Of a DNA stretch of 64,000 nucleotides, positions 1 to 64,000 are shown piece by piece. The translations under genes were made by a program, and so were the position numbers. The stretch covers positions 99,918 through 163,917 of the forward strand of contig CAWDPO010000014.1 of the NCBI GenBank assembly GCA_963804165.1, read 5' to 3'. The notes beneath the pieces were generated by a model that saw nothing but the letters and a program-made list of their open reading frames with translations, made no database searches and was not told where the DNA came from. Position 1 is the stretch's first letter, and every line of letters begins with the position of its first letter. The DNA comes from an uncultured delta proteobacterium (GTDB lineage: Bacteria > Desulfobacterota > Binatia > UBA9968).

Positions 1-584
1 ACGCGGTTGAGACTTCCTACGGCATGAAGGTTGTTTCACGCAAGTCGGGACCGACCGTGGACACCGAGTACGTCGATGAAAAAAGCTTCGCTCTGCCGAG
101 TATCCTGCAAATCGGCGATACCGAGTTCACCCATTTCGAACAGCCGCGCGAAGCTCTGAGCGCGGGATCGCACAACGCGCATTTCATGTTCGTTACGCCG
201 AACGACGATCACAGCTTTACGCTGTTCACCCTCAACCATTACACCGGCTCCGATCCCGAGTTTTTCCACAAGCTCTCGCCGAGCCGAAAGGTCGAAGCCA
301 AAGCCGAGAAGAAGCCTTACGATCGGCGCAAGTATTCGCCATTTAGAGGTAGCGTGCGCACGGAAGACATCGCCTGCCAGGGAACACAGCCGCTGCTCGA
401 TCAGCGCAAAGAGCAGCTCGCGACGTCGGACAAGGGCGTGATCCTGATTCGCAAGATCATTCTGAACGCCATTCAAGCGGTGCAAGAAAATCGCACGCCC
501 AAAGGAGTGCTGCAGAGAAGCCAGGCGCAAGAGCTCGTGAATATCGATTCTTTTACGGGCGTGCGGGCGAAAGGATCCACGTGA
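1..584 (+). CDS. Rieske non-heme iron oxygenase alpha subunit, C-terminal part (truncated by window edge)
   Basis: Clear paralogue of the C-terminal half of the 4043-5283 Rieske gene (YGMKVV..GP..EYVDE..ALPSI.Q.GDTEF, QGTQ..EQL..SD.GVI). Confidence 0.85.
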   Translation, partial: AVETSYGMKVVSRKSGPTVDTEYVDEKSFALPSILQIGDTEFTHFEQPREALSAGSHNAHFMFVTPNDDHSFTLFTLNHYTGSDPEFFHKLSPSRKVEAKAEKKPYDRRKYSPFRGSVRTEDIACQGTQPLLDQRKEQLATSDKGVILIRKIILNAIQAVQENRTPKGVLQRSQAQELVNIDSFTGVRAKGST

Positions 585-585
585 A

Positions 586-1575
586 ATGCCATTGAGGAGA
601 TATCTTAAATTAACTTTAACTGCGCTTATCGTAGTAGTTTCTCCGGCGCGCGGCGTCGAGGCCGCGCCGATGCGAATCTCGTACAGCGCGATCAGCGGCG
701 CGATGTCGTCGCTGTGGGTCGCGCAAGAAGACGGTTACTTCAAACGCGAGGGACTCGACACCGAGTTGCTTTATATCGGCGGCGGTTCGCTGTTGATTCA
801 GTCCATGCTGAGCGGCGAGGTGCCGTTCGCTTACGGACCCTCGGTGCCGGTGATCAACGCCTCGCTGCGCGGCGCGGATCTTACGCTGATAGGCAACACC
901 GGTAACGCTTTAGTATTCTCGATCATGTCGCGGCCGGAGATCAAGCAACCGGCGCAGCTCAAGGGCAAGAAAGTTGGAGTGACTCGTCTGGGCGGATCGA
1001 CCGATTGGGCGTTGGATGCGGCGACGAAACAATGGGGCCTTGAGCGCGGACGCGACATCGTCGTGATTCAGACCGGCGGTATGCCCGAAGGATTGGCAGC
1101 ACTCTTGTCCGGGACGCTCGATGCCGTCGTGCTCTCGCCGCCGAGCAATTTTCGCGCGATGAAAGCGGCCATGCACGAGCTGGTCGACGTCGGCCAGTTG
1201 GGTATTGTCTTTCCGAACACGCCGCTGTCGACGACGAAAAGTTTTATCAAATCGCACCGGGACACCGCGCTGCGTTTTCTGCGCGGTTTTAGCCAGGGGC
1301 TAAACCGGCTGCGCACGGACAAAGAGTTCAGCATGAAAGTGCTGTCGAAATATACCAAGGTGACGGACGCGGAGACGCTGGCGCAGCTGCACCAAACCTA
1401 CGGCGTGCGTTATAGCGGCGATCGTATCCCCTATGTGCGCGCCGAGGGCGTCGACGAAATTCTCAAACGCACTCCCGGCAAGGAAGCGCGCGATGCCAAA
1501 GCCGGCGAGTTTATCGACAACAGCTTATTGAAAGAACTGGAACAAAGCGGCTGGTTTCGTTCCCCGGGTCGCTAG
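586..1575 (+). CDS. NitT/TauT (SsuA/NMT1-like) ABC substrate-binding protein
   Basis: Signal peptide, LWVAQEDGYFKREGLD, LKGKKVGVTRLGGSTD, C-terminal FIDNSLLKELEQSG; paralogue of 6429-7421. Confidence 0.88.
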   Translation: MPLRRYLKLTLTALIVVVSPARGVEAAPMRISYSAISGAMSSLWVAQEDGYFKREGLDTELLYIGGGSLLIQSMLSGEVPFAYGPSVPVINASLRGADLTLIGNTGNALVFSIMSRPEIKQPAQLKGKKVGVTRLGGSTDWALDAATKQWGLERGRDIVVIQTGGMPEGLAALLSGTLDAVVLSPPSNFRAMKAAMHELVDVGQLGIVFPNTPLSTTKSFIKSHRDTALRFLRGFSQGLNRLRTDKEFSMKVLSKYTKVTDAETLAQLHQTYGVRYSGDRIPYVRAEGVDEILKRTPGKEARDAKAGEFIDNSLLKELEQSGWFRSPGR

Positions 1576-1579
1576 AGCC

Positions 1580-2461
1580 ATGCGCGTAGTCGTTACGGGA
1601 GGTTCGGGTCGGCTCGGGCAGTTCGTCGTGCGCGAGCTTTTCAGCCACAGCCATCAGGTTTCGATGCTCGATACGATCAAGCCCAGAGAATGTGTCTGTC
1701 CGACCTACACTGCCGATCTCAGCAAAGCGCATGCGCTGCAAGATTATTTCAAAGGTGTAGACGCAGTCGTCCACCTCGCGCGGCAGCGCTTCCCGTACAC
1801 CGAAACGGGATTCAATGTCGAAGCGCAACGCTGGGAGTTTCCCGATGTCGCGGCGGACGCCGAACGGTTTAATCTCAACGTCGCTCTCACCAATAATGTC
1901 TTGGCCGCGGCGCAAATTGCGGGAGCAAAGAAGTTTGTCTGTGGCTCGAGCCTGGCGGTCTATGGACTTTATTATCCGGTAACCGCGTTGCAGCCAGACT
2001 ATCTGCCGATCGACGAAGAACATTCGAGCCGACCGCAAGACCCCTATGGGCTAAGCAAACTGGTCGGCGAAAAGTTGTGCGATGCAATCAATTTAAAAAC
2101 CGGTTTGCAGATCGCGAGCTTGCGTTTTTCCGGTATCTATACCGAGGAGCATCGAGGAAGACTTGCCGAGCGCAGTAAGAATCCGCTCATCCGCGGCACG
2201 GGCGCGTTGTGGAGTTACGTCGACGTACGCGACGCCGCGCGCGCCTGCCGCCTCGCGCTCGAAGCGAATTTTGCGGGCCATCAGACTTTTAACCTCTGCG
2301 CGCCGGACACGATCATAACCATGCCGACGGCGGAGCTGGCCGCCAAGTATCTGCCGCAGGTGCAATCCGTGCGCAAAGGCGAGGGCCGTTGGAGCGGTTA
2401 CGATACCGCGAAGGCGGAAAAGATGCTGGGCTTCCGCGCCAAGTTGTTGCTGCACAATTAA
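1580..2461 (+). CDS. NAD-dependent epimerase/dehydratase (extended SDR)
   Basis: TGGSGRLG Rossmann motif, YGLSK (YxxxK), VDVRDAA. Confidence 0.9.
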   Translation: MRVVVTGGSGRLGQFVVRELFSHSHQVSMLDTIKPRECVCPTYTADLSKAHALQDYFKGVDAVVHLARQRFPYTETGFNVEAQRWEFPDVAADAERFNLNVALTNNVLAAAQIAGAKKFVCGSSLAVYGLYYPVTALQPDYLPIDEEHSSRPQDPYGLSKLVGEKLCDAINLKTGLQIASLRFSGIYTEEHRGRLAERSKNPLIRGTGALWSYVDVRDAARACRLALEANFAGHQTFNLCAPDTIITMPTAELAAKYLPQVQSVRKGEGRWSGYDTAKAEKMLGFRAKLLLHN

Positions 2462-2579
2462 ACCAGCGGCGCTTTCACTCTGCTGTAGTAACTCAACCAA
2501 GGCACAGTTTATTTTCGCGATCTTATCCAGTAAGTAGGGGGGTAGGTAAATTGAATCAGCGGAGGCCTGACATCAGCTT

Positions 2580-3956
2580 ATGATGGATTTACGGGAGTTT
2601 CTCGACACGTTGGAAAAAGCCGGCGAGCTGCACACCATTGCGGCTCAAGTTGATCCGAAGCACGAGCTTGGCGCCATTTGTAAGATCTTCAACGAGCGGC
2701 CGAACGGTCCTACATTGCTATTCGAGAACGTCAAGGGCTCGAAGATTCCCGTAGTTGGACAATTGTTGGCGAGCGACCGGCGTGTCGCCCTCGCCTTGGG
2801 CCTCTCGCAAAAAAATGTTTTCGACGAAACCGTTCGGCGCGCGACGAAGCCGATTCCGACGCGGCTGGTCGCGAACGGTCCTTGCCAAGAAGTGGTCATG
2901 GAGGGGAGCGAAGTCGACGTCACGAAATTGCCTTTGTGCACCAACAATCCGCGCGACGGCGGGCCGTACATTACGGCGGGTCATGTGATTATCAAAGATC
3001 CGGAGTACGGCAACAATCTGGCGATCTACCGGATGATGTTAGTGTCCAAAAACGAGGTCACGATTCGCTTCACCCCCGGCCACGACGGTTATGATTTTAT
3101 CAAGAATGCCGAGAAGCGCGGCCAGAAAAAGTTCGAAGTCGCGGTATGCGTCGGTGTGCCGCCGGCCGTTTATGTTGCTTCGCAGTTCGAGCCGCGAGCC
3201 GGCGTCTTCGAGCTGGAGATTGCCGGCGGATTGGCCGGCGAACCGGTCGACGTGGTCAAGTGCCGTACCATCGACTTGGAAGTCCCAGCGCTCGCCGAGA
3301 TTGTCCTCGAAGGCGAGCTGACGATCCCGGCAAAGACCGGCGACGAGGGGCCCTTCGGTGAATTCTGCGGTTATACCACGGCGCGGGTGCCCAACGAGCG
3401 CATCATGACGATCAAGGCGGTGACCCAGCGCAAGAATCCGATCTACCACAATATCTGGCTCGGCAAACCGCCGCATGAACATTTATATGTAGACGCGTTG
3501 ACCTACGCCGTGGCGGCTTACCAGGAGTTGAAGCCCGCTTATCCGGCTTTGAAGAAGGCCTATGCGCCGCCCTGGGGAGTTTCGATCGTATTGATCCTGC
3601 AACTTGAAAAACGCTTGATGCGGCCTGGGATCGTCAACAATATCCTTGCCGCCTCGCTCTATACACGAAGCGGTAAATGGAAGCATGTCATCGTCGTCGA
3701 CGAAGATATCAATCTCGAAGATCCCAACGAGGTTCTTTGGGCGCTGACCACTCGTTTCCAGCCGGCGACGGATATGTATGTGATTCCGCGTGGCATCACC
3801 AGTTCACTGGAGCCGTCGGCGACCGTGGACGGACTGACGTCAAAACTGATGCTCGATCTAACGATCAAAGAAAACTTTCGCGGCGAAGTGGCGGAACCCA
3901 CCGACGCCATGCGTCAGACGGTTTTGCAACGCTGGAAAGAATATGGTTTCAAATAA
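2580..3956 (+). CDS. UbiD-family (prFMN-dependent) decarboxylase
   Basis: DLREFL N-terminus, DGGPYIT, IYR, EGPFGEFCGY, VVDEDI..VLWALTTRFQP. Confidence 0.93.
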   Translation: MMDLREFLDTLEKAGELHTIAAQVDPKHELGAICKIFNERPNGPTLLFENVKGSKIPVVGQLLASDRRVALALGLSQKNVFDETVRRATKPIPTRLVANGPCQEVVMEGSEVDVTKLPLCTNNPRDGGPYITAGHVIIKDPEYGNNLAIYRMMLVSKNEVTIRFTPGHDGYDFIKNAEKRGQKKFEVAVCVGVPPAVYVASQFEPRAGVFELEIAGGLAGEPVDVVKCRTIDLEVPALAEIVLEGELTIPAKTGDEGPFGEFCGYTTARVPNERIMTIKAVTQRKNPIYHNIWLGKPPHEHLYVDALTYAVAAYQELKPAYPALKKAYAPPWGVSIVLILQLEKRLMRPGIVNNILAASLYTRSGKWKHVIVVDEDINLEDPNEVLWALTTRFQPATDMYVIPRGITSSLEPSATVDGLTSKLMLDLTIKENFRGEVAEPTDAMRQTVLQRWKEYGFK

Positions 3957-3963
3957 AAAAATC

Positions 3964-4003
3964 GTTCAAGCTGTTCAATGCGTTCAAATCGTTCAAGCCG
4001 TTT
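3964..4003. repeat. 9-bp-period GTTCAAnnn intergenic repeat
   Basis: GTTCAA at 3964, 3973, 3982 and 3991. Confidence 0.8.
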
Positions 4004-4042
4004 TAAGATAGGACTTCAGATTCATCCGAGAGGGAACTTTCG

Positions 4043-5283
4043 GTGGCGAAAGTAAGCGCGACGAGAAAGAACAAGAGCGTTACAGTCGCGGATATTCCGC
4101 ACGTCGGGCCCGGGACGCCGTGCGGCGAATGGTTTCGGCGCTATTGGCTCGTCGTCGGCACCACCCAGGAGCTTTACGACATCCCTCAAGCCGTGAAAGT
4201 CCTGGGCGAAGATTTGGTATTGTTCCGCGACCAGTTTGGCAAAGTTCGGATTGCTCGGTGAACACTGCTCACATCGCGGCGCGTCGTTGGAATACGGCGA
4301 TATCGAAGATGGCGGTCTGCGCTGTCCATATCACGGCTGGTTGTTCGACGTTCAAGGCCAGTGCTTAGAGATGCCGGCGGAACCAAAAGACAGCAAGTTT
4401 TGCCAGAAAGTGAAACACCTTTCCTATCCCGTGAGGGAGTTGGGCGGGTTGCTCTTCGCCTACATGGGATCCGGACAAGGACGATCCGCCGCCGCTCCCC
4501 AAGTACGCGCCCCTCGTCGAGCGTAGCGGCCAATGGCAGATCGAGCCTGTGCGTCACGCCGAATATAACTGGTTCAACTTCTTTGAAAACTCCGCGGACC
4601 CTGCCCACGTATGCATCCTGCACCGAGACGCCGGTTACGGCCAGCAATCCTGGGGCAATCAGTTTTTTAGTTACACGGAAATGCCGCATTTCGAATTTGT
4701 CGAGATGGATTACGGCATGAAAGTCGTTATGACCAAACCCGGCCCGGAGCCGGGCACGGAATTCGTCGACGAAATGAGTCTGGCCTTGCCGAGTATCGTT
4801 CAAGTGGGCGATACGGAGTTCGTCCACGCGAAAGCTGACGCGGCGGCACTGATCAAGGCAGGCTCGCAGTGCGAGCATTGGATGTTTGTCACGCCCAATG
4901 ACGATGACCACTTCATGCTCTTTACCGCGGACAATTACCGTGGCCCGGAAGAGAAGTTCTTCGAGAAACTCAAAGCGCTGCGCGCAAAAGAAACGCCGGC
5001 GCAAGAAGTGATGCCCTACGACAAGCGCAAGTTCATGCCCTACAAGGGCAACGTTCGCAAGGAAGATCTGGTCACCCAAGGAACGCAGGGTTTGCTCGGC
5101 GAGCGCAATGAACAGCTCGGCGTCTCCGATCGCGGCGTGATCAAGTTTCGCAAGATCGTTGTGGATGCCATCGAGACGGCCCTGAACGGCGGCGTGCCCA
5201 AGGGGATTGTTGACACAAAGCGAGCGAAGGAGCTCTATCGTTTGGATACCCAGGTGGGAGTGCGGGCGCAGAGATCAAATTAG
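4043..5283 (+). CDS. Rieske oxygenase alpha subunit (phthalate dioxygenase/LigXa-like), split by two frameshifts
   Basis: Consecutive ORFs 4043-4261, 4236-4526 and 4549-5283 give VGPGTPCGE..RRYW, CSHRG..CPYHGW and ENSADPAH..LH. Confidence 0.85.
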
Positions 5284-5316
5284 GTTAGCGATTGGTGAGA
5301 TCTAAAAAGCAAAAGC

Positions 5317-5390
5317 AGATTCTTCGTCGTTGCACTCCTCAGAATGACACTCTCTCCGAGTTGTCATCCTGAACGTAGTGAAGGATCTGA
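5317..5390. repeat. Pair of REP-like palindromes (GATTCTTCG..CAGAATGAC / GTCATCCTGA..GAAGGATCT)
   Basis: Two inverted units; related copies near 35600, 42409-42507 plus 43822-43832, and 62667. Confidence 0.75.
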
Positions 5391-5407
5391 TTTAATGAGG
5401 AGGCAAA

Positions 5408-6298
5408 ATGATTCGTGGAGTTTTGTTGCCGATAATCACGCCGTTTGACGAGAAGGTTCGCGTCGATGAACAGATGATGCGCCAAATCGTCGACTTTCAC
5501 ATCAAGGCCGGTGTGCAGGGGTTGTTCGTGCTCGGCTCCACCGGACAGGGACCGGCGATGACTGTCGAAGAACGCAAGCAGACGGCGGCGATCGCCCTCG
5601 ACCAGGCCAAGTCGCGGGTGCCGGTGATCATTCACGTCGGCACGGCCGATGCAGGCAGCGCGGTGGAGCTAGCGGAGCATGCGGCGGCACATAAAGCCGA
5701 TGTGGTGGCGATCGTGCCGCCATATTACTACTCCGATCACACCGAGTTCGAAATCATCGCGCACTACAAAGCCGTGCACAAAGCGGTGCCACTGCCGATC
5801 TACATCTACGAGAATCCCAAATATTCCGGCATTTCGATTCCGCCCGCCTTTGCCGTGCGAATGAAAGAGCATGTGCCTGCGCTCAAGGGCATCAAAGTCG
5901 CCTATGGCCAGGGCGCTTTGCTCGAGTATGTTCGGCTTTTACCCGATGTTTCCGTTTTCACCGGTAATGCGGATCTGTTCGGCCTGGTGCCGTTCGGCGT
6001 TGCCGGTATGATCAATCCGCCGACGAGTTTTGTTCCCGAGCTGTGCGTTGAATTGTTCAATGCGCTTGATCGCAAAGACTACCCGGCTGCCGTCGCAGCG
6101 CAGAAACGCGTAGATACCGCCGCGCGCTTGGTCGCGTCGCGCCTGCGCAAGTACGGCCGGGTGCCTCTGCAAGAGGTGTATCGTATGCGCGGTTTCGCGG
6201 TGAAACGTTTTCCCAAATGGGAGACCGAGCAAATGCCAAAAGAAGAAATCGCCAAATTGGAGCGCGAGCTGAGAGACGAGGGGATTCTCGGGCAGTGA
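5408..6298 (+). CDS. DapA/NanA-family class I aldolase
   Basis: PIITPF, GLFVLGSTGQG, VPVIIHVG, PPYYY, IYIYENP, GIK (Schiff-base Lys). Confidence 0.9.
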   Translation: MIRGVLLPIITPFDEKVRVDEQMMRQIVDFHIKAGVQGLFVLGSTGQGPAMTVEERKQTAAIALDQAKSRVPVIIHVGTADAGSAVELAEHAAAHKADVVAIVPPYYYSDHTEFEIIAHYKAVHKAVPLPIYIYENPKYSGISIPPAFAVRMKEHVPALKGIKVAYGQGALLEYVRLLPDVSVFTGNADLFGLVPFGVAGMINPPTSFVPELCVELFNALDRKDYPAAVAAQKRVDTAARLVASRLRKYGRVPLQEVYRMRGFAVKRFPKWETEQMPKEEIAKLERELRDEGILGQ

Positions 6299-6428
6299 AA
6301 GTAAATTGAAATCGTTATCACTCCACAGCGGGACTAAAGTCTTCAAGGAAGTTGTTGCTTCGAGCGAGACGCGCGAACGTTGCCCGATTGATGGTTTTGG
6401 CGGCGCGGGCCATCGAAGCATCGTTGCG

Positions 6429-7421
6429 ATGGTGATGAATGCTGGAAGAGCGCTTTTCGTCACTCTGTTCGCATTACTCGCACCGACCTCTTCATTCCTC
6501 TTCGCCGCACAAGCAGAGCCCATTCGATTGGCGTACAGCTCGATCAGCGGTGCCATGGCGCCCTTATGGGTGGCGCAGGACTTTGGATACTTTCGCCGCC
6601 AGGGATTGGATCTTCAGCTTCTCTACATCGGCGGCGGGTCCGTCGCGACTCAAGCTCTCATCGGCGGCGATGTGCAATTTGTCCGGCTCGGCGCGAACGC
6701 CGTCGTTCAGGCTTCGCTTAGAGGGGCGAATCTCAAGATGATCGGCAATACGATCAATACCTTGGTGTTTTCCCTTATGGCGCGGCCCGAAATTCAGGGC
6801 GCCAAGGATCTAAAGGGAAGAAAAATAGGCTTGACTCGTCTCGGCGGTTCGACGGATTTTGCTTTGGATCTCGCTCTAAAAAAATGGGGACTTCGGCGGG
6901 GTTCGGACGTGGCGGTTATTCAGACCGGCGGCATGCCGCAACTGCTTGGGGCGATTACCGGCGGCATCGTCGACGCCGGCGTGGTCTCGCCGCCAACCAA
7001 CTTGTCCGCGGCGAAGCTTGGTCTTAAGGAATTGGTCGATTTCGGTGAAATCGGCATTGTGTATCCCAACTCGCCGCTTGCAACCTCGCAGCTCTATTTG
7101 GAAAGGAACCGCAGCACCGCCTTGAGAGTTTTGCGCGCCTACTGCGAAGGTATTCATCGCGCAAGAACGGACAGAGAGGGAACGATGAAGGTGCTGGCGA
7201 AGTACACCAAAGTCTCAGACATGGAGATTCTCGCTGAGCTCTACCGAATCTACGGCGTGAAATACCTCGAGCCGATTCCAAGAGTGCGGCTGGATGCCGT
7301 CGAAGAAGTACTGCGCTCCGAGGTGAAAACAGGAGCTGGCGTCAAAGCGAGTGACTTTGTCGACAATAGTCTAGTCGCGGAGCTCGAGCAGCAAGGATTG
7401 TTTCAGACGTTGTATCGATAG
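6429..7421 (+). CDS. NitT/TauT ABC substrate-binding protein
   Basis: Paralogue of 586-1575. Start placed at the MVMNAG signal-peptide region rather than 6306. Confidence 0.85.
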   Translation: MVMNAGRALFVTLFALLAPTSSFLFAAQAEPIRLAYSSISGAMAPLWVAQDFGYFRRQGLDLQLLYIGGGSVATQALIGGDVQFVRLGANAVVQASLRGANLKMIGNTINTLVFSLMARPEIQGAKDLKGRKIGLTRLGGSTDFALDLALKKWGLRRGSDVAVIQTGGMPQLLGAITGGIVDAGVVSPPTNLSAAKLGLKELVDFGEIGIVYPNSPLATSQLYLERNRSTALRVLRAYCEGIHRARTDREGTMKVLAKYTKVSDMEILAELYRIYGVKYLEPIPRVRLDAVEEVLRSEVKTGAGVKASDFVDNSLVAELEQQGLFQTLYR

Positions 7422-7427
7422 GAGGCA

Positions 7428-8858
7428 ATGATGGCATACAAGGATCTGCGCGAGTGGATGGAGCAAGTCGACCAGTTGGGCGAACTCAAAACCGTGGAAG
7501 GCGCGGATTGGGATCTGGAGATCGGCGCGATTATCGAGATGGCCCGCAAGGAGTCTAAGATCGCTCCCTGCATACTTTTCGATTCCATCAAGGGCTTTGC
7601 CAAAGGTTTGAGAATCGTGGCCGGACAACTCAACTCGATCAAGCGGGTCGCGCTTACCTGCGGTATGCCGACCGACATGGCGACCATGGATTTGGTCGCC
7701 GCCATGCGCAAGAAGATCAAAGACATGAAGCCGATCCCACCGCGAGAGGTCAAAGAAGGACCTTTTATGGAGAACGTCTGGGAAGAGAAAGATGTTGACG
7801 TTCTGCGCTTCCCGACGCCACGCTACAACATCGGCGACGGCGGACGCTACATCGGCACCGGTCATCTGACGATCACCAGGGATCCGGAAGAGGGTTGGCT
7901 CAACATCGGCACTTACCGAGTGATGATTCACGATAGTAAATCGGTGGGTCTCTACATTTCGCCGGGACGGCATGCGCGTATTCAGATGGAAAAATATTTT
8001 GCTCAAAACCGCCCCATGCCGGTGGCGCTTTCCTTGGGGCACGATCCGCTTCTCTTCATGGCGTCGGCGTTTGAAGTGCCTTATGGTCTTTCGGAGTACG
8101 ATTTTGCCGGCGGTCTGAAAGGCGCGCCCATCGATGTGGTGAAACTGGCGCGAATCGGGTTTCAGGTGCCGGCGACAGCGGAGGTTGTCATAGAGGGAGA
8201 ATGTTTGCCGGGAGATCAAAAGACCGAGGGGCCATTCGGGGAGTGGACCGGATACTACGCGAGTCATATTCGCGAAGAACCCATCATCCGGATCCGCCGC
8301 ATGTATTTTCGCAACGATCCGATCATGGCGGGCGCGCCGCCGAGCCGCCCGCCGACCGAAGCGACTTTCTATAAAAGTTTTTGGCGCTCGGCGATGGTTT
8401 GGGAAGAGCTGGAGCGCGCCGGGGTGCCTGACGTTGTCGGGGTTTACTGTCCGCCCGAAGGCAATACACGCCTGCTCACCGTGGTGGCCATTCGGCAGCG
8501 TTATCCGGGCCACGCGCGCCAGGCGGGATTGATCGCGTCTCAATGTCACGCCGCCGCCTATCTCGGGCGCTTCACCGTCGTGGTCGACGAAGACATCGAC
8601 CCCACCGACATGAAGGATGTGTGGTGGGCGATGACTACACGCTGCGACCCGTCCGAGGACATCGAGATCTTGCGGCGCTGCTGGAGCGGTCCCCTGGATC
8701 CGATCGTTCAAAGAGGCAAAAAGGGATTCAATTCGCGCGCTGTCATCGATGCTTGTCGACCGTATGAATGGATCAAAGATTTCCCCGCGTCGGTGATCGT
8801 TCCACCCGACTTGGCGAAGCAAGTCAGGGAAAAGTGGGGAAAACAGATTTTATCGTAA
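7428..8858 (+). CDS. UbiD-family decarboxylase
   Basis: DLREW, DGGRYIGTG, NIGTYR, EGPFGEWTGYY, VVVDEDIDP..WAMTTRCDP; RBS AGGAGG upstream. Confidence 0.93.
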   Translation: MMAYKDLREWMEQVDQLGELKTVEGADWDLEIGAIIEMARKESKIAPCILFDSIKGFAKGLRIVAGQLNSIKRVALTCGMPTDMATMDLVAAMRKKIKDMKPIPPREVKEGPFMENVWEEKDVDVLRFPTPRYNIGDGGRYIGTGHLTITRDPEEGWLNIGTYRVMIHDSKSVGLYISPGRHARIQMEKYFAQNRPMPVALSLGHDPLLFMASAFEVPYGLSEYDFAGGLKGAPIDVVKLARIGFQVPATAEVVIEGECLPGDQKTEGPFGEWTGYYASHIREEPIIRIRRMYFRNDPIMAGAPPSRPPTEATFYKSFWRSAMVWEELERAGVPDVVGVYCPPEGNTRLLTVVAIRQRYPGHARQAGLIASQCHAAAYLGRFTVVVDEDIDPTDMKDVWWAMTTRCDPSEDIEILRRCWSGPLDPIVQRGKKGFNSRAVIDACRPYEWIKDFPASVIVPPDLAKQVREKWGKQILS

Positions 8859-8892
8859 GCGGCCGCGCTGAGTTCATAGGAAATTTCTTTTC

Positions 8893-9492
8893 ATGATTCG
8901 TTACGAATGCTTCGAATGGCTTGCGCCGCTTATGACGGACCAACTAGTAGTCACGTCCCTCAGCGGCCAAAGGGTCGAGTGGGGACATCTTTCGAAGCGC
9001 GAAGCGGATCTCAATCTCGGTTCCATGGGCAATGCTCTTGCGGTCGCCATCGGTCTGGCTCTCGCTCTGCCGCATCGAAAAGTTTTCGTCTTCGAGTCCG
9101 ACGGCAGCGTGCTGCTATCGCTCTTCAATCTGCCGACGCTGGCGAACCTCAATCCGCCCAACATGGCCGTGTTCGTTTTCGACAATCAGGCTTACAGCGG
9201 CACGAGAATCAGTTATCCGAGCGCGACGGCGGGAAAGACGGATCTTGCGGCAGTGGCCAAAGGCTCCGGTATCGAGCACGCGGTAACGGTGTCGAAGTTA
9301 GAGGATTTCAAGCACGAGGCGACGGCGGCGCTGAGCGAGCCCGGCCTGCGCTTCGTCGTCTGCAAAATCGAAGAGAGCCTCGGCCACCGGCAGATCACCC
9401 GAAGCGATGTCGATTTGTTGGAAACGAAATATCGCTTCGTGCGTTATCTCGAGCGCACCGAAGGCAGGCCGATCTTCCAGGGACGCGGGTAA
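8893..9492 (+). CDS. ThDP-dependent decarboxylase beta subunit (ComE/phosphonopyruvate decarboxylase-like)
   Basis: GSMG..A.GLALA, SDGS..FDN ThDP/Mg motif, TDLAAVA. Confidence 0.82.
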   Translation: MIRYECFEWLAPLMTDQLVVTSLSGQRVEWGHLSKREADLNLGSMGNALAVAIGLALALPHRKVFVFESDGSVLLSLFNLPTLANLNPPNMAVFVFDNQAYSGTRISYPSATAGKTDLAAVAKGSGIEHAVTVSKLEDFKHEATAALSEPGLRFVVCKIEESLGHRQITRSDVDLLETKYRFVRYLERTEGRPIFQGRG

Positions 9493-9521
9493 ATGATTCA
9501 ATCATATTTATTTGGAATGTC

Positions 9522-10028
9522 ATGAAAGCCGAGCTCGCCAGCAGAACGGTCGCGGGACTTAAAGACGCGGGAATAAATTTCGTCAGCTACATGCCCGAGA
9601 CGAGATTGAGCGAGATTCTACCGGTGATGAAGGCGGACGGCTCTTTTACTCTCGTCCCGGTCGCGAGCGAAGCCGAGGGAGTGGGCATTGCCGCCGGAGC
9701 ATCGATGGGTGGAAAGGGTTCCGCGGTTTATATGGAAGGAACCGGTCTGTTTGTTTCGACCTATAATCTCCTCACAGTCGGCGAACGGTACGGCGTGCCG
9801 ATGTTGTTGCTGATCGCTTACGTCGGAAGCTTCGAAGATCAGCGCAATTCTTACCTGTTTTCTCATTACGGCAACAAGACAAAAGGAATACTCGATACCC
9901 TCGGCATCCAATACCTGACCGTCGATTCCGCCAACGAGCTCGAAACGCGGATCAAAGACGCCGTCAGAATGATGCACGCCTTGAAACTGCCCGTGGCTTT
10001 GCTGTTCACGGGAGAATTCACCGAATAA
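9522..10028 (+). CDS. ThDP-dependent decarboxylase alpha subunit (ComD-like)
   Basis: C-terminal part of the 8907 ORF from ATG 9522: LKDAGINFVSYMPET, EAEGVGIAAGA. Confidence 0.82.
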   Translation: MKAELASRTVAGLKDAGINFVSYMPETRLSEILPVMKADGSFTLVPVASEAEGVGIAAGASMGGKGSAVYMEGTGLFVSTYNLLTVGERYGVPMLLLIAYVGSFEDQRNSYLFSHYGNKTKGILDTLGIQYLTVDSANELETRIKDAVRMMHALKLPVALLFTGEFTE

Positions 10029-10096
10029 TTCTCCAATCCTAATGAAGAGGTCAGCAAGATGAAATTGCGCGGCTGCGATTTTGCGCGGCGTTTTCG

Positions 10097-11035
10097 TTGT
10101 CGCTAGTGACTTTAAGTTTGGCACTCCATAGCGTCGAAGCCAAAACTATTTACATTGCGGTTTCCAACCCCGACATGTCGTTTCTAAGCGGCGGCGTGGC
10201 TAAGTATCAAGGATACTTCAAGGACGAAGGGCTGGACGTCGAGGTCTTGCAGATGAACGCCAACGTTTCCGTGGCGGCGTTGGCGGCGGGCAACGTAGAT
10301 TACAATCTGATATTGCAATCGGTGGTCACGGCGAATTTGCGCGGTCTGCCGCTCAAAATCGCCGGCATTCTCATCGAGCGGCCCAACCATGTCGTCGTGG
10401 TGCATCCGAGCATTCAGAAATTCGCCGATCTGAAAAACAAAAAGATCGCCATCAGCTCTTTCGGTTCCCTCGTGGATATTCTCGCCAGGCTGACGGCGGC
10501 GCACTTCCAGCTCGATCCGCGCAAGGAAGTGGACTACGTCGCGGCAGGGAGCAGCTCGGCGCGCGTCGCGCAACTGCAGGCCGGCGTGGTGCAGGCGGCC
10601 TTCGTCACGCCGCCGGGCAATTTGAGAGCGGAGGCGGCGGGCTTCAAGACATTGCTGCGAGTCCGCGATTTGTTCCCTTTTCCTGTGAACGGTATCGGCG
10701 TTACCGAACAGAAACTCAAGACGAATAGAGACGAAGTGAAAAAAATCGTCCGCGCGCTGCTCCGGGCCAACCGCTTCATCATCAACAATCCGAAGGGCGC
10801 GATCAAGATCCTGTCGGATTGGGGCAGAACGAAACCCGAGGTTGCCGAAGACGCCTACAACGACAACGCGAAAAATTATAGCCGAAATCTTCTAGTGTCG
10901 AGAGCGACCTTGGAAAACGTCATCGAGAGCACGCGTTGGAATGTCGAATTGAAAAGGAATGTCTCAGTCGATGAGATATTCGACTTCAGCCTGGTGCGCG
11001 AGGTTCTGAAGGAAATGGGAGAATCGCCGAGCTGA
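10097..11035 (+). CDS. NitT/TauT ABC substrate-binding protein (start uncertain)
   Basis: GYFKDEGLDVE, DLKNKKIAISSFGS, IFDFSLVREV. Confidence 0.85.
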   Translation: MSLVTLSLALHSVEAKTIYIAVSNPDMSFLSGGVAKYQGYFKDEGLDVEVLQMNANVSVAALAAGNVDYNLILQSVVTANLRGLPLKIAGILIERPNHVVVVHPSIQKFADLKNKKIAISSFGSLVDILARLTAAHFQLDPRKEVDYVAAGSSSARVAQLQAGVVQAAFVTPPGNLRAEAAGFKTLLRVRDLFPFPVNGIGVTEQKLKTNRDEVKKIVRALLRANRFIINNPKGAIKILSDWGRTKPEVAEDAYNDNAKNYSRNLLVSRATLENVIESTRWNVELKRNVSVDEIFDFSLVREVLKEMGESPS

Positions 11036-13330
11036 TGAGCACGCGCTCAAAAAGCCGAAAATCGCACTGACGGCACAAGCAACCCTTTCGGGGGCGCAGC
11101 CAAAGTCATTGGAACTCCGACGCCGCGTTTAGAAGGGCCCTGAAAAAGTATCGGGGCGGGCGATCTATGCCACCGACGTCAACTTGCCGGGCATGCTTTG
11201 GTGCAAAGTCTTGCGCAGTCCGATCTCTCACGGCCGCATCAAGAAGATCGATGTGAGCCGCGCTCGCGCTTTACCCGGCGTGCACGCGATCATTACCGGC
11301 GAAGACGTCAAAGGGCTATTGATTGGCAGAAAAATTTACGACATGCCCATTCTCGCCGACGGCGTGGTCCGGTTTATCGGCGAGAAAGTCGCCGCGGTGG
11401 CGGCGGAGAAGCGAGGCGATCGCTGAAGAAGCGGTCGAGCTGATCGACGTCGAGTACGAGGAAATGCCGGCGTTGCTCGATCCGCTCGAAGCGGTCAAAC
11501 CTTCGGCCACGCTGCTCCATCCTAACGTCCAGGGTATCGGGGACTTGCTTCATCCAATCGAGACGCCGAGCAACGTGTTCGTCAACATGAATTGGAAAAA
11601 AGGCGATGTCGAAGCAGGGTTTCACGACGCGGATATCATTATCGAGAACACTTTTACGACCAAGCCGGTGCATCAAGCCTATATCGAGCCGCACGCGTGT
11701 GTCGTCCGGGCGCAAAGTGTTGGAAGCGCCGATATCTGGGCATGCTCCAAGGTGCCGTTCGCGTTGCGCGAGCAATCGCCACGGCGTTCGGCAAAGGCCT
11801 GCGAGAATTTTATCATCCACCCCTGTTATATCGGCGGCTGCTTTGGCGGCAAGGGCGACTTCATGGATGTGCCGGCCTGCTATCTGTTGTCCCTGAAAAG
11901 CGGGCGGCCGGTGAAAATGGTGATGGATTATTCGGAAGAATTCGTCGCGGGCAATCCGCGCCATGCTGCCATCGTATTCGGGTAAAAAGCGGCGTCAAAA
12001 AGGACGGCCGGCTCGTAGCGCATCAAATGGAGTACGTCTTCGACAGCGGCGCGTACGGCGCATTCAAGCCTCAAGGTTATTTGGTCGGTCCGAAGGAAGC
12101 TGCCGGGCCCTTACAGAATTCCCAACGTCTTCATCGAAGAAAAAATCGTTTACACTAACAAAATTCCGTGCGGCCACATGCGCGCGCCGGGCGATCCGCA
12201 AGGTTTTTTCGCCAACGAGTCGCAGATGGATTTGATCGCGCGCCGATTGGGCATGGACCCGATCGCGTTCAGGAAAAAAGAATTTGATGCACGACGGCGA
12301 TCTCTCGCCGATCGGCCACGCGGTGCCGCATATCAAGAGCGACGAAATTCTCGACGGCAGCCGTCGAGAGTTCCGGCTACCGCCGGCCGAAGCGCAAAGC
12401 ATACCGGGCGCGGTATCGCGGTTTCGCAGTGGTTGCCGCTCGGCGGCGAAAGCCACGCGTTCGTCTCGATCGATGCGCAAGGAGACGTTACTCGTTTCCA
12501 CGGCGATGCTCGATCAAGGCGCGGGGACGCATACGGCGATGCGGCTGGTTGCCGCCGAGGAGTTGCAACTTCCGCTCGAAAAAATCCGGATCGCGACGCT
12601 CGACACGAGCAAGGTGGGACCGGATACCGGCATCGGCGCCAGCCGCGGCACGCGCATCTTCGGCAACGCACCCGTTTGGCGGCGGCGCAGGCGAAAGAGC
12701 AATTGCTCGACGCTGCCAGCGCTAAACTCGGCGTTGCCAAGGAACAGCTTTCTTTGACCGGCGACGGCGCCGTGCGCGCTCCTACGGGTCCAAGCTTGAG
12801 CTATCGCGAGATCGTGACGTCGAGCGGCGTCAGAAATTCGCGGCCATGGCTTTTATAAGAATTTCGAATCGGGCCCGGCAGCGGCGCTTTGTGTCCAGGT
12901 CGCCGAAGTCGATGTCGATGTGGAAACCGGGCAGGTCAAACTCACGCATTTCACGAGCGCGCACAGCACCGGAACGGTTTTGAACCCGCTGATGCATCAA
13001 GGCCAGATCGACGGCGGCGTCGTTATGGGCATGGGCTACGCGCTTATGGAAGGAGTGATGATCGACGGCGGCAATGTGGTCGACGACCAATTTTGGCGAG
13101 AACAAGATTCCCTCGATTCGGGACATTCCAGTTCTGAAAACGGTTATTCAGGAATTCCCGGTCGGCAACGGTCCCTACGGCGGCATGAGCATCGGCGAAC
13201 CGCCGGTGCGTTCCGACCGCGGCGGCCATCGCCAATGCGGTGGAGGATGCCGTCGGCGCGCGAATCTATGATTTGCCGATTACCGCGGAGAAGGTGCTGC
13301 GGGCGATGCGCGCTAGGAATGGAGTAATGG
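11035..13330 (+). CDS. Xanthine dehydrogenase/CoxL-family molybdopterin-binding subunit, many frameshifts
   Basis: Fragments across frames: LPGMLWCKVLRSP.SHGRI, HQAYIEPHA, GGCFGGK, DSGAYG, MRAPG, DQGAG, VDVETGQV, GQIDGGVVMGMGYAL, GPYG..IGEP. Confidence 0.85.
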
Positions 13331-13350
13331 AGTGATGGAGTAATGGGCTC
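13316..13350. repeat. About 8-bp-period GGAGTAAT tandem repeat
   Basis: ggaatggagtaatggagtgatgggagtaatgg. Confidence 0.65.
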
Positions 13351-13502
13351 CGAACTCCGCACCTCTGCGCGTGCAGTTATCCCCGCAACGACTTGAACGT
13401 GAAGCGAAGCCGAAGCATCGGACGCTCTTGGAACTCCGAACTCTCAGTCTTAAATACCCGTTGCGACGAATTATTTTACCTGCTAATTCACTTGACCAGT
13501 CT

Positions 13503-14008
13503 ATGAAAGACGAACTAGCGAAGAGATTGGTTCAAGGCCTGAAAGACGCGGGTGTCAACTTCGTCACTTACCTGCCGGAGACTCGCTTGAGCCAGATCGT
13601 GCCGTTGATTCGCGACGATCCGAAAATGGAGTTGATCGCGGCGGCGAGCGAGCAGGAGGCGGTCACGATCGCCGCGGGAGCTACCTTGGGCGGCAAACAG
13701 GCTGCCGTGTACATGGAAAACACCGGCATCTACGTGTCGAGTTACAGCTTGCTGACGATCGGCAAACAACTCGGCGTGCCGATTGTTCTTGTCATCGGCT
13801 ATTTGGGCGGCGTGCCCGACCAGCGCAATAGTTTTCTTTACGCGACGATCGGCAAGCACACGATTCCGATGCTCGAAGGACTGGGCATCGAGCACATGCT
13901 GCTCAAGACGGCGAGGGGCTCGAAGTCAAGATCAACGACGCGGTGCGGGCGGCCAACTCGTTGCGCGCGCCGTTCGCGCTGCTGTTCGCCGGGGAGTTTT
14001 CCGTATGA
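13503..14008 (+). CDS. ComD-like ThDP decarboxylase alpha subunit (frameshift near 13905)
   Basis: Paralogue of 9522-10028 (LKDAGVNFVTYLPETRLS, DQRNSFLY). Confidence 0.8.
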
Positions 14009-14613
14009 TTCGTCACGAGTGTCTCGAATTGCTGGCCGGCAAGATGAGCGATCAGCTGGTGGTTACTTCGCAGAGCGGCCAGCGCATCGAGTGGTCGCAT
14101 CTGTCGCAAGCATGAAGGCAATTTGCTCGTCGGCATGATGGGCTGCGCCATCGGCGTCGCGACCGGTTTGGCGTTGGCCTTGCCGCACCGCAAGGTGATC
14201 GCGCTCGATTCCGACGGCAGCGTGCTGCTGTCGCTGTTCAATCTGCCGACGCTGGGTAATCTGCGGCCGAAGAATTTAGTCGTCTACGTCTTCGACAACG
14301 GCGTTTACAGCGGCAGCCGGATAAGTTATCCGACTGCGACTTCGGGGAACACGGACTTGGCGGCGAATGGCGCGCGGCGCCGGGATCAGCCAACGCGCAC
14401 GACGATCCACGACATCGAGGAATTCAAAAACAAGCCGGCATGGAGGCGTTGACACGTAACGAATTGGCTTTCTTCGTCTGTAAAGTCGAAGAGAGCCTGC
14501 TGCACCGCGAGATTCCCCGGCCGAACACCGACCTCGCCGAAAACAAATATACTTTTGTGCGCTATCTGGAACGAACGGAAGGCAAGACGGTCCCGTTCGT
14601 CGGCCGCGGTTGA
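14005..14613 (+). CDS. ComE-like ThDP decarboxylase beta subunit (frameshifted)
   Basis: Paralogue of 8893-9492 (MIRHECLE, SDGSVLLSLFNLPTL, RYLERTEG); ATGA overlap with the upstream gene. Confidence 0.8.
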
Positions 14614-14632
14614 GAACGTTTTGGGAGAGAGA

Positions 14633-15676
14633 ATGAAAGAAGCAAAACGATTGGTGCTGATTGCCGTCGCGTTGTTGGGCATCGCTGTCGCTGCAACGTC
14701 ATCAGCTCAGGCGCAGGATTTCTACAAGGACAAAACGCTTACCATCATTGTCGGCTATTCGCCCGGAGGCTCTTTCGATCTCTACGCGCGCGTGCTGGCC
14801 CGCTATATCGGCCGATATCTCCCCGGGCAATCCGACCCGGATCGTCGAGAACATGACGGGCGCCGGCGGATTGATCGCGGCCAATCATCTTGTACAATCG
14901 GGTCAAGCCGGACGGATTGACCATCGGCGCGTGGGCGTCGCCGTTGGTGTTGCAGCACATCATGGGCAACGAAGCGGCCCAGTTCGACGGCCGGAAATTC
15001 GGCTACCTCGGCATCCCGAGCGAGTACGATACCGTCTGCACTTTCAACCAGCAAAGCGGCATAACCAAGATGGACGATTGGATCAATGCCAAGCGGCCGC
15101 AAAAGATCTCCACTATCGGCCCCGGCACCAGCACATCGGACATTCCAAAATTGCTCAAAGCCGCGCTCAATCTGCCGATGGACGTGATCGACGGTTACAA
15201 AGGCGGCGCGGATGCGCGGCTGGCAGTGGAGTCAGGCGAAGTCGACGGTTACTGCGGCTCATGGGGAACGGTGGAAACGGTTTGGCGCAGCGCCTATGAA
15301 AGCAAGAAAATCGTTCCCGTCTTGCAAGTCGTCGCTCAAGTCGCAGCCCAAGTATCAAACATATTCCGCTGGCGATCAATTACGCCAAGACGGAGGAGGC
15401 GCGCGAGTTGCTAAAAATCGCGGACGATGTCCACGTCGTGCAGTTTCCTTTTTCGCGTGCCGCCGGGCATGGCGAAAGACCGGCTCGAGCTGTTGCAGCG
15501 AGCATTTGTTCGCACGTTCAAAGATCCCGACCTGATTGCCGAAGCGAAGCGATCGCAGCTTGGACATCGATCCGATCGATGGCCCGACGATCACCAAGAC
15601 GCTGACGAGCCTTTACGATCTCAAGCCGGCGACAGTGGCGCAACTGAAAGACATCCTGCTGCCGAAGAAGAAATAG
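14633..15676 (+). CDS. Tripartite tricarboxylate transporter substrate-binding protein (TctC/Bug-like), frameshifted
   Basis: QDFYKDKTLTIIVGYSPGGSFDLYAR, VENMTGAGGLIAAN, KPDGLTIG, GYKGGADARLAVESGEVDG. Confidence 0.85.
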
Positions 15677-15857
15677 CAAGCCGTGTTCGTGATCGGGTCA
15701 CGGGTCGCAGCTATGAAATCCTCAGCGATCTCGATACCGCCAAGCACTCTGTGGCGTCGGTCCCAACTTGACACCACTAGGTCTTTTCCCGGTAGAGACT
15801 CAACAGAACATGCTCGCGATCGTTGCGATATCTACAGCGAAGTGGAGGGAAGCAAAT

Positions 15858-16816
15858 ATGGCAGAAATCGTAATCGGTATCGGCACGTCGCATAGTCCGC
15901 AATTGAGCATACGCGCGAAGGATTGGGATCACCTGTTAAAAAAGGACGAGACCGATCCGCGGCTCGACTATCCAGGCCTTGGTGCAAAAGGCCAAGCCGG
16001 GTCTGGCAGCGGAGCTTACGCCGGAGAAGTTTCGCGAGCGCGACGAAGCTTGTCTGAAAGCGGTCAAAGACTTGGGCGAGGCGCTGCAAAAGGCGAACGC
16101 CGATGTGGTGGTGGTTTTCGGCGACGATCAACAGGAACAGTTCCACGACGAGAACATGCCGACGTTCGCGATCTACCACGGCAAGTCGGTGCCTGTCGTC
16201 AAGGATAACAGACTACCGGCCTTCCGGGTGGAAGGACGCGGAGCGCCAAGGCTGGGCGGAGACGGCGCGCGGAATATGATACCGCTCATGACTTGCGAAT
16301 CATTTGATTCGCTCGCTGGTCGATGCCGAGTTCGACATCGCGCGCTGCAATAAACTGCGCGAAGAAATCGGTGTCGGCCACGCGTTTAGTTTTCTCTACC
16401 GACGCGTGTTGCCGGGGAGCAGGCTGCCCATGGTGCCGGTGATGGTGAACACTTACTATCCGCCGAATCAGCCGACGCCGAAACGGTGCTATACTTTCGG
16501 CCAGGCGGTGCGTAAAGCGATCGAGTCGTGGAACAGCGACAAGCGCGTCGCGCTCATGGCGTCCGGCGGCCTAAGTCACGTCGTTATCGACGAGGAAATC
16601 GATGCGATGACTATCGACGGTTTGAAAAACAAGAGGCCCGAGGTGTTATTTCAATTGCCACGCGAAAGATTGCGCGGCGGCACGTCGGAGATCCTCAACT
16701 GGGTGGCGCTGGCCGGCGCGATGGAAGATCGCGATCTGAAATATTTTGAATATGTCACGACCTATCGCTCGCCGGCGGCGACAGGATGCGGCATGGGGTT
16801 CGCGTACTGGATGTAA
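15858..16816 (+). CDS. Class III (LigB/LigZ-like) extradiol ring-cleavage dioxygenase, frameshifted
   Basis: MAEIVIGIGTSHSP, GDDQ.EQF, GHAF, NTYYPPNQP, ASGGLSH, GTSEI.NW. Confidence 0.85.
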
Positions 16817-16908
16817 GAGTCTCGGTTTCGGGGTCTGATCCTGAGTCGAAGGGTCTGGGTGCTAGGTTGGTTCGACTTGGCTAAAACCAAACACTAAGAA
16901 GAATGTAG

Positions 16909-17571
16909 ATGGCAAGAGAACCAATCATCGAGCGCTTGGCGAAGCTGGATACCTGCGCGGTGTCCGATGCGCTGGATAGTCTGATACTCAAAGGCGCGAC
17001 GTGGGGCGTCGCGGCCGCAATGGCAATGCCCGCGCATCGTCGGGCGGGCGGTGACGATGAAGATCAAGCCGGCCGGTTTGCAGCAGCCGACGCAGCATCT
17101 TGGCACGGCGCCGATCGAAGCCGCGAAGCCCGGCGACATCATCGTCATCGATAACGGCGGGAAGCTGGAATTTTCCTGCTGGGGCGGTTTGTTGGCGCTT
17201 TCGGCCAAATTAAAAGGAATAAGCGGCGTGGTCATCGACGGCGCATCACGCGAATTGATGAAGCGCGCGAGCTGAATTTTCCGGTGTATGCGCGCGGCGC
17301 TGTGCCCATGACTGCGCGCGGTCGGGTCATGCAGGAATCTTTCAACCAGGAAATTCAATTCGCCGGCGTGCAATGCCATCCCGGAGATCTGGTCATCGCC
17401 GACGGCAGCGGTGTGGTGATCATCCCGAAGGAAAAAGAAGAAGAGGTCGTTGCCGCAGCGGAAGGGATTTATCAGAAAGAACAGGAAATGGCGGACGGCA
17501 TCCGCAAAGGATATTCGGGTCGCGAAATGTTGGAAAAACTCGGCTACGAGCAGATGTTGAACAAAAAGTAG
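16909..17571 (+). CDS. RraA/HMG-CHA aldolase family protein, frameshifted
   Basis: TCAVSDALD, GRAVT, PGDIIVID.GG, CWGG, VIDGA.R, PGDLVIADGSGVVIIP. Confidence 0.85.
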
Positions 17572-17612
17572 GAATATTTAAATTCGCATGCCGACGATCA
17601 CCAGAGTTCGCT

Positions 17613-18797
17613 ATGCTCACACGCGAAGAAAACGAATTTCTAACTCAAGTCAGCGCCGGCACGCCGTGCGGCGAACTCTTGCGCCGCTACTGGCATCCGG
17701 TTGCCGCCGCCGCCGAATTGACCGACGAAAAACCGATCAAGGCAGTAAAGATTCTCAATGAAGAGTTAGTCGTCTATCGCGATAAAGCGGGCCGCTACGG
17801 CCTGGTCGGCGAGCATTGCCCGCATCGCTCGGCTTCGCTTGCGTACGGCCGCGTCGACGACGAAGGAATCCGTTGCCCGTATCACGGCTGGAAGTTCGAT
17901 TGCACGGGCAAATGCCTCGAACAGCCGGCGGAGCCGGCGGACAGCACGTTCAAAGACCGCATCAAACATGTCGCCTATCCTGTGGAGTACCTGGGTGGCC
18001 TCATCTATGCCTATCTCGGTCCCACGCCGGCGCCGCTCTTGCCGCGCTGGGATGTGCTCGTCTGGGAGCATGGCCGGCGCTGGATCGTCAAGGAGACGAT
18101 CATCGACTGCAACTGGTTGCAGCCGATGGAGAACTCAGTGGATCCGTCGCATCTCTTTTGGCTGCACGGCGATACCGAGCGGTTTGTACCGGGCTTGAAA
18201 ACTTACGCCGAGGAGCACGAGTTTATCCGCTTTGAGTACGGCATCCGAAAACGCCGAACGACGTTGCCGCTGGCGACCGGTGGTAAAACCGCGGTGGACG
18301 ACCATCCGTTGCTTTTTCCGACCGTGTTGCGGCACGTAGCGCCCTATAATGAGGGCAGCGGGCACCGACACAATTTACAGATTCGCGTGCCGGTGGACGA
18401 TTTTCACACTCAGGTGTTCCGCGTGAATTTTTTGCCGATGGAATCCGAAAGATCGCCGGCGGATGCGCCTGTGCCTTTTCGTTTCACTCCCCTTAAGACC
18501 GGCCCGCGCGAGTATAAAATGAATATGATTCCGGCGCAGGACTCGATGGCGTGGGAAACTCAAGGTCTCCTCGCCAACCGCGCGCAAGAACACCTCGGCG
18601 TGGGCGATGAAGGGGTCATCGAGCTGAGAAAACTTCTGCGCGAGCAAATCGAGCGCGTGCAGCAAGGTCTCGAACCTCTGGGGATCATCCGCGACCCCGA
18701 AAAAAATCAGTTGATCGACCTTGGTGTGATCAACGAGCGGATCGGGCTATTTGCTGCATCGGGCACAAGAGCGATGCAGAGCCACGCCGCGCGCTGA
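17613..18797 (+). CDS. Rieske oxygenase alpha subunit
   Basis: MLTREENE, GTPCGELLRRYWHP, CPHR..CPYHGW, ENSVDPSHLFWLH, QDSMAWETQG. Confidence 0.92.
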   Translation: MLTREENEFLTQVSAGTPCGELLRRYWHPVAAAAELTDEKPIKAVKILNEELVVYRDKAGRYGLVGEHCPHRSASLAYGRVDDEGIRCPYHGWKFDCTGKCLEQPAEPADSTFKDRIKHVAYPVEYLGGLIYAYLGPTPAPLLPRWDVLVWEHGRRWIVKETIIDCNWLQPMENSVDPSHLFWLHGDTERFVPGLKTYAEEHEFIRFEYGIRKRRTTLPLATGGKTAVDDHPLLFPTVLRHVAPYNEGSGHRHNLQIRVPVDDFHTQVFRVNFLPMESERSPADAPVPFRFTPLKTGPREYKMNMIPAQDSMAWETQGLLANRAQEHLGVGDEGVIELRKLLREQIERVQQGLEPLGIIRDPEKNQLIDLGVINERIGLFAASGTRAMQSHAAR

Positions 18798-19033
18798 ATT
18801 GTCCCTACCTGGTTCGTCGCTTCACCGATCCCTCCACTGCAAAATAGTTCAAATCTTTCCGAGAGTCGCGTCTCTGCGGTGCACTAGTTTTCGCTGCCGC
18901 ATTGATCAATCGTAGACTCTCTGATCGTTAACGTCTAAAAATTTCATACCTAACATAAGTTATTGATTTTTCTTGGCTTTTTTGAATAAAACTCTTGCTT
19001 AAGGAGTTCCGATTCGATTATGATTCGGCAGCG

Positions 19034-19168
19034 ATGGTAGTGCGACCAATGATCTCGATTCCCAAGGAAAAGGGCAAGTACATCAATTCGAGCTTACCGC
19101 AGTATCAGGACGTCGACGCGGCGCTAAAAATCGTTGACGACGCTTTGGCAAAGGCGGGGAAAAAATAA
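19034..19168 (+). CDS. Small ORF (44 aa), possible gene remnant or small protein
   Basis: MVVRPMISIPKEKGKYINSSLPQYQDVDAALKIVDDALAKAGKK; protein-like composition, ends about 30 bp before the next gene. Confidence 0.35.
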   Translation: MVVRPMISIPKEKGKYINSSLPQYQDVDAALKIVDDALAKAGKK

Positions 19169-19198
19169 CGCTCGACATCAAGGACGGAGGATTTGGCT

Positions 19199-20365
19199 AT
19201 GCTCACCAGAGAAGAAAACGAAATGATTACTCGCGTTGGACAGGGAACCCCCGCTGGAGAACTGTTGCGGCGGTATTGGTTTCCGGTTGGTGTTGCCAGC
19301 GAACTTACCGCTGAGAACCCCACGCAAATCGTCCGGATTCTCGGTGAGACGCTGGTGCTGTTTCGCGACAAAAAAGGCAACGTCGGTTTGCTTAACGATC
19401 GCTGCTCGCATCGCGGCGCTTCGCTTTGCTACGGTCGCGTCGAAGAACGGGGCATCGCATGCCCATATCATGGTTGGCTGTACGACACCAAGGGAAACTG
19501 TCTGGAAACGCCGGCTGAACCCGCCGAAAGCAAATTCCATTTGACCGTTAAACAAAAATCCTATCCGGTGCAAAAGTTAGTGGGACTTTATTGGGCCTAT
19601 CTCGGTTTGGCGCCGGCGCCGATTATTCCCAACTTCGACATCTGGTATAGAAAAGATGGCCATCGGAAGATTTTTATTCAGCCGCAGCTCGACTGCAATT
19701 GGTTTCAAGCGATGGAAAATTCCATGGATCCGGCGCATCTGCAGATTCTCCATCAGGACACTGCCAACCGCGGCCGGCCGATTCAAGACAGCACGCGCGG
19801 ACTCACCGATGACGTCCAAGAATTTGACTTCTACGAAGTTTCCTATGGACTCATGAAGCGCCGGACGTACAAAAACGGCATGCTCGACGAGCATCCGGTC
19901 ATCTTCCCAAATATTTTACGCCAGGGAAATGTTGGCCAAATTCGCGTGCCCATGGACGATATGCACACAAAAGTTTACTTCGTGCGCTTTTTCCCGACGA
20001 AGAACGGCGAAATTGTCGAGAACGACGAACCGCCGGTGGAATACATCAAGCCTTACAAAAATCCTCCCGAAGCGCTACATCCCTACACGAAGTTTCGCAT
20101 GGACATGGTGCAGGCCCAAGATCATATGGCCTGGGAAACCCAGGGGCCGATCGCGGACCGCACGACCGAAAGGCTAACCAGCTCCGATCGCGGCATCATC
20201 ATGCTGCGCGAAGTCATGTTCCGCGAAATGAAAAAAGTGCAGCAAGGTAAAGATCCCATGGGCATCGTACGCGACCCGGCGAAGAACCCCTTTCTCGACA
20301 CCCATTTGCTGGAATCCATCGCGCAAATCGGTGACGATCGCGCGCCGCGCGCCGTCAACCAATAA
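19199..20365 (+). CDS. Rieske oxygenase alpha subunit
   Basis: MLTREENE, CSHRG..CPYHGW, ENSMDPAHLQILH, QDHMAWETQG; RBS GGAGG upstream. Confidence 0.92.
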   Translation: MLTREENEMITRVGQGTPAGELLRRYWFPVGVASELTAENPTQIVRILGETLVLFRDKKGNVGLLNDRCSHRGASLCYGRVEERGIACPYHGWLYDTKGNCLETPAEPAESKFHLTVKQKSYPVQKLVGLYWAYLGLAPAPIIPNFDIWYRKDGHRKIFIQPQLDCNWFQAMENSMDPAHLQILHQDTANRGRPIQDSTRGLTDDVQEFDFYEVSYGLMKRRTYKNGMLDEHPVIFPNILRQGNVGQIRVPMDDMHTKVYFVRFFPTKNGEIVENDEPPVEYIKPYKNPPEALHPYTKFRMDMVQAQDHMAWETQGPIADRTTERLTSSDRGIIMLREVMFREMKKVQQGKDPMGIVRDPAKNPFLDTHLLESIAQIGDDRAPRAVNQ

Positions 20366-20373
20366 CCCTCGAC

Positions 20374-20420
20374 CGGGCCCTTCCATAGGTTCCAAAGGGG
20401 CTCGCTTTCTTTTTTCTTTC
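20374..20420 (+). terminator. Possible intrinsic terminator
   Basis: Imperfect gggccc...ggggctc hairpin followed by a T-rich run, just after the stop codon. Confidence 0.4.
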
Positions 20421-20588
20421 GATTTCAGCGTCTGCTGATCGGGATTTCCTTGGAGAAGATCGGCCGCGATTGCGGGTCAGGTGTCCATCTCCCAAAAGTG
20501 CACTGTTCGCTTGCCTTGGCATTTTTGCGAGACTATGATCCAGTCGCGTCGGTGACGATCGAAATCAAGAATAGCGGAGAAAAATTTT

Positions 20589-21317
20589 ATGGCTGACCTA
20601 TCCAAGTTGCGCGAGCTGGTTGCCCAATCTTGCCGTGTCCTCGGCAAACTAAACCTCACCAAAGAGCCCAGCGGCCACGTGAGCGCGCGGGTGCCGGGCG
20701 AGGACAAAGTTCTCATCAAAGCGCGCGGCCCCGAAGAGTCGGGTCTGCGTTTTGTCAGCGCGCGCGATATCATCACGGTCGATTTCAATGGCAAGAAGCT
20801 GGCGGGCGATGACGGCCTGGATGTGCCGCAGGAAGTCTTCATCCACACTTGGCTCTACAAGACGCGCTCGGACGTTCAGTGCGTCGTGCATGTGCATCCG
20901 TTGACCGTCGTGTTGTTTACGATCTGTAATAAACCGATTCAACCCTTGTATGGCGCCTACGATCCGTCGGGGCTCAGGCTGTTAGTTGACGGCCTGGCGA
21001 CTTATCCGCGCAGCATCACGGTGTCGAACGAAAAGCTCGGCGAAGAATTCGCCCGGGCGATGGGGAGCAAACAGGCGTGCCTCATGCGCGGCCACGGGAT
21101 CACCAGCGCCGGGCCGAACGTCGAAGACGCGACGCTGACGGCCATCAAACTCAACGACGCAGCCGTCATCAACTACCAGGCTTCGCTGCTTGGTACCCCG
21201 CAACCGATTCCGCAGGAAGACATTGACATTCTCGTCGGCAAGGCGCGCGGCGGCGGCAATGCCGTCCATGCGAATTCCAACTGGCGCTATTACTGCAAGC
21301 TGCTTGACGAAGAATAA
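20589..21317 (+). CDS. Class II aldolase/adducin family protein
   Basis: SGHVSAR, E.FIH..LYK.R.DV.CVVHVHP, LMRGHG. Confidence 0.9.
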   Translation: MADLSKLRELVAQSCRVLGKLNLTKEPSGHVSARVPGEDKVLIKARGPEESGLRFVSARDIITVDFNGKKLAGDDGLDVPQEVFIHTWLYKTRSDVQCVVHVHPLTVVLFTICNKPIQPLYGAYDPSGLRLLVDGLATYPRSITVSNEKLGEEFARAMGSKQACLMRGHGITSAGPNVEDATLTAIKLNDAAVINYQASLLGTPQPIPQEDIDILVGKARGGGNAVHANSNWRYYCKLLDEE

Positions 21318-21387
21318 TTCCTAAACGCGTTCCAGGCGTTCAAGCAATGCTCGGTCAATCCGAGGGATAACATTTCGTTTGTTTGCT

Positions 21388-22479
21388 ATGGCGCAGCCCG
21401 TTCTCGAATTTCGCGAAGTCGTGAAACGTTTTGGTGTCGTCCATGCCGTCGACGGTGTAAATTTTACAATTCAGCGCGGTGAGGTTTTTACTTTGCTAGG
21501 TCCGTCCGGCTGCGGCAAGACGACCACGCTGCGCTTGGTGGCGGGATTGGAAGAGCCCGACGGCGGTGAGATTGATATCGACGGAAAAATCGTCGCGGCA
21601 CCGCAACGGGGAGTATTTCTCCCACCTGAAAAGCGCCAGCTCGGAATGGTGTTTCAGTCCTACGCGATCTGGCCGCACCTGTCAGTTTTCGAGAACGTGG
21701 CGTTTCCGCTACGGGTGCGGCGTGAATCCACCCAGTTAATCCGACAACGGGTCGATCATGCGCTGGAGAGCGTCGGCCTCGGTGGCTTTGCCGAGCGTGG
21801 CGCGACGCAGCTTTCCGGCGGCCAACAGCAGCGTGTCGCGCTGGCACGGGCGCTCGTGTACGAGCCCGCCCTTTTGCTACTCGATGAGCCGCTTTCGAAT
21901 CTCGACGCCAAGCTGCGCGAGCAGATGCGCGTCGAGATTCGCGCGCTGCAACGAAAGCTCGGCCTGACGGTCCTGTATGTAACCCACGACCAGGCCGAAG
22001 CGATGACGTTATCGGACCGGATCGCGGTGGTCCAGCGCGGCCGGTTCGAGCAGGTCGGCACGCCAGAGGAAGTATACGAGAATCCGACAACGCTGTTTGT
22101 CGCCGAATTTTTGGGACGCACGGTCAGTCTCGAAGGGACAATATCCCGAAACCACACGGGCTGCTGGGTCGAATTTTTGCCGGGCGCTGCACGGAGCGCG
22201 TTGTCCAGCGCAGCGGCCGAATCTCTCTCCCATGGATCCAAGGTAAGGGTGCTCACCCGACCGGAAGATGTCGAGATTCTCGATGGCGGCGAGCTGACAG
22301 CGAATCAACTTGCGGCAACCATCGAGCAAGTCGCTTATCTGGGCGAACGTTTCGAATATCATGTGCGCGCAGCTGGCGTGTTGTTTGTCTTATCGGCGCC
22401 CAAGAAGCAGCGCTTTCGGCCGGGCGATGCGGTGCGTCTCTCGCTCGATCCCAGTCGTCTTCATTTTCGGCCGCGTTAA
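21388..22479 (+). CDS. ABC transporter ATP-binding protein (FbpC/PotA-like)
   Basis: GPSGCGKT, LSGGQQQR, LLLDEPLSNLD, VTHDQ. Confidence 0.95.
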   Translation: MAQPVLEFREVVKRFGVVHAVDGVNFTIQRGEVFTLLGPSGCGKTTTLRLVAGLEEPDGGEIDIDGKIVAAPQRGVFLPPEKRQLGMVFQSYAIWPHLSVFENVAFPLRVRRESTQLIRQRVDHALESVGLGGFAERGATQLSGGQQQRVALARALVYEPALLLLDEPLSNLDAKLREQMRVEIRALQRKLGLTVLYVTHDQAEAMTLSDRIAVVQRGRFEQVGTPEEVYENPTTLFVAEFLGRTVSLEGTISRNHTGCWVEFLPGAARSALSSAAAESLSHGSKVRVLTRPEDVEILDGGELTANQLAATIEQVAYLGERFEYHVRAAGVLFVLSAPKKQRFRPGDAVRLSLDPSRLHFRPR

Positions 22480-22482
22480 ACC

Positions 22483-24210
22483 GTGATGAAATCGCCGAGC
22501 GCTACTCTTTCACTACCGAGACTCCGCCTGCGGCCTATTCGTTTGGCGGAATTTGGCTTCCTGGTTTTTCTTGTCGTGGCGATGGGGTTACCGCTGTTGT
22601 TTTTGCTCAGCGGCAGTTTCAATCTGGCAGCGCCGGGGAAACCGCCGATTTACGGTTTCGCCAACTGGCAGGGGGCTTTCACCGACGCAGGCACGCTGAG
22701 CGCTCTGTGGATGAGTTTTTTGCTTTCGGTCGTGCGTTTGATCCCGGCGATGATTCTCTCTGTGGTTTTTGCCTGGCTCATCGCGCGCACCGATATGCCC
22801 GGCGGCAGGTTCATCGAGTCGGCCTGTTGGATCGCTTACTTTGTCCCGGATTTTCCGCTGGTGCTGGCCTGGATCCTATTGCTCGATCCCAATTTCGGCT
22901 TTCTTAATTCGCTCGCCAAGAGCTTGCCCTTCGTCGACGGGCCGCTTTTCAACCCCTATGGTTTCTGGGGCATCGTTTGGGTGCATACCTCGACGGGCGG
23001 CATCTGGTTCAAAGTCATGCTGCTGGTTCCCGTGTTCCGCCGCCTGGGGGCGACGCTGGAAGAGGCGGCGCGGGTCGCCGGCGCCAATACCACAGCGATG
23101 CTTTGGCGCATTACCCTACCGGTCTTGTCGCCGATGATTCTCGCCGTCGCCGTGCTGAGCTTTATCCGCGGCCTGCAGTCCTTCAACACCGAGCTTTTGC
23201 TCGGCACTCCCGTGGGAATTTACGTCTACTCGACCAAGATTTACGATTACTTGCAGCGCGAGCCGCGCGGCTATGGCGAAGCCACGGCACTGGGCTCGGT
23301 ATTTCTATTCGTGCTGGCGATTCTGCTCTTTTTCTACTGGCGCTATTTAAGCGGCAATAAGAGATTCACCGTGGTTACCGGCCAAGGATATTCGACTCTG
23401 CGCGTGAAGCTCGGCAGGTGGCGCTATGCCGCCTTGGCAGGATGTCTGCTTTACGTTGCAGTGATGATGCTTGTGCCTCTGGCGTTCTTAGTGATCGGTT
23501 CTTTTATGCGGCGCTATGGTTTTTTCAACATCGCGGCGCCGTTTACTCTAAATCATTGGCACAATTTGCTCGCTGACCCGATCTTTCTCGTCGCGCTCAA
23601 GAACAGTTTGATCATCGCCAGCGTAACCGCCATCGGCGGTATCCTGCTCTATTCAGCGCTCGCTTATTTGTTGGTTTCCCGACGCACGATCACCGCTCCC
23701 GTACTAGAAAGTCTCTGTTGGATTCCTCATGTGCTGCCAGGGATACTCTTGAGTCTGGGCGTCCTGTGGCTTTTCCTGGCGACGCCGCTGCGTTTTTTTC
23801 TCTACGGCACGGTTTGGGGCATCGCTTTCGCACTGATTTTGGCCGACAGCCCGGTGACAACCCAGGCGTTCAAGGCAGGGTTATTACAATTAGGCGCCGA
23901 CCTGGAAGAATCGGCGCGTGTGAGCGGCGCTTCATGGGCCTATGCTTACCGCCGCATTCTATTGCCGCTGTTGGCACCGATCGCCGCCGCGGTCGGCTTG
24001 ATGAACTTCGGCAGCGCCTTGACCAGCATCAGCACACCTGTGTTACTTTACAGCCACCAGTCGCGGCCGCTGGCCATCTTACTACTGGAATATAGCTTTA
24101 CCGGCGAGCTGGAACGGGCCGCGGCCCTCGGTTTGTTAATTACTCTGATTATCGGGACGATGATGCTGGTCGCTAGAAAACTGGGATTGCAATTATCCGG
24201 GAGTGATTAG
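22483..24210 (+). CDS. ABC transporter permease with two domains (FbpB-like)
   Basis: Highly hydrophobic, two EAA loops (LEEAARVAGA, LEESARVSGA). Confidence 0.92.
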   Translation: MMKSPSATLSLPRLRLRPIRLAEFGFLVFLVVAMGLPLLFLLSGSFNLAAPGKPPIYGFANWQGAFTDAGTLSALWMSFLLSVVRLIPAMILSVVFAWLIARTDMPGGRFIESACWIAYFVPDFPLVLAWILLLDPNFGFLNSLAKSLPFVDGPLFNPYGFWGIVWVHTSTGGIWFKVMLLVPVFRRLGATLEEAARVAGANTTAMLWRITLPVLSPMILAVAVLSFIRGLQSFNTELLLGTPVGIYVYSTKIYDYLQREPRGYGEATALGSVFLFVLAILLFFYWRYLSGNKRFTVVTGQGYSTLRVKLGRWRYAALAGCLLYVAVMMLVPLAFLVIGSFMRRYGFFNIAAPFTLNHWHNLLADPIFLVALKNSLIIASVTAIGGILLYSALAYLLVSRRTITAPVLESLCWIPHVLPGILLSLGVLWLFLATPLRFFLYGTVWGIAFALILADSPVTTQAFKAGLLQLGADLEESARVSGASWAYAYRRILLPLLAPIAAAVGLMNFGSALTSISTPVLLYSHQSRPLAILLLEYSFTGELERAAALGLLITLIIGTMMLVARKLGLQLSGSD

Positions 24211-24247
24211 GGCAGGATTTCATTCCGATTCCTTTAGGAGAGCATAG

Positions 24248-25339
24248 ATGAAACCAGTACTCATGCTCGCGTTCGTGCTTGTTGGGTCTACCACCGCGTG
24301 GGCCCAGACCAAGGCGAGCGAAAAAGAATGGGCCGCGGTCATTGAAGCCGCCAAGAAAGAGGGCAAGATCGTCGTTGCCGGTTCTCCCGACCCGGTGATG
24401 CGCAACGACGTGATCCCCAAATTCACCGCGCGCTTTGGCATTCCAGTGGAATTCGTTGCGGGACGTTCAAGCCAAATTGTTTCGCGTGTGCAGACCGAAC
24501 GGGGTTCAGGCATTTACAGCATCGACGTTTATCTTGCCGGCCCCGACACCAGCGCGAACGAACTCTACAACGACAAGTTGATCGACCCGCTGAGACCCTT
24601 GATCGTCATGCCGGAAGTGGCCGATGGCTCGAAATGGAAAACCGGCAAAGTTTGGTTCGCTGATCCGCAGGAACAATTCATCGTGCGCGCGTTCAACAGC
24701 GTGGCGACGTGGCTCTTCATCAATACGGATCATGTCAAACCCGAGGAGGTGCGCCACGTCAAGGATCTGATCCATCCCAAGTGGCGCGGCAAGATTTCCA
24801 CCGAAGATCCGACGACGACCGGCGCGGGCGCCAACATGGCAGCGCGCCTGTACTTTCAAGTCGGCGAAGAGTATGTGAAGAATCTTTACGTCGACCAAAA
24901 AACCGTGCGCACCCGCGAACGCCGCCAGATGACCGATTGGCTGGCGCGCGGCACGCAGCCGATTTGTCTCAACTGCCGAGAAGACGATGTCCGGCCGCTG
25001 GTCAAAGACGGGTTTAAGATCCTAGAAATATTTGAATTCAGCGGCGTCCCGAGCACAATCAACGGTTCGCCGTGGATGTTATCCTTGGCCAACAGGGCGC
25101 CGCACCCAAAGGCGGCTCAAGTTTTCGCCAACTGGATTCTTTCCAAGGAAGGGCTGGAGACCTACGCGAGAGGTTACGGGTCGGCGACTCTCCGCACGGA
25201 CATCGATGAATCATTTCTCAATCCCGGCAATGTGCCGAAGAAGGGCGTTAAATATTTCGACGACACGGAATGGAAATGGATCGTCACCGGGCGCCATGAG
25301 AATCGGGATAAAGTATGGCAACTCTTGAAGGCGCGCTAA
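24248..25339 (+). CDS. ABC extracellular solute-binding protein (FbpA/AfuA-like)
   Basis: Signal peptide, AAKKEGKIVV, PKWRGKI, APHPKAAQVFANWILSKEG. Confidence 0.9.
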   Translation: MKPVLMLAFVLVGSTTAWAQTKASEKEWAAVIEAAKKEGKIVVAGSPDPVMRNDVIPKFTARFGIPVEFVAGRSSQIVSRVQTERGSGIYSIDVYLAGPDTSANELYNDKLIDPLRPLIVMPEVADGSKWKTGKVWFADPQEQFIVRAFNSVATWLFINTDHVKPEEVRHVKDLIHPKWRGKISTEDPTTTGAGANMAARLYFQVGEEYVKNLYVDQKTVRTRERRQMTDWLARGTQPICLNCREDDVRPLVKDGFKILEIFEFSGVPSTINGSPWMLSLANRAPHPKAAQVFANWILSKEGLETYARGYGSATLRTDIDESFLNPGNVPKKGVKYFDDTEWKWIVTGRHENRDKVWQLLKAR

Positions 25340-25346
25340 GCGCGCG

Positions 25347-25460
25347 GTTCAATTCGTTCAAGCCGTTCAGAACGTTTCAGTTGTGTAAACATCTCGGGGA
25401 AACAATTGAACGGGGCCTTCGGAAAATCAACGGTTTGAACGGATTGAACGTTTTGAACGA
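25347..25460. repeat. Inverted arrays of 9-bp GTTCAA / TTGAAC repeats
   Basis: GTTCA(A/G) at 25347, 25356 and 25365; TTGAAC at 25406, 25435, 25444 and 25453. Confidence 0.8.
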
Positions 25461-25492
25461 TAGATATCAACAGTAAGAAAGGCAGGAAGGTC

Positions 25493-26431
25493 ATGGCTAC
25501 AAAGAAAAAAATCAGAATCTACTATCGGGCGCCGAGTCACGTGCCGCTGTGGAAAGTGATGGAGGAAGGCGGGTTTTTGGAGAAGCACGGCTTGGAAATG
25601 GAAATGGGCTCGCTCGAGGGACAGCGCAAGCGCGCGGCTGAAGGACTTAAGGCGGGCGACCTCGACGTGGTGTCGGGCAACCACCATAATTTATATGCGC
25701 GCAAGGCGCTCTACGGCGATCCTTACGTGCACATCGCGCAGAGCAACAACGCCTGGCGGGAAGATTATCTCGTCTGCGGCAAGGGCGTTAATGGCTTGGC
25801 CGATTTAAAGAGCAAACGCGTGGCGATGGATGATTACGACGGCCACACCGGATTGAATGTCTGGCTGTACCTCAAGCAGCACGGGCTGGAAGAAGGACGG
25901 GATGTCGAACTGGTGACCGATCCCGTCAAAGGCGCCGATCGCGCCAAAGCGGTGGTGGACGGCAAATACGACGCGACTTTCATTCGCGCCGTCGATCGAC
26001 TGCGCGCGCTTAAATTCGGCGCGAAGATTATCGAGGTACCGCCGATGGCGATGATCGAGGGAGTGACACTCACGACGACGACCACGTATGTGAGTCAGCA
26101 TGAAGAGGAGTGCCGATCACTGATCATGGCGCTGATTGACGGCATTCATTTTTTCAAAACCAAGAAGGCCGACACCCTCACTATTATCAAAAAACATTGC
26201 TCGCAGCTGCTCAAGATGCACGACGACGAAGAGTGGAACTGTTTCTATGACACCCAGTCCGAATCGCTGGAGAAAGCGCCGTATCCGTCCATCGAGGCCA
26301 TCCAAAATGTCTTCGCTCTCGGCGTGAAACGCGATCCGGAGATCAAGGAATTCAACCCCTTGGCGTTGTGGGACCTGCACTACGTTAAAGAGATAGATGA
26401 CAGCGGTTACATTCGTCGTTTGTACGCGTAA
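25493..26431 (+). CDS. SsuA/NMT1-fold protein without a signal peptide
   Basis: GFLEKHGLE, DLKSKRVA, C-terminal WDLHYVKEIDDSGYI; no hydrophobic N-terminus; distant paralogue of 41440-42339. Confidence 0.75.
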   Translation: MATKKKIRIYYRAPSHVPLWKVMEEGGFLEKHGLEMEMGSLEGQRKRAAEGLKAGDLDVVSGNHHNLYARKALYGDPYVHIAQSNNAWREDYLVCGKGVNGLADLKSKRVAMDDYDGHTGLNVWLYLKQHGLEEGRDVELVTDPVKGADRAKAVVDGKYDATFIRAVDRLRALKFGAKIIEVPPMAMIEGVTLTTTTTYVSQHEEECRSLIMALIDGIHFFKTKKADTLTIIKKHCSQLLKMHDDEEWNCFYDTQSESLEKAPYPSIEAIQNVFALGVKRDPEIKEFNPLALWDLHYVKEIDDSGYIRRLYA

Positions 26432-26464
26432 CAAACCTGGCAAGAAAGCGAATAGGATTCCAAG

Positions 26465-27538
26465 ATGTCCACGAGCACGAACCCGCAACCGATCAATCTT
26501 TTTGAATTCGAAGAAATTGCCAGACAACGTCTACCCAAAGAGGAGTACGACTATATCGCCGGCGGCGCCACCGATGAGATCAGCGTCGATCGGAATCGCC
26601 GGGCCTTTGCTTCTTGGGCCCTTCGGCCGCGCGTGTTGCGCGATGTGAGTGCGTTGGATTTGTCCACAACGGTGCTTGGCACGAAGGTGAACTTGCCGGT
26701 GTTGATCGCACCGTGTGGTGGCCACAAGCGCGCGCACCCCGAGGGCGAGGTCGCCACCTATCGCGCCGCGACCGCCTGCGGCACCGTCTTTGCCGTTAGC
26801 GCTAATTCAAATACATCCTTCGAAGATTTGGCGAAAGCTGCGCGCGGCCATCTTTGGGTGCAGCTCTATCCGTTCCGCGATAAGGCCATGACTCAAGACT
26901 GGTTGGATCGGGCAAAAGACGCGGGGTTCGAAGCGGCCATTGTCACACTCGACTCGCAGTGGCCGCCCAAGCGCGAGCGCAATATTCGCAACAACTATCG
27001 CCGCACGCGCGGCGTGAACTACCCTAAGGCCAACGGGGAGACACCGAGACCCGCTGGCAGAGCCGGTGAAGGATCCGATCCTGCAGCGACATGGAAAGAT
27101 TTGGAATGGATCAAATCGGCAACCGAGCTTCCGGTTGTCGCCAAGGGCGTGTTGACGGGCGAGGATGTCGAGCTTTGCGCCGAAGTCGGCGCCGACGGCG
27201 TCATCGTTTCCAATCACGGCGGCCGTCACTTGGACAACACTCTGGCGACGATCGAAGTTTTGTCCGAGGCCGTCGCCGCGGCCAAGGGTAAATTGGAAAT
27301 CTATCTCGACGGCGGCATCCGGCGCGGCGCCGATGTCGTCAAAGCACTTGCTATGGGCGCCAAAGCCGTCTTCATCGGCCGGCCGCTCTTTTGGGGTCTC
27401 GCCGTCGACGGTGAAAAAGGCGTGGTTCGCGTATTAGACATTCTGCGCGAGGAAATCGAGATCACGATGGCGAAGTGCGGCCGGCCGACCGTTTCCGCCA
27501 TCGATTCTACGGTGGTGGCCAAGGCACCCCGGCTGTAG
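26465..27538 (+). CDS. FMN-dependent alpha-hydroxy acid oxidase/dehydrogenase
   Basis: YIAGGA.DE, LRPRVLRDV, SNHGGRHLD, DGGIRRGADV.KALA. Confidence 0.93.
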   Translation: MSTSTNPQPINLFEFEEIARQRLPKEEYDYIAGGATDEISVDRNRRAFASWALRPRVLRDVSALDLSTTVLGTKVNLPVLIAPCGGHKRAHPEGEVATYRAATACGTVFAVSANSNTSFEDLAKAARGHLWVQLYPFRDKAMTQDWLDRAKDAGFEAAIVTLDSQWPPKRERNIRNNYRRTRGVNYPKANGETPRPAGRAGEGSDPAATWKDLEWIKSATELPVVAKGVLTGEDVELCAEVGADGVIVSNHGGRHLDNTLATIEVLSEAVAAAKGKLEIYLDGGIRRGADVVKALAMGAKAVFIGRPLFWGLAVDGEKGVVRVLDILREEIEITMAKCGRPTVSAIDSTVVAKAPRL

Positions 27539-27593
27539 GTAACTCCTCGGTGTTAAGCCAGGGCTTATCTTTCAATGGTGTTGGCCGGCTTTG

Positions 27594-28967
27594 ATGGACA
27601 AGGTCACTGGAAAATTAGCTGAATACGCTTCGTCCGCGCGCTACGAAGACCTACGCGACGGCACTGTGCATGCCGCGATCCAGCGGCTAATCGATTCTCT
27701 TGCCTGCGCGCTCGGCGCCTACGATTGCGAACCTGCGCAAATCGGCCGGCGACTCGCCATCGGGCAGACGGCGGGGAAGTATCCCGGCCGGGTGCTCTGC
27801 TATGGTGACATTTTGCCGGCGGAATCCGCCACGTTCATTAACGCGGCGATGATCCGCAATCTCGACTTCAACGACCGCTATCCCGGTGGGCATCCGAGCG
27901 ATTGTCTGGGCGCGCTATTGGCTTTGGCGGGCGCGACAAAGCTCGACGGTAAACGCCTGCTTACGAGCATGATCGTCGTTTACGAAATTTTTGCACGCTT
28001 GAGCGACGCGACAATGCTCAGCCGGCACGGTTGGGATCAAGGTTATGCCATCGGCATCGCCACCGCAGCGGGAGTCTGTAATCTGTTGAAACTTTCGGTC
28101 GATACGACCGCGCACGCCGTCGGTATTGCCGCCACGTCGAATTTGCCGCTGCGTGTGACGCGCTCGGGAGAGCTTACACCGTGGAAAAACGTCGCGACGG
28201 CCTACGCCGCGCGCAACGGATTGTTCGCCGCCCTGCTTGCGGCGGAGGGCATGAGCGGACCCGGCAGCGCGTTCGAGGGACGAAACGGGCTGTGGGAAAA
28301 AGTCACCGGCCCGTTCGACCTGGCGCTGTTTCCTGATCAAGGCGGCGCGTACCTGACACCCAGGGTTCAGTTGAAGTACTGGCCGATCGAAACCAATGGC
28401 CAGCCCGCGGTTTGGGCGGCGCTTGAGCTGCGCGCAAAAACAAAACCGGACGAGATCAAAGCAATAGAAGTTTTTACTTCCAAGTTCACTTGGTTCGAGA
28501 TCGGCAGCGAGCCGGAAAAGTGGAATCCCAAAACGCGCGAGACGGCGGACCACAGTCTACCCTATATTTTCGCGCGAGCGCTAGTCGGCGGACCGATTCG
28601 CGTATCCTCATTCAATGACGCATCCGTGCTTGATCCGGCGCTGCGGCCGCTAATGCAAAAGATTAGAGTAATCCCGGACGATGCCATCGAAGCTTTGCTG
28701 CCGGGAAAAACATTAATTCGGGTCGTTGCTACGACGAACGACGGCATACGACATTCCGTCGAAGTGGAAAATCCCCTGGGCCATCCCGACAATCCGATGC
28801 AGGACCGCGACATCGAGGAAAAATTCTTGGCGCTCGCCGAGCCCGTGATCGGCAACGTTCGCGGCCGGACCGCGCTCGACCGCTGGTGGCAAGTCGAAAA
28901 GGCCGAAGATGTCAGCGCGCTGATGCAGCTGCTGGACGTCGGCGTGGCGGCGCAGACACACCTCTGA
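27594..28967 (+). CDS. MmgE/PrpD family protein (2-methylcitrate dehydratase-like)
   Basis: RNLDFND, GHPSD, RSGELTPWK, ETADHSLPY, GHPDNP. Confidence 0.9.
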   Translation: MDKVTGKLAEYASSARYEDLRDGTVHAAIQRLIDSLACALGAYDCEPAQIGRRLAIGQTAGKYPGRVLCYGDILPAESATFINAAMIRNLDFNDRYPGGHPSDCLGALLALAGATKLDGKRLLTSMIVVYEIFARLSDATMLSRHGWDQGYAIGIATAAGVCNLLKLSVDTTAHAVGIAATSNLPLRVTRSGELTPWKNVATAYAARNGLFAALLAAEGMSGPGSAFEGRNGLWEKVTGPFDLALFPDQGGAYLTPRVQLKYWPIETNGQPAVWAALELRAKTKPDEIKAIEVFTSKFTWFEIGSEPEKWNPKTRETADHSLPYIFARALVGGPIRVSSFNDASVLDPALRPLMQKIRVIPDDAIEALLPGKTLIRVVATTNDGIRHSVEVENPLGHPDNPMQDRDIEEKFLALAEPVIGNVRGRTALDRWWQVEKAEDVSALMQLLDVGVAAQTHL

Positions 28968-29052
28968 ACTGGAAACAGAGCAGCGAAAAGACTTTTCGTT
29001 CAGTTCATCGCGTGCGGCGGCTCCAACAAACATTACCGAAGTGAATCATTCG

Positions 29053-30507
29053 ATGGAAGAAATCCAAATCGTCGATACGACTCTACGCGACGGCGACATT
29101 AGCCTCTGGGCCTATGGCATGACCACCGGCATGATGCTGCCGGCGTTGCGCCACATGGACGAGGCGGGTTTCGATTCCATGGAGTTTTTCTTGAGCCTGC
29201 GCTTCAAGAAATTCGTTCGCGAGCACAAGGAAGATCCCTGGGATTGGCTGCGTCTCGGCACCAAGGAAATCAAGAACACCCGGCTGCGCTATCACGGGGG
29301 GCTGCACAGCGGCTTTGAGTTCATTCCCGAGTGCATCCGACGGCTGGTGATTCAAACCGTCGCTAGCTATGGCATCGATCTGACCCGGACGTCGAACGCA
29401 TGGAACAACTTCGAGTTGTTGGGCAATGAAGCCATCGAGCTTAAAAAACTCGGCATGGATACGGTGATAAATCTGATTTACTCGATCTCGCCGCGCCACA
29501 CCGACGAGTATTACGTGCAAAAGGCGCGCGACGCGGCGACATTGCGACCTTACCGGATATGCTTCAAAGACGTCGGCGGTATGTTGACGCCGGACCGCAC
29601 GCGCGACTTGGTCGGCCTTATCAAGCAAAACATCGGCGACATTCCGCTCGAATTTCACGCTCACTGCAACAACGGCTTGGCGCCGTTCAATTTACTCGAA
29701 GCGGTGAAGCAAGGGGTACGCATCGTCCACACGGCGATCCCGCCGCTCGCCAACGGGTCGTCCCAGCCGTCGGTGTTCAACGTCGTCAACAACCTGCACG
29801 CTCTCGGATACCAGCTGCTGGTCGACGTCGATGCGCTGGCGCCCGTGTGCGAGCACTTCTCCTGGATCGCCAAGTGCGAAGGGCTGCCGGTCGGGGCGCC
29901 CCGCGAATTCGATCAAGCTTGGTACGGTCACCAGGTGCCCGGTGGAATGATTTCCAATCTGCGCCACCAGCTTAGGCTCATGGGCAAGGAAGAGAAGTTA
30001 CAAGAAGTACTGGAAGAAACGGCGCAGGTGCGCGCCGAGCTCGGCTACCCGATCATGGTCACGCCGTTTGCGCAGTTCGTCGGCAGCCAGGCGGCGATCA
30101 ACGTGATCGTGGGCGAGCGCTATAAAGAAGTGACGGACCAGGTGATTCAGTACACGCTGGGACTGTGGGGCAAGGAAGGCAGCGATCATATGGACCCGGC
30201 GATCAAAGCCAAAATTTTGGATCGCCACCGCGCGCGAGAGATCGAAAAGACAGAATACCCCGAGCCGACTCTCGATGAAGTGCGAAGACAATACGGCGGA
30301 GCGCATTTGTCGGACGAAGAGCTGGTGTTGCGCTATTACGCCGGACCGGAGTTCGTCGACGCTCTTAAACAGGCGCCGCCGCGAAAAGAATATTACGCCG
30401 CTGCCACGCCGCTTCTTCGGTTGGTCGAAGACCTTGGCAAAAAGAAGCTGGGTCGCGTGTATATTCGTAAAGGCGATTTCTCGCTGACGATGCAACGGCG
30501 CCAATAA
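29053..30507 (+). CDS. Carboxyltransferase-domain protein (pyruvate carboxylase B / oxaloacetate decarboxylase alpha-like) without a biotin-carrier domain
   Basis: DTTLRDG, EDPW, KDVGG, HAHCNNG, HQVPGGMISN, GYPIMVTPFAQFVG; ends without an AMKM domain. Confidence 0.88.
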   Translation: MEEIQIVDTTLRDGDISLWAYGMTTGMMLPALRHMDEAGFDSMEFFLSLRFKKFVREHKEDPWDWLRLGTKEIKNTRLRYHGGLHSGFEFIPECIRRLVIQTVASYGIDLTRTSNAWNNFELLGNEAIELKKLGMDTVINLIYSISPRHTDEYYVQKARDAATLRPYRICFKDVGGMLTPDRTRDLVGLIKQNIGDIPLEFHAHCNNGLAPFNLLEAVKQGVRIVHTAIPPLANGSSQPSVFNVVNNLHALGYQLLVDVDALAPVCEHFSWIAKCEGLPVGAPREFDQAWYGHQVPGGMISNLRHQLRLMGKEEKLQEVLEETAQVRAELGYPIMVTPFAQFVGSQAAINVIVGERYKEVTDQVIQYTLGLWGKEGSDHMDPAIKAKILDRHRAREIEKTEYPEPTLDEVRRQYGGAHLSDEELVLRYYAGPEFVDALKQAPPRKEYYAAATPLLRLVEDLGKKKLGRVYIRKGDFSLTMQRRQ

Positions 30508-30601
30508 ACGCAGGGCACACCGCGCGGTGCCCCCAGACAATAGACTGCTCGTGCGACACGACCGATCGGCGGATCGCCCTCTCTATTCTATCTGCGCTGC
30601 A

Positions 30602-32098
30602 TCACAGTGCCGTCGTGCTTCCCGGCGGTCTGCGGTGATGCGTCGCCTGCTCATAGGCGTAGGCGAACTTGATCAAGTTGCCGTCGTCGTAGGGGCGGCC
30701 GATGAAACAAAGGCCTGCGGGTAAATTGTCGCGCGTAAAACCCGCCGGAACGACGATGGTCGGCACATAAACGAGAAAGGTATTCAAATGCGGCGCGCCT
30801 TTTTGGTCGACGAAGGGCGGCGCGATTCCATCTTTTATTAAGGTCGGCTGATGTTCCACTGCTTTGTGCGCGATGGCGTCGAGTTTGTGATCGGCCATGA
30901 CCTTCAGGAGAGTGGTCATCAGCTCATCCTGCGCTTTGAGACTTTCATAATGTTTCGCGGCATCGGGCTTTCTCCCGAAGCGCTCCCGCGAGCGCTTGAC
31001 GACTTTGGCGAAGTCGGGCGAGGCGATGGCTTCTTCCGGCGTCTTGAACGGCGGATTGGCGCTGCGGCCGTAGTAGTTTTTAAACGATGCTTCACTGTCT
31101 CCTGGCCCGCCAGATCGTTTGGCGAGCAGCTCTTTGATTTTCGGAATGGCGATCGGATCGACGATCTCGGCGCCGGCGGCTTTTAATTCTCCGACGGCCC
31201 GGTCAAAAACTTCGGAGATCTTTTTGAAATCTTCTGAATCAGGCTCGGAATTCAGACCGATCGGCTCGCGCAGAATGCCGATGCGCGCCCCTTTGAGGCC
31301 ATTTTTGTTTAAAAAGTTTGTGAAAGTATCCGGGATATGTCCGACGCCGCGGGCGGTAATCGGATCTTCCGGATCGTAGCCGACCATGACATCGAGCAAC
31401 GTCGATAAATCTTTGACCGTGCGCGCCATCGGACCGAGCGAGCCGAAGATTTCCGGCCAGCAACCGTAGACGCCGCCGCGGCTGACAAGACCCGCGGATG
31501 GGCGCATTCCCACGATGCAGTTCCACGTCGATGGCCGGCGAATCGAGGCCAATCCTTCCTGGCCGACGGCCACGGTCGAGAAATTCGCCGAAACCGATGC
31601 CGCGGAGCCGCCCGACGATCCGCCGACCGTGCGTTCGGTATCGTACGGGTTGCGCGTCGAGCCGAAGAGCGAGCCGTGGGTGTCGCCGCCGCCGAGCTCG
31701 CCGAGGGTCGCTTTGCCCAATATGATCGCGCCGGCGTTGCGCAATTTCTCCGCGACGAACGAGTCGCGATCCGGAAAGTAATTTTTGAACAGCACCGAGC
31801 CGAGCGTCGTCGGCATGCCTTTGACATCGGCCTGATCCTTGATGATCAGCGGGATGCCGTGCAACGGGCCCACCGGACCGGATGCCTTGTAAGCGGCGTC
31901 GAGGCGGTCGGCTTCATTAAGGGCTTCGGCATTGATCGTGATGAGCGCATTGATGTTCGGGCCTTTCTTGTCGAACACGTCGATGCGGTCGAGATACATT
32001 TGAATTAACGTCCGACACGTGAGCTGCCCGGTTTTATAGGCGGCGTGGATGTCGTCGATTGTCGTTTCAAGAACGTTGAACGATGTGTTTGAAGCCAT
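30602..32098 (-). CDS. Amidase-signature family amidase
   Basis: GPLHGIP..KD, GGSSGGSA, GLASIRRP (Ser-cisSer-Lys region). Confidence 0.92.
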   Translation of the reverse strand: MASNTSFNVLETTIDDIHAAYKTGQLTCRTLIQMYLDRIDVFDKKGPNINALITINAEALNEADRLDAAYKASGPVGPLHGIPLIIKDQADVKGMPTTLGSVLFKNYFPDRDSFVAEKLRNAGAIILGKATLGELGGGDTHGSLFGSTRNPYDTERTVGGSSGGSAASVSANFSTVAVGQEGLASIRRPSTWNCIVGMRPSAGLVSRGGVYGCWPEIFGSLGPMARTVKDLSTLLDVMVGYDPEDPITARGVGHIPDTFTNFLNKNGLKGARIGILREPIGLNSEPDSEDFKKISEVFDRAVGELKAAGAEIVDPIAIPKIKELLAKRSGGPGDSEASFKNYYGRSANPPFKTPEEAIASPDFAKVVKRSRERFGRKPDAAKHYESLKAQDELMTTLLKVMADHKLDAIAHKAVEHQPTLIKDGIAPPFVDQKGAPHLNTFLVYVPTIVVPAGFTRDNLPAGLCFIGRPYDDGNLIKFAYAYEQATHHRRPPGSTTAL

Positions 32099-32119
32099 CG
32101 AAGTCTCCTCTTCTGATAA

Positions 32120-33043
32120 TTAAGGTCTGTTGAGCTCAGCGACGGGGCGTTGTCGAGCGGCAAGCCCCGTTGGCTTTACCGGCCATCGACGCAGGAAAGC
32201 GAGAAAATCCGTTGTGTTCCGCGAAAGGTGGGCGCCCCGACGATAGATGATGAAACGTTTGACGTCTCTCTGTTTCAGCAACGGGATGATCAGCGTCTTT
32301 AAGTATCCTTCTTTTAGACCCAGCGCGACGTTATCGCGGTAGAAAAAGCCGACGCCTAAACCGGATTGCACGGCAGCTTTCACGGCATCGTGGGAGTCGC
32401 ATTCCATCACGATATTGAGCTTGACTCCGGTTTCTTCGAGTAGTTTTGCGACCCTGCCGCCCCGCCAGATGATGATCGGGATTTGGGATATGACTTCTTG
32501 GGTCAGTTTATCTTTTTTGGCCAGTGGATGTTTGGCCGAAACCACGGCGGTTATCTTTTCGGAGCGAAACGGTTCCGCGACGATGTTCGGATGAGAAGAC
32601 GTTAAGGTGGTGAGTGCGATATCAACCTCGCCATTGAGCAGCATTTGCTCAATGTTCCGGCTGTCGGCTGTTAGCAGGATGTGCTGAACATTGGGGTGAC
32701 TTTGTCTGAATACTCTCAGCGCTTCGGGGAGAAACGATGCGGAGGTGCTGTGTGTGCTGGCAATCGTCAACGTCGCCGATTTTCTCTCTTTTTCGCCAAA
32801 GGATTCTTTGAGATGGTCGATCTGTCTTAAGATGGGTCTGATGTCATTGCGGAAGGATCGCCCCATTTCCGTAAGTTTTATGCCTCGGCCGAATTTAACG
32901 TGAAACTTTGTGCCGCATTCTTGTTCGAGGAGCCTTAACTGCTTGGAAATCGACGGCTGGCTGATACCGATCTCCTTGGCGGCTTTGGTGGTGTTGAGAT
33001 GCTTGGCCACCACGTCGAAAATCTTCAGCTGGTGCAGAGTCAT
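32120..33043 (-). CDS. LysR-family transcriptional regulator
   Basis: MTLHQLKIF..TKAAKEIGISQPSISKQLRLLEQE HTH; divergent from the 33321 operon. Confidence 0.92.
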   Translation of the reverse strand: MTLHQLKIFDVVAKHLNTTKAAKEIGISQPSISKQLRLLEQECGTKFHVKFGRGIKLTEMGRSFRNDIRPILRQIDHLKESFGEKERKSATLTIASTHSTSASFLPEALRVFRQSHPNVQHILLTADSRNIEQMLLNGEVDIALTTLTSSHPNIVAEPFRSEKITAVVSAKHPLAKKDKLTQEVISQIPIIIWRGGRVAKLLEETGVKLNIVMECDSHDAVKAAVQSGLGVGFFYRDNVALGLKEGYLKTLIIPLLKQRDVKRFIIYRRGAHLSRNTTDFLAFLRRWPVKPTGLAARQRPVAELNRP

Positions 33044-33320
33044 TTTATATATTTCTCTTGGGGAATCTGAATTGGGAACTGCGACGAACTTAGCTCGTTT
33101 CTGGGGCGGAAACAATAACCAAAAGTCTATACGAGCGAGTCGAAAAAAGTATTGGACAATTGTTTTGTGAGCTGTTAGTCGTCGCGCCAAGAACGGGCTT
33201 GGGAAAGTTGCGACGCCAGTGGTAAGTTGACGTGGATTCAAACGCCGCCGCCGCGCGATCGGCTGATTTGAGTCATCGAATTACCGGAAAGGAGAGAGTC
33301 ATACGAAGGATATAAAAGAA

Positions 33321-33986
33321 TTGCGCGAGGAACTTCTGTTCGGCACCCGGTTATTGTTCAAGGATCTGCGCGATCCGTGGGGCCACATCGCGGTGCGCTT
33401 GCCGGAGAGCGACGGCCGCAAGGGATTTATGCTCAAGCATGTGCGCGTTCCTCCTCCGCCCGGGGATCACGAAGAAATCATGGTCTTCGACTACGAAGGG
33501 AACCTGCTCGAGGGAAAGCGCATCCTCCCGTGGGAGCTGCCGATTTATACCCATATTTTTAAATCTCGGCCCGATGCCGAGAGCGTGATTCACACTCATC
33601 CCAAAGCGGCGACCGCGCTGAGCATGGCCGGAAAGACCGTTTTCGCGATCACGCATCAATCGGCGCAATACGGACATGGCATTCCGATCTTTCCGGGAGA
33701 CATGATCAATAGCCGCGAGCTGGGTGCTGGACTTGCCGAGACGCTGGGTTCGCAGTGCGCGGCGCTGCTCAAAGGCCACGGTGCCGTTGCGGTAGGAAAA
33801 AGCGTCGGCGACGCGGTGCAAAATACCCTGTATCTCGAACAGGCCGCGCAGCAGCAAATTTGGGCCGCAACCCTGGGAACTCCGGAGCTGCTCGAAGATC
33901 GGTTGATCGATTTTCACAAAAATCGGCCGCTCGGCGACGGCGGGTTGGCGCTCTGGTACACGGAAATGCACTACGACAAAAAGTAG
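33321..33986 (+). CDS. Class II aldolase/adducin family protein
   Basis: WGHIAVR, RPDAESVIHTHP, LLKGHGAV. True start is probably near 33301 (RBS GGAGAG, then 'atacg'). Confidence 0.85.
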   Translation: MREELLFGTRLLFKDLRDPWGHIAVRLPESDGRKGFMLKHVRVPPPPGDHEEIMVFDYEGNLLEGKRILPWELPIYTHIFKSRPDAESVIHTHPKAATALSMAGKTVFAITHQSAQYGHGIPIFPGDMINSRELGAGLAETLGSQCAALLKGHGAVAVGKSVGDAVQNTLYLEQAAQQQIWAATLGTPELLEDRLIDFHKNRPLGDGGLALWYTEMHYDKK

Positions 33987-34034
33987 TAGCGCGGATGGAT
34001 GATTTAACCATCGAGATCCCTTGAGGAGTAAATT

Positions 34035-35006
34035 ATGGCGCAGATCGTTTTAGGGCTGGCGACTTCTCACAGTCCAATGCTGAGCGCTCCCGTCGAGCAG
34101 TGGACAGCCGGGTTTGGCGCGAAAGACGCGCTCGATGCCCGACTAGGAGATTTCCAGGACCTGCGCCGGCAAAATGCCGCGCGGGTGTCCCAAGAGTTGA
34201 CCCCTGAGAAATTGCAGGAACGCCATGCCGCCGTGCAAAGAGGTATCGCGTCGATCGCCGCGACGTTAACGCGGGTTTCGCCGGATGCAGTCTTGATTGT
34301 CGGCGACGATCAATACGAGCTGTTCCGCGAAGACCATATCCCTGCCCTGAATGTCTACTGGGGAGACGCGATAGAGCGTGCCCCGGTGCAGCTCGATAAC
34401 GTGCCGAGTTTTCGCCGCTCGGCCATGTGGGCGTACTATCCAGAGCGGCCGGAACAATATGCTTGCAACGCAGCCCTCGGCAGGCACGTCATTGAATCTC
34501 TGATCAAACGGGGATTTGATCTCGCACACACGCGCTCCGTTCCGACGGACCGAGAAATCGGCCATGCCTTCACCTTTGTCGTGCGCCGATTGATGACGGA
34601 CCACATTATTCCCCAGGTTCCGCTCATGTTGAACACCTACTATCCGCCGACCCAGCCGACGCTCAGACGCTGTTACGCTCTAGGCCGAGCCTTGCGAGAA
34701 GTCATCGAAAGCTGGGACGAAAATAAATCCGTGGCGATCGTCGCCTCGGGCGGGCTGTCTCATTTCGTTCTCGATGAAGAACTCGACAGGGGAATGCTGG
34801 CCGCAATGGAAAAAAAGGACACCGCTGGAATATGCGGTTGGCCGGAAGCGAAGTTCCAGTTGGGCAGCTCGGAAATAAAGACCTGGGTCGTGCTCGCGGG
34901 CGCAATGGAAGAGAGCGCGCTGCAAATGCGAATTTTAAACTACCTTCCTTGCTATCGTTCCGATGGCGGCACCGGAGTCGGTGCGGGATTTGCCGAGTGG
35001 GTTTGA
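34035..35006 (+). CDS. Class III (LigB/LigZ-like) extradiol dioxygenase
   Basis: MAQIVLGLATSHSP, GDDQYELF, GHAF, NTYYPPTQP, ASGGLSHF, YLPCYRS..GTG. Confidence 0.88.
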   Translation: MAQIVLGLATSHSPMLSAPVEQWTAGFGAKDALDARLGDFQDLRRQNAARVSQELTPEKLQERHAAVQRGIASIAATLTRVSPDAVLIVGDDQYELFREDHIPALNVYWGDAIERAPVQLDNVPSFRRSAMWAYYPERPEQYACNAALGRHVIESLIKRGFDLAHTRSVPTDREIGHAFTFVVRRLMTDHIIPQVPLMLNTYYPPTQPTLRRCYALGRALREVIESWDENKSVAIVASGGLSHFVLDEELDRGMLAAMEKKDTAGICGWPEAKFQLGSSEIKTWVVLAGAMEESALQMRILNYLPCYRSDGGTGVGAGFAEWV

Positions 35007-35060
35007 TGCAGACTTAGCGGGTGACAGCAGATTCACGGAAGAGAATTCGAAGGAGCAATT

Positions 35061-35441
35061 ATGGCGAGGAGAGAAGTCATCGATATTCCCGGAGTGGCGC
35101 ATCAGGCGCCGATTCCCAACGGCGTTAAGATCGGCAATATGGTTTTTTCCTCGGCGATCTCAGGTCGGGACGCAAAAACTAATGAGTTGCCTACCGACGC
35201 GGATCAGCAGGCGAAATTGCTGTTTCAGAACTTACGCACGTTCATGACCCACGCCGGCGGCAGCCCGGACGACATCGGTCACGTGACGCTTTACATCAAA
35301 GACGAGCGCCAGCGGGACATCGTCAACCGTTATTGGATCGAAATGTTCCCTAACGAAAAAGATCGTCCCGCGCGCCATGCGGTTAGCGCCGATCTGCGCG
35401 GCGGCATGCTCTTCCAGCTGGAGATCATCGCGGTTCTTTGA
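35061..35441 (+). CDS. RidA/YjgF family protein
   Basis: HQAPIP..KIGNMVFSSAISG, RPARH, QLEIIAVL. Confidence 0.88.
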   Translation: MARREVIDIPGVAHQAPIPNGVKIGNMVFSSAISGRDAKTNELPTDADQQAKLLFQNLRTFMTHAGGSPDDIGHVTLYIKDERQRDIVNRYWIEMFPNEKDRPARHAVSADLRGGMLFQLEIIAVL

Positions 35442-35747
35442 TTGAGAGACGGTCTTTCATTCACCGGACAAGCGCCGGCGCGCGCGTCCAAATTGTCGAT
35501 CATAGACCAGGAACTTTTTTGTGACTCGCGCAAAAGGCGCAATCGCACCACGTGACGGGCGTCGGTCCGTCGTCCCGAGCTTAAGCGAGGGAGCTAAAAG
35601 AGATTTCTCGCTTTGCTCGAAATGACAACGCGCGTTCTTCGCGTCTCAGCGCGAGAACTAAGTTTGTTCGCTTACAACTACGCCAAGCGGGAGACGCGTT
35701 GAGAGCTGGGTCAGTGCAATTTCGGATCTACGATAGGGAGTAGCAAC

Positions 35748-37823
35748 ATGGCGAAATGGCGAGTTGGAATCGACATCGGCGGGACATTCACCGACGTTGT
35801 CGGCACGGACGTCGAGACGGGGAAGCTGTACGTGACCAAAGTGCCGTCGATACCGGCGGATCCTTCACGGGCGGTGACTTCGGGTCTGCAGAGCTTGTTT
35901 GAGAATTATGCTGAGATCAAACCCGCGGACGTCGAATTTTTCGCGCACGGCACGACGGTGGCAACCAACGCGCTGATCGAAGGAAAAGGCGCCGAGGCGG
36001 GACTCTTGATCACCCGCGGTTTTCGCGCCATTTACGACATGCGCGGCGGCGCGCGGCCGACCGGTTCCGATCTGATCGACGCTTTTTATCAAAAGCCGGT
36101 GGGTCTGGTGCCGCAAAAACTGACCGACGAGATCGGCGGGCGCATCGCCTACGACGGCAGCGAATTGGAACCCTTCGACGAAGAATCCGTGCGGCGCGCG
36201 GCCAAGCGCCTGCGTGGGTTGGGCGTCAAATCCATCGCCGTCTGTTACCTTTTTTCGTTCATGAACTCGAGCCATGAGGAGCGCACGGCGCAAATCATCC
36301 AGGAAGAGCATCCCGAGTGCCGGGTGTCGTTGTCGAGCTTGGTTCTGCCGGTGATCCGAGAGTATCAGCGCCTCTCGACGACGGTGCTCGACGCCTACGT
36401 CGGGCCGGTGGTGGCGAATTATTTAAAGAGGTTGTCCGGGCGGCTGCGCGACTGCGGCCTCATTGCGAAAGGCATGTTCATTATGCAGTCCAACGGCGGA
36501 CTGATGCGTATCGACATCGCCGCCAACTATCCCAATCAGACGTTGCTTTCAGGTCCGGCGGCGGGCGTCGTATTCGGCGCCAGCGTCGGCCAAGTCACCG
36601 GAGAGCGCAACGTCGTCACCTTCGACATGGGCGGAACGAGCACCGACATCAGCGTGATGCCGAACAACAGTTACCAGGAAACGCGGCAGGGCAAAATTCA
36701 CAATCAGGATATCGGCACGCCGATGATTCAGATTCGCACCCTCGGCGCGGGCGGCGGCACCATCGCGTGGATCGGTCCGGATGGTTTGCTCAAGGCGGGG
36801 CCAAAGTCCGCCGGCGCGGATCCGGGTCCGGCATGTTACGGTCTCGGCGGCGTGGAGCCGACCATCACCGACGCCAACATCGTTTTGGGCTATCTCAATC
36901 CAAAAAATTTCATCGGCGGGCGCGTGAAGATCGATCCCGAACTCGCCGAGAAAGCGATCAGCGAACGCATCGCCAAACCGCTCGGCTTGAGTCTGCAGAG
37001 CGCGGCGTTGGGAATCATCCAGGTGGTCAACGTCAATATGGAAGTCGGGTTGAGACTATCGTTCATCGAAAAGGGTCTCGATCCGCGTGCTTTCGCATTG
37101 GTTGCTTTTGGCGGGGCGGGACCCGTGCACGCTGCTCGGGTGGCGCGCAACATCGGCATCCCGCGCGTGGTGGTGCCGCCATACCCCGGGATCAGTTGCG
37201 CCATGGGCTTGCTGCAGACCGACGTGAAGCATCATTATCTCCAGAGCCGCATGACCTCGCTGCAGCGCATCGAATCGACGGAATTGAATCACTTGTTCTC
37301 CGGCCTCGAAGAGCGGGCTCTCCGCGAAGCGGAGCTCGAAGGATTCGATCCCAAGACGATCGAACTGCAGCGCCAGCTCGACCTGCGCTACCCGTTTCAA
37401 GGTTATGAATTGACCATCGATTGTCCCAACGAGCCGTTTGTCGAGGCGGATAAGGCAAAGGTGCGGGCGAGTTTCGACCGCTTGCACCAGGAAGTCTACG
37501 GCACGTCGAATCCGGGCGAGGTGCCGGACGTCGTGAACGTTCGAGTGTTGTCGTTGAGTCGGGTTGCCAAGCTCGATTTGCCGGAAAAAGCGGCCGGCAA
37601 AGGCGCGGAAAAAATTTCTCGCACGGAATCTCGACAGGCGCTGTTCCAAGAGCGCGACGAATACCTCGATACGCCGGTCTACCAGCGCGAAGCGCTGGCG
37701 GTCGGAGCGGTCATTGAGGGTCCGGCCATCGTCGAGCAGCTCGACTCGACGACCGTGATCTTGCCGCGGCAGAAAGCCAGCGTCGACCGTTACGGCCACT
37801 TGCTCGTCACGACGGAAGCCTGA
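35748..37823 (+). CDS. Hydantoinase A / 5-oxoprolinase family subunit
   Basis: GIDIGGTFTD, HGTTVATNA, SGPAAG, DMGGTSTD, SAGADPGPACY, FGGAGP.H. Confidence 0.95.
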   Translation: MAKWRVGIDIGGTFTDVVGTDVETGKLYVTKVPSIPADPSRAVTSGLQSLFENYAEIKPADVEFFAHGTTVATNALIEGKGAEAGLLITRGFRAIYDMRGGARPTGSDLIDAFYQKPVGLVPQKLTDEIGGRIAYDGSELEPFDEESVRRAAKRLRGLGVKSIAVCYLFSFMNSSHEERTAQIIQEEHPECRVSLSSLVLPVIREYQRLSTTVLDAYVGPVVANYLKRLSGRLRDCGLIAKGMFIMQSNGGLMRIDIAANYPNQTLLSGPAAGVVFGASVGQVTGERNVVTFDMGGTSTDISVMPNNSYQETRQGKIHNQDIGTPMIQIRTLGAGGGTIAWIGPDGLLKAGPKSAGADPGPACYGLGGVEPTITDANIVLGYLNPKNFIGGRVKIDPELAEKAISERIAKPLGLSLQSAALGIIQVVNVNMEVGLRLSFIEKGLDPRAFALVAFGGAGPVHAARVARNIGIPRVVVPPYPGISCAMGLLQTDVKHHYLQSRMTSLQRIESTELNHLFSGLEERALREAELEGFDPKTIELQRQLDLRYPFQGYELTIDCPNEPFVEADKAKVRASFDRLHQEVYGTSNPGEVPDVVNVRVLSLSRVAKLDLPEKAAGKGAEKISRTESRQALFQERDEYLDTPVYQREALAVGAVIEGPAIVEQLDSTTVILPRQKASVDRYGHLLVTTEA

Positions 37824-37834
37824 CAGACGATCCG

Positions 37835-39556
37835 ATGGAACTCGACATCATCACATTGGAAATTATCAAGAACCGGCTGCGCGAGATCGGCTCGACGATG
37901 GAGCACCTGCTCTTTCACAGCGGCTACTCGACGATCCTGCGCGAGTCACGCGACGGCTCGGCGGGGATTTGCGACATCGACGGCTACGCCGTCGAAGCCG
38001 CCGGCGCACCGCTGCACATTTATCCTTACCACCTTAGCATCCAGGGCATCTTGCGGAATTATCCGCTGGCAGAGATGCAAGACGGCGACTGTTACATTCT
38101 CACCGATCCGTATTTAGGCGGAGTGTTGCACGTGCCCGACGTGGTCATCGTCACGCCGATATTCGTCGACGGGGCGATCATCGGCTTCAGCGTCAGCATC
38201 GCGCACAAGCCGGACTTGGGCGGGTTGGTGCCGGGCTCCTCGGGAGCGGGATCGCGAGAGATTTTTCACGAAGGGCTTTTGCTGCCCGGAGTAAAATACT
38301 GGACCAAGGACGGAGTGATCAAAGAAGTCGAAGCGATCATCAAGCGCAACTGCCGGATACCGGAGATCATCGCCGGAGATTTGCGAGCCCAGGTGGGTTG
38401 CACCATGGTCGGAGCGCAGCGCATCCGCGAGCTATGTGCCGAGTACGGGACGGACACGATCAAGTTCGCATTCTCAGAATTACTGCGGCTGACCGAGCAG
38501 CGGGTGCGCCAGGGGCTAGCCAGTTGGCCGGACGGAGAAGCGGAAGCGGAAGGATTGGTTGACGACGACGGGGTGGACATCGATAAGGCGCTGCGGCTGC
38601 ACGTCAAGGTGATCAAGAAGGGCGACGGAATTACGTTCGACTACAGCGGCATGCACGAGCAAGTGAAGGGACCGATCAACTTGCGACCGCAGACGGCGCA
38701 GGTCGCGGCGCTGTTGGCGGTGCTGAATTATCTCGATCCGACGATTCCGATCAACGACGGCGTTTGCCGGCCGCTGTCCTTCATCAACCCCGAAGGCAAG
38801 ATCACCAATCCGCGCTGGCCCGCGCCGATCAATAGCTACTATGGGCTCACTCACGTTTTGAAAAGCACCATCGGCACCGCGCTGGCTGAGTTCAACCCTG
38901 GGCGCGCGGTCGCCTGCTCCGGCCTCGGGCTCGGCGCCATCGGCATCGGCCATCAGCAAAACCGCGCCGGGCGCAAGGCGGTACAGTACGAACTATTCGT
39001 GACTTCGCAGGGCGGCACGTCGGATCATGACGGTTCCTCCGGCGTGACGATGCTCAACGGCACGCCGAACACGCCGGTGGAAATCATCGAGACGGAATTC
39101 CCCGTGCGGCTGCGCCGCTACGAATGGATTACCGACTCGGCGGGCTCCGGGCAATTTCGCGGCGGCCTCGGTAATCGCAAGGAGTACGAAGTGCTGGGCG
39201 ATGCCACGTTGACGGTGCGCCTCGGCCACCAGTTCAAGCACGCCGGCTGGGGCGTGCTCGGCGGTCAAGCGCCGGCCGCCCTGCGCGCCTATCTCAATCG
39301 TGGTACGGACAAGGAGCGGTTGTTGCGGCCGTTGGAAACGGTTCAACTCACCAAAGGCGATACGTTCTGCATCGAGATGCCGGGTGGCGGCGGCTTCGGC
39401 GATCCGCGGCAGCGCGAGTCGCAGAGAGTTCTCGACGACGTGCTCAATGGCTGTGTTTCCATCGAAGCGGCCGAACACGACTACAAGGTGGTCATCGACC
39501 CGACATTGCTGACCATCGATGCGGAGAAAACCAGCAAGCTGCGGGAAATGAAATAG
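37835..39556 (+). CDS. Hydantoinase B / oxoprolinase family subunit (copy 1)
   Basis: S.ILRESRD.S, DPY.GG.LH.PD, EIFHEG, NTPVE..E..FP, DSAG.G..RGG.G, PGGGGFGDP. Confidence 0.95.
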   Translation: MELDIITLEIIKNRLREIGSTMEHLLFHSGYSTILRESRDGSAGICDIDGYAVEAAGAPLHIYPYHLSIQGILRNYPLAEMQDGDCYILTDPYLGGVLHVPDVVIVTPIFVDGAIIGFSVSIAHKPDLGGLVPGSSGAGSREIFHEGLLLPGVKYWTKDGVIKEVEAIIKRNCRIPEIIAGDLRAQVGCTMVGAQRIRELCAEYGTDTIKFAFSELLRLTEQRVRQGLASWPDGEAEAEGLVDDDGVDIDKALRLHVKVIKKGDGITFDYSGMHEQVKGPINLRPQTAQVAALLAVLNYLDPTIPINDGVCRPLSFINPEGKITNPRWPAPINSYYGLTHVLKSTIGTALAEFNPGRAVACSGLGLGAIGIGHQQNRAGRKAVQYELFVTSQGGTSDHDGSSGVTMLNGTPNTPVEIIETEFPVRLRRYEWITDSAGSGQFRGGLGNRKEYEVLGDATLTVRLGHQFKHAGWGVLGGQAPAALRAYLNRGTDKERLLRPLETVQLTKGDTFCIEMPGGGGFGDPRQRESQRVLDDVLNGCVSIEAAEHDYKVVIDPTLLTIDAEKTSKLREMK

Positions 39557-39585
39557 ACGTTTCTTAATGTTTGCGATCGACAAAT

Positions 39586-39644
39586 GTAGGGGCAGGCCCC
39601 TGTGCCTGCCCGGAATTCGGGCGACCACAGGGGGTCGCCCCTAC
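39586..39644. repeat. GTAG-type REP doublet
   Basis: GTAGGGGCAGGCCCCTGTGCCTGCCC followed by the inverted unit GGGCGACCACAGGGGGTCGCCCCTAC; partial relative at about 30513-30533. Confidence 0.8.
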
Positions 39645-39712
39645 AGGTACGAAATAGAATTATTAACGACGCACGACGGGGTTCACGTTCCGACCAAGCG
39701 GAGAACAGTTTA

Positions 39713-41443
39713 ATGGAACTCGACATCATCACGTTGGAAATTATCAAGAACCGGCTGCGCGAGATCGGCTCGACGATGGAGCACCTGCTCTTTCACAGCG
39801 GCTACTCGACGATCCTGCGCGAGTCGCGCGACGGCTCGGCGGGGATCTGCGACATCGACGGCTACGCCGTCGAAGCCGCCGGCGCGCCACTGCATCTCTG
39901 TCCCTATTATTTAAGTGTGCGCGGCATACTACGAAACTATCCGCTCGAAACGATGCAGGACGGGGATTGCTATATTCTCACCGATCCGTATTTAGGCGGA
40001 GTGTTGCACGTGCCCGACGTGGTCATCGTCACGCCGATATTCGTCGACGGGGCGATCATCGGCTTCAGCGTCAGCATCGCGCACAAGCCGGACCTGGGCG
40101 GACTAGTGCCGGGCTCCTCGGGAGCGGGATCGAGAGAGATATTTCACGAAGGGTTATTGCTGCCCGGAGTAAAATACTGGACCAAGGACGGAGTGATCAA
40201 AGAAGTCGAAGCGATCATCAAGCGCAACTGCCGGATACCGGAGATCATCGCCGGAGATTTGCGAGCCCAGGTGGGTTGCACCATGGTGGGAGCGCAGCGT
40301 ATCCGCGAGTTATGCGCCGAGTATGGGACGGATACGATCAAGTTCGCATTCTCAGAATTACTGCGGCTGACCGAGCAGCGGGTGCGCCAGGGGCTAGCCA
40401 GTTGGCCGGACGGAGAAGCGGAAGCGGAAGGATTGGTTGACGACGACGGGGTGGACATCGATAAGGCGCTGCGGCTGCACGTCAAGGTGATCAAGAAGGG
40501 CGACGGAATTACGTTCGACTACAGCGGCATGCATGAACAGGTCAAAGGGCCGATTAATCTGCGGCCGCAATCGTCGGAGGTCTCCGCTTTGCTGGCGCTG
40601 CTGGCAAACCTCGACCCGACGATTCCGATCAACGACGGCGTGCGCCGGCCGATCTCCTTCATCAACCCTGAGGGAAAAATTACCAATCCGCGCTGGCCGG
40701 CGCCGGTGAATAGTTATTACGGATTATCCAATGTGCTCTACAGCACCATCGGCAGAGCGCTCGCTGAATTCAATCCGCGCCGGGCCGTCGGCTCCGCCGG
40801 ACTGGGGCTCGGCGCCATCGCCGTCGGGTATCAGCAAAACCGCGCCGGACGCAAAGCGGTGCAGTACGAGCTGTTCGTCACCTCGCAGGGTGGCACATCC
40901 GATCACGACGGTTCCTCGGGCACGGTCGGCTTTCTCAACTTCACACCGAACACGCCGATCGAGATCATCGAAACCGAATTTCCCGTGCGCGTGCGGCGCC
41001 ACGAATGGATTGCCGATTCGGCCGGCGCGGGCCGTTTCCGCGGCGGCTTGGGCAACTGCAAAGAATACGAAGTGCTCGAAGAGGCCGTGCTGACGCTGCG
41101 ACTCGGTCATCAGTTCAATCACGCGGGCTGGGGTGTGCTCGGCGGCAAAGCGCCGCCCACTGTGCGCGCCTTTTTGAATTCGGGGACGGATAAAGAGCGT
41201 CCGCTGCGGCCGTTGGAAACAGTTCACCTGACCAAGGGTGAAACTTTTCGCATCGAGATGCCGGGCGGCGGCGGCTTCGGCGATCCGCGATTACGGGAGC
41301 CGGCGCAGACTCTGAACGACGTGCTCAATGGTTATGTTTCCATTCGAACGGCTGAGAAAGAATACGGTGTCGTCATCGATCCAGTGAAATTGACCGTCGA
41401 CGTCGAAAAGACCACCGCATTGAGGGAGGGATCGGCAAAATGA
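39713..41443 (+). CDS. Hydantoinase B / oxoprolinase family subunit (copy 2)
   Basis: Near-identical to 37835-39556; start at MELDII (39713). Confidence 0.95.
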   Translation: MELDIITLEIIKNRLREIGSTMEHLLFHSGYSTILRESRDGSAGICDIDGYAVEAAGAPLHLCPYYLSVRGILRNYPLETMQDGDCYILTDPYLGGVLHVPDVVIVTPIFVDGAIIGFSVSIAHKPDLGGLVPGSSGAGSREIFHEGLLLPGVKYWTKDGVIKEVEAIIKRNCRIPEIIAGDLRAQVGCTMVGAQRIRELCAEYGTDTIKFAFSELLRLTEQRVRQGLASWPDGEAEAEGLVDDDGVDIDKALRLHVKVIKKGDGITFDYSGMHEQVKGPINLRPQSSEVSALLALLANLDPTIPINDGVRRPISFINPEGKITNPRWPAPVNSYYGLSNVLYSTIGRALAEFNPRRAVGSAGLGLGAIAVGYQQNRAGRKAVQYELFVTSQGGTSDHDGSSGTVGFLNFTPNTPIEIIETEFPVRVRRHEWIADSAGAGRFRGGLGNCKEYEVLEEAVLTLRLGHQFNHAGWGVLGGKAPPTVRAFLNSGTDKERPLRPLETVHLTKGETFRIEMPGGGGFGDPRLREPAQTLNDVLNGYVSIRTAEKEYGVVIDPVKLTVDVEKTTALREGSAK

Positions 41444-42339
41444 GCGTGATTAAAATTCTCTATCGGGACGTGGACCGGACGCCTTATCTTTACACCGTCA
41501 AGCATGCGGCGGCGCGGTACGGATTGGAGCTGCAATTTGAAAAGGCGACAAGTCCCGAGTTCGGCGAATTCCTCGAAGCCGGCTCTGTGGATTTTCTCGC
41601 CGAGAATTATTGGGGACTGCAAAGCTTCCGCGCGCGAGGCGTGCCCTTTATCAGCGTGGCGACCGCGGTGACTTGGCTCAATGAAAAGCTGTTCGTTCAT
41701 CCCAGTATCGTCAACATCGAGGATCTTCGCGGCAAGAAGTTCGCGATCCGCGGCGTCGGACCGTCGCAGTTGATTCCCGGGCTGTGGCTCAAGGATCACG
41801 GTCTCGGCGCGGACGTGCAGCGGATCGTTTATTCTGAAAAAGAAGTCGGACGATGGGGCCACTGGAAAAAAGTTGTGAGCGGCGAGTGCCACGGTTGTTT
41901 CGTGACCAACTTCTATCAAAACGAGCCGGCGGCAGCCGGGTTGAAACTTGTTCCGGTCGAGCCTTATGGGTTCATCGGTAACGTCACATTGACGACGACG
42001 GAAGGATTCATCGAACGCCGGCGCAGTGAGGTGCAGCATCTGGTGACCGCGGCCTTCGAAGCGTCTCAACTCTTCAAGCACGATGCCGCTACGGCGTTGG
42101 CGATCTGCAAGAAAGAACCGAGCGAGCTGCTCAAGATCGAGAACGAAAAACAGCTGGAGTTCACCTATCAGATTCTCCGCGACGAGCTTTCCGAAGCGCC
42201 GCTCCCATCGCCGGAAGGAATCTCGAACACGATGAGGATGCGGCTCGACAGCTCGCCGGAGTTGACGAGCTTCAATCCGGTGGTGATGTGGGATTTTAGT
42301 TTTGCCCGGGAAGCGATGAAGCGGCGAGGTGGCGAATAA
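41440..42339 (+). CDS. SsuA/NMT1-fold protein without a signal peptide
   Basis: IKILYRD..TPYL, DLRGKKFAI, FNPVVMWDFSF; ATGA-coupled to hyuB copy 2. Confidence 0.72.
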   Translation: MSVIKILYRDVDRTPYLYTVKHAAARYGLELQFEKATSPEFGEFLEAGSVDFLAENYWGLQSFRARGVPFISVATAVTWLNEKLFVHPSIVNIEDLRGKKFAIRGVGPSQLIPGLWLKDHGLGADVQRIVYSEKEVGRWGHWKKVVSGECHGCFVTNFYQNEPAAAGLKLVPVEPYGFIGNVTLTTTEGFIERRRSEVQHLVTAAFEASQLFKHDAATALAICKKEPSELLKIENEKQLEFTYQILRDELSEAPLPSPEGISNTMRMRLDSSPELTSFNPVVMWDFSFAREAMKRRGGE

Positions 42340-42408
42340 CGCAACCACGAAGGACCCGAGATGCACGCATCCCAACTTCCTGCCGCCCGAGACGAGACGG
42401 TGTCTCGA

Positions 42409-42507
42409 CGTCATCCTGAGGCTCTTCGGCTTCGCTCAGGATAAACTCCGCCGAAGGATCTCGTCTTCGTGAGCCGCAGGAAATGTGAGATTCTTCGCTA
42501 ACGCTCA
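42409..42507. repeat. REP-like cluster; the last unit is interrupted by the IS
   Basis: GTCATCCTGAG..CTCAGGATA..GAAGGATCT, then GATTCTTCGCTAACGCTCA, which continues as GAATGAC at 43825. Confidence 0.8.
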
Positions 42508-42584
42508 TCTATGAAAGCTTTGTCAAGGTATCTGTTAGTCACATATTGTTTTTTCTTCTCATGGTTTCGAATACACCAGTACTT

Positions 42585-42713
42585 ATCGTCCGTGGCAAAG
42601 CGTACCCGATGTTATCGGACTCATCTATTCGCCGTCTAAAGCGGCAGAGAAAAATGCCACAGGGCTGTCGCAATCAGAATTCGGGTCTCAGTGGACCCAT
42701 GAGCCGCGCGCGC
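42585..42713 (-). ncRNA. Candidate bridge/seek RNA of the IS1111-type element
   Basis: Minus-strand stems GGGTC/GACCC, GTGGCA/TGCCAC, GCCG/CGGC and CCGAT/ATCGG; unpaired segments GCTCA and ATTCTGA match the target and ATAGATGA matches the donor junction. Ends approximate. Confidence 0.72.
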
Positions 42714-43754
42714 TTAGCCCTGCGTGGACGACATCGGTTCGCGATAGCTTTCTCCTTTTTTCAACATCCAGAAACTCGCCTCCGCCAAGTGTCGGGCCAC
42801 GGCCACAATCGCTTTGCCGTGCCCCCGTCTGGCTTTGACATTTTCATACAGCCGGGCAACGTGTCGGTACTCGCAGCGCTCGCGGTTGAGCACCGCGCTA
42901 TTGGCCGCTTCGGTAAAGGCCCACTTCAGATAAAGATTCACATCCTTTCTCACCCGCCCGTAGCGCACCTTGCCGCCACTGGAGTTCTCCCGGGGTACCA
43001 GCCCCGCGTAACTCGCCAGCTGCTCGGCTCGGCCAAAGCGCTCGATCGTACCGATCTCAGTCCAGATCACCACCGCCAACATCTCACCCACTCCTGGCTC
43101 GCTCTGCAAATAAGTCGTCTCGGCACAGGGAGCAAAGGCTTGGCGCATTTGGCCTTCAATGGTCTTGAGATTGGCCTGCACATGGTCGAGCTCGTCGAGC
43201 ATCAATCGCAGCGCTTGTTGGGTGTGCGGTGGCAGCTTGGAGCAAAGCTCTTCGATGATCTGTCGGCCCCGCTTGCCAAAGGCGTCGCTGACGCCGTCGA
43301 CCTTGAGCCCGTACTTCTCCAGAGTGGCGTGAATACGGTTCTTGAACTGGGTTCTCTGCTTGCTGAGCACCATGCGGGTGCGCGGCAGCTCGCGGGCATC
43401 ACGAACCGCAGACGGCGCAATCCACACCGTCGGCAGGGTTCCGACTCTCTGCAAACGATTCATTCCCTTCGCATCGAGCTTGTCGCTCTTGTTCACGCTG
43501 CCGATCATCAGCTTGGCCAGTCGTGCGTTGACCAGTTGCGGCGATCCTTTCCCCGCCTCGATCTCATCGACTACCCAGTACCAGTTGCCCACGGTCTCAA
43601 CCGCCACCGGGGTTCCCGGACTCCACTTGTTGGTGAAGTTCTTAATCGTTCCTCGACTATGCGCCAGTTTACACTCAAAGAGCTTCTGGCCTTGGTCATT
43701 TTCTACCCGCGCCCAGGTGTAATGCTTATGAACATCCAATGCGACGTATTCCAT
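42714..43754 (-). CDS. IS110-family DEDD transposase/recombinase
   Basis: ALDVHK, AVETVG, KSDKLDA (DEDD), PGVGE..A, YAGLVPRENSSGG (catalytic Ser region), AIVAVARHL. Confidence 0.95.
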   Translation of the reverse strand: MEYVALDVHKHYTWARVENDQGQKLFECKLAHSRGTIKNFTNKWSPGTPVAVETVGNWYWVVDEIEAGKGSPQLVNARLAKLMIGSVNKSDKLDAKGMNRLQRVGTLPTVWIAPSAVRDARELPRTRMVLSKQRTQFKNRIHATLEKYGLKVDGVSDAFGKRGRQIIEELCSKLPPHTQQALRLMLDELDHVQANLKTIEGQMRQAFAPCAETTYLQSEPGVGEMLAVVIWTEIGTIERFGRAEQLASYAGLVPRENSSGGKVRYGRVRKDVNLYLKWAFTEAANSAVLNRERCEYRHVARLYENVKARRGHGKAIVAVARHLAEASFWMLKKGESYREPMSSTQG

Positions 43755-43968
43755 TTGCGATTTCCTCCTCCAGCCGTCAGTCTATCTACCGACGCTGCGG
43801 ATTTCATCGCTTTCATATTAATCAGAATGACATTTATGGCGGGGTTTGCGATTACGACACAATCGCGACGCGGCAGAGGAAAGAGGGCGGACTTCTAACC
43901 GCGAGTAACGCAAAAAATAATCGTCGAGTGGTTCGTAATGAAACAAATGCTCGAACCTAGGAGGCCAA

Positions 43969-45123
43969 ATGGCTAAGAGATCTCCAATCGTAATCCAGTT
44001 TGTCGTGGCGGTGTTTAACCTTGTCATAGGAGCGGCGTTCTTAGCGGATTGTCGGGATGCGCTGGCGCAAGGCGCTGCGCCTAAAGCCGCAGCGCGCCCT
44101 ACCGACGACCTCGTTGCCAAGGCAAAAAAGGAGGGTGAGGTTTCAGTCGCAGTCGTCTCACAAATCGGTCCGGTGGCGCGAGACCTCGAACGGGCTTTCA
44201 AAAAAAGATTCGGCTTGGAGAGTCTCCAAATGAATTTCGGCGTCGGCGACCAGCCCGCGCAATTCGCCCAACTCAAGGCCAACCTATCAGCAGGAATGGC
44301 TCCTGCGTTCGATGCTTTGACCGGGACGGACGAAGAAATCCTCCAAGTTGTGGCGGCGGGACACACTGCCAAAACCCAGGATTGGGAAAAACTGTTGGCC
44401 GAAGTTAATCCGCTGATTCGATCCGGCGCCGCGCGCCCGGCGCAAGTGAGCACAACTATATTTTCCGGCGAAGCGTTTATTTGGGGCAACCGGCTCAAGG
44501 CATTGATCTACAATCCGAAGCTGATTTCGGAAAATGAGCTTCCGAAAACCCACGCCGATCTCGCCGCCCCGAAGTTCAAGGGGAAATATGTCGTCGCGCC
44601 CTGGACCGACGAGTGGGAGATGGGGGTCTTGGTTTATAAGGACAAAAGCAAGTGGCTCGAGATCTTGGACCAGATCGGTCAAAACGCGCGCGGCGTCGTT
44701 CATCTGACGGCCGCGACGGGGCGCTTGCTGCTGGGCGAGTTTCCATTTTTTCCAGGCAACGAATATTACTCCTTCACCGCCAAGGCAAAGGATCCGAAGG
44801 CGCCCATCGCGTACCATTTTTGGAGCGACTATACCGGATTGACCCGGCTTTACTATATCGTGCCGGCTAAAGCGCGGCATCCGGCGGCGGGCACGCTATT
44901 CGCGTTGTGGATGACAACGCCCGAAGCCCAGGCCATTTACCAACCGGTCGCGCACATCACCAATGTCTCCTATGGCCAGAGCGATCACGATAAAGGCATC
45001 AGAGCGGCTATCGATAAAGTAAAGACGCCGGTGATCTCCTACTGGGACAGCGAAGAGAATCTCACAGCATTCAAGTGGTACAGCAGCGACGAAGGACGCA
45101 AATATCTCAGCGAGTTGGTGTAG
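43969..45123 (+). CDS. ABC extracellular solute-binding protein
   Basis: Signal peptide, AKAKKEGEV, YNPKLI..ELPKT..DL..PKFKGK, ARHPAAG.LF..W. Confidence 0.85.
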   Translation: MAKRSPIVIQFVVAVFNLVIGAAFLADCRDALAQGAAPKAAARPTDDLVAKAKKEGEVSVAVVSQIGPVARDLERAFKKRFGLESLQMNFGVGDQPAQFAQLKANLSAGMAPAFDALTGTDEEILQVVAAGHTAKTQDWEKLLAEVNPLIRSGAARPAQVSTTIFSGEAFIWGNRLKALIYNPKLISENELPKTHADLAAPKFKGKYVVAPWTDEWEMGVLVYKDKSKWLEILDQIGQNARGVVHLTAATGRLLLGEFPFFPGNEYYSFTAKAKDPKAPIAYHFWSDYTGLTRLYYIVPAKARHPAAGTLFALWMTTPEAQAIYQPVAHITNVSYGQSDHDKGIRAAIDKVKTPVISYWDSEENLTAFKWYSSDEGRKYLSELV

Positions 45124-45225
45124 AGCCGTCACGCGTCGGAACAAATAGGCAAACGGGCCGCAATTGAATTTCGGCGCTGCGCGGGAGGCGCGGAGCGCTC
45201 GCGAACGCCGACGGGCGAGCAAAAT

Positions 45226-47050
45226 ATGGCGGAAGAGATCAGCCACGACAGAATCAGCGCTATCGCCGCTCGCGGCGACCACTTTGTCGCGCGAGCGCCG
45301 AGCCTCATGGGCAAGTTCCTCGGCTCGAATGCATTGCCGCTTGCGCTCGCTTTGCCGGTGTTGGGCTTGATTCTGCTGCTCGCGCTGTTCGTGCTTTACA
45401 TGACTTTTGTTCCCGGCCTTCCCACCGATCATGGGATTTACACTGCGACACTGGAAAAACCTCGCGAGCGCTTACATGCTCACGAAGGTCATCCCCAACA
45501 CCGCCATCGTCGGATTGGCCAGCACATTTGTCGCGCTGGTGTTTGCCTGCCCGCTCGCGTGGTTGTTGACGCGCACGAATTTGCCGCTGGCCAATTTCTT
45601 CATGACCGCGATGGCGGTGGTGGTCATCGTGCCGGGCTTCGTCAAGGCGATGGGATGGATCATTCTGGTCAACGATCGGATCGGTTTACTCAACCGCGCC
45701 GCCGCGAGTCTGCTCGGCATGGAAGCCATCGGCGTCGACTTGAACAACCCGTTCGGCATGGCCTGGGTGACCGGGCTGATGTTGGCGCCGATCATGTTGT
45801 TTCTCATCGCCGGCTCGATGAATGCGCTCGATCCCGTGTTGGAAGAAGCGGCCAATGTCGCCGGCGCCAATCAGTGGCGCACGCTCATGCGCGTCAGCCT
45901 GCCGCTGGTATGGCCGGCGATCCTCGGCGGCGCAATCTACATCTTCATGACGGCGATCTCGGTCTTCGAGATTCCCGCGATGCTCGGCGCCTTGGGTGGT
46001 CATGTCCCGGTGCTCGCGACGGAGCTGTTTTTCGCGGTCCGCAGCACGTCCTCCGACGTGACTTACGGAGCCGCCGGCGTATACGGCGTATTGATCGCCG
46101 TTCCCAGCATGGTCGGCCTGTATTTCTATTATAAACTCTTGGCCAAGAGCCATCGTTACCGGGTGATCACGGGTAAAGGCTACCGGCCGCGCGTGATGGA
46201 CTTGGGCCGCTACAAATATCTCGCTCTGGTCTACGTGATCCTCTACTTGCTGCTCGCCGTCGGGCTGCCGCTGCTCGTGCTCGTGTGGACATCGCTCTTG
46301 CCGTTGTTGGAAATGCCTTCGCTTGAAGCTTTGCAGAAGCTAAGTTTTAGAAACTATACGACGTTTTTTTCGACCATGGGCGCTCCGTTCATGATCGGCA
46401 ATACGGTGACGTTGGTCGTCGGCACGAGCGTCGTGGTGACTCTTATCAGCTTCATGACCTCGTGGATCGTCGTGCGCACGCGGCTAAAAATTCGCTTCGC
46501 CATGGATACCGTCGCCATGCTGCCGCACGCGATTCCGGGTCTGGCGCTCGCGTTCGCGCTATTCATGCTTGGCATCGTCCTGCATCGCTGGTTGCCGGGA
46601 TTTTCCCTTGTCGGCACCGTGGGAATTATTCTTCTTGCCAACGTGCTGAGCCGCCTGGCTTATGCCACGCGCATCACCAACGCGGCGCTCCTGCAAATTC
46701 ACAGCGAGCTCGAAGAGTGCGCCCGCGTCTGCGGCGCAGCCAACATCGGCATCATGCGCCGGGTTATCTATCCGCTGATCAAGCCATCGTTGCTTTTTAC
46801 CTTGTTATGGACCGCACTTTTGACTTTCCGTGAAGTCAGCATGGCGCTGATGCTCACGGAAACGAAAAACACCGTGCTTTCGGTGGCGGTTTGGCGAGTT
46901 TGGCAAATCGGCCACACCGGCGAGGCGTCGGCCGCGGTCGTGGTCATGGTGGGGGTCAGCGCGTTGCTGCTTATGGGGCTCATGGTCGTGGCAGGTTGGA
47001 AGAAATCCGGCGAGCAATACAAAGGAAGTCTAGTCGCACACGGAAGTTAA
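45226..47050 (+). CDS. ABC permease (FbpB-like), frameshift near 45430
   Basis: Hydrophobic N-terminus in ORF 45226 continues in ORF 45407; EAA loops LEEAANVAGA and LEECARVCGA. Confidence 0.88.
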
Positions 47051-47075
47051 AAAGGCGAAGGTGTAACGTCGCGCT

Positions 47076-48188
47076 ATGCTTCAAGTCAAAGACCTGAGAA
47101 AAACCTACGTCACCGAGCGGGGCGAAGTGGCCGCGGTTTGCGGCGTCGGCTTCGAGGTCGGCGACGGCGAGATTTTCACATTGCTCGGAGCCTCGGGTTG
47201 CGGCAAAAGCACGACGTTGCGTTGCGTCGCGGGTCTCGAAGTGCCGGATGACGGCGAAATCGCGTTCGGCGATCGCGTGGTGTTTTCGCGCAGCCGCAGG
47301 ATGAACATCCCGGTGCATCAGCGCGCAGTGGGAATGGTGTTCCAGTCCTACGCCATCTGGCCTCATATGACGGTCTTTGAAAACGTCGCTTTTCCTCTTC
47401 AAGAAGGTCCTTACAAAGTTCCAAAGATGGAGATCGCGCGGCGTGTGCACCGCGCGATCGAGCGGGTCAAGCTCGATGGGCTGGCCGACCGGCCCGCGCC
47501 GGAATTGAGCGGCGGCCAGCAGCAGCGCATCGCGCTCGCTCGCGCCATCGTCTACGAGCCGACGATGCTTTTGTTCGACGAACCTCTGAGCAATCTCGAC
47601 GCGCAGCTGCGAATCGGCATGCGCACCGAGCTCAAGTCGCTGATCAAAGATATTAACGTCACGGCTCTTTATGTGACGCACGACCAGGAAGAAGCACTGA
47701 TAATTTCCGATCGCATCGGCGTCATGAAAGACGGCGTGATCCAGCAGGTGGCGGCGCCGAGAGATCTCTACGATAAACCGGCCAATGTCGATGTGGCTCG
47801 CTTTGTCGGCCGCGCCAATCTTTTCGCCGGAACTGTCGAAGGCCATTCACATAACGGCACCGTGCTGGTGAACTGTGATCTGGGCAAGGTGGAGACGACG
47901 ACGTTAGCCTTGTCGGAGCTGCGTCAACAACACGCCGCAGTTTGGATGATGATCCGCCCTGAAGACGTCGTCATTCACGCGCAGCCCCACGCTCAATTGA
48001 CCAATGCATTTCCGGCCACCGTCGTGAACTCGGTTTTCGTCGGCAACCGTACTCAATGCGAGCTTCGATTGGGCGCCGATAGTTGCCTGGCGGAAACCGA
48101 TGGGCATGACTTTCTCGCTTCCGGCTCGACAGTCCATGTGGAGCTGCCGAGGGAGCGTATTCGGTTATTCCCGCGCATGCAGGATTAA
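47076..48188 (+). CDS. ABC transporter ATP-binding protein
   Basis: GASGCGKS, LSGGQQQR, FDEPLSNLD, VTHDQEEA. Confidence 0.95.
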   Translation: MLQVKDLRKTYVTERGEVAAVCGVGFEVGDGEIFTLLGASGCGKSTTLRCVAGLEVPDDGEIAFGDRVVFSRSRRMNIPVHQRAVGMVFQSYAIWPHMTVFENVAFPLQEGPYKVPKMEIARRVHRAIERVKLDGLADRPAPELSGGQQQRIALARAIVYEPTMLLFDEPLSNLDAQLRIGMRTELKSLIKDINVTALYVTHDQEEALIISDRIGVMKDGVIQQVAAPRDLYDKPANVDVARFVGRANLFAGTVEGHSHNGTVLVNCDLGKVETTTLALSELRQQHAAVWMMIRPEDVVIHAQPHAQLTNAFPATVVNSVFVGNRTQCELRLGADSCLAETDGHDFLASGSTVHVELPRERIRLFPRMQD

Positions 48189-48202
48189 CGCGCGTTTCTA
48201 GT

Positions 48203-48272
48203 AACCACGAAGGACACGAAGAGCACGAAGGATTGGACGTAAATAATTTCCAGCTTCGTGCTCTTCGTGGTG
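48203..48272. repeat. Inverted 9-bp-period CACGAAG / CTTCGTG repeat hairpin
   Basis: CACGAAG at 48206, 48215 and 48224; CTTCGTG at 48254 and 48263; a single unit also at about 42345. Confidence 0.8.
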
Positions 48273-48315
48273 AAACGATTTGCCGAATTTTCCAGGCTAA
48301 TCATAGGAGGAATAA

Positions 48316-49353
48316 ATGTATAACGGCCACAAAGTGATCGATGTTCATGGGCATATGTCTACGCCGCCGCACTTTCGCGCTTACGCTTACAATCTCGTCG
48401 CTCTCAGAACTCCGGGAGAGAGCGAGCTGGAAATTTCCAATGAGCTGATGCAGACGGCATTGAAACGCCATATTCAGATGTTGGACGAGCGAAGCATCGA
48501 CGTGCAAATGATTTCGCCCAGACCGATCGCGATGATGCACTGGGAGAGGCCTTTCCTGGTGGAGAAATGGACGCGAACCACGAATGATATTATTCACCAA
48601 CAGTGCAAGATGTATCCGAGCCGTTTCGTCGGCGTCGCGCAGCTGCCGCAGAATGCCAAGATCGACACGAAGAATTGTCTTGACGAACTCGAACGGTGCG
48701 TCAAAGAGCTGGGCTTCGTCGGCGCCATCGTCAACCCCGATCCGGGCGCGGACCGCCAGACGCCGGGAATGAACTCAGAGTACTGGTTTCCGCTTTACGA
48801 AAAGGCGCAGGAACTTAGCGCGCCGCTCATCGTTCATCCGTCGATCAGCCGCGACCCGCGCATCGAAATCATCCCGCACAGCTACCAGTACAACAACCTG
48901 ACTGAGGAAGTCCTAGCGACACTACTCTTGGAGCATAGCAACGTGTTCGAACTTTTTCCCCGGCTGAAAGTCGTCATGTGTCACTGCGGCGGTGCGCTCA
49001 GCCGCTTCATGGTGCGCGGCGAGAAGAAGGGCGAAGGGGGCGGCCAGGTGGGTACGGCGACCCGCTTCCAACAGCAGGAAGAACGAGACGTCAGTGGAAA
49101 TCTTTTCTTCGACACCTGCGCCTACGACAAAGATTTTCTCGCCACCGCGATCAAACAGCGAGGCGTCGACCGCATGCTCTTTGGCACCGAGGCGCCGGGT
49201 TCGGGCACGGGAGTGGTCAACCCGGACACGGGCAAACCTTCTGACGACCTGATTCCGCTTATCGACAGCATCGAATTCCTCACCGCCGAGGACAAACTGA
49301 AGATGCTTCACCGCAATGTGCGGTCGGTGTTTTCTCTGCTCAAGGTGAGCTAA
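48316..49353 (+). CDS. Amidohydrolase_2 family protein, LigY/LigJ-like
   Basis: IDVHGH, QMISPRP..MM, LPQ, NPDP, YWFPLYEK, CHCGG, FFDT, LFGTE.PG.G. Confidence 0.85.
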   Translation: MYNGHKVIDVHGHMSTPPHFRAYAYNLVALRTPGESELEISNELMQTALKRHIQMLDERSIDVQMISPRPIAMMHWERPFLVEKWTRTTNDIIHQQCKMYPSRFVGVAQLPQNAKIDTKNCLDELERCVKELGFVGAIVNPDPGADRQTPGMNSEYWFPLYEKAQELSAPLIVHPSISRDPRIEIIPHSYQYNNLTEEVLATLLLEHSNVFELFPRLKVVMCHCGGALSRFMVRGEKKGEGGGQVGTATRFQQQEERDVSGNLFFDTCAYDKDFLATAIKQRGVDRMLFGTEAPGSGTGVVNPDTGKPSDDLIPLIDSIEFLTAEDKLKMLHRNVRSVFSLLKVS

Positions 49354-49624
49354 AGAGCGTTGTTAGAGATCGTTAGATAAGTCATTCGCCTCTTCGTCAT
49401 GATGCCGGCGAAAATCAACCTTCCCAGAAAGGGCATAGAGCAATACCCCCCTACAAGAATTCCTGACCTCGGGCTTCCGCCAGCCACCGTCACCTTGGCC
49501 GAAAGGGCTTCCCAGAGAGACTACGCATGCGGCACGATTCGCCGGACATGATATCCCGGGGATTTGAAAAATTCGGGAGTTCAGTTTATTCGGAACATAG
49601 TATTCACCGGAGACTACCATCAAG

Positions 49625-50800
49625 ATGCGAGCAATGTCCCGGCGCGTCGCCGGATTCGGCACGACAGTTTTTGTCGAGATCAATAATCTCGCGCGGCAGC
49701 ACAACGCGGTCAACCTCGGCCAGGGCGCACCGGACTTCGATGGGCCGCCGGAGGTTTTGGCAGCGGCGGTAGAGGCTGTCAACAGCGCGATGAATCAGTA
49801 TGCGCCCGGCATCGGCATGCCCGCCGTACGCGAAGCGATCACCCGACACGCCGAGCGCTTTTACGGGCAGAAACTGGATCCGGAAACCGGAGTTCTCGTT
49901 ACCGCCGGCGCGACTGAAGGCGTGTTCGCAGCGATCCTCGGCCTTACCGACCCCGGCGATGAAGCCATCGTCTTCGAACCGGTCTACGATACCTACGTGC
50001 CGAACATGGTCATGGCCGGCGTGACGCCGCGTTACGTTCCATTGCGCGGCGAAAATTGGACATTCGATCCGGACGAATTGAGGAGAGCGTTCAGGTCACG
50101 CACGCGCGCGGTCGTCGTCAATTCGCCGCATAACCCAACCGGCAAGGTTTACACGCGCGACGAGCTCCGGGTGATCGCCGATCTGTGCGTGAAACACGAC
50201 GTGATCGCGATCACCGACGAGGTTTACGAACATATTCTTTACGATGATGCGGTACACACGCGACTGGCGACGCTTCCCGGGATGGAAGATCGCACGGTGA
50301 CGATCAGCAGCTTGGGAAAAACTTTCAGCGTGACGGGTTGGAAGATCGGCTGGGCCATCGGTCCCGCGGCTTTGGTCAATGCCGTCAATCAGGCACACCA
50401 ATTCATCACCTACGCGGTCGCTTCGCCACTGCAGGCCGCCGCGGTGACGGCGCTCAATCTACCGATTTCGTTTTTCGAGAATCTCAGAATGAATTATCAA
50501 TCCAGGCGCGACCGGATGGTGGACGTTCTACAGAAAGTTGGTTTCAAGGTTTTCAAACCGAGCGGTAGCTATTTCATCATGATTGACTGGCGCGGTGTTG
50601 CGCCGGCGCATGTCAAAGACGATTTTCAATTCGCGCGCTGGCTTACCGCGGAAGTCGGCGTCGCGTGCATTCCGGCGAGCCCGTTTTATCAGGAGTCGGA
50701 CAAGCATTTGGGTAAGCACTTCGCGCGCTTCGCCGTGTGTAAAAAGGATGAGACGCTCGCCGCGGCGGCGGAGCGATTAGCCAAGCTAGGACCTCGCTAA
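49625..50800 (+). CDS. PLP-dependent class I aminotransferase (YbdL/DapC-like)
   Basis: NLGQGAPDF, NQYAPG.G, NSPHNPTGKV, DEVYEH, SLGKTFSVTGWKIGW. Confidence 0.93.
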   Translation: MRAMSRRVAGFGTTVFVEINNLARQHNAVNLGQGAPDFDGPPEVLAAAVEAVNSAMNQYAPGIGMPAVREAITRHAERFYGQKLDPETGVLVTAGATEGVFAAILGLTDPGDEAIVFEPVYDTYVPNMVMAGVTPRYVPLRGENWTFDPDELRRAFRSRTRAVVVNSPHNPTGKVYTRDELRVIADLCVKHDVIAITDEVYEHILYDDAVHTRLATLPGMEDRTVTISSLGKTFSVTGWKIGWAIGPAALVNAVNQAHQFITYAVASPLQAAAVTALNLPISFFENLRMNYQSRRDRMVDVLQKVGFKVFKPSGSYFIMIDWRGVAPAHVKDDFQFARWLTAEVGVACIPASPFYQESDKHLGKHFARFAVCKKDETLAAAAERLAKLGPR

Positions 50801-50833
50801 AACGCGGAATTCGCCCTCTCGCGATTAGAAAAC

Positions 50834-52417
50834 CTACAGGTCATTGCCGGCGTAAGACAGATTGAAACTTTTATTCACCAGCGGGAAATCGGGAACGATG
50901 TTGTCCAAGATGGCGTAGTTGAGCGCCGGCCAATTGGCGAATGAAGGGTCTTTGATCTTAACGCGCCGGAGCGTGTTGTTTCTTCCGGCGACGACCCAAT
51001 GCCAAATCGGGCCGCGCCAACCTTCCACCAGGCCGACAGCTCCTTGTCCTTCAGCCAGCGCGTCGATCGGCGCGGCGAGATCGCCACTCGGCAGCGCCTC
51101 GAGGGCGGACTCAATCAGATGCGCCGACTCGCGCGCTTCTTCCACCCGCACCATGAGACGCGCCCACACGTCTCCTTCCGCGCGCACGACGACGCGTGGT
51201 GGCAACGCGGCGTACGCGGCAAAAGGATGATCGCGCCGCGCATCTTCGTCGATGCCGCTCGCGCGCGCGGCAACGCCGACCACTTGCATGTCGCGCGCAA
51301 TCTGCTGGCTCAAGAGTCCAGTGCCGTGTAAGCGATCGAGAACCAAACCGTTGCTGGTCGCGATCTCGACGATCTGAGCAAAATCGGCGCTGACGCGGTC
51401 GATCGAGTTACGGACGTCGTCAATCTGCGCCGAGGCGATGTCCCGCGCTACACCGCCGGGCAACAGGCACCCCCGCATGAGCCGGTGTCCGAACAGGCGC
51501 GCGTTCAAACGCAACAGATCTTCACGCAAGCGCAGCGCGTGCGCGTTGGCAACGGCAAATCCCGTATCGGTGCAAATCGCGCCAACGTCGGCGATGTGAT
51601 TATAAAGCCGCTCGAGCTCGAGCAGAACTACTCGGAGATAAGCCGCGCGAGCAGGAATCGTCACGCCGGCGAGCGCTTCCACGGCCTGACAAAACGCCAG
51701 GGTGTGCGCCACGCTCGAGTCGCCGGAAATTCGCTCGGCCAGTTTGAGTCCTTGGGCGAGAGTGGCGGACTCGAAGAGTTTCTCAATACCTTTGTGGACG
51801 AAATACATGCGCGATTCGAGATTGATGATCGTTTCGCCGTCGACGCTGAAGCGAAAATGACCGGGCTCGATGATGCCGGCGTGGACGGGACCGACGGTGA
51901 TTTCGTAAACGCCTTCGCCTTTGACTCGGCGAAACGGATAGGGCTCTCCCTCGTCGGCAAAATCCTGGCGGACGATCGCGTCCTTCAACAGCGGATGATA
52001 ATCGGCGGGCCAAAATTGGTGCAGGGGTAAACGGCGCAAATCGGGATGCCCTGTAGGAACGAGCCCAAACAAGTCATGAATTTCGCGTTCGAAGCGGCTG
52101 GCGAGATACCAGCGCGTGGCGAGCGATGGGAAAGTCGGGTCCGCCGCCGGGACGTTGACCGAAGCGACGACTAACTCAGCAGCGCCGTCGAGGGCAAAAA
52201 TGTAGCGCAGGGTGAAGCTGCCGTTTTCTGCCCGCGTGTCCTCGGCGACGATGAGCTCAGGATGAGCATTGTTCAGCGCCCGCAAGTAATCGGCGAACTG
52301 CGCGAGCCTCTCGCGCGGCACGCTGACACGCAGCTCGCTCAGACTGCGCGCTTCGACGCCGCTCAGATTCAAATTAGCGGCACTGAGCAGTTGCCGTAGC
52401 TCATTTAAGTTCCCCAT
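50834..52417 (-). CDS. Ehr/hydrogenase-4-like large subunit (NuoCD-like fusion) lacking the NiFe cysteines
   Basis: FEREIHDLFG, GPVHAGIIEPGHFRF, HKGIEK; ERISGDS in place of RxCxxC; ends NLSYAGNDL in place of DPCxxC. Confidence 0.9.
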   Translation of the reverse strand: MGNLNELRQLLSAANLNLSGVEARSLSELRVSVPRERLAQFADYLRALNNAHPELIVAEDTRAENGSFTLRYIFALDGAAELVVASVNVPAADPTFPSLATRWYLASRFEREIHDLFGLVPTGHPDLRRLPLHQFWPADYHPLLKDAIVRQDFADEGEPYPFRRVKGEGVYEITVGPVHAGIIEPGHFRFSVDGETIINLESRMYFVHKGIEKLFESATLAQGLKLAERISGDSSVAHTLAFCQAVEALAGVTIPARAAYLRVVLLELERLYNHIADVGAICTDTGFAVANAHALRLREDLLRLNARLFGHRLMRGCLLPGGVARDIASAQIDDVRNSIDRVSADFAQIVEIATSNGLVLDRLHGTGLLSQQIARDMQVVGVAARASGIDEDARRDHPFAAYAALPPRVVVRAEGDVWARLMVRVEEARESAHLIESALEALPSGDLAAPIDALAEGQGAVGLVEGWRGPIWHWVVAGRNNTLRRVKIKDPSFANWPALNYAILDNIVPDFPLVNKSFNLSYAGNDL

Positions 52418-53866
52418 CTATACTCCCAATACTTGCATTACCTGCTTGAGCGCGGCTTCAAATGGCGCGGGCAGCGTGAGTCCGAGCACGAGCAGGAGCG
52501 CGAAATTGACAGCGAGAGGCGCGAGCCAGACGCGCAACACGTCGCCGCGCGCAAGATCGGCCGGCGGCTCGCCGTAGAGCATGCGATTCACGCTCGCCAA
52601 CATGCCGCCGAAAACGACGACGAGCAAAATCACACCTGTGGCCGCCGCCCATGGATGACTTTCCAGACCGGCGCGAAAGATGATGAACTCGCTGATGAAC
52701 GGCGCAAACGGTGGCAAGCCGATCAACGCCAATATGCCGGCGAGAAAAAGCGCGCCGGTGCACGGCGCGGCGTGCAACAGCCCGCGCACGTCGCGAATTT
52801 CCGCGCTGTGATATTTTAGTAAAATACTGCCTGAAAGGATGAAGAGGAGCGATTTGACCAGCGCATGATTAATCAGGTGAAAAAGGGCGCCGAACACTCC
52901 CCAGTAACCGCCGAAGCCCAAACCGAGGCACACGATGCCAATGTGTTCGACGCTCGAGTAGGCGAGCATGCGTTTATAATTTCGTTGTCGCACCAGGAAA
53001 GCCGCGGCGACCCCAAGCGATAGAAGACCGACGCCGACCAATAAATTGGCGGCAAACTGCAGGCCAACAGCGATATCGACCACGGCTTTGAAGCGCATCA
53101 TTGCGTACAGGCCGACGTTGAGCAACACGCCCGACATTAGCGCGCTGATCGGCGCCGGCGCTTCGCTGTGCGCATCGGGCAGCCAGGTATGCATCGGTGC
53201 GAGCCCAGCCTTGGTTCCGTAACCGACAATGATGAACACAAACGCGAGGCGCAGGACATCGGCGTTGAGCGATGCCGCGCCGGCGCGAAGCGCACTCCAG
53301 TTCACGGCGATTTCGCCGGCCTTTGCCGCGCCCGCGTAGTAGACCAGCGCGGTACCGATAAAAGCCAGGGCGATGCCCACAGACGACAAAATCAAATACT
53401 TGTAGGCGGCTTCGAGCGACGTGGGCGTGTGGCGCAAATTGACCAAAAAGACCGTCGCTAAGGTCGTCCCTTCGACGGCGATCCACATGACGCCGAGATT
53501 GTCCGTCGTCACCGCGACCAGCATGGTGAAAATAAACAGGTGGAAGAGCGTGAAAAACAATCGGACGCGAGACAGATGCACGTCGTCGAATTCGGCGCGG
53601 ATGTAGCCGACCGCGTAGAGCGAAGCGATCGTGCCAAGGAAAGTGATAATGGCGACCATGAGCGCCGACAGCGCGTCAATGCGAAATAAATCGCCGCCCG
53701 CGGTGAGCACTTTACCATTCCACACTTCGATGGCGATCACCGCTCCCGCGCCGAGCGTCGCCATTGCCGCTATAACGTGCAACAGTTCCATCAGCGCGCG
53801 CCGGCGCGTGACGGCAATCAGCCCCGCCGCCGCAAGCGGAATTAAGAGCAGACTTAAGAGCGTCAT
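52418..53866 (-). CDS. hyfF: HyfF-like proton-translocating membrane subunit
   Basis: EAAYKYLI, GYGTKAGLAPMHTWLPDAHSEAP, KRMLAYSSVEH. Confidence 0.88.
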   Translation of the reverse strand: MTLLSLLLIPLAAAGLIAVTRRRALMELLHVIAAMATLGAGAVIAIEVWNGKVLTAGGDLFRIDALSALMVAIITFLGTIASLYAVGYIRAEFDDVHLSRVRLFFTLFHLFIFTMLVAVTTDNLGVMWIAVEGTTLATVFLVNLRHTPTSLEAAYKYLILSSVGIALAFIGTALVYYAGAAKAGEIAVNWSALRAGAASLNADVLRLAFVFIIVGYGTKAGLAPMHTWLPDAHSEAPAPISALMSGVLLNVGLYAMMRFKAVVDIAVGLQFAANLLVGVGLLSLGVAAAFLVRQRNYKRMLAYSSVEHIGIVCLGLGFGGYWGVFGALFHLINHALVKSLLFILSGSILLKYHSAEIRDVRGLLHAAPCTGALFLAGILALIGLPPFAPFISEFIIFRAGLESHPWAAATGVILLVVVFGGMLASVNRMLYGEPPADLARGDVLRVWLAPLAVNFALLLVLGLTLPAPFEAALKQVMQVLGV

Positions 53867-54537
53867 TCTTTCAATCTTCCCAATTCACCGACGTCGATGG
53901 AATCGAAATTGTCTTTGATGTGATAGACAAAGACTTCCATGATCAGCACCGCCACCAAGACGTCGAGAAAAACCCCCATCTCGACGATGAACGGCACACC
54001 ATAAGTGGCCAAGAGAGCGAGCAAGAAGATGCCGTTCTCCAACATGAGAAATCCAAGAATCTGCGTGACCGCGCGGCGGCGATTGACCATGATGAAAAAT
54101 CCGATCAGCACGCCCGCGAACGCGAGCGGCATGGCGTCCCCGGTGGGCAAAGGATTCGATGCGGCGATGGGGGTCATCACGTAAAACGCGACGATCGTGA
54201 GCAGCGCACAGATCATGAGCGTGGGCGCGGTTCCCAGATACGGCGCAGCGACTCTTATGATGCCGATCTTGGCCACGGCGCGATTGAGCACGCGGGGAAT
54301 GATGACGACTTTCACGACGAGAAGCGTGACGCCAACGCCGAACAATTCGAAGCTGCCGGTGTAAAGCGCGATCAGCATGGAGAGCAGCGCCAGAACGAAC
54401 GATTGCAGGCCAAATACGCGCACTTGTCTTTCCAGCCTGGCTTGGACAATCAGCAGGATCGTTAAGCCGAGCGCGACAAACGACAGCAGGTTGACGATTT
54501 TGGACAGCGCATCGGATGACATGGCGATTTCACTCAT
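53863..54537 (-). CDS. hyfE: HyfE-like membrane subunit
   Basis: Hydrophobic; QILGFLMLENGI, VEMGVFLD. Confidence 0.85.
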   Translation of the reverse strand: MSEIAMSSDALSKIVNLLSFVALGLTILLIVQARLERQVRVFGLQSFVLALLSMLIALYTGSFELFGVGVTLLVVKVVIIPRVLNRAVAKIGIIRVAAPYLGTAPTLMICALLTIVAFYVMTPIAASNPLPTGDAMPLAFAGVLIGFFIMVNRRRAVTQILGFLMLENGIFLLALLATYGVPFIVEMGVFLDVLVAVLIMEVFVYHIKDNFDSIDVGELGRLKE

Positions 54538-55480
54538 CTAAGAAAGAAAGCAGTCACGACGGCCAATAACGCGATGGTAAATGATCCGGCTAAGAGTTCT
54601 GGCACGCGGAAAAGACGGAGCTTGGCGACCGCTGTTTCCAGCAAGGCAATGGCCGCCGCGAACAGCAAGAGCTTCACCGTGAGCGCAAGAAAAGCGCTGA
54701 AGAGAGAAATCGGCGTGTTCGCGAGCGCGACGCCCCACGGAAAAAACAGATTCGACAGCAGCGTCAAGAACAAAAACAATTTCATCCCCGCCGCCCATTC
54801 CACCAGCGCGAGATGACGGCCGGAATATTCCAGGATCATTGCTTCGTGAATCATGGTCAGTTCCAGATGGGTCGCCGGATTGTCCACCGGCAAACGCCCG
54901 TTTTCCGCCAGCGCCACAATAAAAAACGCGATGAACGCGAGCAGATGACCGGCATTCAACATCAAGAGCGGCTCGGCGGCGAAACGCGTGATGATCCCAT
55001 CGAGGCTGGTCGTTCCCGCGCGTAGAGCGATGCCGAAAATGGCGATCAAGACGGTGGGCTCGGCGAGCGCGGCAATGGCGACCTCACGGCTCGAACCCAT
55101 GCCGCCGAACGCGCTGCCGGCATCGAGACCCGCCAGCGCAAGAAAGAATGTGCCGAGCAAGAAGAGATACATCAGGGACGATAATATTTCCCATGAAGCC
55201 GAGCGGAGCGCGTGTCGTGAGCGCAGGAACGATGAGCGCCGATAACAACATCGTCGTCGCGAGCAAGTACGGCGTGAAGCGAAAGATCCAGGAGGTATTT
55301 TCGGAAACCACCACTTCTTTCAAAAGTAATTTTCGCAGGTCGGCGTAGGGCTGGAAAATGGTCGCGCCGCGCCGCCCTTGCAGGCGCGCCTTTGACTTTG
55401 CGGATCACGCCGACGAGCAACGGCGATCCGAACGCAACCATAAGCAATTGTAAGATCTCGATGGTGATTTCCACAAACAT
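54534..55480 (-). CDS. HyfC/HycD (NuoH-like) membrane subunit, frameshifted
   Basis: GVIRKVK, GLDAGSAFGGMGSSRE, ENGRLPVDNPATHLELTMIHEAMILEYSG; split near 55172, 55320 and 55392. Confidence 0.85.
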
Positions 55481-55526
55481 AGGTCCGTCCGTCACGAATT
55501 CGGCATTTGCCAGCCGCAAAGATCGG

Positions 55527-57576
55527 CTACGCCGTCAGGATCAACAAGACGACGAGCGCAACCAAGATATACACCAGATAACCGTGCACGTTGCCCGACT
55601 GTAAGACGCGCGCTCGGCGCGCCGTCGCTTCGATGATGCGCAGCAGCGGCCTGTACAGTTTGTCCTCAAAAATCAGGTGGCCTTGGTTGTAATACGTCGA
55701 TGGTGCGCACGAAATAGCGCGACTCGGGGTGAAACTCGATATCGAGATCCTTGACCGGGCGATACAAGACGGCGAACACGCGTTTGAACGGATTGGCGAA
55801 ACGCCGTTGCAGTGTATTCAAAGCGCGCCGTCTGCAGCGCGCGCCCGCAGCCCCAGGTCTCGTAATAGCGGCACTGCTTGTTCGCGCGCATCAAGCGCAG
55901 CGCCAGCGGAATCGCCGTGAGAAAAACAGCAAGCCCAAGTGCGATCCACAACGGCGCGACCCAGCCGAATCCGCTGCTGGCAACGACCGCAGTTGAAATT
56001 GAATTGCATATCGGCGTGCGCGCGCGTCAGATCGAAGACGGTCGCTTCGAGCGGCGCCAATGCCAGCGACGGCAGCACGCCGAGGGCGACACAGACGAAG
56101 CGCGAGCAGGGCCATCGCCGCGCGCATCGTCCATGCCACTTCGCGCGCGCTCGCGGCACGCGCGCTGCGCGGCAGCGCGAGAAACGTGATGCCGAAAGCC
56201 CTGACAAAACACGCCGCGGCGAGGCCGCTCGTCAGTGCGAGCGCGGCCACGCCGAACGCGAAAATCAAATTGACCGTGTGCGCCGAGATTTGAAAGCTCA
56301 ACAGCAGCGACTTGGAAGGTCAGCCATTCACTGATAAAGCCGTTGAACGGCGGCAGCGCGGCAATCGCGAGCGAACCGATCAGAAAGAAAACTGCCGTCT
56401 GCGGCATGCGTTTAATGAGGCCGCCCAGCTCTTCGATATTGCGCGTATGGGTCGCGTGCAAAACCGCGCCCGCGCCCATGAACAGGAGACTCTTGAACGC
56501 TGCGTGATTGAGCGTGTGATAAAGCCCCGCGACCAGTGCCAGCGCTGCCAGGCCCGGCAGATTCGACGCTTGGAACAACATCGCCGCGCCGAGAGCCGAG
56601 CATAATGATGCCGATGTTTTCGACGCTGGAGTAAGCCAACACGCGTTTCAAATCGGCGTCGACCAGCGCATACAGCACGCCGAGCACGGCTGAGACCCCG
56701 CCAACGATGAGCATCGCTCCACCCCACCAGACCGGCCCGACTCCAAGCCAATCAAAAGCGACGCGCACGAGGCCGTACACGCCGAGCTTGATCATCACGC
56801 CGGACATCAACGCTGAGACGTGACTTGGCGCCGCCGGATGAGCGCGCGGCAGCCAGACATGCAACGGAATCGCGCCGGCTTTCGACGCCGAAGCCGACGG
56901 TAAGCAGAACAAACACCAAGTTGCGCGAGCTGGGGTCGAGCTTGCCCGCCGCCGCATCCATTCGGCAAAAGACGACGTCCCGGTGGCGTGCGCCAACAGG
57001 AGGAATCCAACGAACAGGGCAGCAAATCCCGCGTGGGTCATGACAAAGTACACCCAGCCCGCGCTTAGCGTGTCCTCGTGCTCGTTCTCTGTGATCACCA
57101 AAAAGTACGATGCCAGCGACATCACTTCCCAGAGCGTAAGAAACGTGAGCACGTTGCGCGCCAGCGGCACGAGAATCATCGCGGCGACAAAGACATTAAA
57201 CGCGAATGCCATTCCTGCGAGCGAATGTTTGCCGGCGTATTCGCGCGTGTAGCCGATCGCATACAACGCCGCTGGGATCGCGCCGATGGCAATGACCACG
57301 ACGAAAAACGCGCTCAGACGGTCCACGCCGAAAGCCGCGCCGCCGATCGGCAGCAAATCGGGAACATTGAGCTCCATGGTTCCGCCCGCGAGGCCGGCGA
57401 GGCCGAATGCCAATGCCGCGATGGCGCCAATGAACGCGCTCCGTGTCCGACGATGCGCGCGAGATTGGGTGAGCGCGCCGTAAGATCAGCGCCGCAATCG
57501 CGCCGATGCCGAAGCAGGCGAGACTGAAACCAAGCAAGTCGAGCATGAGCGCCGAATCAATGACCATGGCGAGCAT
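55527..57576 (-). CDS. HyfB-like antiporter subunit, many frameshifts
   Basis: WEVMSLASYFLV, KAG.IPLHVWLPRAHPAAPSHVSALMSG, KRVLAYSSVENIG, NHAAFKSLLF, LPPFNGFISEW, WGCG. Confidence 0.85.
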
Positions 57577-57636
57577 TCAACGGCGATGATTGGCGAGGCT
57601 CGTTGCCGGCTGAAAGAAAAGGCTGGAACGAAGATT

Positions 57637-58152
57637 TCACGCGTGTTTTTCCAGCGCGGCAAGGATGCCCAGCAAGATCGCCCGCGGCTCGGGTGGACAG
57701 CCGCGCACGACGGCGTCCACAGGCAAAATCGCGGATACCGGTCCAACAACGCCGTATCCGCCCGCAAAGACGCCGCAATCATGGGCACAGTCACCGATCG
57801 CAACAACGATCTTCGGCGCGGGTGTCGCTTCATAGGTGCGCTTGAGCGGGTCTGCCATATTGCGCGTCACCGGGCCGGTCACGAGCAGGCAATCGGCATG
57901 GCGCGGCGAGGCGACGAAATGCATGCCGAAACGTTCGACATCGTAGTATGGATTATTCAGCGCGCCGATCTCCAACTCGCAGCCGTTGCACGAGCCGGCG
58001 TCGACTTCACGAATGTGCAACGATCGGCCAAAACGCTTGCGTGCATGCTCATCTATCCGCTGCGCTAAGACTTCGATCGGCGCGTCGTCGGACGATTCCA
58101 ACGGTTCGGTGACGACCCGCGTTTTTAGGAGATACTCAATCAACGAACTCAT
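57637..58152 (-). CDS. NuoB/HyfI-like Fe-S small subunit
   Basis: DAGSCNGCELE, SPRHAD, GDCA, GCPP. Confidence 0.92.
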   Translation of the reverse strand: MSSLIEYLLKTRVVTEPLESSDDAPIEVLAQRIDEHARKRFGRSLHIREVDAGSCNGCELEIGALNNPYYDVERFGMHFVASPRHADCLLVTGPVTRNMADPLKRTYEATPAPKIVVAIGDCAHDCGVFAGGYGVVGPVSAILPVDAVVRGCPPEPRAILLGILAALEKHA

Positions 58153-58314
58153 ACTTTTATCTTGCTATTCGCCGGTTCGTTAACGTGATCGCATTAAAAC
58201 AAGGGGCAAGCGCGTCGAACTCGGATTACAGAAGCTTTGCCGAGACGGAACGAGGACATGAAAATGAAGTTCCGATTAAGTTCGCTACTGCTACCTCGTT
58301 GCACGATGTAGCGA

Positions 58315-58669
58315 TTAGAGACCTTTGGCGCCTTTCGATTTCAGGTAATTTTTTACTTCTATGCTTAGGCCTTTGACATCGCTGAAATTTGCGCCACTGA
58401 CGATGGCATTGCGAAAAACGGTGCCTGTCAAATTCGCTTCGCGAAAGCTGGCATCGGTTAGGTTCGTGTTCGATAAGTTGGCGTCGGTAAGATCACTACC
58501 GTTCAAAATACCGTGATTCAGCCTCGCGCCTTCGAAATTGGCTTGGACGTAAATCCATGCCGCCAAAATCCATGCAGCTGAAATAGAGATTTCGCAGATC
58601 ACTCCCGAGCAAACTCTCACGGTTGTAAATTTTATTCATGATCAGGCGCAGCTTTCTATCCGCCTTCAT
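58315..58669 (-). CDS. Pentapeptide-repeat protein, frameshift near 58545
   Basis: GSDLRNL..GMDLR, then ANFEG ARLNH GILNG SDLTD ANLSN TNLTD ASFRE ANLTG. Confidence 0.75.
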
Positions 58670-58738
58670 GATTGTTTTTCCTTCGCGTTTAGCCAATAAA
58701 GATGGGACTTCTTATAGACGTGATGGATTGTTCGTCAG

Positions 58739-59080
58739 TCATGAACCTTCTTTTTCGGAGCGGTCGATCTCCTTAAGCATGGCGACGGCATCCTCGACGT
58801 GCGCTTGGAAATATCGACGCATCACATCGAGCACCTCGATGAGCAGCGAGTCACGCACGGAATAAAAGACCTGATTGCCTTCTTTGCGGCTGGTGACGAT
58901 TTGTTTGGCGCGCAGGATGGAAAGATGCTGTGACGCGTTGGCTTGTTCGATGTCCAGTCGTTCAATGATCGCCCCCGCCGAAAGCTCGCCGTCGCGCAGA
59001 ACTTCGACGATCGCAATACGAGTGGGGTGCGCCAATGCTTGGAAGACACTGGCTTTAAATTGTCGAAGAGTGTCCGGCAT
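58739..59080 (-). CDS. ArsR/SmtB-family transcriptional regulator
   Basis: FQALAHPTRIAI, SQHLSILR, RKEGNQVFYS. Confidence 0.93.
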   Translation of the reverse strand: MPDTLRQFKASVFQALAHPTRIAIVEVLRDGELSAGAIIERLDIEQANASQHLSILRAKQIVTSRKEGNQVFYSVRDSLLIEVLDVMRRYFQAHVEDAVAMLKEIDRSEKEGS

Positions 59081-59112
59081 CCGGGCAGACCCTCATTCAA
59101 TAAATAGAATTC

Positions 59113-59161
59113 GTATATTCGTAATCTCGAATATACTTATCTAGTGTGATGAAAATGTCAA
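59113..59161 (-). promoter_or_regulatory. Probable ArsR operator and sigma70 promoter
   Basis: Perfect inverted repeat GTATATTCG-N6-CGAATATAC (59113-59136); minus-strand TTGACA at 59156-59161. Confidence 0.7.
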
Positions 59162-59544
59162 GGGGCTTGTCACAGGCTCGCCCTGAATGGGAATTCTTCG
59201 GTTGAAGGGGAAAATTTGTTTGTCGCTGAAACGCGCCTCAAAGAGAATGAGCTACGCTGCGATTATGTGACATGATCAGAACGCAGGTTCCGGTGCTAGC
59301 AGACTATTACGTCGCGGGAAGGGCGACATCGCGGTCTACAATCCCATTGGTAAGTGGTCGATCATCCGCTCCTCGGACACCGCCAAAAATCCTTAAAGGC
59401 GCTAAGCTGCCGTAGCGTCGTTCAATTCAATCTCAGGCTGCTTCTGACCTTCCCACTCAACTAATTCCTGTCGCCTGCTGCGGTAAATAACACTTTTTTC
59501 AGGTTCCGTATCCGTGATAAAAAGCCGAAAGAACGAGGTACGCG

Positions 59545-60530
59545 ATGAAGAGGCTGCGGTGCCATCAATCCTGATTGCAGCGATGCTGCTTGCTGTTACG
59601 GTCATCGCCGACGCCCAGCAGGCGAAGAAAGTTCCTCGGATAGGATTTCTATCGGGCACCTCCGCGTCCGGTAGTGCAGGTAACCTCGAAGCATTCCGCC
59701 AGGGCCTCCGTGACATTGGTTACGTTGAGGGGCGGAACATCACCCTTGAATACAGATATGGTGAGGGGAAATACGATCGGCTCCCCGAACTTGCGGCAGA
59801 ACTAGTCCATCTCAATGTTGCCCTCATCGTGGTAGACAATTCGACTGTGGCTCTGGCTGTGAAACAGGCGACGACGACGATTCCCATTGTGCTCGGATCC
59901 AGTGGCCATCCTATTGCAACTGGTCTGGTCACCAACCTCGCGCGCCCGGGCGGTAACATCACGGGGTTTTCCTTTGTCGCTACTGACCTGAGCGCCAAAC
60001 GGCTAGAACTTCTTAAGGAGACCGTTCCCAAGGTGTCCCGTGTGGCTTTCCTCTGGCATCCCAATGTTCGGGGAGATTTAGTGGCTTTGAAAGAAACCGA
60101 GTCAGCGGCACCGGCGTTAGGGATCAAGCTTCAACCCCTGGAGGGGCGAGATCGCGAAGCTATTGAAACCGCATTTTTAGCAATGGCCAGGGAGCGCGCA
60201 CAAGCGCTTATCGCGCTGCAAAGCGCCACTAACGTCACTTACCAGAAATTGATCGCAGAACTTGCGGCCAAGCAACGTCTGCCAAGCATGTTTGGCCGGA
60301 AGGAGTTTGTGGACGCTGGCGGACTTATGTCTTATGGGGCGCAAATTCCTGACCTGTTCCGGCGCGCTGCTACATACGTGGACAAGATCCTCAAAGGCGA
60401 CAAGCCAGGCGACCTGCCCGTGCAGCAACCCACAAAATTCGAATTCATCATCAATCTAAAAACCGCGAAGCAGATCGGCCTGACGATTCCGCCGAACGTG
60501 CTGGCGAGAGCGGATAAGGTGATCAAATAA
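59545..60530 (+). CDS. ABC_sub_bind-type substrate-binding protein (1-bp frameshift just after the ATG)
   Basis: PRIGFL, LARPGGNITG, KRLELLKE, GGLMSYG, YVDKILKG.KP.DLPV.QPTKFE..INLKTAK. Confidence 0.88.
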
Positions 60531-60726
60531 ACCTGCGGCGATGCTAGGATTGAATTGAATTCTCCGACGACTCAATCCTGTGAGATTTGTCCGTTGCGTC
60601 GTTCAGTTCAATCCTACGTCAAAACTAGCGTTTTCTCCCTCGATGATCTGGTTTTGCTTCAGCCGTAAATAACACTTTTCTCAGCTTCCGTATCCGTGAT
60701 AAAAAGCCGCAAGAATGAGGTGCGCA

Positions 60727-61731
60727 ATGAAGAAAGCTGCGGCGCCATCAATCGTGCTTGCAACGATACTGCTTGCTCTCGCGGTCAAAGCCGAAGCGCA
60801 ACAAACGGGAAAAATTCCTCGCGTAGGAATTCTCTTTATCGGCTCTCGCGACCAACCACATCTGGAAGCATTCAAGCAGGGACTTCGGGAGCGTGGATAC
60901 ACGGAAGGCAAAAACATCGTCCTTGATTACCGCTATGCGGAGGGCAAGGTAGATCGCCTTCCCTCGCTTGCGGCTGAATTGGTTGAGCTGAAAGTGGACG
61001 TCATTGTCACTACGTCAGGAAATAGCGCCAGGGCGGCTTCAGAAGCCACAAAGATGATACCGATTGTGCTAACCACGGGAGCAGATTTGGTGAAATCAGG
61101 TCTGGCTGAGAGCTTGGCGAAACCCGGGGGCAATGTTACGGGACTCAGTATTATCGAGGAAGATTTAAGCGGTAAACGGGTGGACATTCTGAAAGAGACT
61201 TTCCCGAAAATGACACGCATGGCATATCTTTGGCATCCCCTTGCCGTATCTTATTCGGCGGCGGACACAACGAGCGGCAATCCGTCTTATGACCAAGTAG
61301 AAAAAGCGACGAAAACTGCTGGCGTACAGCTTCTTTCGTACAAGGTTCGGACTTTGGCCGAAATCGAGAGGGTGTTTGCCGATATGCCAAAGACTCGGCC
61401 CAACGCGCTACTTGTATTACAAAGTCCGCTGATGACTCTTAACTCAAAAAAGATCGTTGAGCTGGCGCTTAAGCAGCGCCTCCCGGGCATGTACCCAACG
61501 CGCCAATTCGCCGAGGAAGGTGGATTAATGGCCTACGGTCCTCTGATTGGCGATCTCTATCGCCGCGCCGCGACTTACGTGGACAAAATCTTGAAAGGTG
61601 CCAAGCCCGCCGAGCTGCCCGTTGAGCAGCCGACGAGATTTGAGTTCATCATCAATCTGAAAACTGCCAAGCATATCGGATTAACTATTCCTCCGAATGT
61701 TTTAGCCAGAGCAGATCGAGTAATTCGATGA
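60727..61731 (+). CDS. ABC_sub_bind-type substrate-binding protein
   Basis: Same family motifs as 59545-60530; signal peptide. Confidence 0.9.
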   Translation: MKKAAAPSIVLATILLALAVKAEAQQTGKIPRVGILFIGSRDQPHLEAFKQGLRERGYTEGKNIVLDYRYAEGKVDRLPSLAAELVELKVDVIVTTSGNSARAASEATKMIPIVLTTGADLVKSGLAESLAKPGGNVTGLSIIEEDLSGKRVDILKETFPKMTRMAYLWHPLAVSYSAADTTSGNPSYDQVEKATKTAGVQLLSYKVRTLAEIERVFADMPKTRPNALLVLQSPLMTLNSKKIVELALKQRLPGMYPTRQFAEEGGLMAYGPLIGDLYRRAATYVDKILKGAKPAELPVEQPTRFEFIINLKTAKHIGLTIPPNVLARADRVIR

Positions 61732-62661
61732 CAGCATTTTGGATTTGCGGTTTTAGATTTTCGATCGAGAGATCTGGGAAGCGGAAAGTCTTTATTCTCG
61801 GTTTATGCGCTTTTCTTTTGGCTGCTAGGCCTTCAGCCGAGGCGCAGCAGCCGGCGAAGATTCCGCGAATCGGTTATGCGGGTGCTGGTTCGGCTTCGAT
61901 ACGGATAAACGCACTTCGCCAGGGATTGCGCGACCTGGGCTGGATAGAGGGAAAAAATATTGTGATAGAGCAGCGCTATTTGGAGGGTAAGCTCGAACGC
62001 AGTTCACAGATCGCTGCCGAGATGGGTCGCCACCAGCGACCTGGTTTCCTCTGGACTTGTTGAAAGCCTCGCGCGGCCAGGCGGCAATATCACAGGAATC
62101 AACCCTCTTGCCCCCGAAATTGGCGGCAAACGGCTGGAGCTTCTCAAAGAGGCTATTCCAAAGCTCTCTCGCGTGGCCTTCCTTTTTAATCCAGATAGCG
62201 CTTCCAATAAGGCTGAGCTGGAGGAGTTGCGTCGCGCGGCGCCGGCATTGCGCTTGACACTCCAAACCGTAGAGGCGCGCGGTGCCGCTGATATCGAGCC
62301 TGCGTTCTCAACCATGATTCGCGAACGAGCCGAAGCGCTTTTTACCGCGGCCGGCCCGGCTAACAACACCAATCGGGCACGGATTGTCGAGATCGCATCC
62401 AAGAAAAGACTTCCTGGCATCTACCACGACAGCCAGTTCGTAGACGCCGGCGGTGTTATGTCCTACGGACCAAACGTGGCCGCAATGTTCCGGCGAGCGT
62501 CCACTTACGTAGACAAAATCTTGAAAGGAGCCAAACCCGCCGATCTACCGGTCGAGCAGCCGACAAAGTTCGAGTTTGTAATCAATCTCAAGACAGCAAA
62601 ACAAATTGGATTAACGATTCCGCCGAACGTGCTGGCGAGGGCGGACCGGGTGATCAAGTGA
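61728..62661 (+). pseudogene. ABC_sub_bind-type protein with internal deletion and frameshift
   Basis: After IAAE the conserved LV.LKVD.IV..TIPIV block is missing and the frame changes near 62025. Confidence 0.7.
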
Positions 62662-62726
62662 CACAAGATCCTTCACATTCGTTCAGGACAAGTTTTCGAT
62701 TGCCGATTTTCGATTGAGAAAAAACA

Positions 62727-63826
62727 TGAGAAAAGCATTTCGAATACGGTTTCGGATCTGTCGTTCCGACAATCGGCAATCTAAAATCTGTCCCTTCGAT
62801 AGACTCAGGGCACGCTCTGAGCATTGCCGAAGGATCGAAAATCTAAAATGGGCGCGGCTTTTTGCAATCGTCGTCGCACTCACGGTGTGCGGGGGGAGGG
62901 CAGGGGCGCAGCCAACGAAAATCCCCCGCATAGGTTTCCTCGATTCAAGCACTGCTTCCGGTAGCGCGGTCCTCGTGGAGGCGTTCCGGCGGGAGATGAG
63001 CAAGCTTGGCTGGATTGAGGGAAAGAATATCGCCATCGAGTACCGGTTTGCCGAGCAAAAGAATGAGCGCCTATCCGAGCTTGCGGCGGACCTGGTTCGT
63101 CTTAAGATTGATCTGATCGTGGTCGCAGGGACGGTAGCTGCGTTAGCGGCCAAGAGCGCCACCACGACCATCCCCATCGTGATGGCGAACGCCGGGGACC
63201 CCGTAGGAGCAGGTTTGGTTGCCGGTCTGGCGCGACCGGGAGGAAATGTCACCGGGCTTGAGGGTTTAGGACCCCAGCTAAATACGAAAAGGCTGGAGGT
63301 ACTCAAGGACGCGGTCCCCAAGCTCGTCCGAGTTGGACTTCTGCTTGGGTCGGGAGCCAGCATAGGAAGAGACCTCCAACTGAAAGAGCTCAGGCCTGCG
63401 GCTGTGGCGCTGAAGTTGAAATTGGAGGAAATCGAGACTGAACTCGACGCCAAAGGTTTAGAGAGCGCCTTTCAAACCGCAAAGCAGAAACAGATCAACG
63501 CGATTATGACGACCGCTAATCGCACTTTTTTCGCCGAAAGAAAGCGGATCGTCGAGCTTGCCGGCAAGTATCGGTTGCCGGCTATTTACTTCCAGAAGGA
63601 GTTTGTTGATGAGGGCGGCCTCATGTCCTACGGGGCGGACTTCGATGATCTCTATCGGCGCGCGGCGGTGTACGTGGACAAGATCTTGAAAGGTGCCAAA
63701 CCGGCTGATTTGCCGGTGCAGCAGGCGACGAAGTTTGAGTTTGTCATTAACCTTAAGGCAGCAAAACAGATCGGTCTGACAATTCCGCCCCGCGTCCTTG
63801 AGAGGGCGAATCAAGTGATCAAATAA
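62727..63826 (+). CDS. ABC_sub_bind-type substrate-binding protein (start uncertain)
   Basis: PRIGFL, GDPV..GLV..LARPGGNVTG, GGLMSYG, YVDKILKGAKP; the 5' region is built from repeat-derived sequence. Confidence 0.85.
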
Positions 63827-64000
63827 CGCCAGGATTGAACTGTATTCTCCTTGAATGAAATCCTAACTGGCTTCTCACTCATTGTCCGCCTTTGTCCGTG
63901 TACCAGAGGCGACAAGCCCCAAGAACTGCCATTGAAGGCAGCACTCGGGGCTTGGTTTTATTGGGCTTTGTCGGCGCGTCTAGGTTCTAGTCACGATTGA

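Follow-up and report, generated by a model that had tools for sequence, protein, structure and literature searches.

A probably RNA-guided insertion sequence of the IS1111 group in an uncultured delta proteobacterium: structured RNA and guide-DNA covariation

[quoted passage not shown] To our knowledge, mechanistic work has nearly all been carried out with enzymes of the IS110 group, IS621 and ISCro4. Elements of the IS1111 group have subterminal inverted repeats of 7-17 bp, usually 11-13 bp, and a transposase of 330-350 amino acids with the motif GL-P----S(t)G. IS621 and ISCro4, for which structures have been solved, combine a DEDD recombinase domain with a C-terminal serine domain, have a 2-nt core common to donor and target, and read each DNA on both strands with two guides. 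Their RNA is encoded at the 5' end of the element, upstream of the gene, and both of its loops are simple internal loops. IS621, which is without long subterminal repeats, is described as inserting in REP elements.

In the IS1111 group, ISEc11 of E. coli and Shigella was described as having subterminal inverted repeats and a promoter formed by its joined ends, and as inserting without duplicating its target (Siddiquee 2024). Its function was shown experimentally: the 3' non-coding region was essential, the RNA co-purified with the transposase and the target guides could be reprogrammed (Siddiquee 2024). The target of ISEc11 is a non-palindromic 12-bp site, and its terminal extensions are 7 and 3 bp; for IS1111 elements, the left end was described as extending 7 bp past the repeat, or now and then 6 bp, and the right end 3 bp (Siddiquee 2024). 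ISPa11 of Pseudomonas aeruginosa has a REP palindrome as its target, and in its RNA, encoded past the transposase gene, the complement of the top strand lies 5' of that of the bottom strand (Siddiquee 2024). A short form of 96 nt and a long one of 172 nt are listed for this RNA in a review, and ISPa11 is among the elements with donor matches in the RNA (Durrant 2024). IS4321 and IS5075, from enterobacterial plasmids, are described as targeting the inverted repeats of Tn21-type transposons. The element presented here, known by comparison alone, is a new member of this seekRNA or bridge-RNA kind described in 2024.

The window, meaning the whole stretch of 64,000 nucleotides analysed, contains an insertion sequence of 1315 bp on its minus strand at 42508-43822; its ends were set from the 10 copies that the host genome has at full length. 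These copies belong to two subfamilies, 82 % alike, share the same ends, and their likeness breaks off exactly at the element boundaries. Uninterrupted paralogous palindromes, two of which are identical to the rejoined site of the window over 28 nt, confirmed the boundaries that had been drawn from the single sequence. To the element also belongs a single copy of the flanking dinucleotide CA, which reads TG in IS sense, either that at 42506-42507 or that at 43823-43824 (minus strand). The interrupted REP-like palindrome has its right half (IS sense), including one copy of the core, at 42487-42507, and its left half, GTCATTC followed by the core TG, at 43823-43831 (both minus strand); rejoined, the halves correspond to uninterrupted genomic copies. 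The copies for which both flanks were available (9/9) lie at one point and in one orientation within one family of REP-like palindromes, and their rejoined flanks are uninterrupted palindromes. Insertion was thus specific for site and orientation and, as in ISEc11, without target duplication. The target is REP-like, as that of ISPa11, which, compared here by description, comes from another host phylum and has another palindrome. Unoccupied copies of the palindrome number 121 in the host genome (41 with the T allele, 22 with G and 58 with C).

The copy in the window is 100 % identical over 1314 bp to a copy elsewhere, and three more differ by 1-4 bases. Five copies, each at a different site, are at least 99.7 % identical, which points to recent transposition. 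The frames are open in eight of the 10 full-length copies; two are broken, and one further copy is truncated. The right subterminal inverted repeat GCTTTCATA (IS sense, 42510-42518, minus strand) forms a perfect 9-bp match with the left one, TATGAAAGC (43809-43817, minus strand). These repeats, which set the element apart from IS621, can be read as 9 bp perfect or as 11/13, and reach 14 bp in a more distant clade. The terminal extensions total 9 bp including one core copy (7+2 with the TG counted to the left end, 6+3 with the TG divided between the ends), compared with 7 and 3 bp in ISEc11. The left end lies just 67 nt ahead of the transposase ATG. An apparent joint between 42481 and 43821, with 24 other letters in between, was another copy of the palindrome and not an empty site.

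The transposase gene (42714-43754, minus strand; stop codon 42714-42716) codes for 346 amino acids, with a DEDD (RuvC-like) N-terminal domain and a C-terminal domain carrying the GL-P----SG motif, here GLVPRENSSG. Both Pfam domains were identified (PF01548, DEDD_Tnp_IS110, N-terminal, E 4.9e-13; PF02371, Transposase_20, C-terminal, E 2.3e-21), as was the NCBIfam family NF033542, 'IS110 family RNA-guided transposase' (233.6 bits, cut-off 140). In an alignment of eight sequences with 51-100 % identity, D7, E53, D91, D94 and G260 were invariant and the GL-P----SG motif was kept. The DEDD and serine residues are presumably catalytic, a role taken here from the literature. The protein matches the IS621 and ISCro4 chains in the PDB (E 3.6e-12, residues 192-337), with which it shares the domain architecture. 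Among 8,000 scored candidates from the protein collection, at least 6,246 were related with E <= 1e-20, and none of the relatives was named beyond 'transposase'. The best plasmid-borne relative has 32.5 % identity. IS4321, the sole named member of the IS1111 group found, has the same family annotation, as has IS5075, and aligns over the full length (97 % of the query) with 22 % identity. The intact state of the element, as read from the single sequence, is supported by the open frame, the invariant residues and motif and the near-identical copies. An IS1111-type assignment is likewise supported, since the repeats, the size and motif of the transposase, the downstream RNA, the guide order and the site- and orientation-specific insertion all have the form known from this group; the placement was set by family profiles, anatomy and guide order.

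A -35 hexamer, TTGACA, is present in the right end (42521-42526, minus strand) and a -10 hexamer, TAATAT, in the left end (43815-43820, minus strand). When the ends were joined in a script, the two came to stand 17 nt apart, and this -35/-10 form was found in 54 of 61 homologues; as in ISEc11, the predicted promoter would act only once the ends are joined. A scan of 42400-43950 in the integrated form gave no promoter-like site on the minus strand. Contigs of three RNA runs matched the transposase gene in part, with 90-99 % likeness, had nothing of 42556-43127, and are uninformative on expression.

Downstream of the coding sequence, where an IS1111-type RNA had been proposed and where the RNAs of the IS1111 members in Siddiquee 2024 are also placed, a structured RNA of 132 nt with a three-way junction was predicted at 42606-42737 (minus strand; RNA position p corresponds to window position 42738-p) from covariation, fold energy and a covariance model. 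It begins 21 nt ahead of the stop codon and thus takes in the final seven sense codons of the transposase gene. An anchor pattern recovered the RNA in 77 of 111 homologous loci tried, and 66 distinct segments were kept after leaving out duplicates, segments containing N and those too near a contig end. In these, the five helices were paired in 94.9 % of cells, with compensatory change at 16 of 31 pairs, and 0 of 500 shuffles were as good; on 86 distinct sequences, 25 of the 31 pairs were compensatory. The covariance model, R1, detected the RNA at 96 of 100 homologous loci (L129 was left out). The minimum free energy of the 132-nt RNA was -51.5 kcal/mol (z -2.36 against shuffles). No Rfam match was obtained with E up to 10 for 42300-44100 on either strand, and no orphan copies without a transposase were found, as all 10 blastn matches of the RNA lay inside the 10 full-length copies.

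The closing stem is long-range, with its 5' strand inside the transposase ORF, and pairs in 90 % of cells, compared with 77.3 % for a competing local hairpin, CCGAT/ATCGG. The sequence-only reading had closed a second domain with a stem GTGGCA/TGCCAC, but this paired in just 50.3 % of cells in the 66 homologues and was abandoned in favour of the stem reaching into the ORF. The fold that it had suggested as a check gave no better energy than shuffles (z +0.41 for the 209-nt stretch, -0.65 for a 127-nt version), and in the minimum free energy folds of both stretches the guides are base-paired to one another and the GTGGCA/TGCCAC stem is formed. Its hairpin GGGTC/GACCC directly after the stop codon was, on the other hand, borne out as the apical hairpin of the target domain (42683-42698, arms 42694-42698 and 42683-42687, minus strand): subfamily B has GAGCC/GGCTC, which amounts to two compensatory pairs, and three of the five pairs were compensatory in the 66 sequences, five of five in the 86. 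A second hairpin, GCCG...CGGC (42631-42645, minus strand), lies in the donor domain between the two putative donor-guide strands of the junction; it pairs in 99.6 % of cells and, being nearly invariant, yields little evidence from covariation. By analogy with the published relatives, the RNA would be expected to be made, to be bound by the transposase and to be required.

The segments that the single sequence had offered as guides were all found where they had been placed (TCA at 42505-42507 and 43822-43824; on the minus strand GCTCA at 42700-42704, ATTCTGA at 42674-42680 and ATAGATGA at 42621-42628). Their matches in one sequence are only marginally above chance, and they are held to be real because of the covariation in homologues. 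The putative 5' target guide, GCGGCTCA (RNA 31-38; 42700-42707, minus strand), is the complement of the IS-sense top strand over the core TG and 6 nt to its right. The 3' target guide, ATTCTGA (RNA 58-64; 42674-42680, minus strand), is identical to 4 nt left of the core, the TG and the first IS base, and hence would pair with the bottom strand. This order of the two guides is that of ISPa11 and of the IS1111 members in Siddiquee 2024, and the reverse of that in IS621 and ISCro4.

Both flanks were set in 61 of the 77 homologues by a rule (inverted repeat and TG at a fixed distance) which assumes the TG core. Watson-Crick pairing of the 5' guide was observed in 59/61, 53/60, 50/60, 38/60, 36/60 and 35/60 elements at right-flank positions RF+1 to RF+6, falling to 19/60 at RF+7, and identity of the 3' guide to LF-4 to LF-1 in 54/57, 57/57, 54/57 and 56/57. 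The 5' guide paired at 4.87 of 7 positions with cognate flanks and 2.66 with non-cognate ones. None of 10,000 shuffles reached the observed value for either guide; the 5' guide was tested in the 64 of 77 elements that had a 7-nt right flank and a guide ending in CA, the 3' guide in 66. As the homologues are related, these tests overstate the significance. The covariation of loops and insertion sites for which a check had been proposed was thus present, and the claim of two target guides on opposite strands, each including the core, was upheld by it in about 60 independent homologues. The core itself had to be shortened from TCA/TGA to the 2 nt common to donor and target, TG (CA on the plus strand), a length also found in IS621 and ISCro4, since relatives of the L029/L030 and L037 types have only TG common to both junctions, and the guide also reads RF+1, a variable base. 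In some relatives the left flank appeared by eye to resemble a tRNA T-arm, but ARAGORN found no tRNA in five of five loci, nor in the five after removal of the element in a script, and tRNA genes were discarded as a target.

A natural case of retargeting inside one genome is provided by the two subfamilies. The guide of subfamily A, AUUCUGA, is found with the T allele of the palindrome in 5/5 copies, and that of subfamily B, AUGCUGA (ATGCTGA in DNA), with the G allele in 4/4; the 3' target guides thus differ by one U-to-G change, which matches the occupied REP allele. The 5' guide of the window copy pairs with just 5 nt of its present flank, compared with 7-8 nt in the sister copies.

The string ATAGATGA (RNA 110-117), proposed earlier as a donor guide, held up in the comparison. 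As a 3' donor guide it repeats the final 5 nt of the right end, followed by the TG and the first IS base, and identity at RE-5 to RE-1 was found in 60/61, 61/61, 61/61, 60/61 and 60/61 elements. The variable positions RE-4 (T/G) and RE-2 (G/T) change in step with the guide. The tip classes TAGA, GATA and GAGA match their own guides with two exceptions in 60, and inspection by eye added a fourth class, TACA, in L044; this covariation, of three to four classes, is largely at clade level.

No second donor guide had been found in the single sequence. The comparison amended this to a candidate, CAUUUUUCUC (RNA 82-91; 42647-42656, minus strand), which is probably the second guide, split by two unpaired bases. 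It would pair with the core G and IS bases +1, +4, +5, +7, +8 and +9, leaving +2 and +3 unpaired and, in the window copy, also +6. In the close clade the pairing was 36/38 at the core G, 38/38 at +1, 0/38 at +2, 4/38 at +3, 37/38 at +4, 27+4 of 38 at +5, 29+2 at +6, 33 at +7 and 38 at +8. A contiguous guide set at the distance from the core that holds in the distant clade was rejected, as it paired in 0-5 of 38 elements at +1 to +3 in the close clade. The donor strand and left end were set in 60 elements and failed in 38 (the L102 combination, with a doubtful left end, was dropped). Two positions 3-4 nt ahead of the inverted repeat showed three and four Watson-Crick pair types with the candidate guide and formed 63 of 82 pairs, compared with 46.1 expected; 0 of 20,000 stratified shuffles reached 63, and within clades 4 and 32 of 20,000 reached the observed value. 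In the held-out pair L090/L092, an A-to-G change at IS base +4 is accompanied by a U-to-C change of the RNA base. The placement of the putative donor guides in a three-way junction differs from the simple internal loops of IS621 and ISCro4, in which both donor guides are known, and agrees with a remark in Durrant 2024 on donor-matching bases in the multi-loop. Junction-borne donor guides of IS1111 members may already be drawn in Supplementary Figs 6-7 of Siddiquee 2024 (folds of long seekRNAs) and in Extended Data Fig. 10c and Supplementary Table 5 of Durrant 2024.

We consider it very probable that 42508-43822 is a complete member of the IS1111 group of the IS110 family with the RNA-guided mechanism of that family. 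The element would leave as a circle, the joined ends of which would form a promoter with the -35 from the right end and the -10 from the left end. From this promoter a single transcript would arise, comprising the transposase mRNA and, at its 3' end, the 132-nt RNA. In the internal loop of one arm, the 5' strand would pair with the top strand of TG and 6 target nt and the 3' strand with the bottom strand of 4 nt and TG. The donor guides would be single strands of the three-way junction, of which the 8-nt 3' guide would read the right tip and TG, and the split 5' guide probably the left tip. The RNA-bound transposase would then recombine the circle junction with a 12-bp site in the REP-like palindrome, at the common TG and in one orientation. 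The guides may also be reprogrammable, as suggested by the published experiments on ISEc11 and IS621.

That the copy in the window is a dead relic, intact in sequence yet immobile, is improbable. It would agree with the broken and truncated copies, with the poor fit of the flank to the 5' guide (3/7 beyond the core) and with the contigs of one DNA run, in which neither a circle junction nor an empty site for the locus was seen, but it is hard to reconcile with a sister at another site identical to the last base compared and three others differing so little. It is scarcely conceivable that the matches are due to chance, or to a degenerate copy of the host palindrome trapped in the element and without a guiding role. 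The target repeat is indeed present more than 120 times, matches of 5-8 nt among many registers are only marginally improbable in one sequence, and the RNA stretch proposed earlier folds no better than shuffles. A trapped palindrome, however, would not have its halves in swapped order and on opposite strands, and chance does not account for relatives at unrelated sites having correspondingly different guides (37 different sequences of the 5' guide and 23 of the 3' guide), at a level of matching reached by 0 of 10,000 shuffles.

The RNA might be a target seeker only, a seekRNA; the protein would then recognise the ends by their subterminal inverted repeats, and the strings that look like donor guides would be conserved scaffold, similar to the tips by descent. 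In the account of Siddiquee 2024, an 82-nt ISEc11 RNA, described only with target matches, gave transposition better than the long form. The few donor-tip classes mostly follow clades, no clade shows a change of RE-2 or RE-4 on its own, and the 5' donor guide has two fixed mismatches. We nevertheless regard this explanation as rather unlikely, because the 3' donor guide equals the tip at 5/5 positions in about 60 of 61 elements, both variable positions included, the two 5' candidate positions show three to four Watson-Crick pair types and exceed stratified shuffles in each clade, and the change in L090/L092 is paired. It is quite possible, and we put it forward tentatively, that the RNA of this soil clade is a full bispecific bridge RNA, its three-way junction begun inside the transposase ORF, in which the donor would be read by the 8-nt 3' guide and the split 5' guide, the register of the latter being tied to the subterminal repeat and not to the core, with IS bases +2 and +3 unpaired.

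The element represents a very large, widespread and uncharacterised soil clade. As the RNA starts before the transposase ORF has ended, searches of the non-coding region that begin past the stop codon miss the closing stem. With the covariation-backed model R1 and the guide map, the positions to mutate are exactly defined, which allows a direct test of RNA-read donors in the IS1111 group. The two active subfamilies, in one genome, one guide base apart and each in the matching target allele, constitute a natural experiment. If the bispecific reading is true, the RNA would also program the choice of donor in the IS1111 group, contrary to the seekRNA view that the ends are recognised by protein, and the dinucleotide that has to stay unpaired would set the mechanism apart from that of IS621; a corollary would be that sister subfamilies in one genome split REP alleles between them via single-base guide changes.

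The insertion sequence (IS) at 42508-43822 carries on the minus strand a transposase gene (42714-43754), the 346 amino acid product of which contains both Pfam domains of IS110-family transposases and matches the NCBIfam model NF033542, 'IS110 family RNA-guided transposase', with 233.6 bits (cut-off 140). Over its C-terminal half the protein matches the transposases of IS621 and ISCro4, for which structures are solved. When aligned with seven relatives (51-78 % identity), D7, E53, D91, D94 and G260 were invariant and the motif GLVPRENSSG was kept. The host assembly (G000; 7.5 Mb, 46 contigs, 81 % complete; the window is C14:99918-163917) contains ten full-length copies, eight with open and two with broken frames, and one truncated copy. 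Five copies are 99.7-100 % identical to that of the window, one 96.6 % and four, hereafter subfamily B, approximately 82 %; the window copy belongs to subfamily A. Likeness ends at 42508 and 43821/22 in every copy. A truncated, rearranged locus (L010/L012, G000:C22:28900-29687) has element bases 294-386 fused directly to 616-1314, both pieces being 100 % identical to the element, and in DNA run X1 one contig joins 42537 to 42978 on opposite strands. The named relatives are for the most part soil MAGs carrying the labels Candidatus Binatia and Nitrospirota, which makes the host a probable member of the Binatia.

Insertion point and orientation were identical in all copies with readable flanks, namely within a short palindrome that reads GTCAT[T/G/C]CTGAGC...GCGAAG[A/C/G]ATCTC in the transposase sense and the variable stem base of which changes on both arms, T, G or C being matched by A, C or G. 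The host genome has 121 unoccupied palindromes (e.g. on contigs C6, C9, C11 and C17), 41 with the T allele, 22 with G and 58 with C. Two of the unoccupied palindromes equal the rejoined flanks of the window element over 28 nt, which confirms the target site deduced in the sequence-only reading. The palindrome family is REP-like, and the unit interrupted by the element lies at 42487-42507 and 43823-43831. A second unit, of the C allele (GTCATCCTGAGG...GAAGGATCTC), is found on the plus strand at 42408-42466, just left of the element and opposite in orientation to the hosting unit, suggesting insertion inside an inverted repeat pair, like BIME/REPIN. The C allele is the commonest and has no matching guide on any element in the host genome; the guide for it (AUCCUGA) is present in relatives elsewhere, e.g. 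L050, L064 and L072. At three metagenome loci (L112, L126 and L127) the left flank resembles a tRNA T-arm, and in L112 and L127 the flank beyond the element ends in CCACCA; ARAGORN detected no tRNA in L112 or L127, with or without the element, nor in L126 as it stands.

The ambiguous junction bases in the host palindrome are TGA, and the core had been read as TGA/TCA. However, in relatives located in other sequences only TG (CA on the plus strand) is common to both junctions, e.g. with right flanks starting TGG or TGT. The base following the right TG (right flank, RF, +1) is variable (A 41, G 17, C 2, T 1) and forms a Watson-Crick pair with the RNA guide in 59 of 61 cases, and the A after the left TG, with which the element begins, is invariant. 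The core is therefore TG, and the element comprises 42508-43822 plus one core copy.

Species genomes yielded 21 homologous loci, and 80 loci were retained from 550 metagenomic relatives. An anchor pattern located the RNA region in 77 of 111 loci; the alignment made from them holds 66 distinct sequences. Helices were derived with RNAalifold followed by explicit pair counts, RNA position 1 corresponding to window 42737 and the 132-nt candidate RNA to 42606-42737, minus strand. Five helices were obtained: P0 (RNA 1-11 with 122-132), P1 (14-21 with 73-80), P2 (26-29 with 66-69), P3 (40-44 with 51-55) and Pd (93-96 with 104-107). In the 66 sequences 94.9 % of the helix cells were paired, compared with 83.3 % in shuffles, and 16 of the 31 helix pairs showed changes on both sides. 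None of 500 shuffles was as good on any of five measures, and slid partners paired at 30-40 %. P2 is neither supported nor contradicted, since it is invariant. The closing stem GTGGCA/TGCCAC proposed earlier was paired in only 50.3 % of cells in the homologues and is not retained. With P0 boundaries, the window RNA alone folds into the five-helix structure at -51.5 kcal/mol, 3 of 200 shuffles being as good. A covariance model (R1) built from the trimmed alignment detected the RNA in 96 of the 100 loci to which it was applied; three of the four missed loci are truncated at a contig end and the fourth is a relative with 25 % identity. Compensatory pairs rose to 25/31 on the 86 distinct R1 matches, an alignment which, being fitted to the model, is biased in its favour. 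In the transposase gene, the final seven sense codons (42714-42737) double as the 5' strands of P0 and P1, and the C-terminal peptide differs among clades with the RNA pairing nonetheless maintained. L046 and L058 retain no more of the RNA than its target domain (model positions 18-76), L058 being seen solely as the same partial match. After this domain in L046 comes the left part of the element in reverse complement (5' coding region of the transposase, and left end), suggesting an inverted or nested copy.

The loop between P2 and P3 carries both predicted target guides. The 5' guide (RNA 31-38, 42700-42707, minus strand) is complementary to TG and RF+1 to +6, its signal being at background by RF+7, and the 3' guide (RNA 58-64, 42674-42680, minus strand) is identical to the last four left-flank bases (LF-4 to -1) followed by TG and A. 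Over distinct guide/flank combinations, cognate matches averaged 4.87 of 7 positions for the 5' guide and 4.30 of 6 for the 3' guide, whereas non-cognate matches were 2.66 and 1.94, respectively; the observed totals were reached by none of 10,000 shuffles. Target-guide positions also ranked top when every RNA column was compared, by unbiased mutual information, with every flank and end position. The two target guides proposed from the window alone thus hold across the homologues, and they cover LF-4 to -1, TG and RF+1 to +6, indicating a recognised site of 12 bp (4 + TG + 6). Subfamily B differs from A by U to G at RNA position 60 and occupies the G allele of the palindrome; its P3 hairpin has two compensatory pairs. 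The window copy matches its own right flank over TG and 3 nt only, its sister copies over TG and 5-6 nt.

The 3' donor guide ATAGATGA (RNA 110-117, 42621-42628, minus strand) equals the last five right-end bases followed by TG and A. This 8-nt match, noted earlier, was upheld by its two variable tip positions, which agree with the RNA in 61/61 and 60/61 elements. Three classes of tip recur, each with the corresponding guide (exceptions 2/60); as the classes largely follow clades, they represent few independent events. L009 (G000:C17:395920-397233, subfamily B) has a one-base insertion in this guide (ATAG-C-ATGA) with the transposase frame open, and by its sequence would be a natural donor-guide mutant.

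The sequence-only reading had found no second donor guide; a probable 5' donor guide can now be placed on the strand 5' of Pd (42647-42656, minus strand), with an extra mismatch at +6 in the window. In the more distant clade, a contiguous CCAUCA lies opposite TGATGG, from the core T to IS base +4, with Watson-Crick pairs in 18, 19, 19, 18, 13 and 15 of 19 by position, to which the final two positions add 1 and 2 G-U pairs. In the window's clade the left end has one extra base, and the pairing register is held relative to the subterminal repeat: pairing occurs at the core G and at IS bases +1 and +4 to +8, but never at +2 and +3. RNA column 100 and IS base +5 (A, T or C) covary, 31 of 38 cells being pairable; their mutual information is 0.63, unrelated columns having a phylogenetic background of about 0.45-0.5, and 0/20,000 shuffles reached it. 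With the repeat as anchor, three and four Watson-Crick pair types are seen at the two positions lying 3-4 nt ahead of it, which give 63/82 pairs, compared with 46.1 expected from within-clade shuffles (0/20,000 reached); in each clade alone, 4 and 32 of 20,000 shuffles reached the observed value. L090 and L092, which were not used in any model building, have G at IS +4 and C in the RNA.

Joining the ends creates a predicted promoter (TTGACA, 17 nt, TAATAT) 55 nt upstream of the GGAGGAGG ribosome-binding site and ATG, and 54 of 61 homologues have a -35/-10 pair of the same form. No promoter-like site was found on the minus strand of the integrated copy. The predicted junction promoter matches that described for ISEc11 and IS621 (Siddiquee 2024; ISPpu9 paper). 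The covarying IS base +5 is the third base of the -10 hexamer (TAATAT, TATTAT or TACTAT; 43815-43820), so that one base would serve both promoter and guide pairing.

[quoted passage not shown] 2024). Bridge RNAs were predicted for 93 % of IS1111 elements by Durrant et al. (2024), many with donor-binding bases in a multi-loop. The window element appears to fit this picture and shows the IS1111-group architecture, with terminal extensions that can be read as 7+2 or 6+3 bp where the group usually has 7/3; its transposase shares 22 % identity with that of IS4321, and named relatives are distant. The original observation is confirmed and its interpretation supported, with three corrections. On the comparative sequence evidence, the window element is very probably an RNA-guided IS1111-type element with its guides as mapped here. 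The closing stem within the ORF and the split, repeat-anchored 5' donor guide are possibly new and may already be contained in published figures or supplements, and the partitioning of REP-family alleles by two coexisting subfamilies is possibly a new detail.

Follow-up and report, generated by a model that had tools for sequence, protein, structure and literature searches.

Handshake-like dinucleotides beside the guides of a predicted IS1111-type bridge RNA from an uncultured bacterium

Text passages on the insertion sequence IS621 describe left guides of its bridge RNA that read the bottom strand of the DNA and right guides that read the top strand. In the passages of Hiraizumi et al. (2024, PMC11208158), the bases of the RTG and the RDG that pair with the core are followed immediately, on their 3' side, by the handshake guides (nt 81-82 and 166-167), which pair, once the top strand has been exchanged, with the other DNA at its positions 7 and 6. 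According to those of the 2026 study (PMC13626964), wild-type IS621 passes from one Watson-Crick pair to three on exchange, with insertion favoured and excision suppressed, handshake pairing that is present before exchange lowers the efficiency of that reaction, and the concept is said to be conserved among IS110 elements. The IS1111 group is marked, in the corresponding passages, by subterminal inverted repeats, 7-17 bp long (PMC11208160), and by a long non-coding region downstream of the gene (PMC11187229, PMC11208160), and the order of the two matches is reversed in its RNAs (PMC11187229). The handshake concept is thus a known one; in the text passages of this literature, which extend neither to figures nor to supplements, we found no handshake bases described for an IS1111-type RNA. 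Here we describe an element of this type whose predicted RNA carries, next to two of its guides, dinucleotides that may play the same role.

The window (the whole stretch of DNA that was analysed, 64,000 nt) contains on its reverse strand an insertion sequence (Table 1) whose transposase scores 233.6 bits against the model NF033542, 'IS110 family RNA-guided transposase' (cut-off 140). The protein combines a DEDD (RuvC-like) N-terminal domain (PF01548) with a PF02371 C-terminal domain that bears the GL.P....S/T-G motif. It is only distantly related to the transposase of IS621, with which it aligns in the C-terminal domain only (8wt6, E 3.6e-12), as it does with ISCro4 (9t56), the serine motif GL.P....SG included. 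The element has subterminal inverted repeats, whose 9 bp fall inside the range of the IS1111 group, and its longer non-coding region lies downstream of the transposase gene (206 nt from the stop codon at 42714 to the right end at 42508, against 68 nt upstream of the start), two characters that place it in this group. Since plasmid-borne relatives are at most about 32% identical, it belongs to a clade other than that of the seekRNA elements of PMC11187229, one of an uncultured lineage. The IS body was delimited with the help of two empty sites, the junctions of relatives and 10 copies, full or near-full, that the same genome contains, and there is one TG core on each side (left 43823-43824, right 42506-42507). 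We take it to be an active element of the IS110 family, of the IS1111 type, with a predicted two-loop bridge (seek) RNA encoded in its 3' non-coding region. A TAATAT in the left end (43815-43820) comes to lie, once the ends are joined, at a 17-nt spacer from the -35-like TTGACA of the right end (42521-42526), and the two would form a promoter only in the circular form; no comparable promoter was found on the gene's strand in the integrated state of the window element. The model for this prediction is provided by the junction promoters described for ISEc11 and ISEc21 in passages of PMC11187229.

Table 1. Coordinates of the insertion sequence, its predicted RNA and its target (positions in the window unless a contig is given)
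Feature	Position	Strand	Details or basis
IS body, IS110-family (IS1111-type)	42508..43822	-	own-genome copies, two empty sites, relatives' junctions
Transposase/recombinase gene, 346 aa	42714..43754	-	PF01548 E 4.9e-13, PF02371 E 2.3e-21
Left subterminal inverted repeat TATGAAAGC, 9 bp	43809..43817	-	reverse complement of 42510-42518; conserved in relatives
Right subterminal inverted repeat GCTTTCATA, 9 bp	42510..42518	-	direct reading; conserved in relatives
TTGACA, -35-like hexamer in right end	42521..42526	-	spacing counted from the sequence
Left junction 9-mer	43820..43828	-	flank ATTC (43828-43825), core TG (43824-43823), element ATT (43822-43820)
Right junction 9-mer	42504..42512	-	element ATAGA (42512-42508), core TG (42507-42506), flank AG (42505-42504)
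Bridge/seek RNA scaffold as aligned (predicted, ends approximate)	42584..42731	-	alignment of 63 sequences
Stem P2, 3' strand UGCG	42669..42672	-	pairs with CGCG 42709-42712; columns 22-25 with 74-77, invariant
Target loop, 5'-side guide	42700..42708	-	7 nt (42708-42702) complementary to right flank, CA (42701-42700) to core
Target loop, 3'-side guide	42675..42680	-	AUUC (42680-42677) identical to left flank, core UG (42676-42675)
Target-loop extension AU, handshake-like dinucleotide	42673..42674	-	fits left end AT, not right flank AG
Donor loop, 5'-side strand, A/U-rich	42647..42656	-	columns 94-101; putative donor guide, assignment uncertain in this clade
Donor loop, 3'-side guide	42622..42628	-	AUAGA (42628-42624) identical to right end, core UG (42623-42622)
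Donor-loop extension AG, handshake-like dinucleotide	42620..42621	-	fits right flank AG, not left end AT
Family B copies	C17:395863-397248, C20:85262-86643, C36:38348-39735, C41:95423-96765		own genome
Target repeat examples	window 42450-42507 and 43825-43880; C45:222928-223045; C9:55626-55723

The genome that contains the window holds a family A of five copies that are ~100% identical (the window's included) plus one at 97%, and a family B of four copies, 81-82% identical to family A, besides one truncated copy. Insertion is sequence-specific, with a short shared core: every full or near-full copy of both families (10 of 10) occupies the same target motif, two empty target sites (contig C45 near 222,983 and contig C9 near 55,665) read ..GTCATTC TG AGCGCC.., and the core of the relatives is TG. 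The near-identical copies in the same motif and the empty sites suggest that the element has been active recently. The left junction 9-mer is common to the six copies of family A. The target itself is a repeat, palindromic and roughly 115-120 bp long, whose inverted ends read TGTGTCGC...GCGACACA. The genome contains 92 copies of its motif GTCATTCTGA, for an expectation of about 14, together with 101 of GTCATCCTGA and 49 of GTCATGCTGA; most of the sites are unoccupied, and after the core the repeat family mostly goes on with AG or AA. Family A has the flank GTCATTC and the guide AUUC, family B the flank GTCATGC and the guide AUGC, and this one-base T/G change in both guide and flank indicates that the guide is real.

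Several side observations concern individual copies. Family B appears retargeted, by the single guide base that turns AUUC into AUGC, to the GTCATGC variant of the repeat, and the right-flank guide also differs between the two families. The right flank of the window copy (AGCGTTAG, 42497-42505) fits the right-flank guide at 3 of 7 positions and those of the other copies at 5-6 of 7; this poor fit could reflect either a half-matching insertion site, for which the abstract of a 'half-match' preprint (10.64898/2026.08.31.748434) offers a point of comparison, or later mutation. Some copies look damaged: one of family B (on C17) has a 1-nt insertion within its donor guide, the 97% copy (C30:69026-70351) has both donor-loop hairpins altered, and the truncated copy (C22:28900-29705) consists of 717 bp plus a 93-bp piece.

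The RNA has no curated model, as a search of positions 42300-44000 in Rfam 15 gave no family match at E<=1, and folding the non-coding region on its own gave no signal (z 0.17), so that its structure emerged only from alignment. The RNAalifold consensus of 63 aligned RNAs contains 22 pairs, 15 of them with compensatory changes, and the RNA was assigned to the gene's strand because its invariant G-U pairs fit that strand only. Stem P1 covaries strongly in this alignment; the transposase gene supplies its 5' strand (42716-42724) with its final codons, stop codon included, the RNA thereby overlapping the coding sequence. Pair G25-U74 of stem P2 is found in 63 of 63 sequences, and there is a covarying hairpin within the target loop and another hairpin within the donor loop. 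The target loop runs from P2 through the 7-nt complement of the right flank, CA, UG, the hairpin, the guide identical to the left flank, UG and AU back to P2, and the donor loop ends with the guide identical to the right end, UG, two variable bases, an invariant U and a hairpin. When every RNA column was set against every flank position over the 63 aligned RNAs, the resulting unbiased map of mutual information recovered the guides for the left target, the right target and the left donor. For RT+1 to RT+4 the partners are columns 33-30, with complementarity in 95, 91, 76 and 71%, respectively, of 58 sequences. Columns 69-66 carry the same bases as LT-1 to LT-4 in 96-100% of 51 sequences, and columns 127 and 125 the same as LD-2 and LD-4 in all of 58. 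The map, the co-change between families A and B and the covarying structure all point to a target loop with two guides that read both target strands around the core.

We read each loop as holding two guides. The one on the 5' side, only putative in the donor loop of this clade, would be complementary to the transposase-sense strand to the right of the core; the one on the 3' side has the sequence of that strand to the left of the core and so pairs with the opposite strand. Turning the DNA round makes this the layout of the bridge RNA of IS621, and the two dinucleotides that extend the 3'-side guides then fall at the positional equivalent of the IS621 handshake guides. In the element's clade, the donor loop's 5'-side strand has UC at the two positions at which distant relatives carry the core complement CA, and it may be, in this clade, a degenerate or shifted donor guide. 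Read by eye, its A/U-rich part fits the left end poorly and seems to track left-end positions +4 to +8, not +1 to +6. The IS621 handshake guides come after the guides that read the top strand, which at first sight speaks against the extensions and for another base, U42699 (column 36), which follows the core complement of the 5'-side target guide; the objection falls away when the layout is seen to be that of IS621 with the DNA flipped. U42699 would pair with the final A of the right end, present in nearly all relatives, and would not pair with the last base of the left flank (C here); on the other strand it might act as a further handshake, of one base only, neither side of which varies.

The initial annotation of the window had noticed that the target guide (42672-42680) and the left junction (43820-43828) share the nonamer aatcagaat, and that the donor guide (42620-42628) and the right junction (42504-42512) share ctcatctat. 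Direct reading and a pattern search found both identities as described. The window holds further copies, aatcagaat at 25510 and ctcatctat at 18000 and 58048, in unrelated sequence without IS features, and the expectation from shuffling is 0.57 and 0.18 copies per 64 kb, respectively. We also agree with the initial annotation that the bases beyond the core fit the products of recombination and not its substrates, as shown by mismatches at +2 against the empty target sites and the element's left end: the target guide has U at this position and the uninterrupted target sites have G, and the donor guide has G where the donor, whose left end begins with AT after the core, has T.

Two of its details, by contrast, need to be amended. 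The core had been given as TGA, by which the left and right homologies do overlap in the window element alone. The conserved core is TG only: relatives with G, C or T at the start of the right flank differ after it, the base that follows TG being different at the two junctions in L031, L083, L096, L109 and L112. The A after TG starts the left end of the element in 53 of 53 sets of relatives and, in this target family, starts the right flank too. The target-guide extension had been given a third base as well (the second T of 'TT', 42672), which is in fact the U of the invariant G-U pair of stem P2 (63/63), hence an extension of 2 nt per loop. Both dinucleotides (columns 72-73 and 131-132) sit between the invariant core UG and a stem, P2 in one case and the UCCGA hairpin in the other. 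In the window, +2 alone discriminates product from substrate, that is, one base per loop, which has a 1 in 16 chance of arising at random, and the significance of the pattern therefore comes from the relatives.

These relatives comprise 21 genome loci and 80 metagenome loci, the latter being the best 80 of 568, with 25-94% identity to the transposase (53% or more for nearly all full-length genes). A protein search in 401 genomes of the window's phylum found one close relative and about 15 remote ones, a scan of viral contigs found none, and a loose DNA pattern run over 401 genomes of another phylum returned almost only chance matches in GC-rich DNA. Loci and own-genome copies together numbered 103, and the RNA scaffold was parsed in 101 of them. 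In two loci (L048 and L061) the RNA ends just past stem P2 and is followed by the reverse complement of the 5' part of an element and its left end, an arrangement that looks like two copies placed head-to-head or nested. Junctions were searched for in 95 loci using five guide bases and TG only, and were accepted on the right side in 85, on the left in 80 and on both in 72. Collapsing identical guide sets left 67 distinct ones, 58 with the right junction, 53 with the left and 46 with both. Inferring the left end from the 5'-side guide of the donor loop proved unreliable (the inferred and observed ends differ in L094), and all counts use observed junctions only.

Over the four extension bases, the window element has two Watson-Crick pairs before exchange and four after it. 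The same direction is seen in 45 of the 46 distinct sets with both junctions, which have more pairs after exchange than before (mean +1.78), the sole exception being L099 (4 to 4). The target-loop extension equals the donor at +1 in 53 of 53 sets and at +2 in 49 of 53, and its +2 base equals that of the target flank in 2 of 58 only. The donor-loop extension equals the right flank at +1 in 47 of 58 sets and at +2 in 36 of 58, and its +2 base equals the donor's own in 2 of 53 only. A T is found at RT+2 in 1 of 53 distinct flanks, against 9-21% at RT+3 to RT+8.

We consider it probable, at roughly two chances in three, that these bases serve a handshake-like mechanism of the IS621 kind acting on the other strand. 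The AU of the target loop and the AG of the donor loop would be the counterparts of the IS621 handshake guides. Before exchange, each extension would pair with its own DNA through the shared A only; after exchange of the strand that is read, the AU of the target loop would pair with the incoming AT of the donor, and the AG of the donor loop with the incoming AG of the target flank, the four bases thus going from two pairs to four. By analogy with IS621 (one pair to three), such a gain should pull strand exchange forward in insertion and disfavour excision. The anatomy of the RNA, the position of the extensions, their pairing pattern and a partial covariation are what we observe; we infer from the likeness to IS621 that the pairs would form in the complex and bias directionality, and the effect on insertion versus excision is taken over from the IS621 papers.

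The initial annotation had proposed an equivalent handshake mechanism, which independent variation of these positions in relatives would contradict. The donor loop behaves as that proposal predicts. Its extension columns are variable islands amid invariant columns, and they match RT+1 and RT+2 more often than shuffling predicts: 47 of 58 at +1 against a mean of 34.7, a value reached in 0 of 20,000 shuffles, and 36 of 58 at +2 against a mean of 24.0 (p 1.5e-4), relatedness being ignored in both cases. In the distant clade alone (25 sets), 19 matches are observed at +1 for a shuffle mean of 9.8, and 15 at +2 for 10.1. The signal is specific of the register, since in the mutual-information map column 131 ranks third of 148 for RT+1 and column 132 fourth of 148 for RT+2, and in the wrong register the extension columns rank 101st and 67th. 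Sister lineages on the transposase tree change together (L052 AA/AA versus AG/AG in the window element, L099 AT/AT versus L100 AC/AC, L112 AC/CC versus L096 AG/CG). Among four remote relatives read by eye, L133 (AC/AC), L134 (AC/AC) and L135 (GA/GG) fit and L136 does not; the target-loop AT of L135 also fits its donor, and L136, the misfit, has a different core. Mismatches at +1 occur in L121, L123, L049, L039 and L102.

The target loop behaves otherwise. Its extension is AU in most relatives, almost invariant, and shows no covariation with the donor. As read from the alignment, support is uneven, with covariation for the donor loop and conservation only for the target loop: position, post-exchange fit and donor-loop covariation speak for the proposed equivalence. 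The AT of the donor may owe its conservation to another cause, for instance the spacing of the junction promoter.

This is also where the main rival explanation finds its footing. On this view the dinucleotides, fixed in place beside stems, serve the structure or contact the protein, do not pair with the DNA, and equal by coincidence a conserved donor end (AT) and the start of a common repeat-family target (AG); we regard it as unlikely, although it is the most serious of the alternatives. In the target-loop extension +1 is invariant and +2 almost so, and the variation that does occur fails to track the donor: in six guide sets of one clade the extension is AA or AG, and the donor is AT in all four of these that have a left junction. 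A fixed scaffold would equally account for the clade of the element itself, where 33 distinct sets have a right junction and the donor-loop extension is almost always AG. With the extension nearly fixed there, matches are as frequent as after shuffling (28 versus 28.0 and 21 versus 21.0); five sets of this clade insert beside GA, with a mismatch at both bases (the L031/L032/L079/L083/L084 group and L086). That the genome's target repeats mostly have AG or AA after the core agrees with coincidence as well, and independent contrasts are few. On the transposase tree the donor-loop extension changes only twice at +1 and eight times at +2, and independent-pairs tests, with 6 pairs or fewer, went in the expected direction without reaching significance (for C, 2.4 the same way versus 0 the other; for G, 2.7 versus 0.5). 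A pure scaffold, however, is at odds with donor-loop columns that vary between invariant neighbours and covary in register with RT+1 and RT+2, and with sister lineages in which extension and flank change together. Nor would it be expected to avoid cognate pairing at +2 almost totally in both loops (2/53 and 2/58).

A second alternative, which we consider quite improbable, is that the junction matches of 8-9 nt let the RNA find the integrated ends and promote the formation of the circle, that is, that they serve excision. The matches are indeed to integrated junctions, and flanking target bases are needed for minicircle formation by ISEc21 and ISEc11 in the passages of PMC11187229. In IS621, by contrast, handshake pairing before exchange lowers the efficiency of the reaction (passages of PMC13626964), from which the natural configuration would suppress excision; moreover, the same pairs serve both readings, which differ in emphasis only. 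Finally, that two real guides were each extended by one discriminating base through pure chance is very improbable, since the odds of about 1 in 16 for the window alone and the unrelated copies of each nonamer in it have to be set against a pattern that recurs in 45 of 46 distinct relatives.

Compared with IS621 as described in the passages of Hiraizumi et al. (2024, PMC11208158; 2026, PMC13626964), the handshake-like bases of our element share the position, a dinucleotide that in both loops comes immediately after the bases with which the 3'-side guide pairs with the core, the fit to the non-cognate DNA beside the core after exchange, with a gain of pairs (1 to 3 in IS621, 2 to 4 here), and the covariation of the donor-loop base with the target position beside the core, here over few independent events. 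Unlike in IS621, the RNA lies downstream of the gene, the guides that bear the extensions read the strand opposite to the transposase-sense one, TG takes the place of CT as the core, the donor loop is multi-branched, and the target-loop extension lacks covariation. With the seekRNAs of ISEc11, ISKpn4, ISPa11 and ISPst6, as presented in passages of Siddiquee et al. (2024, PMC11187229), it has in common the location in a downstream non-coding region, the subterminal inverted repeats, an RNA whose match to the top strand precedes (5' to 3') its match to the bottom strand, and specific, often repeated, insertion targets; it departs from that account in the handshake-type bases, of which these passages give no description. 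It likewise resembles the predictions of Durrant et al. (2024, PMC11208160), who inspected six elements of the IS1111 group by hand, in that the bridge RNA lies in the right end and the donor-binding nucleotides belong to a multi-loop and not to a simple internal loop, again according to the passages of that study.

A broader reading joins four propositions, and we advance it tentatively, its chances being somewhat short of even. First, IS1111-type bridge RNAs would mirror those of the IS621 type down to the handshake bases. Second, as the handshake guides read the opposite strand, the first strand to be exchanged would be the other one relative to the gene. Third, a fixed donor-loop dinucleotide would be a hidden constraint on the targets that a lineage can use, from which it would follow that whole clades insert only beside AC, AG or G despite changes in their guides. 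Fourth, the donor loop would have lost, in the clade of this element, the core complement of its 5'-side guide, in which case the donor may be held mainly by one guide together with recognition of the inverted repeats by the protein.

For the window, the analysis fixes exactly where a recently active insertion sequence ends and what its core is. Handshake guides of the IS621 type set the efficiency and the direction, insertion or excision, of bridge recombination, and are a design rule for bridge editing. If the same were true, in mirror image, for the large IS1111 branch, a rule for reprogramming seekRNAs would follow, stating which two bases in each loop have to match the other DNA. It would also explain why the guide segments of this branch come in reversed order, and part of the natural target preference of IS1111 elements.
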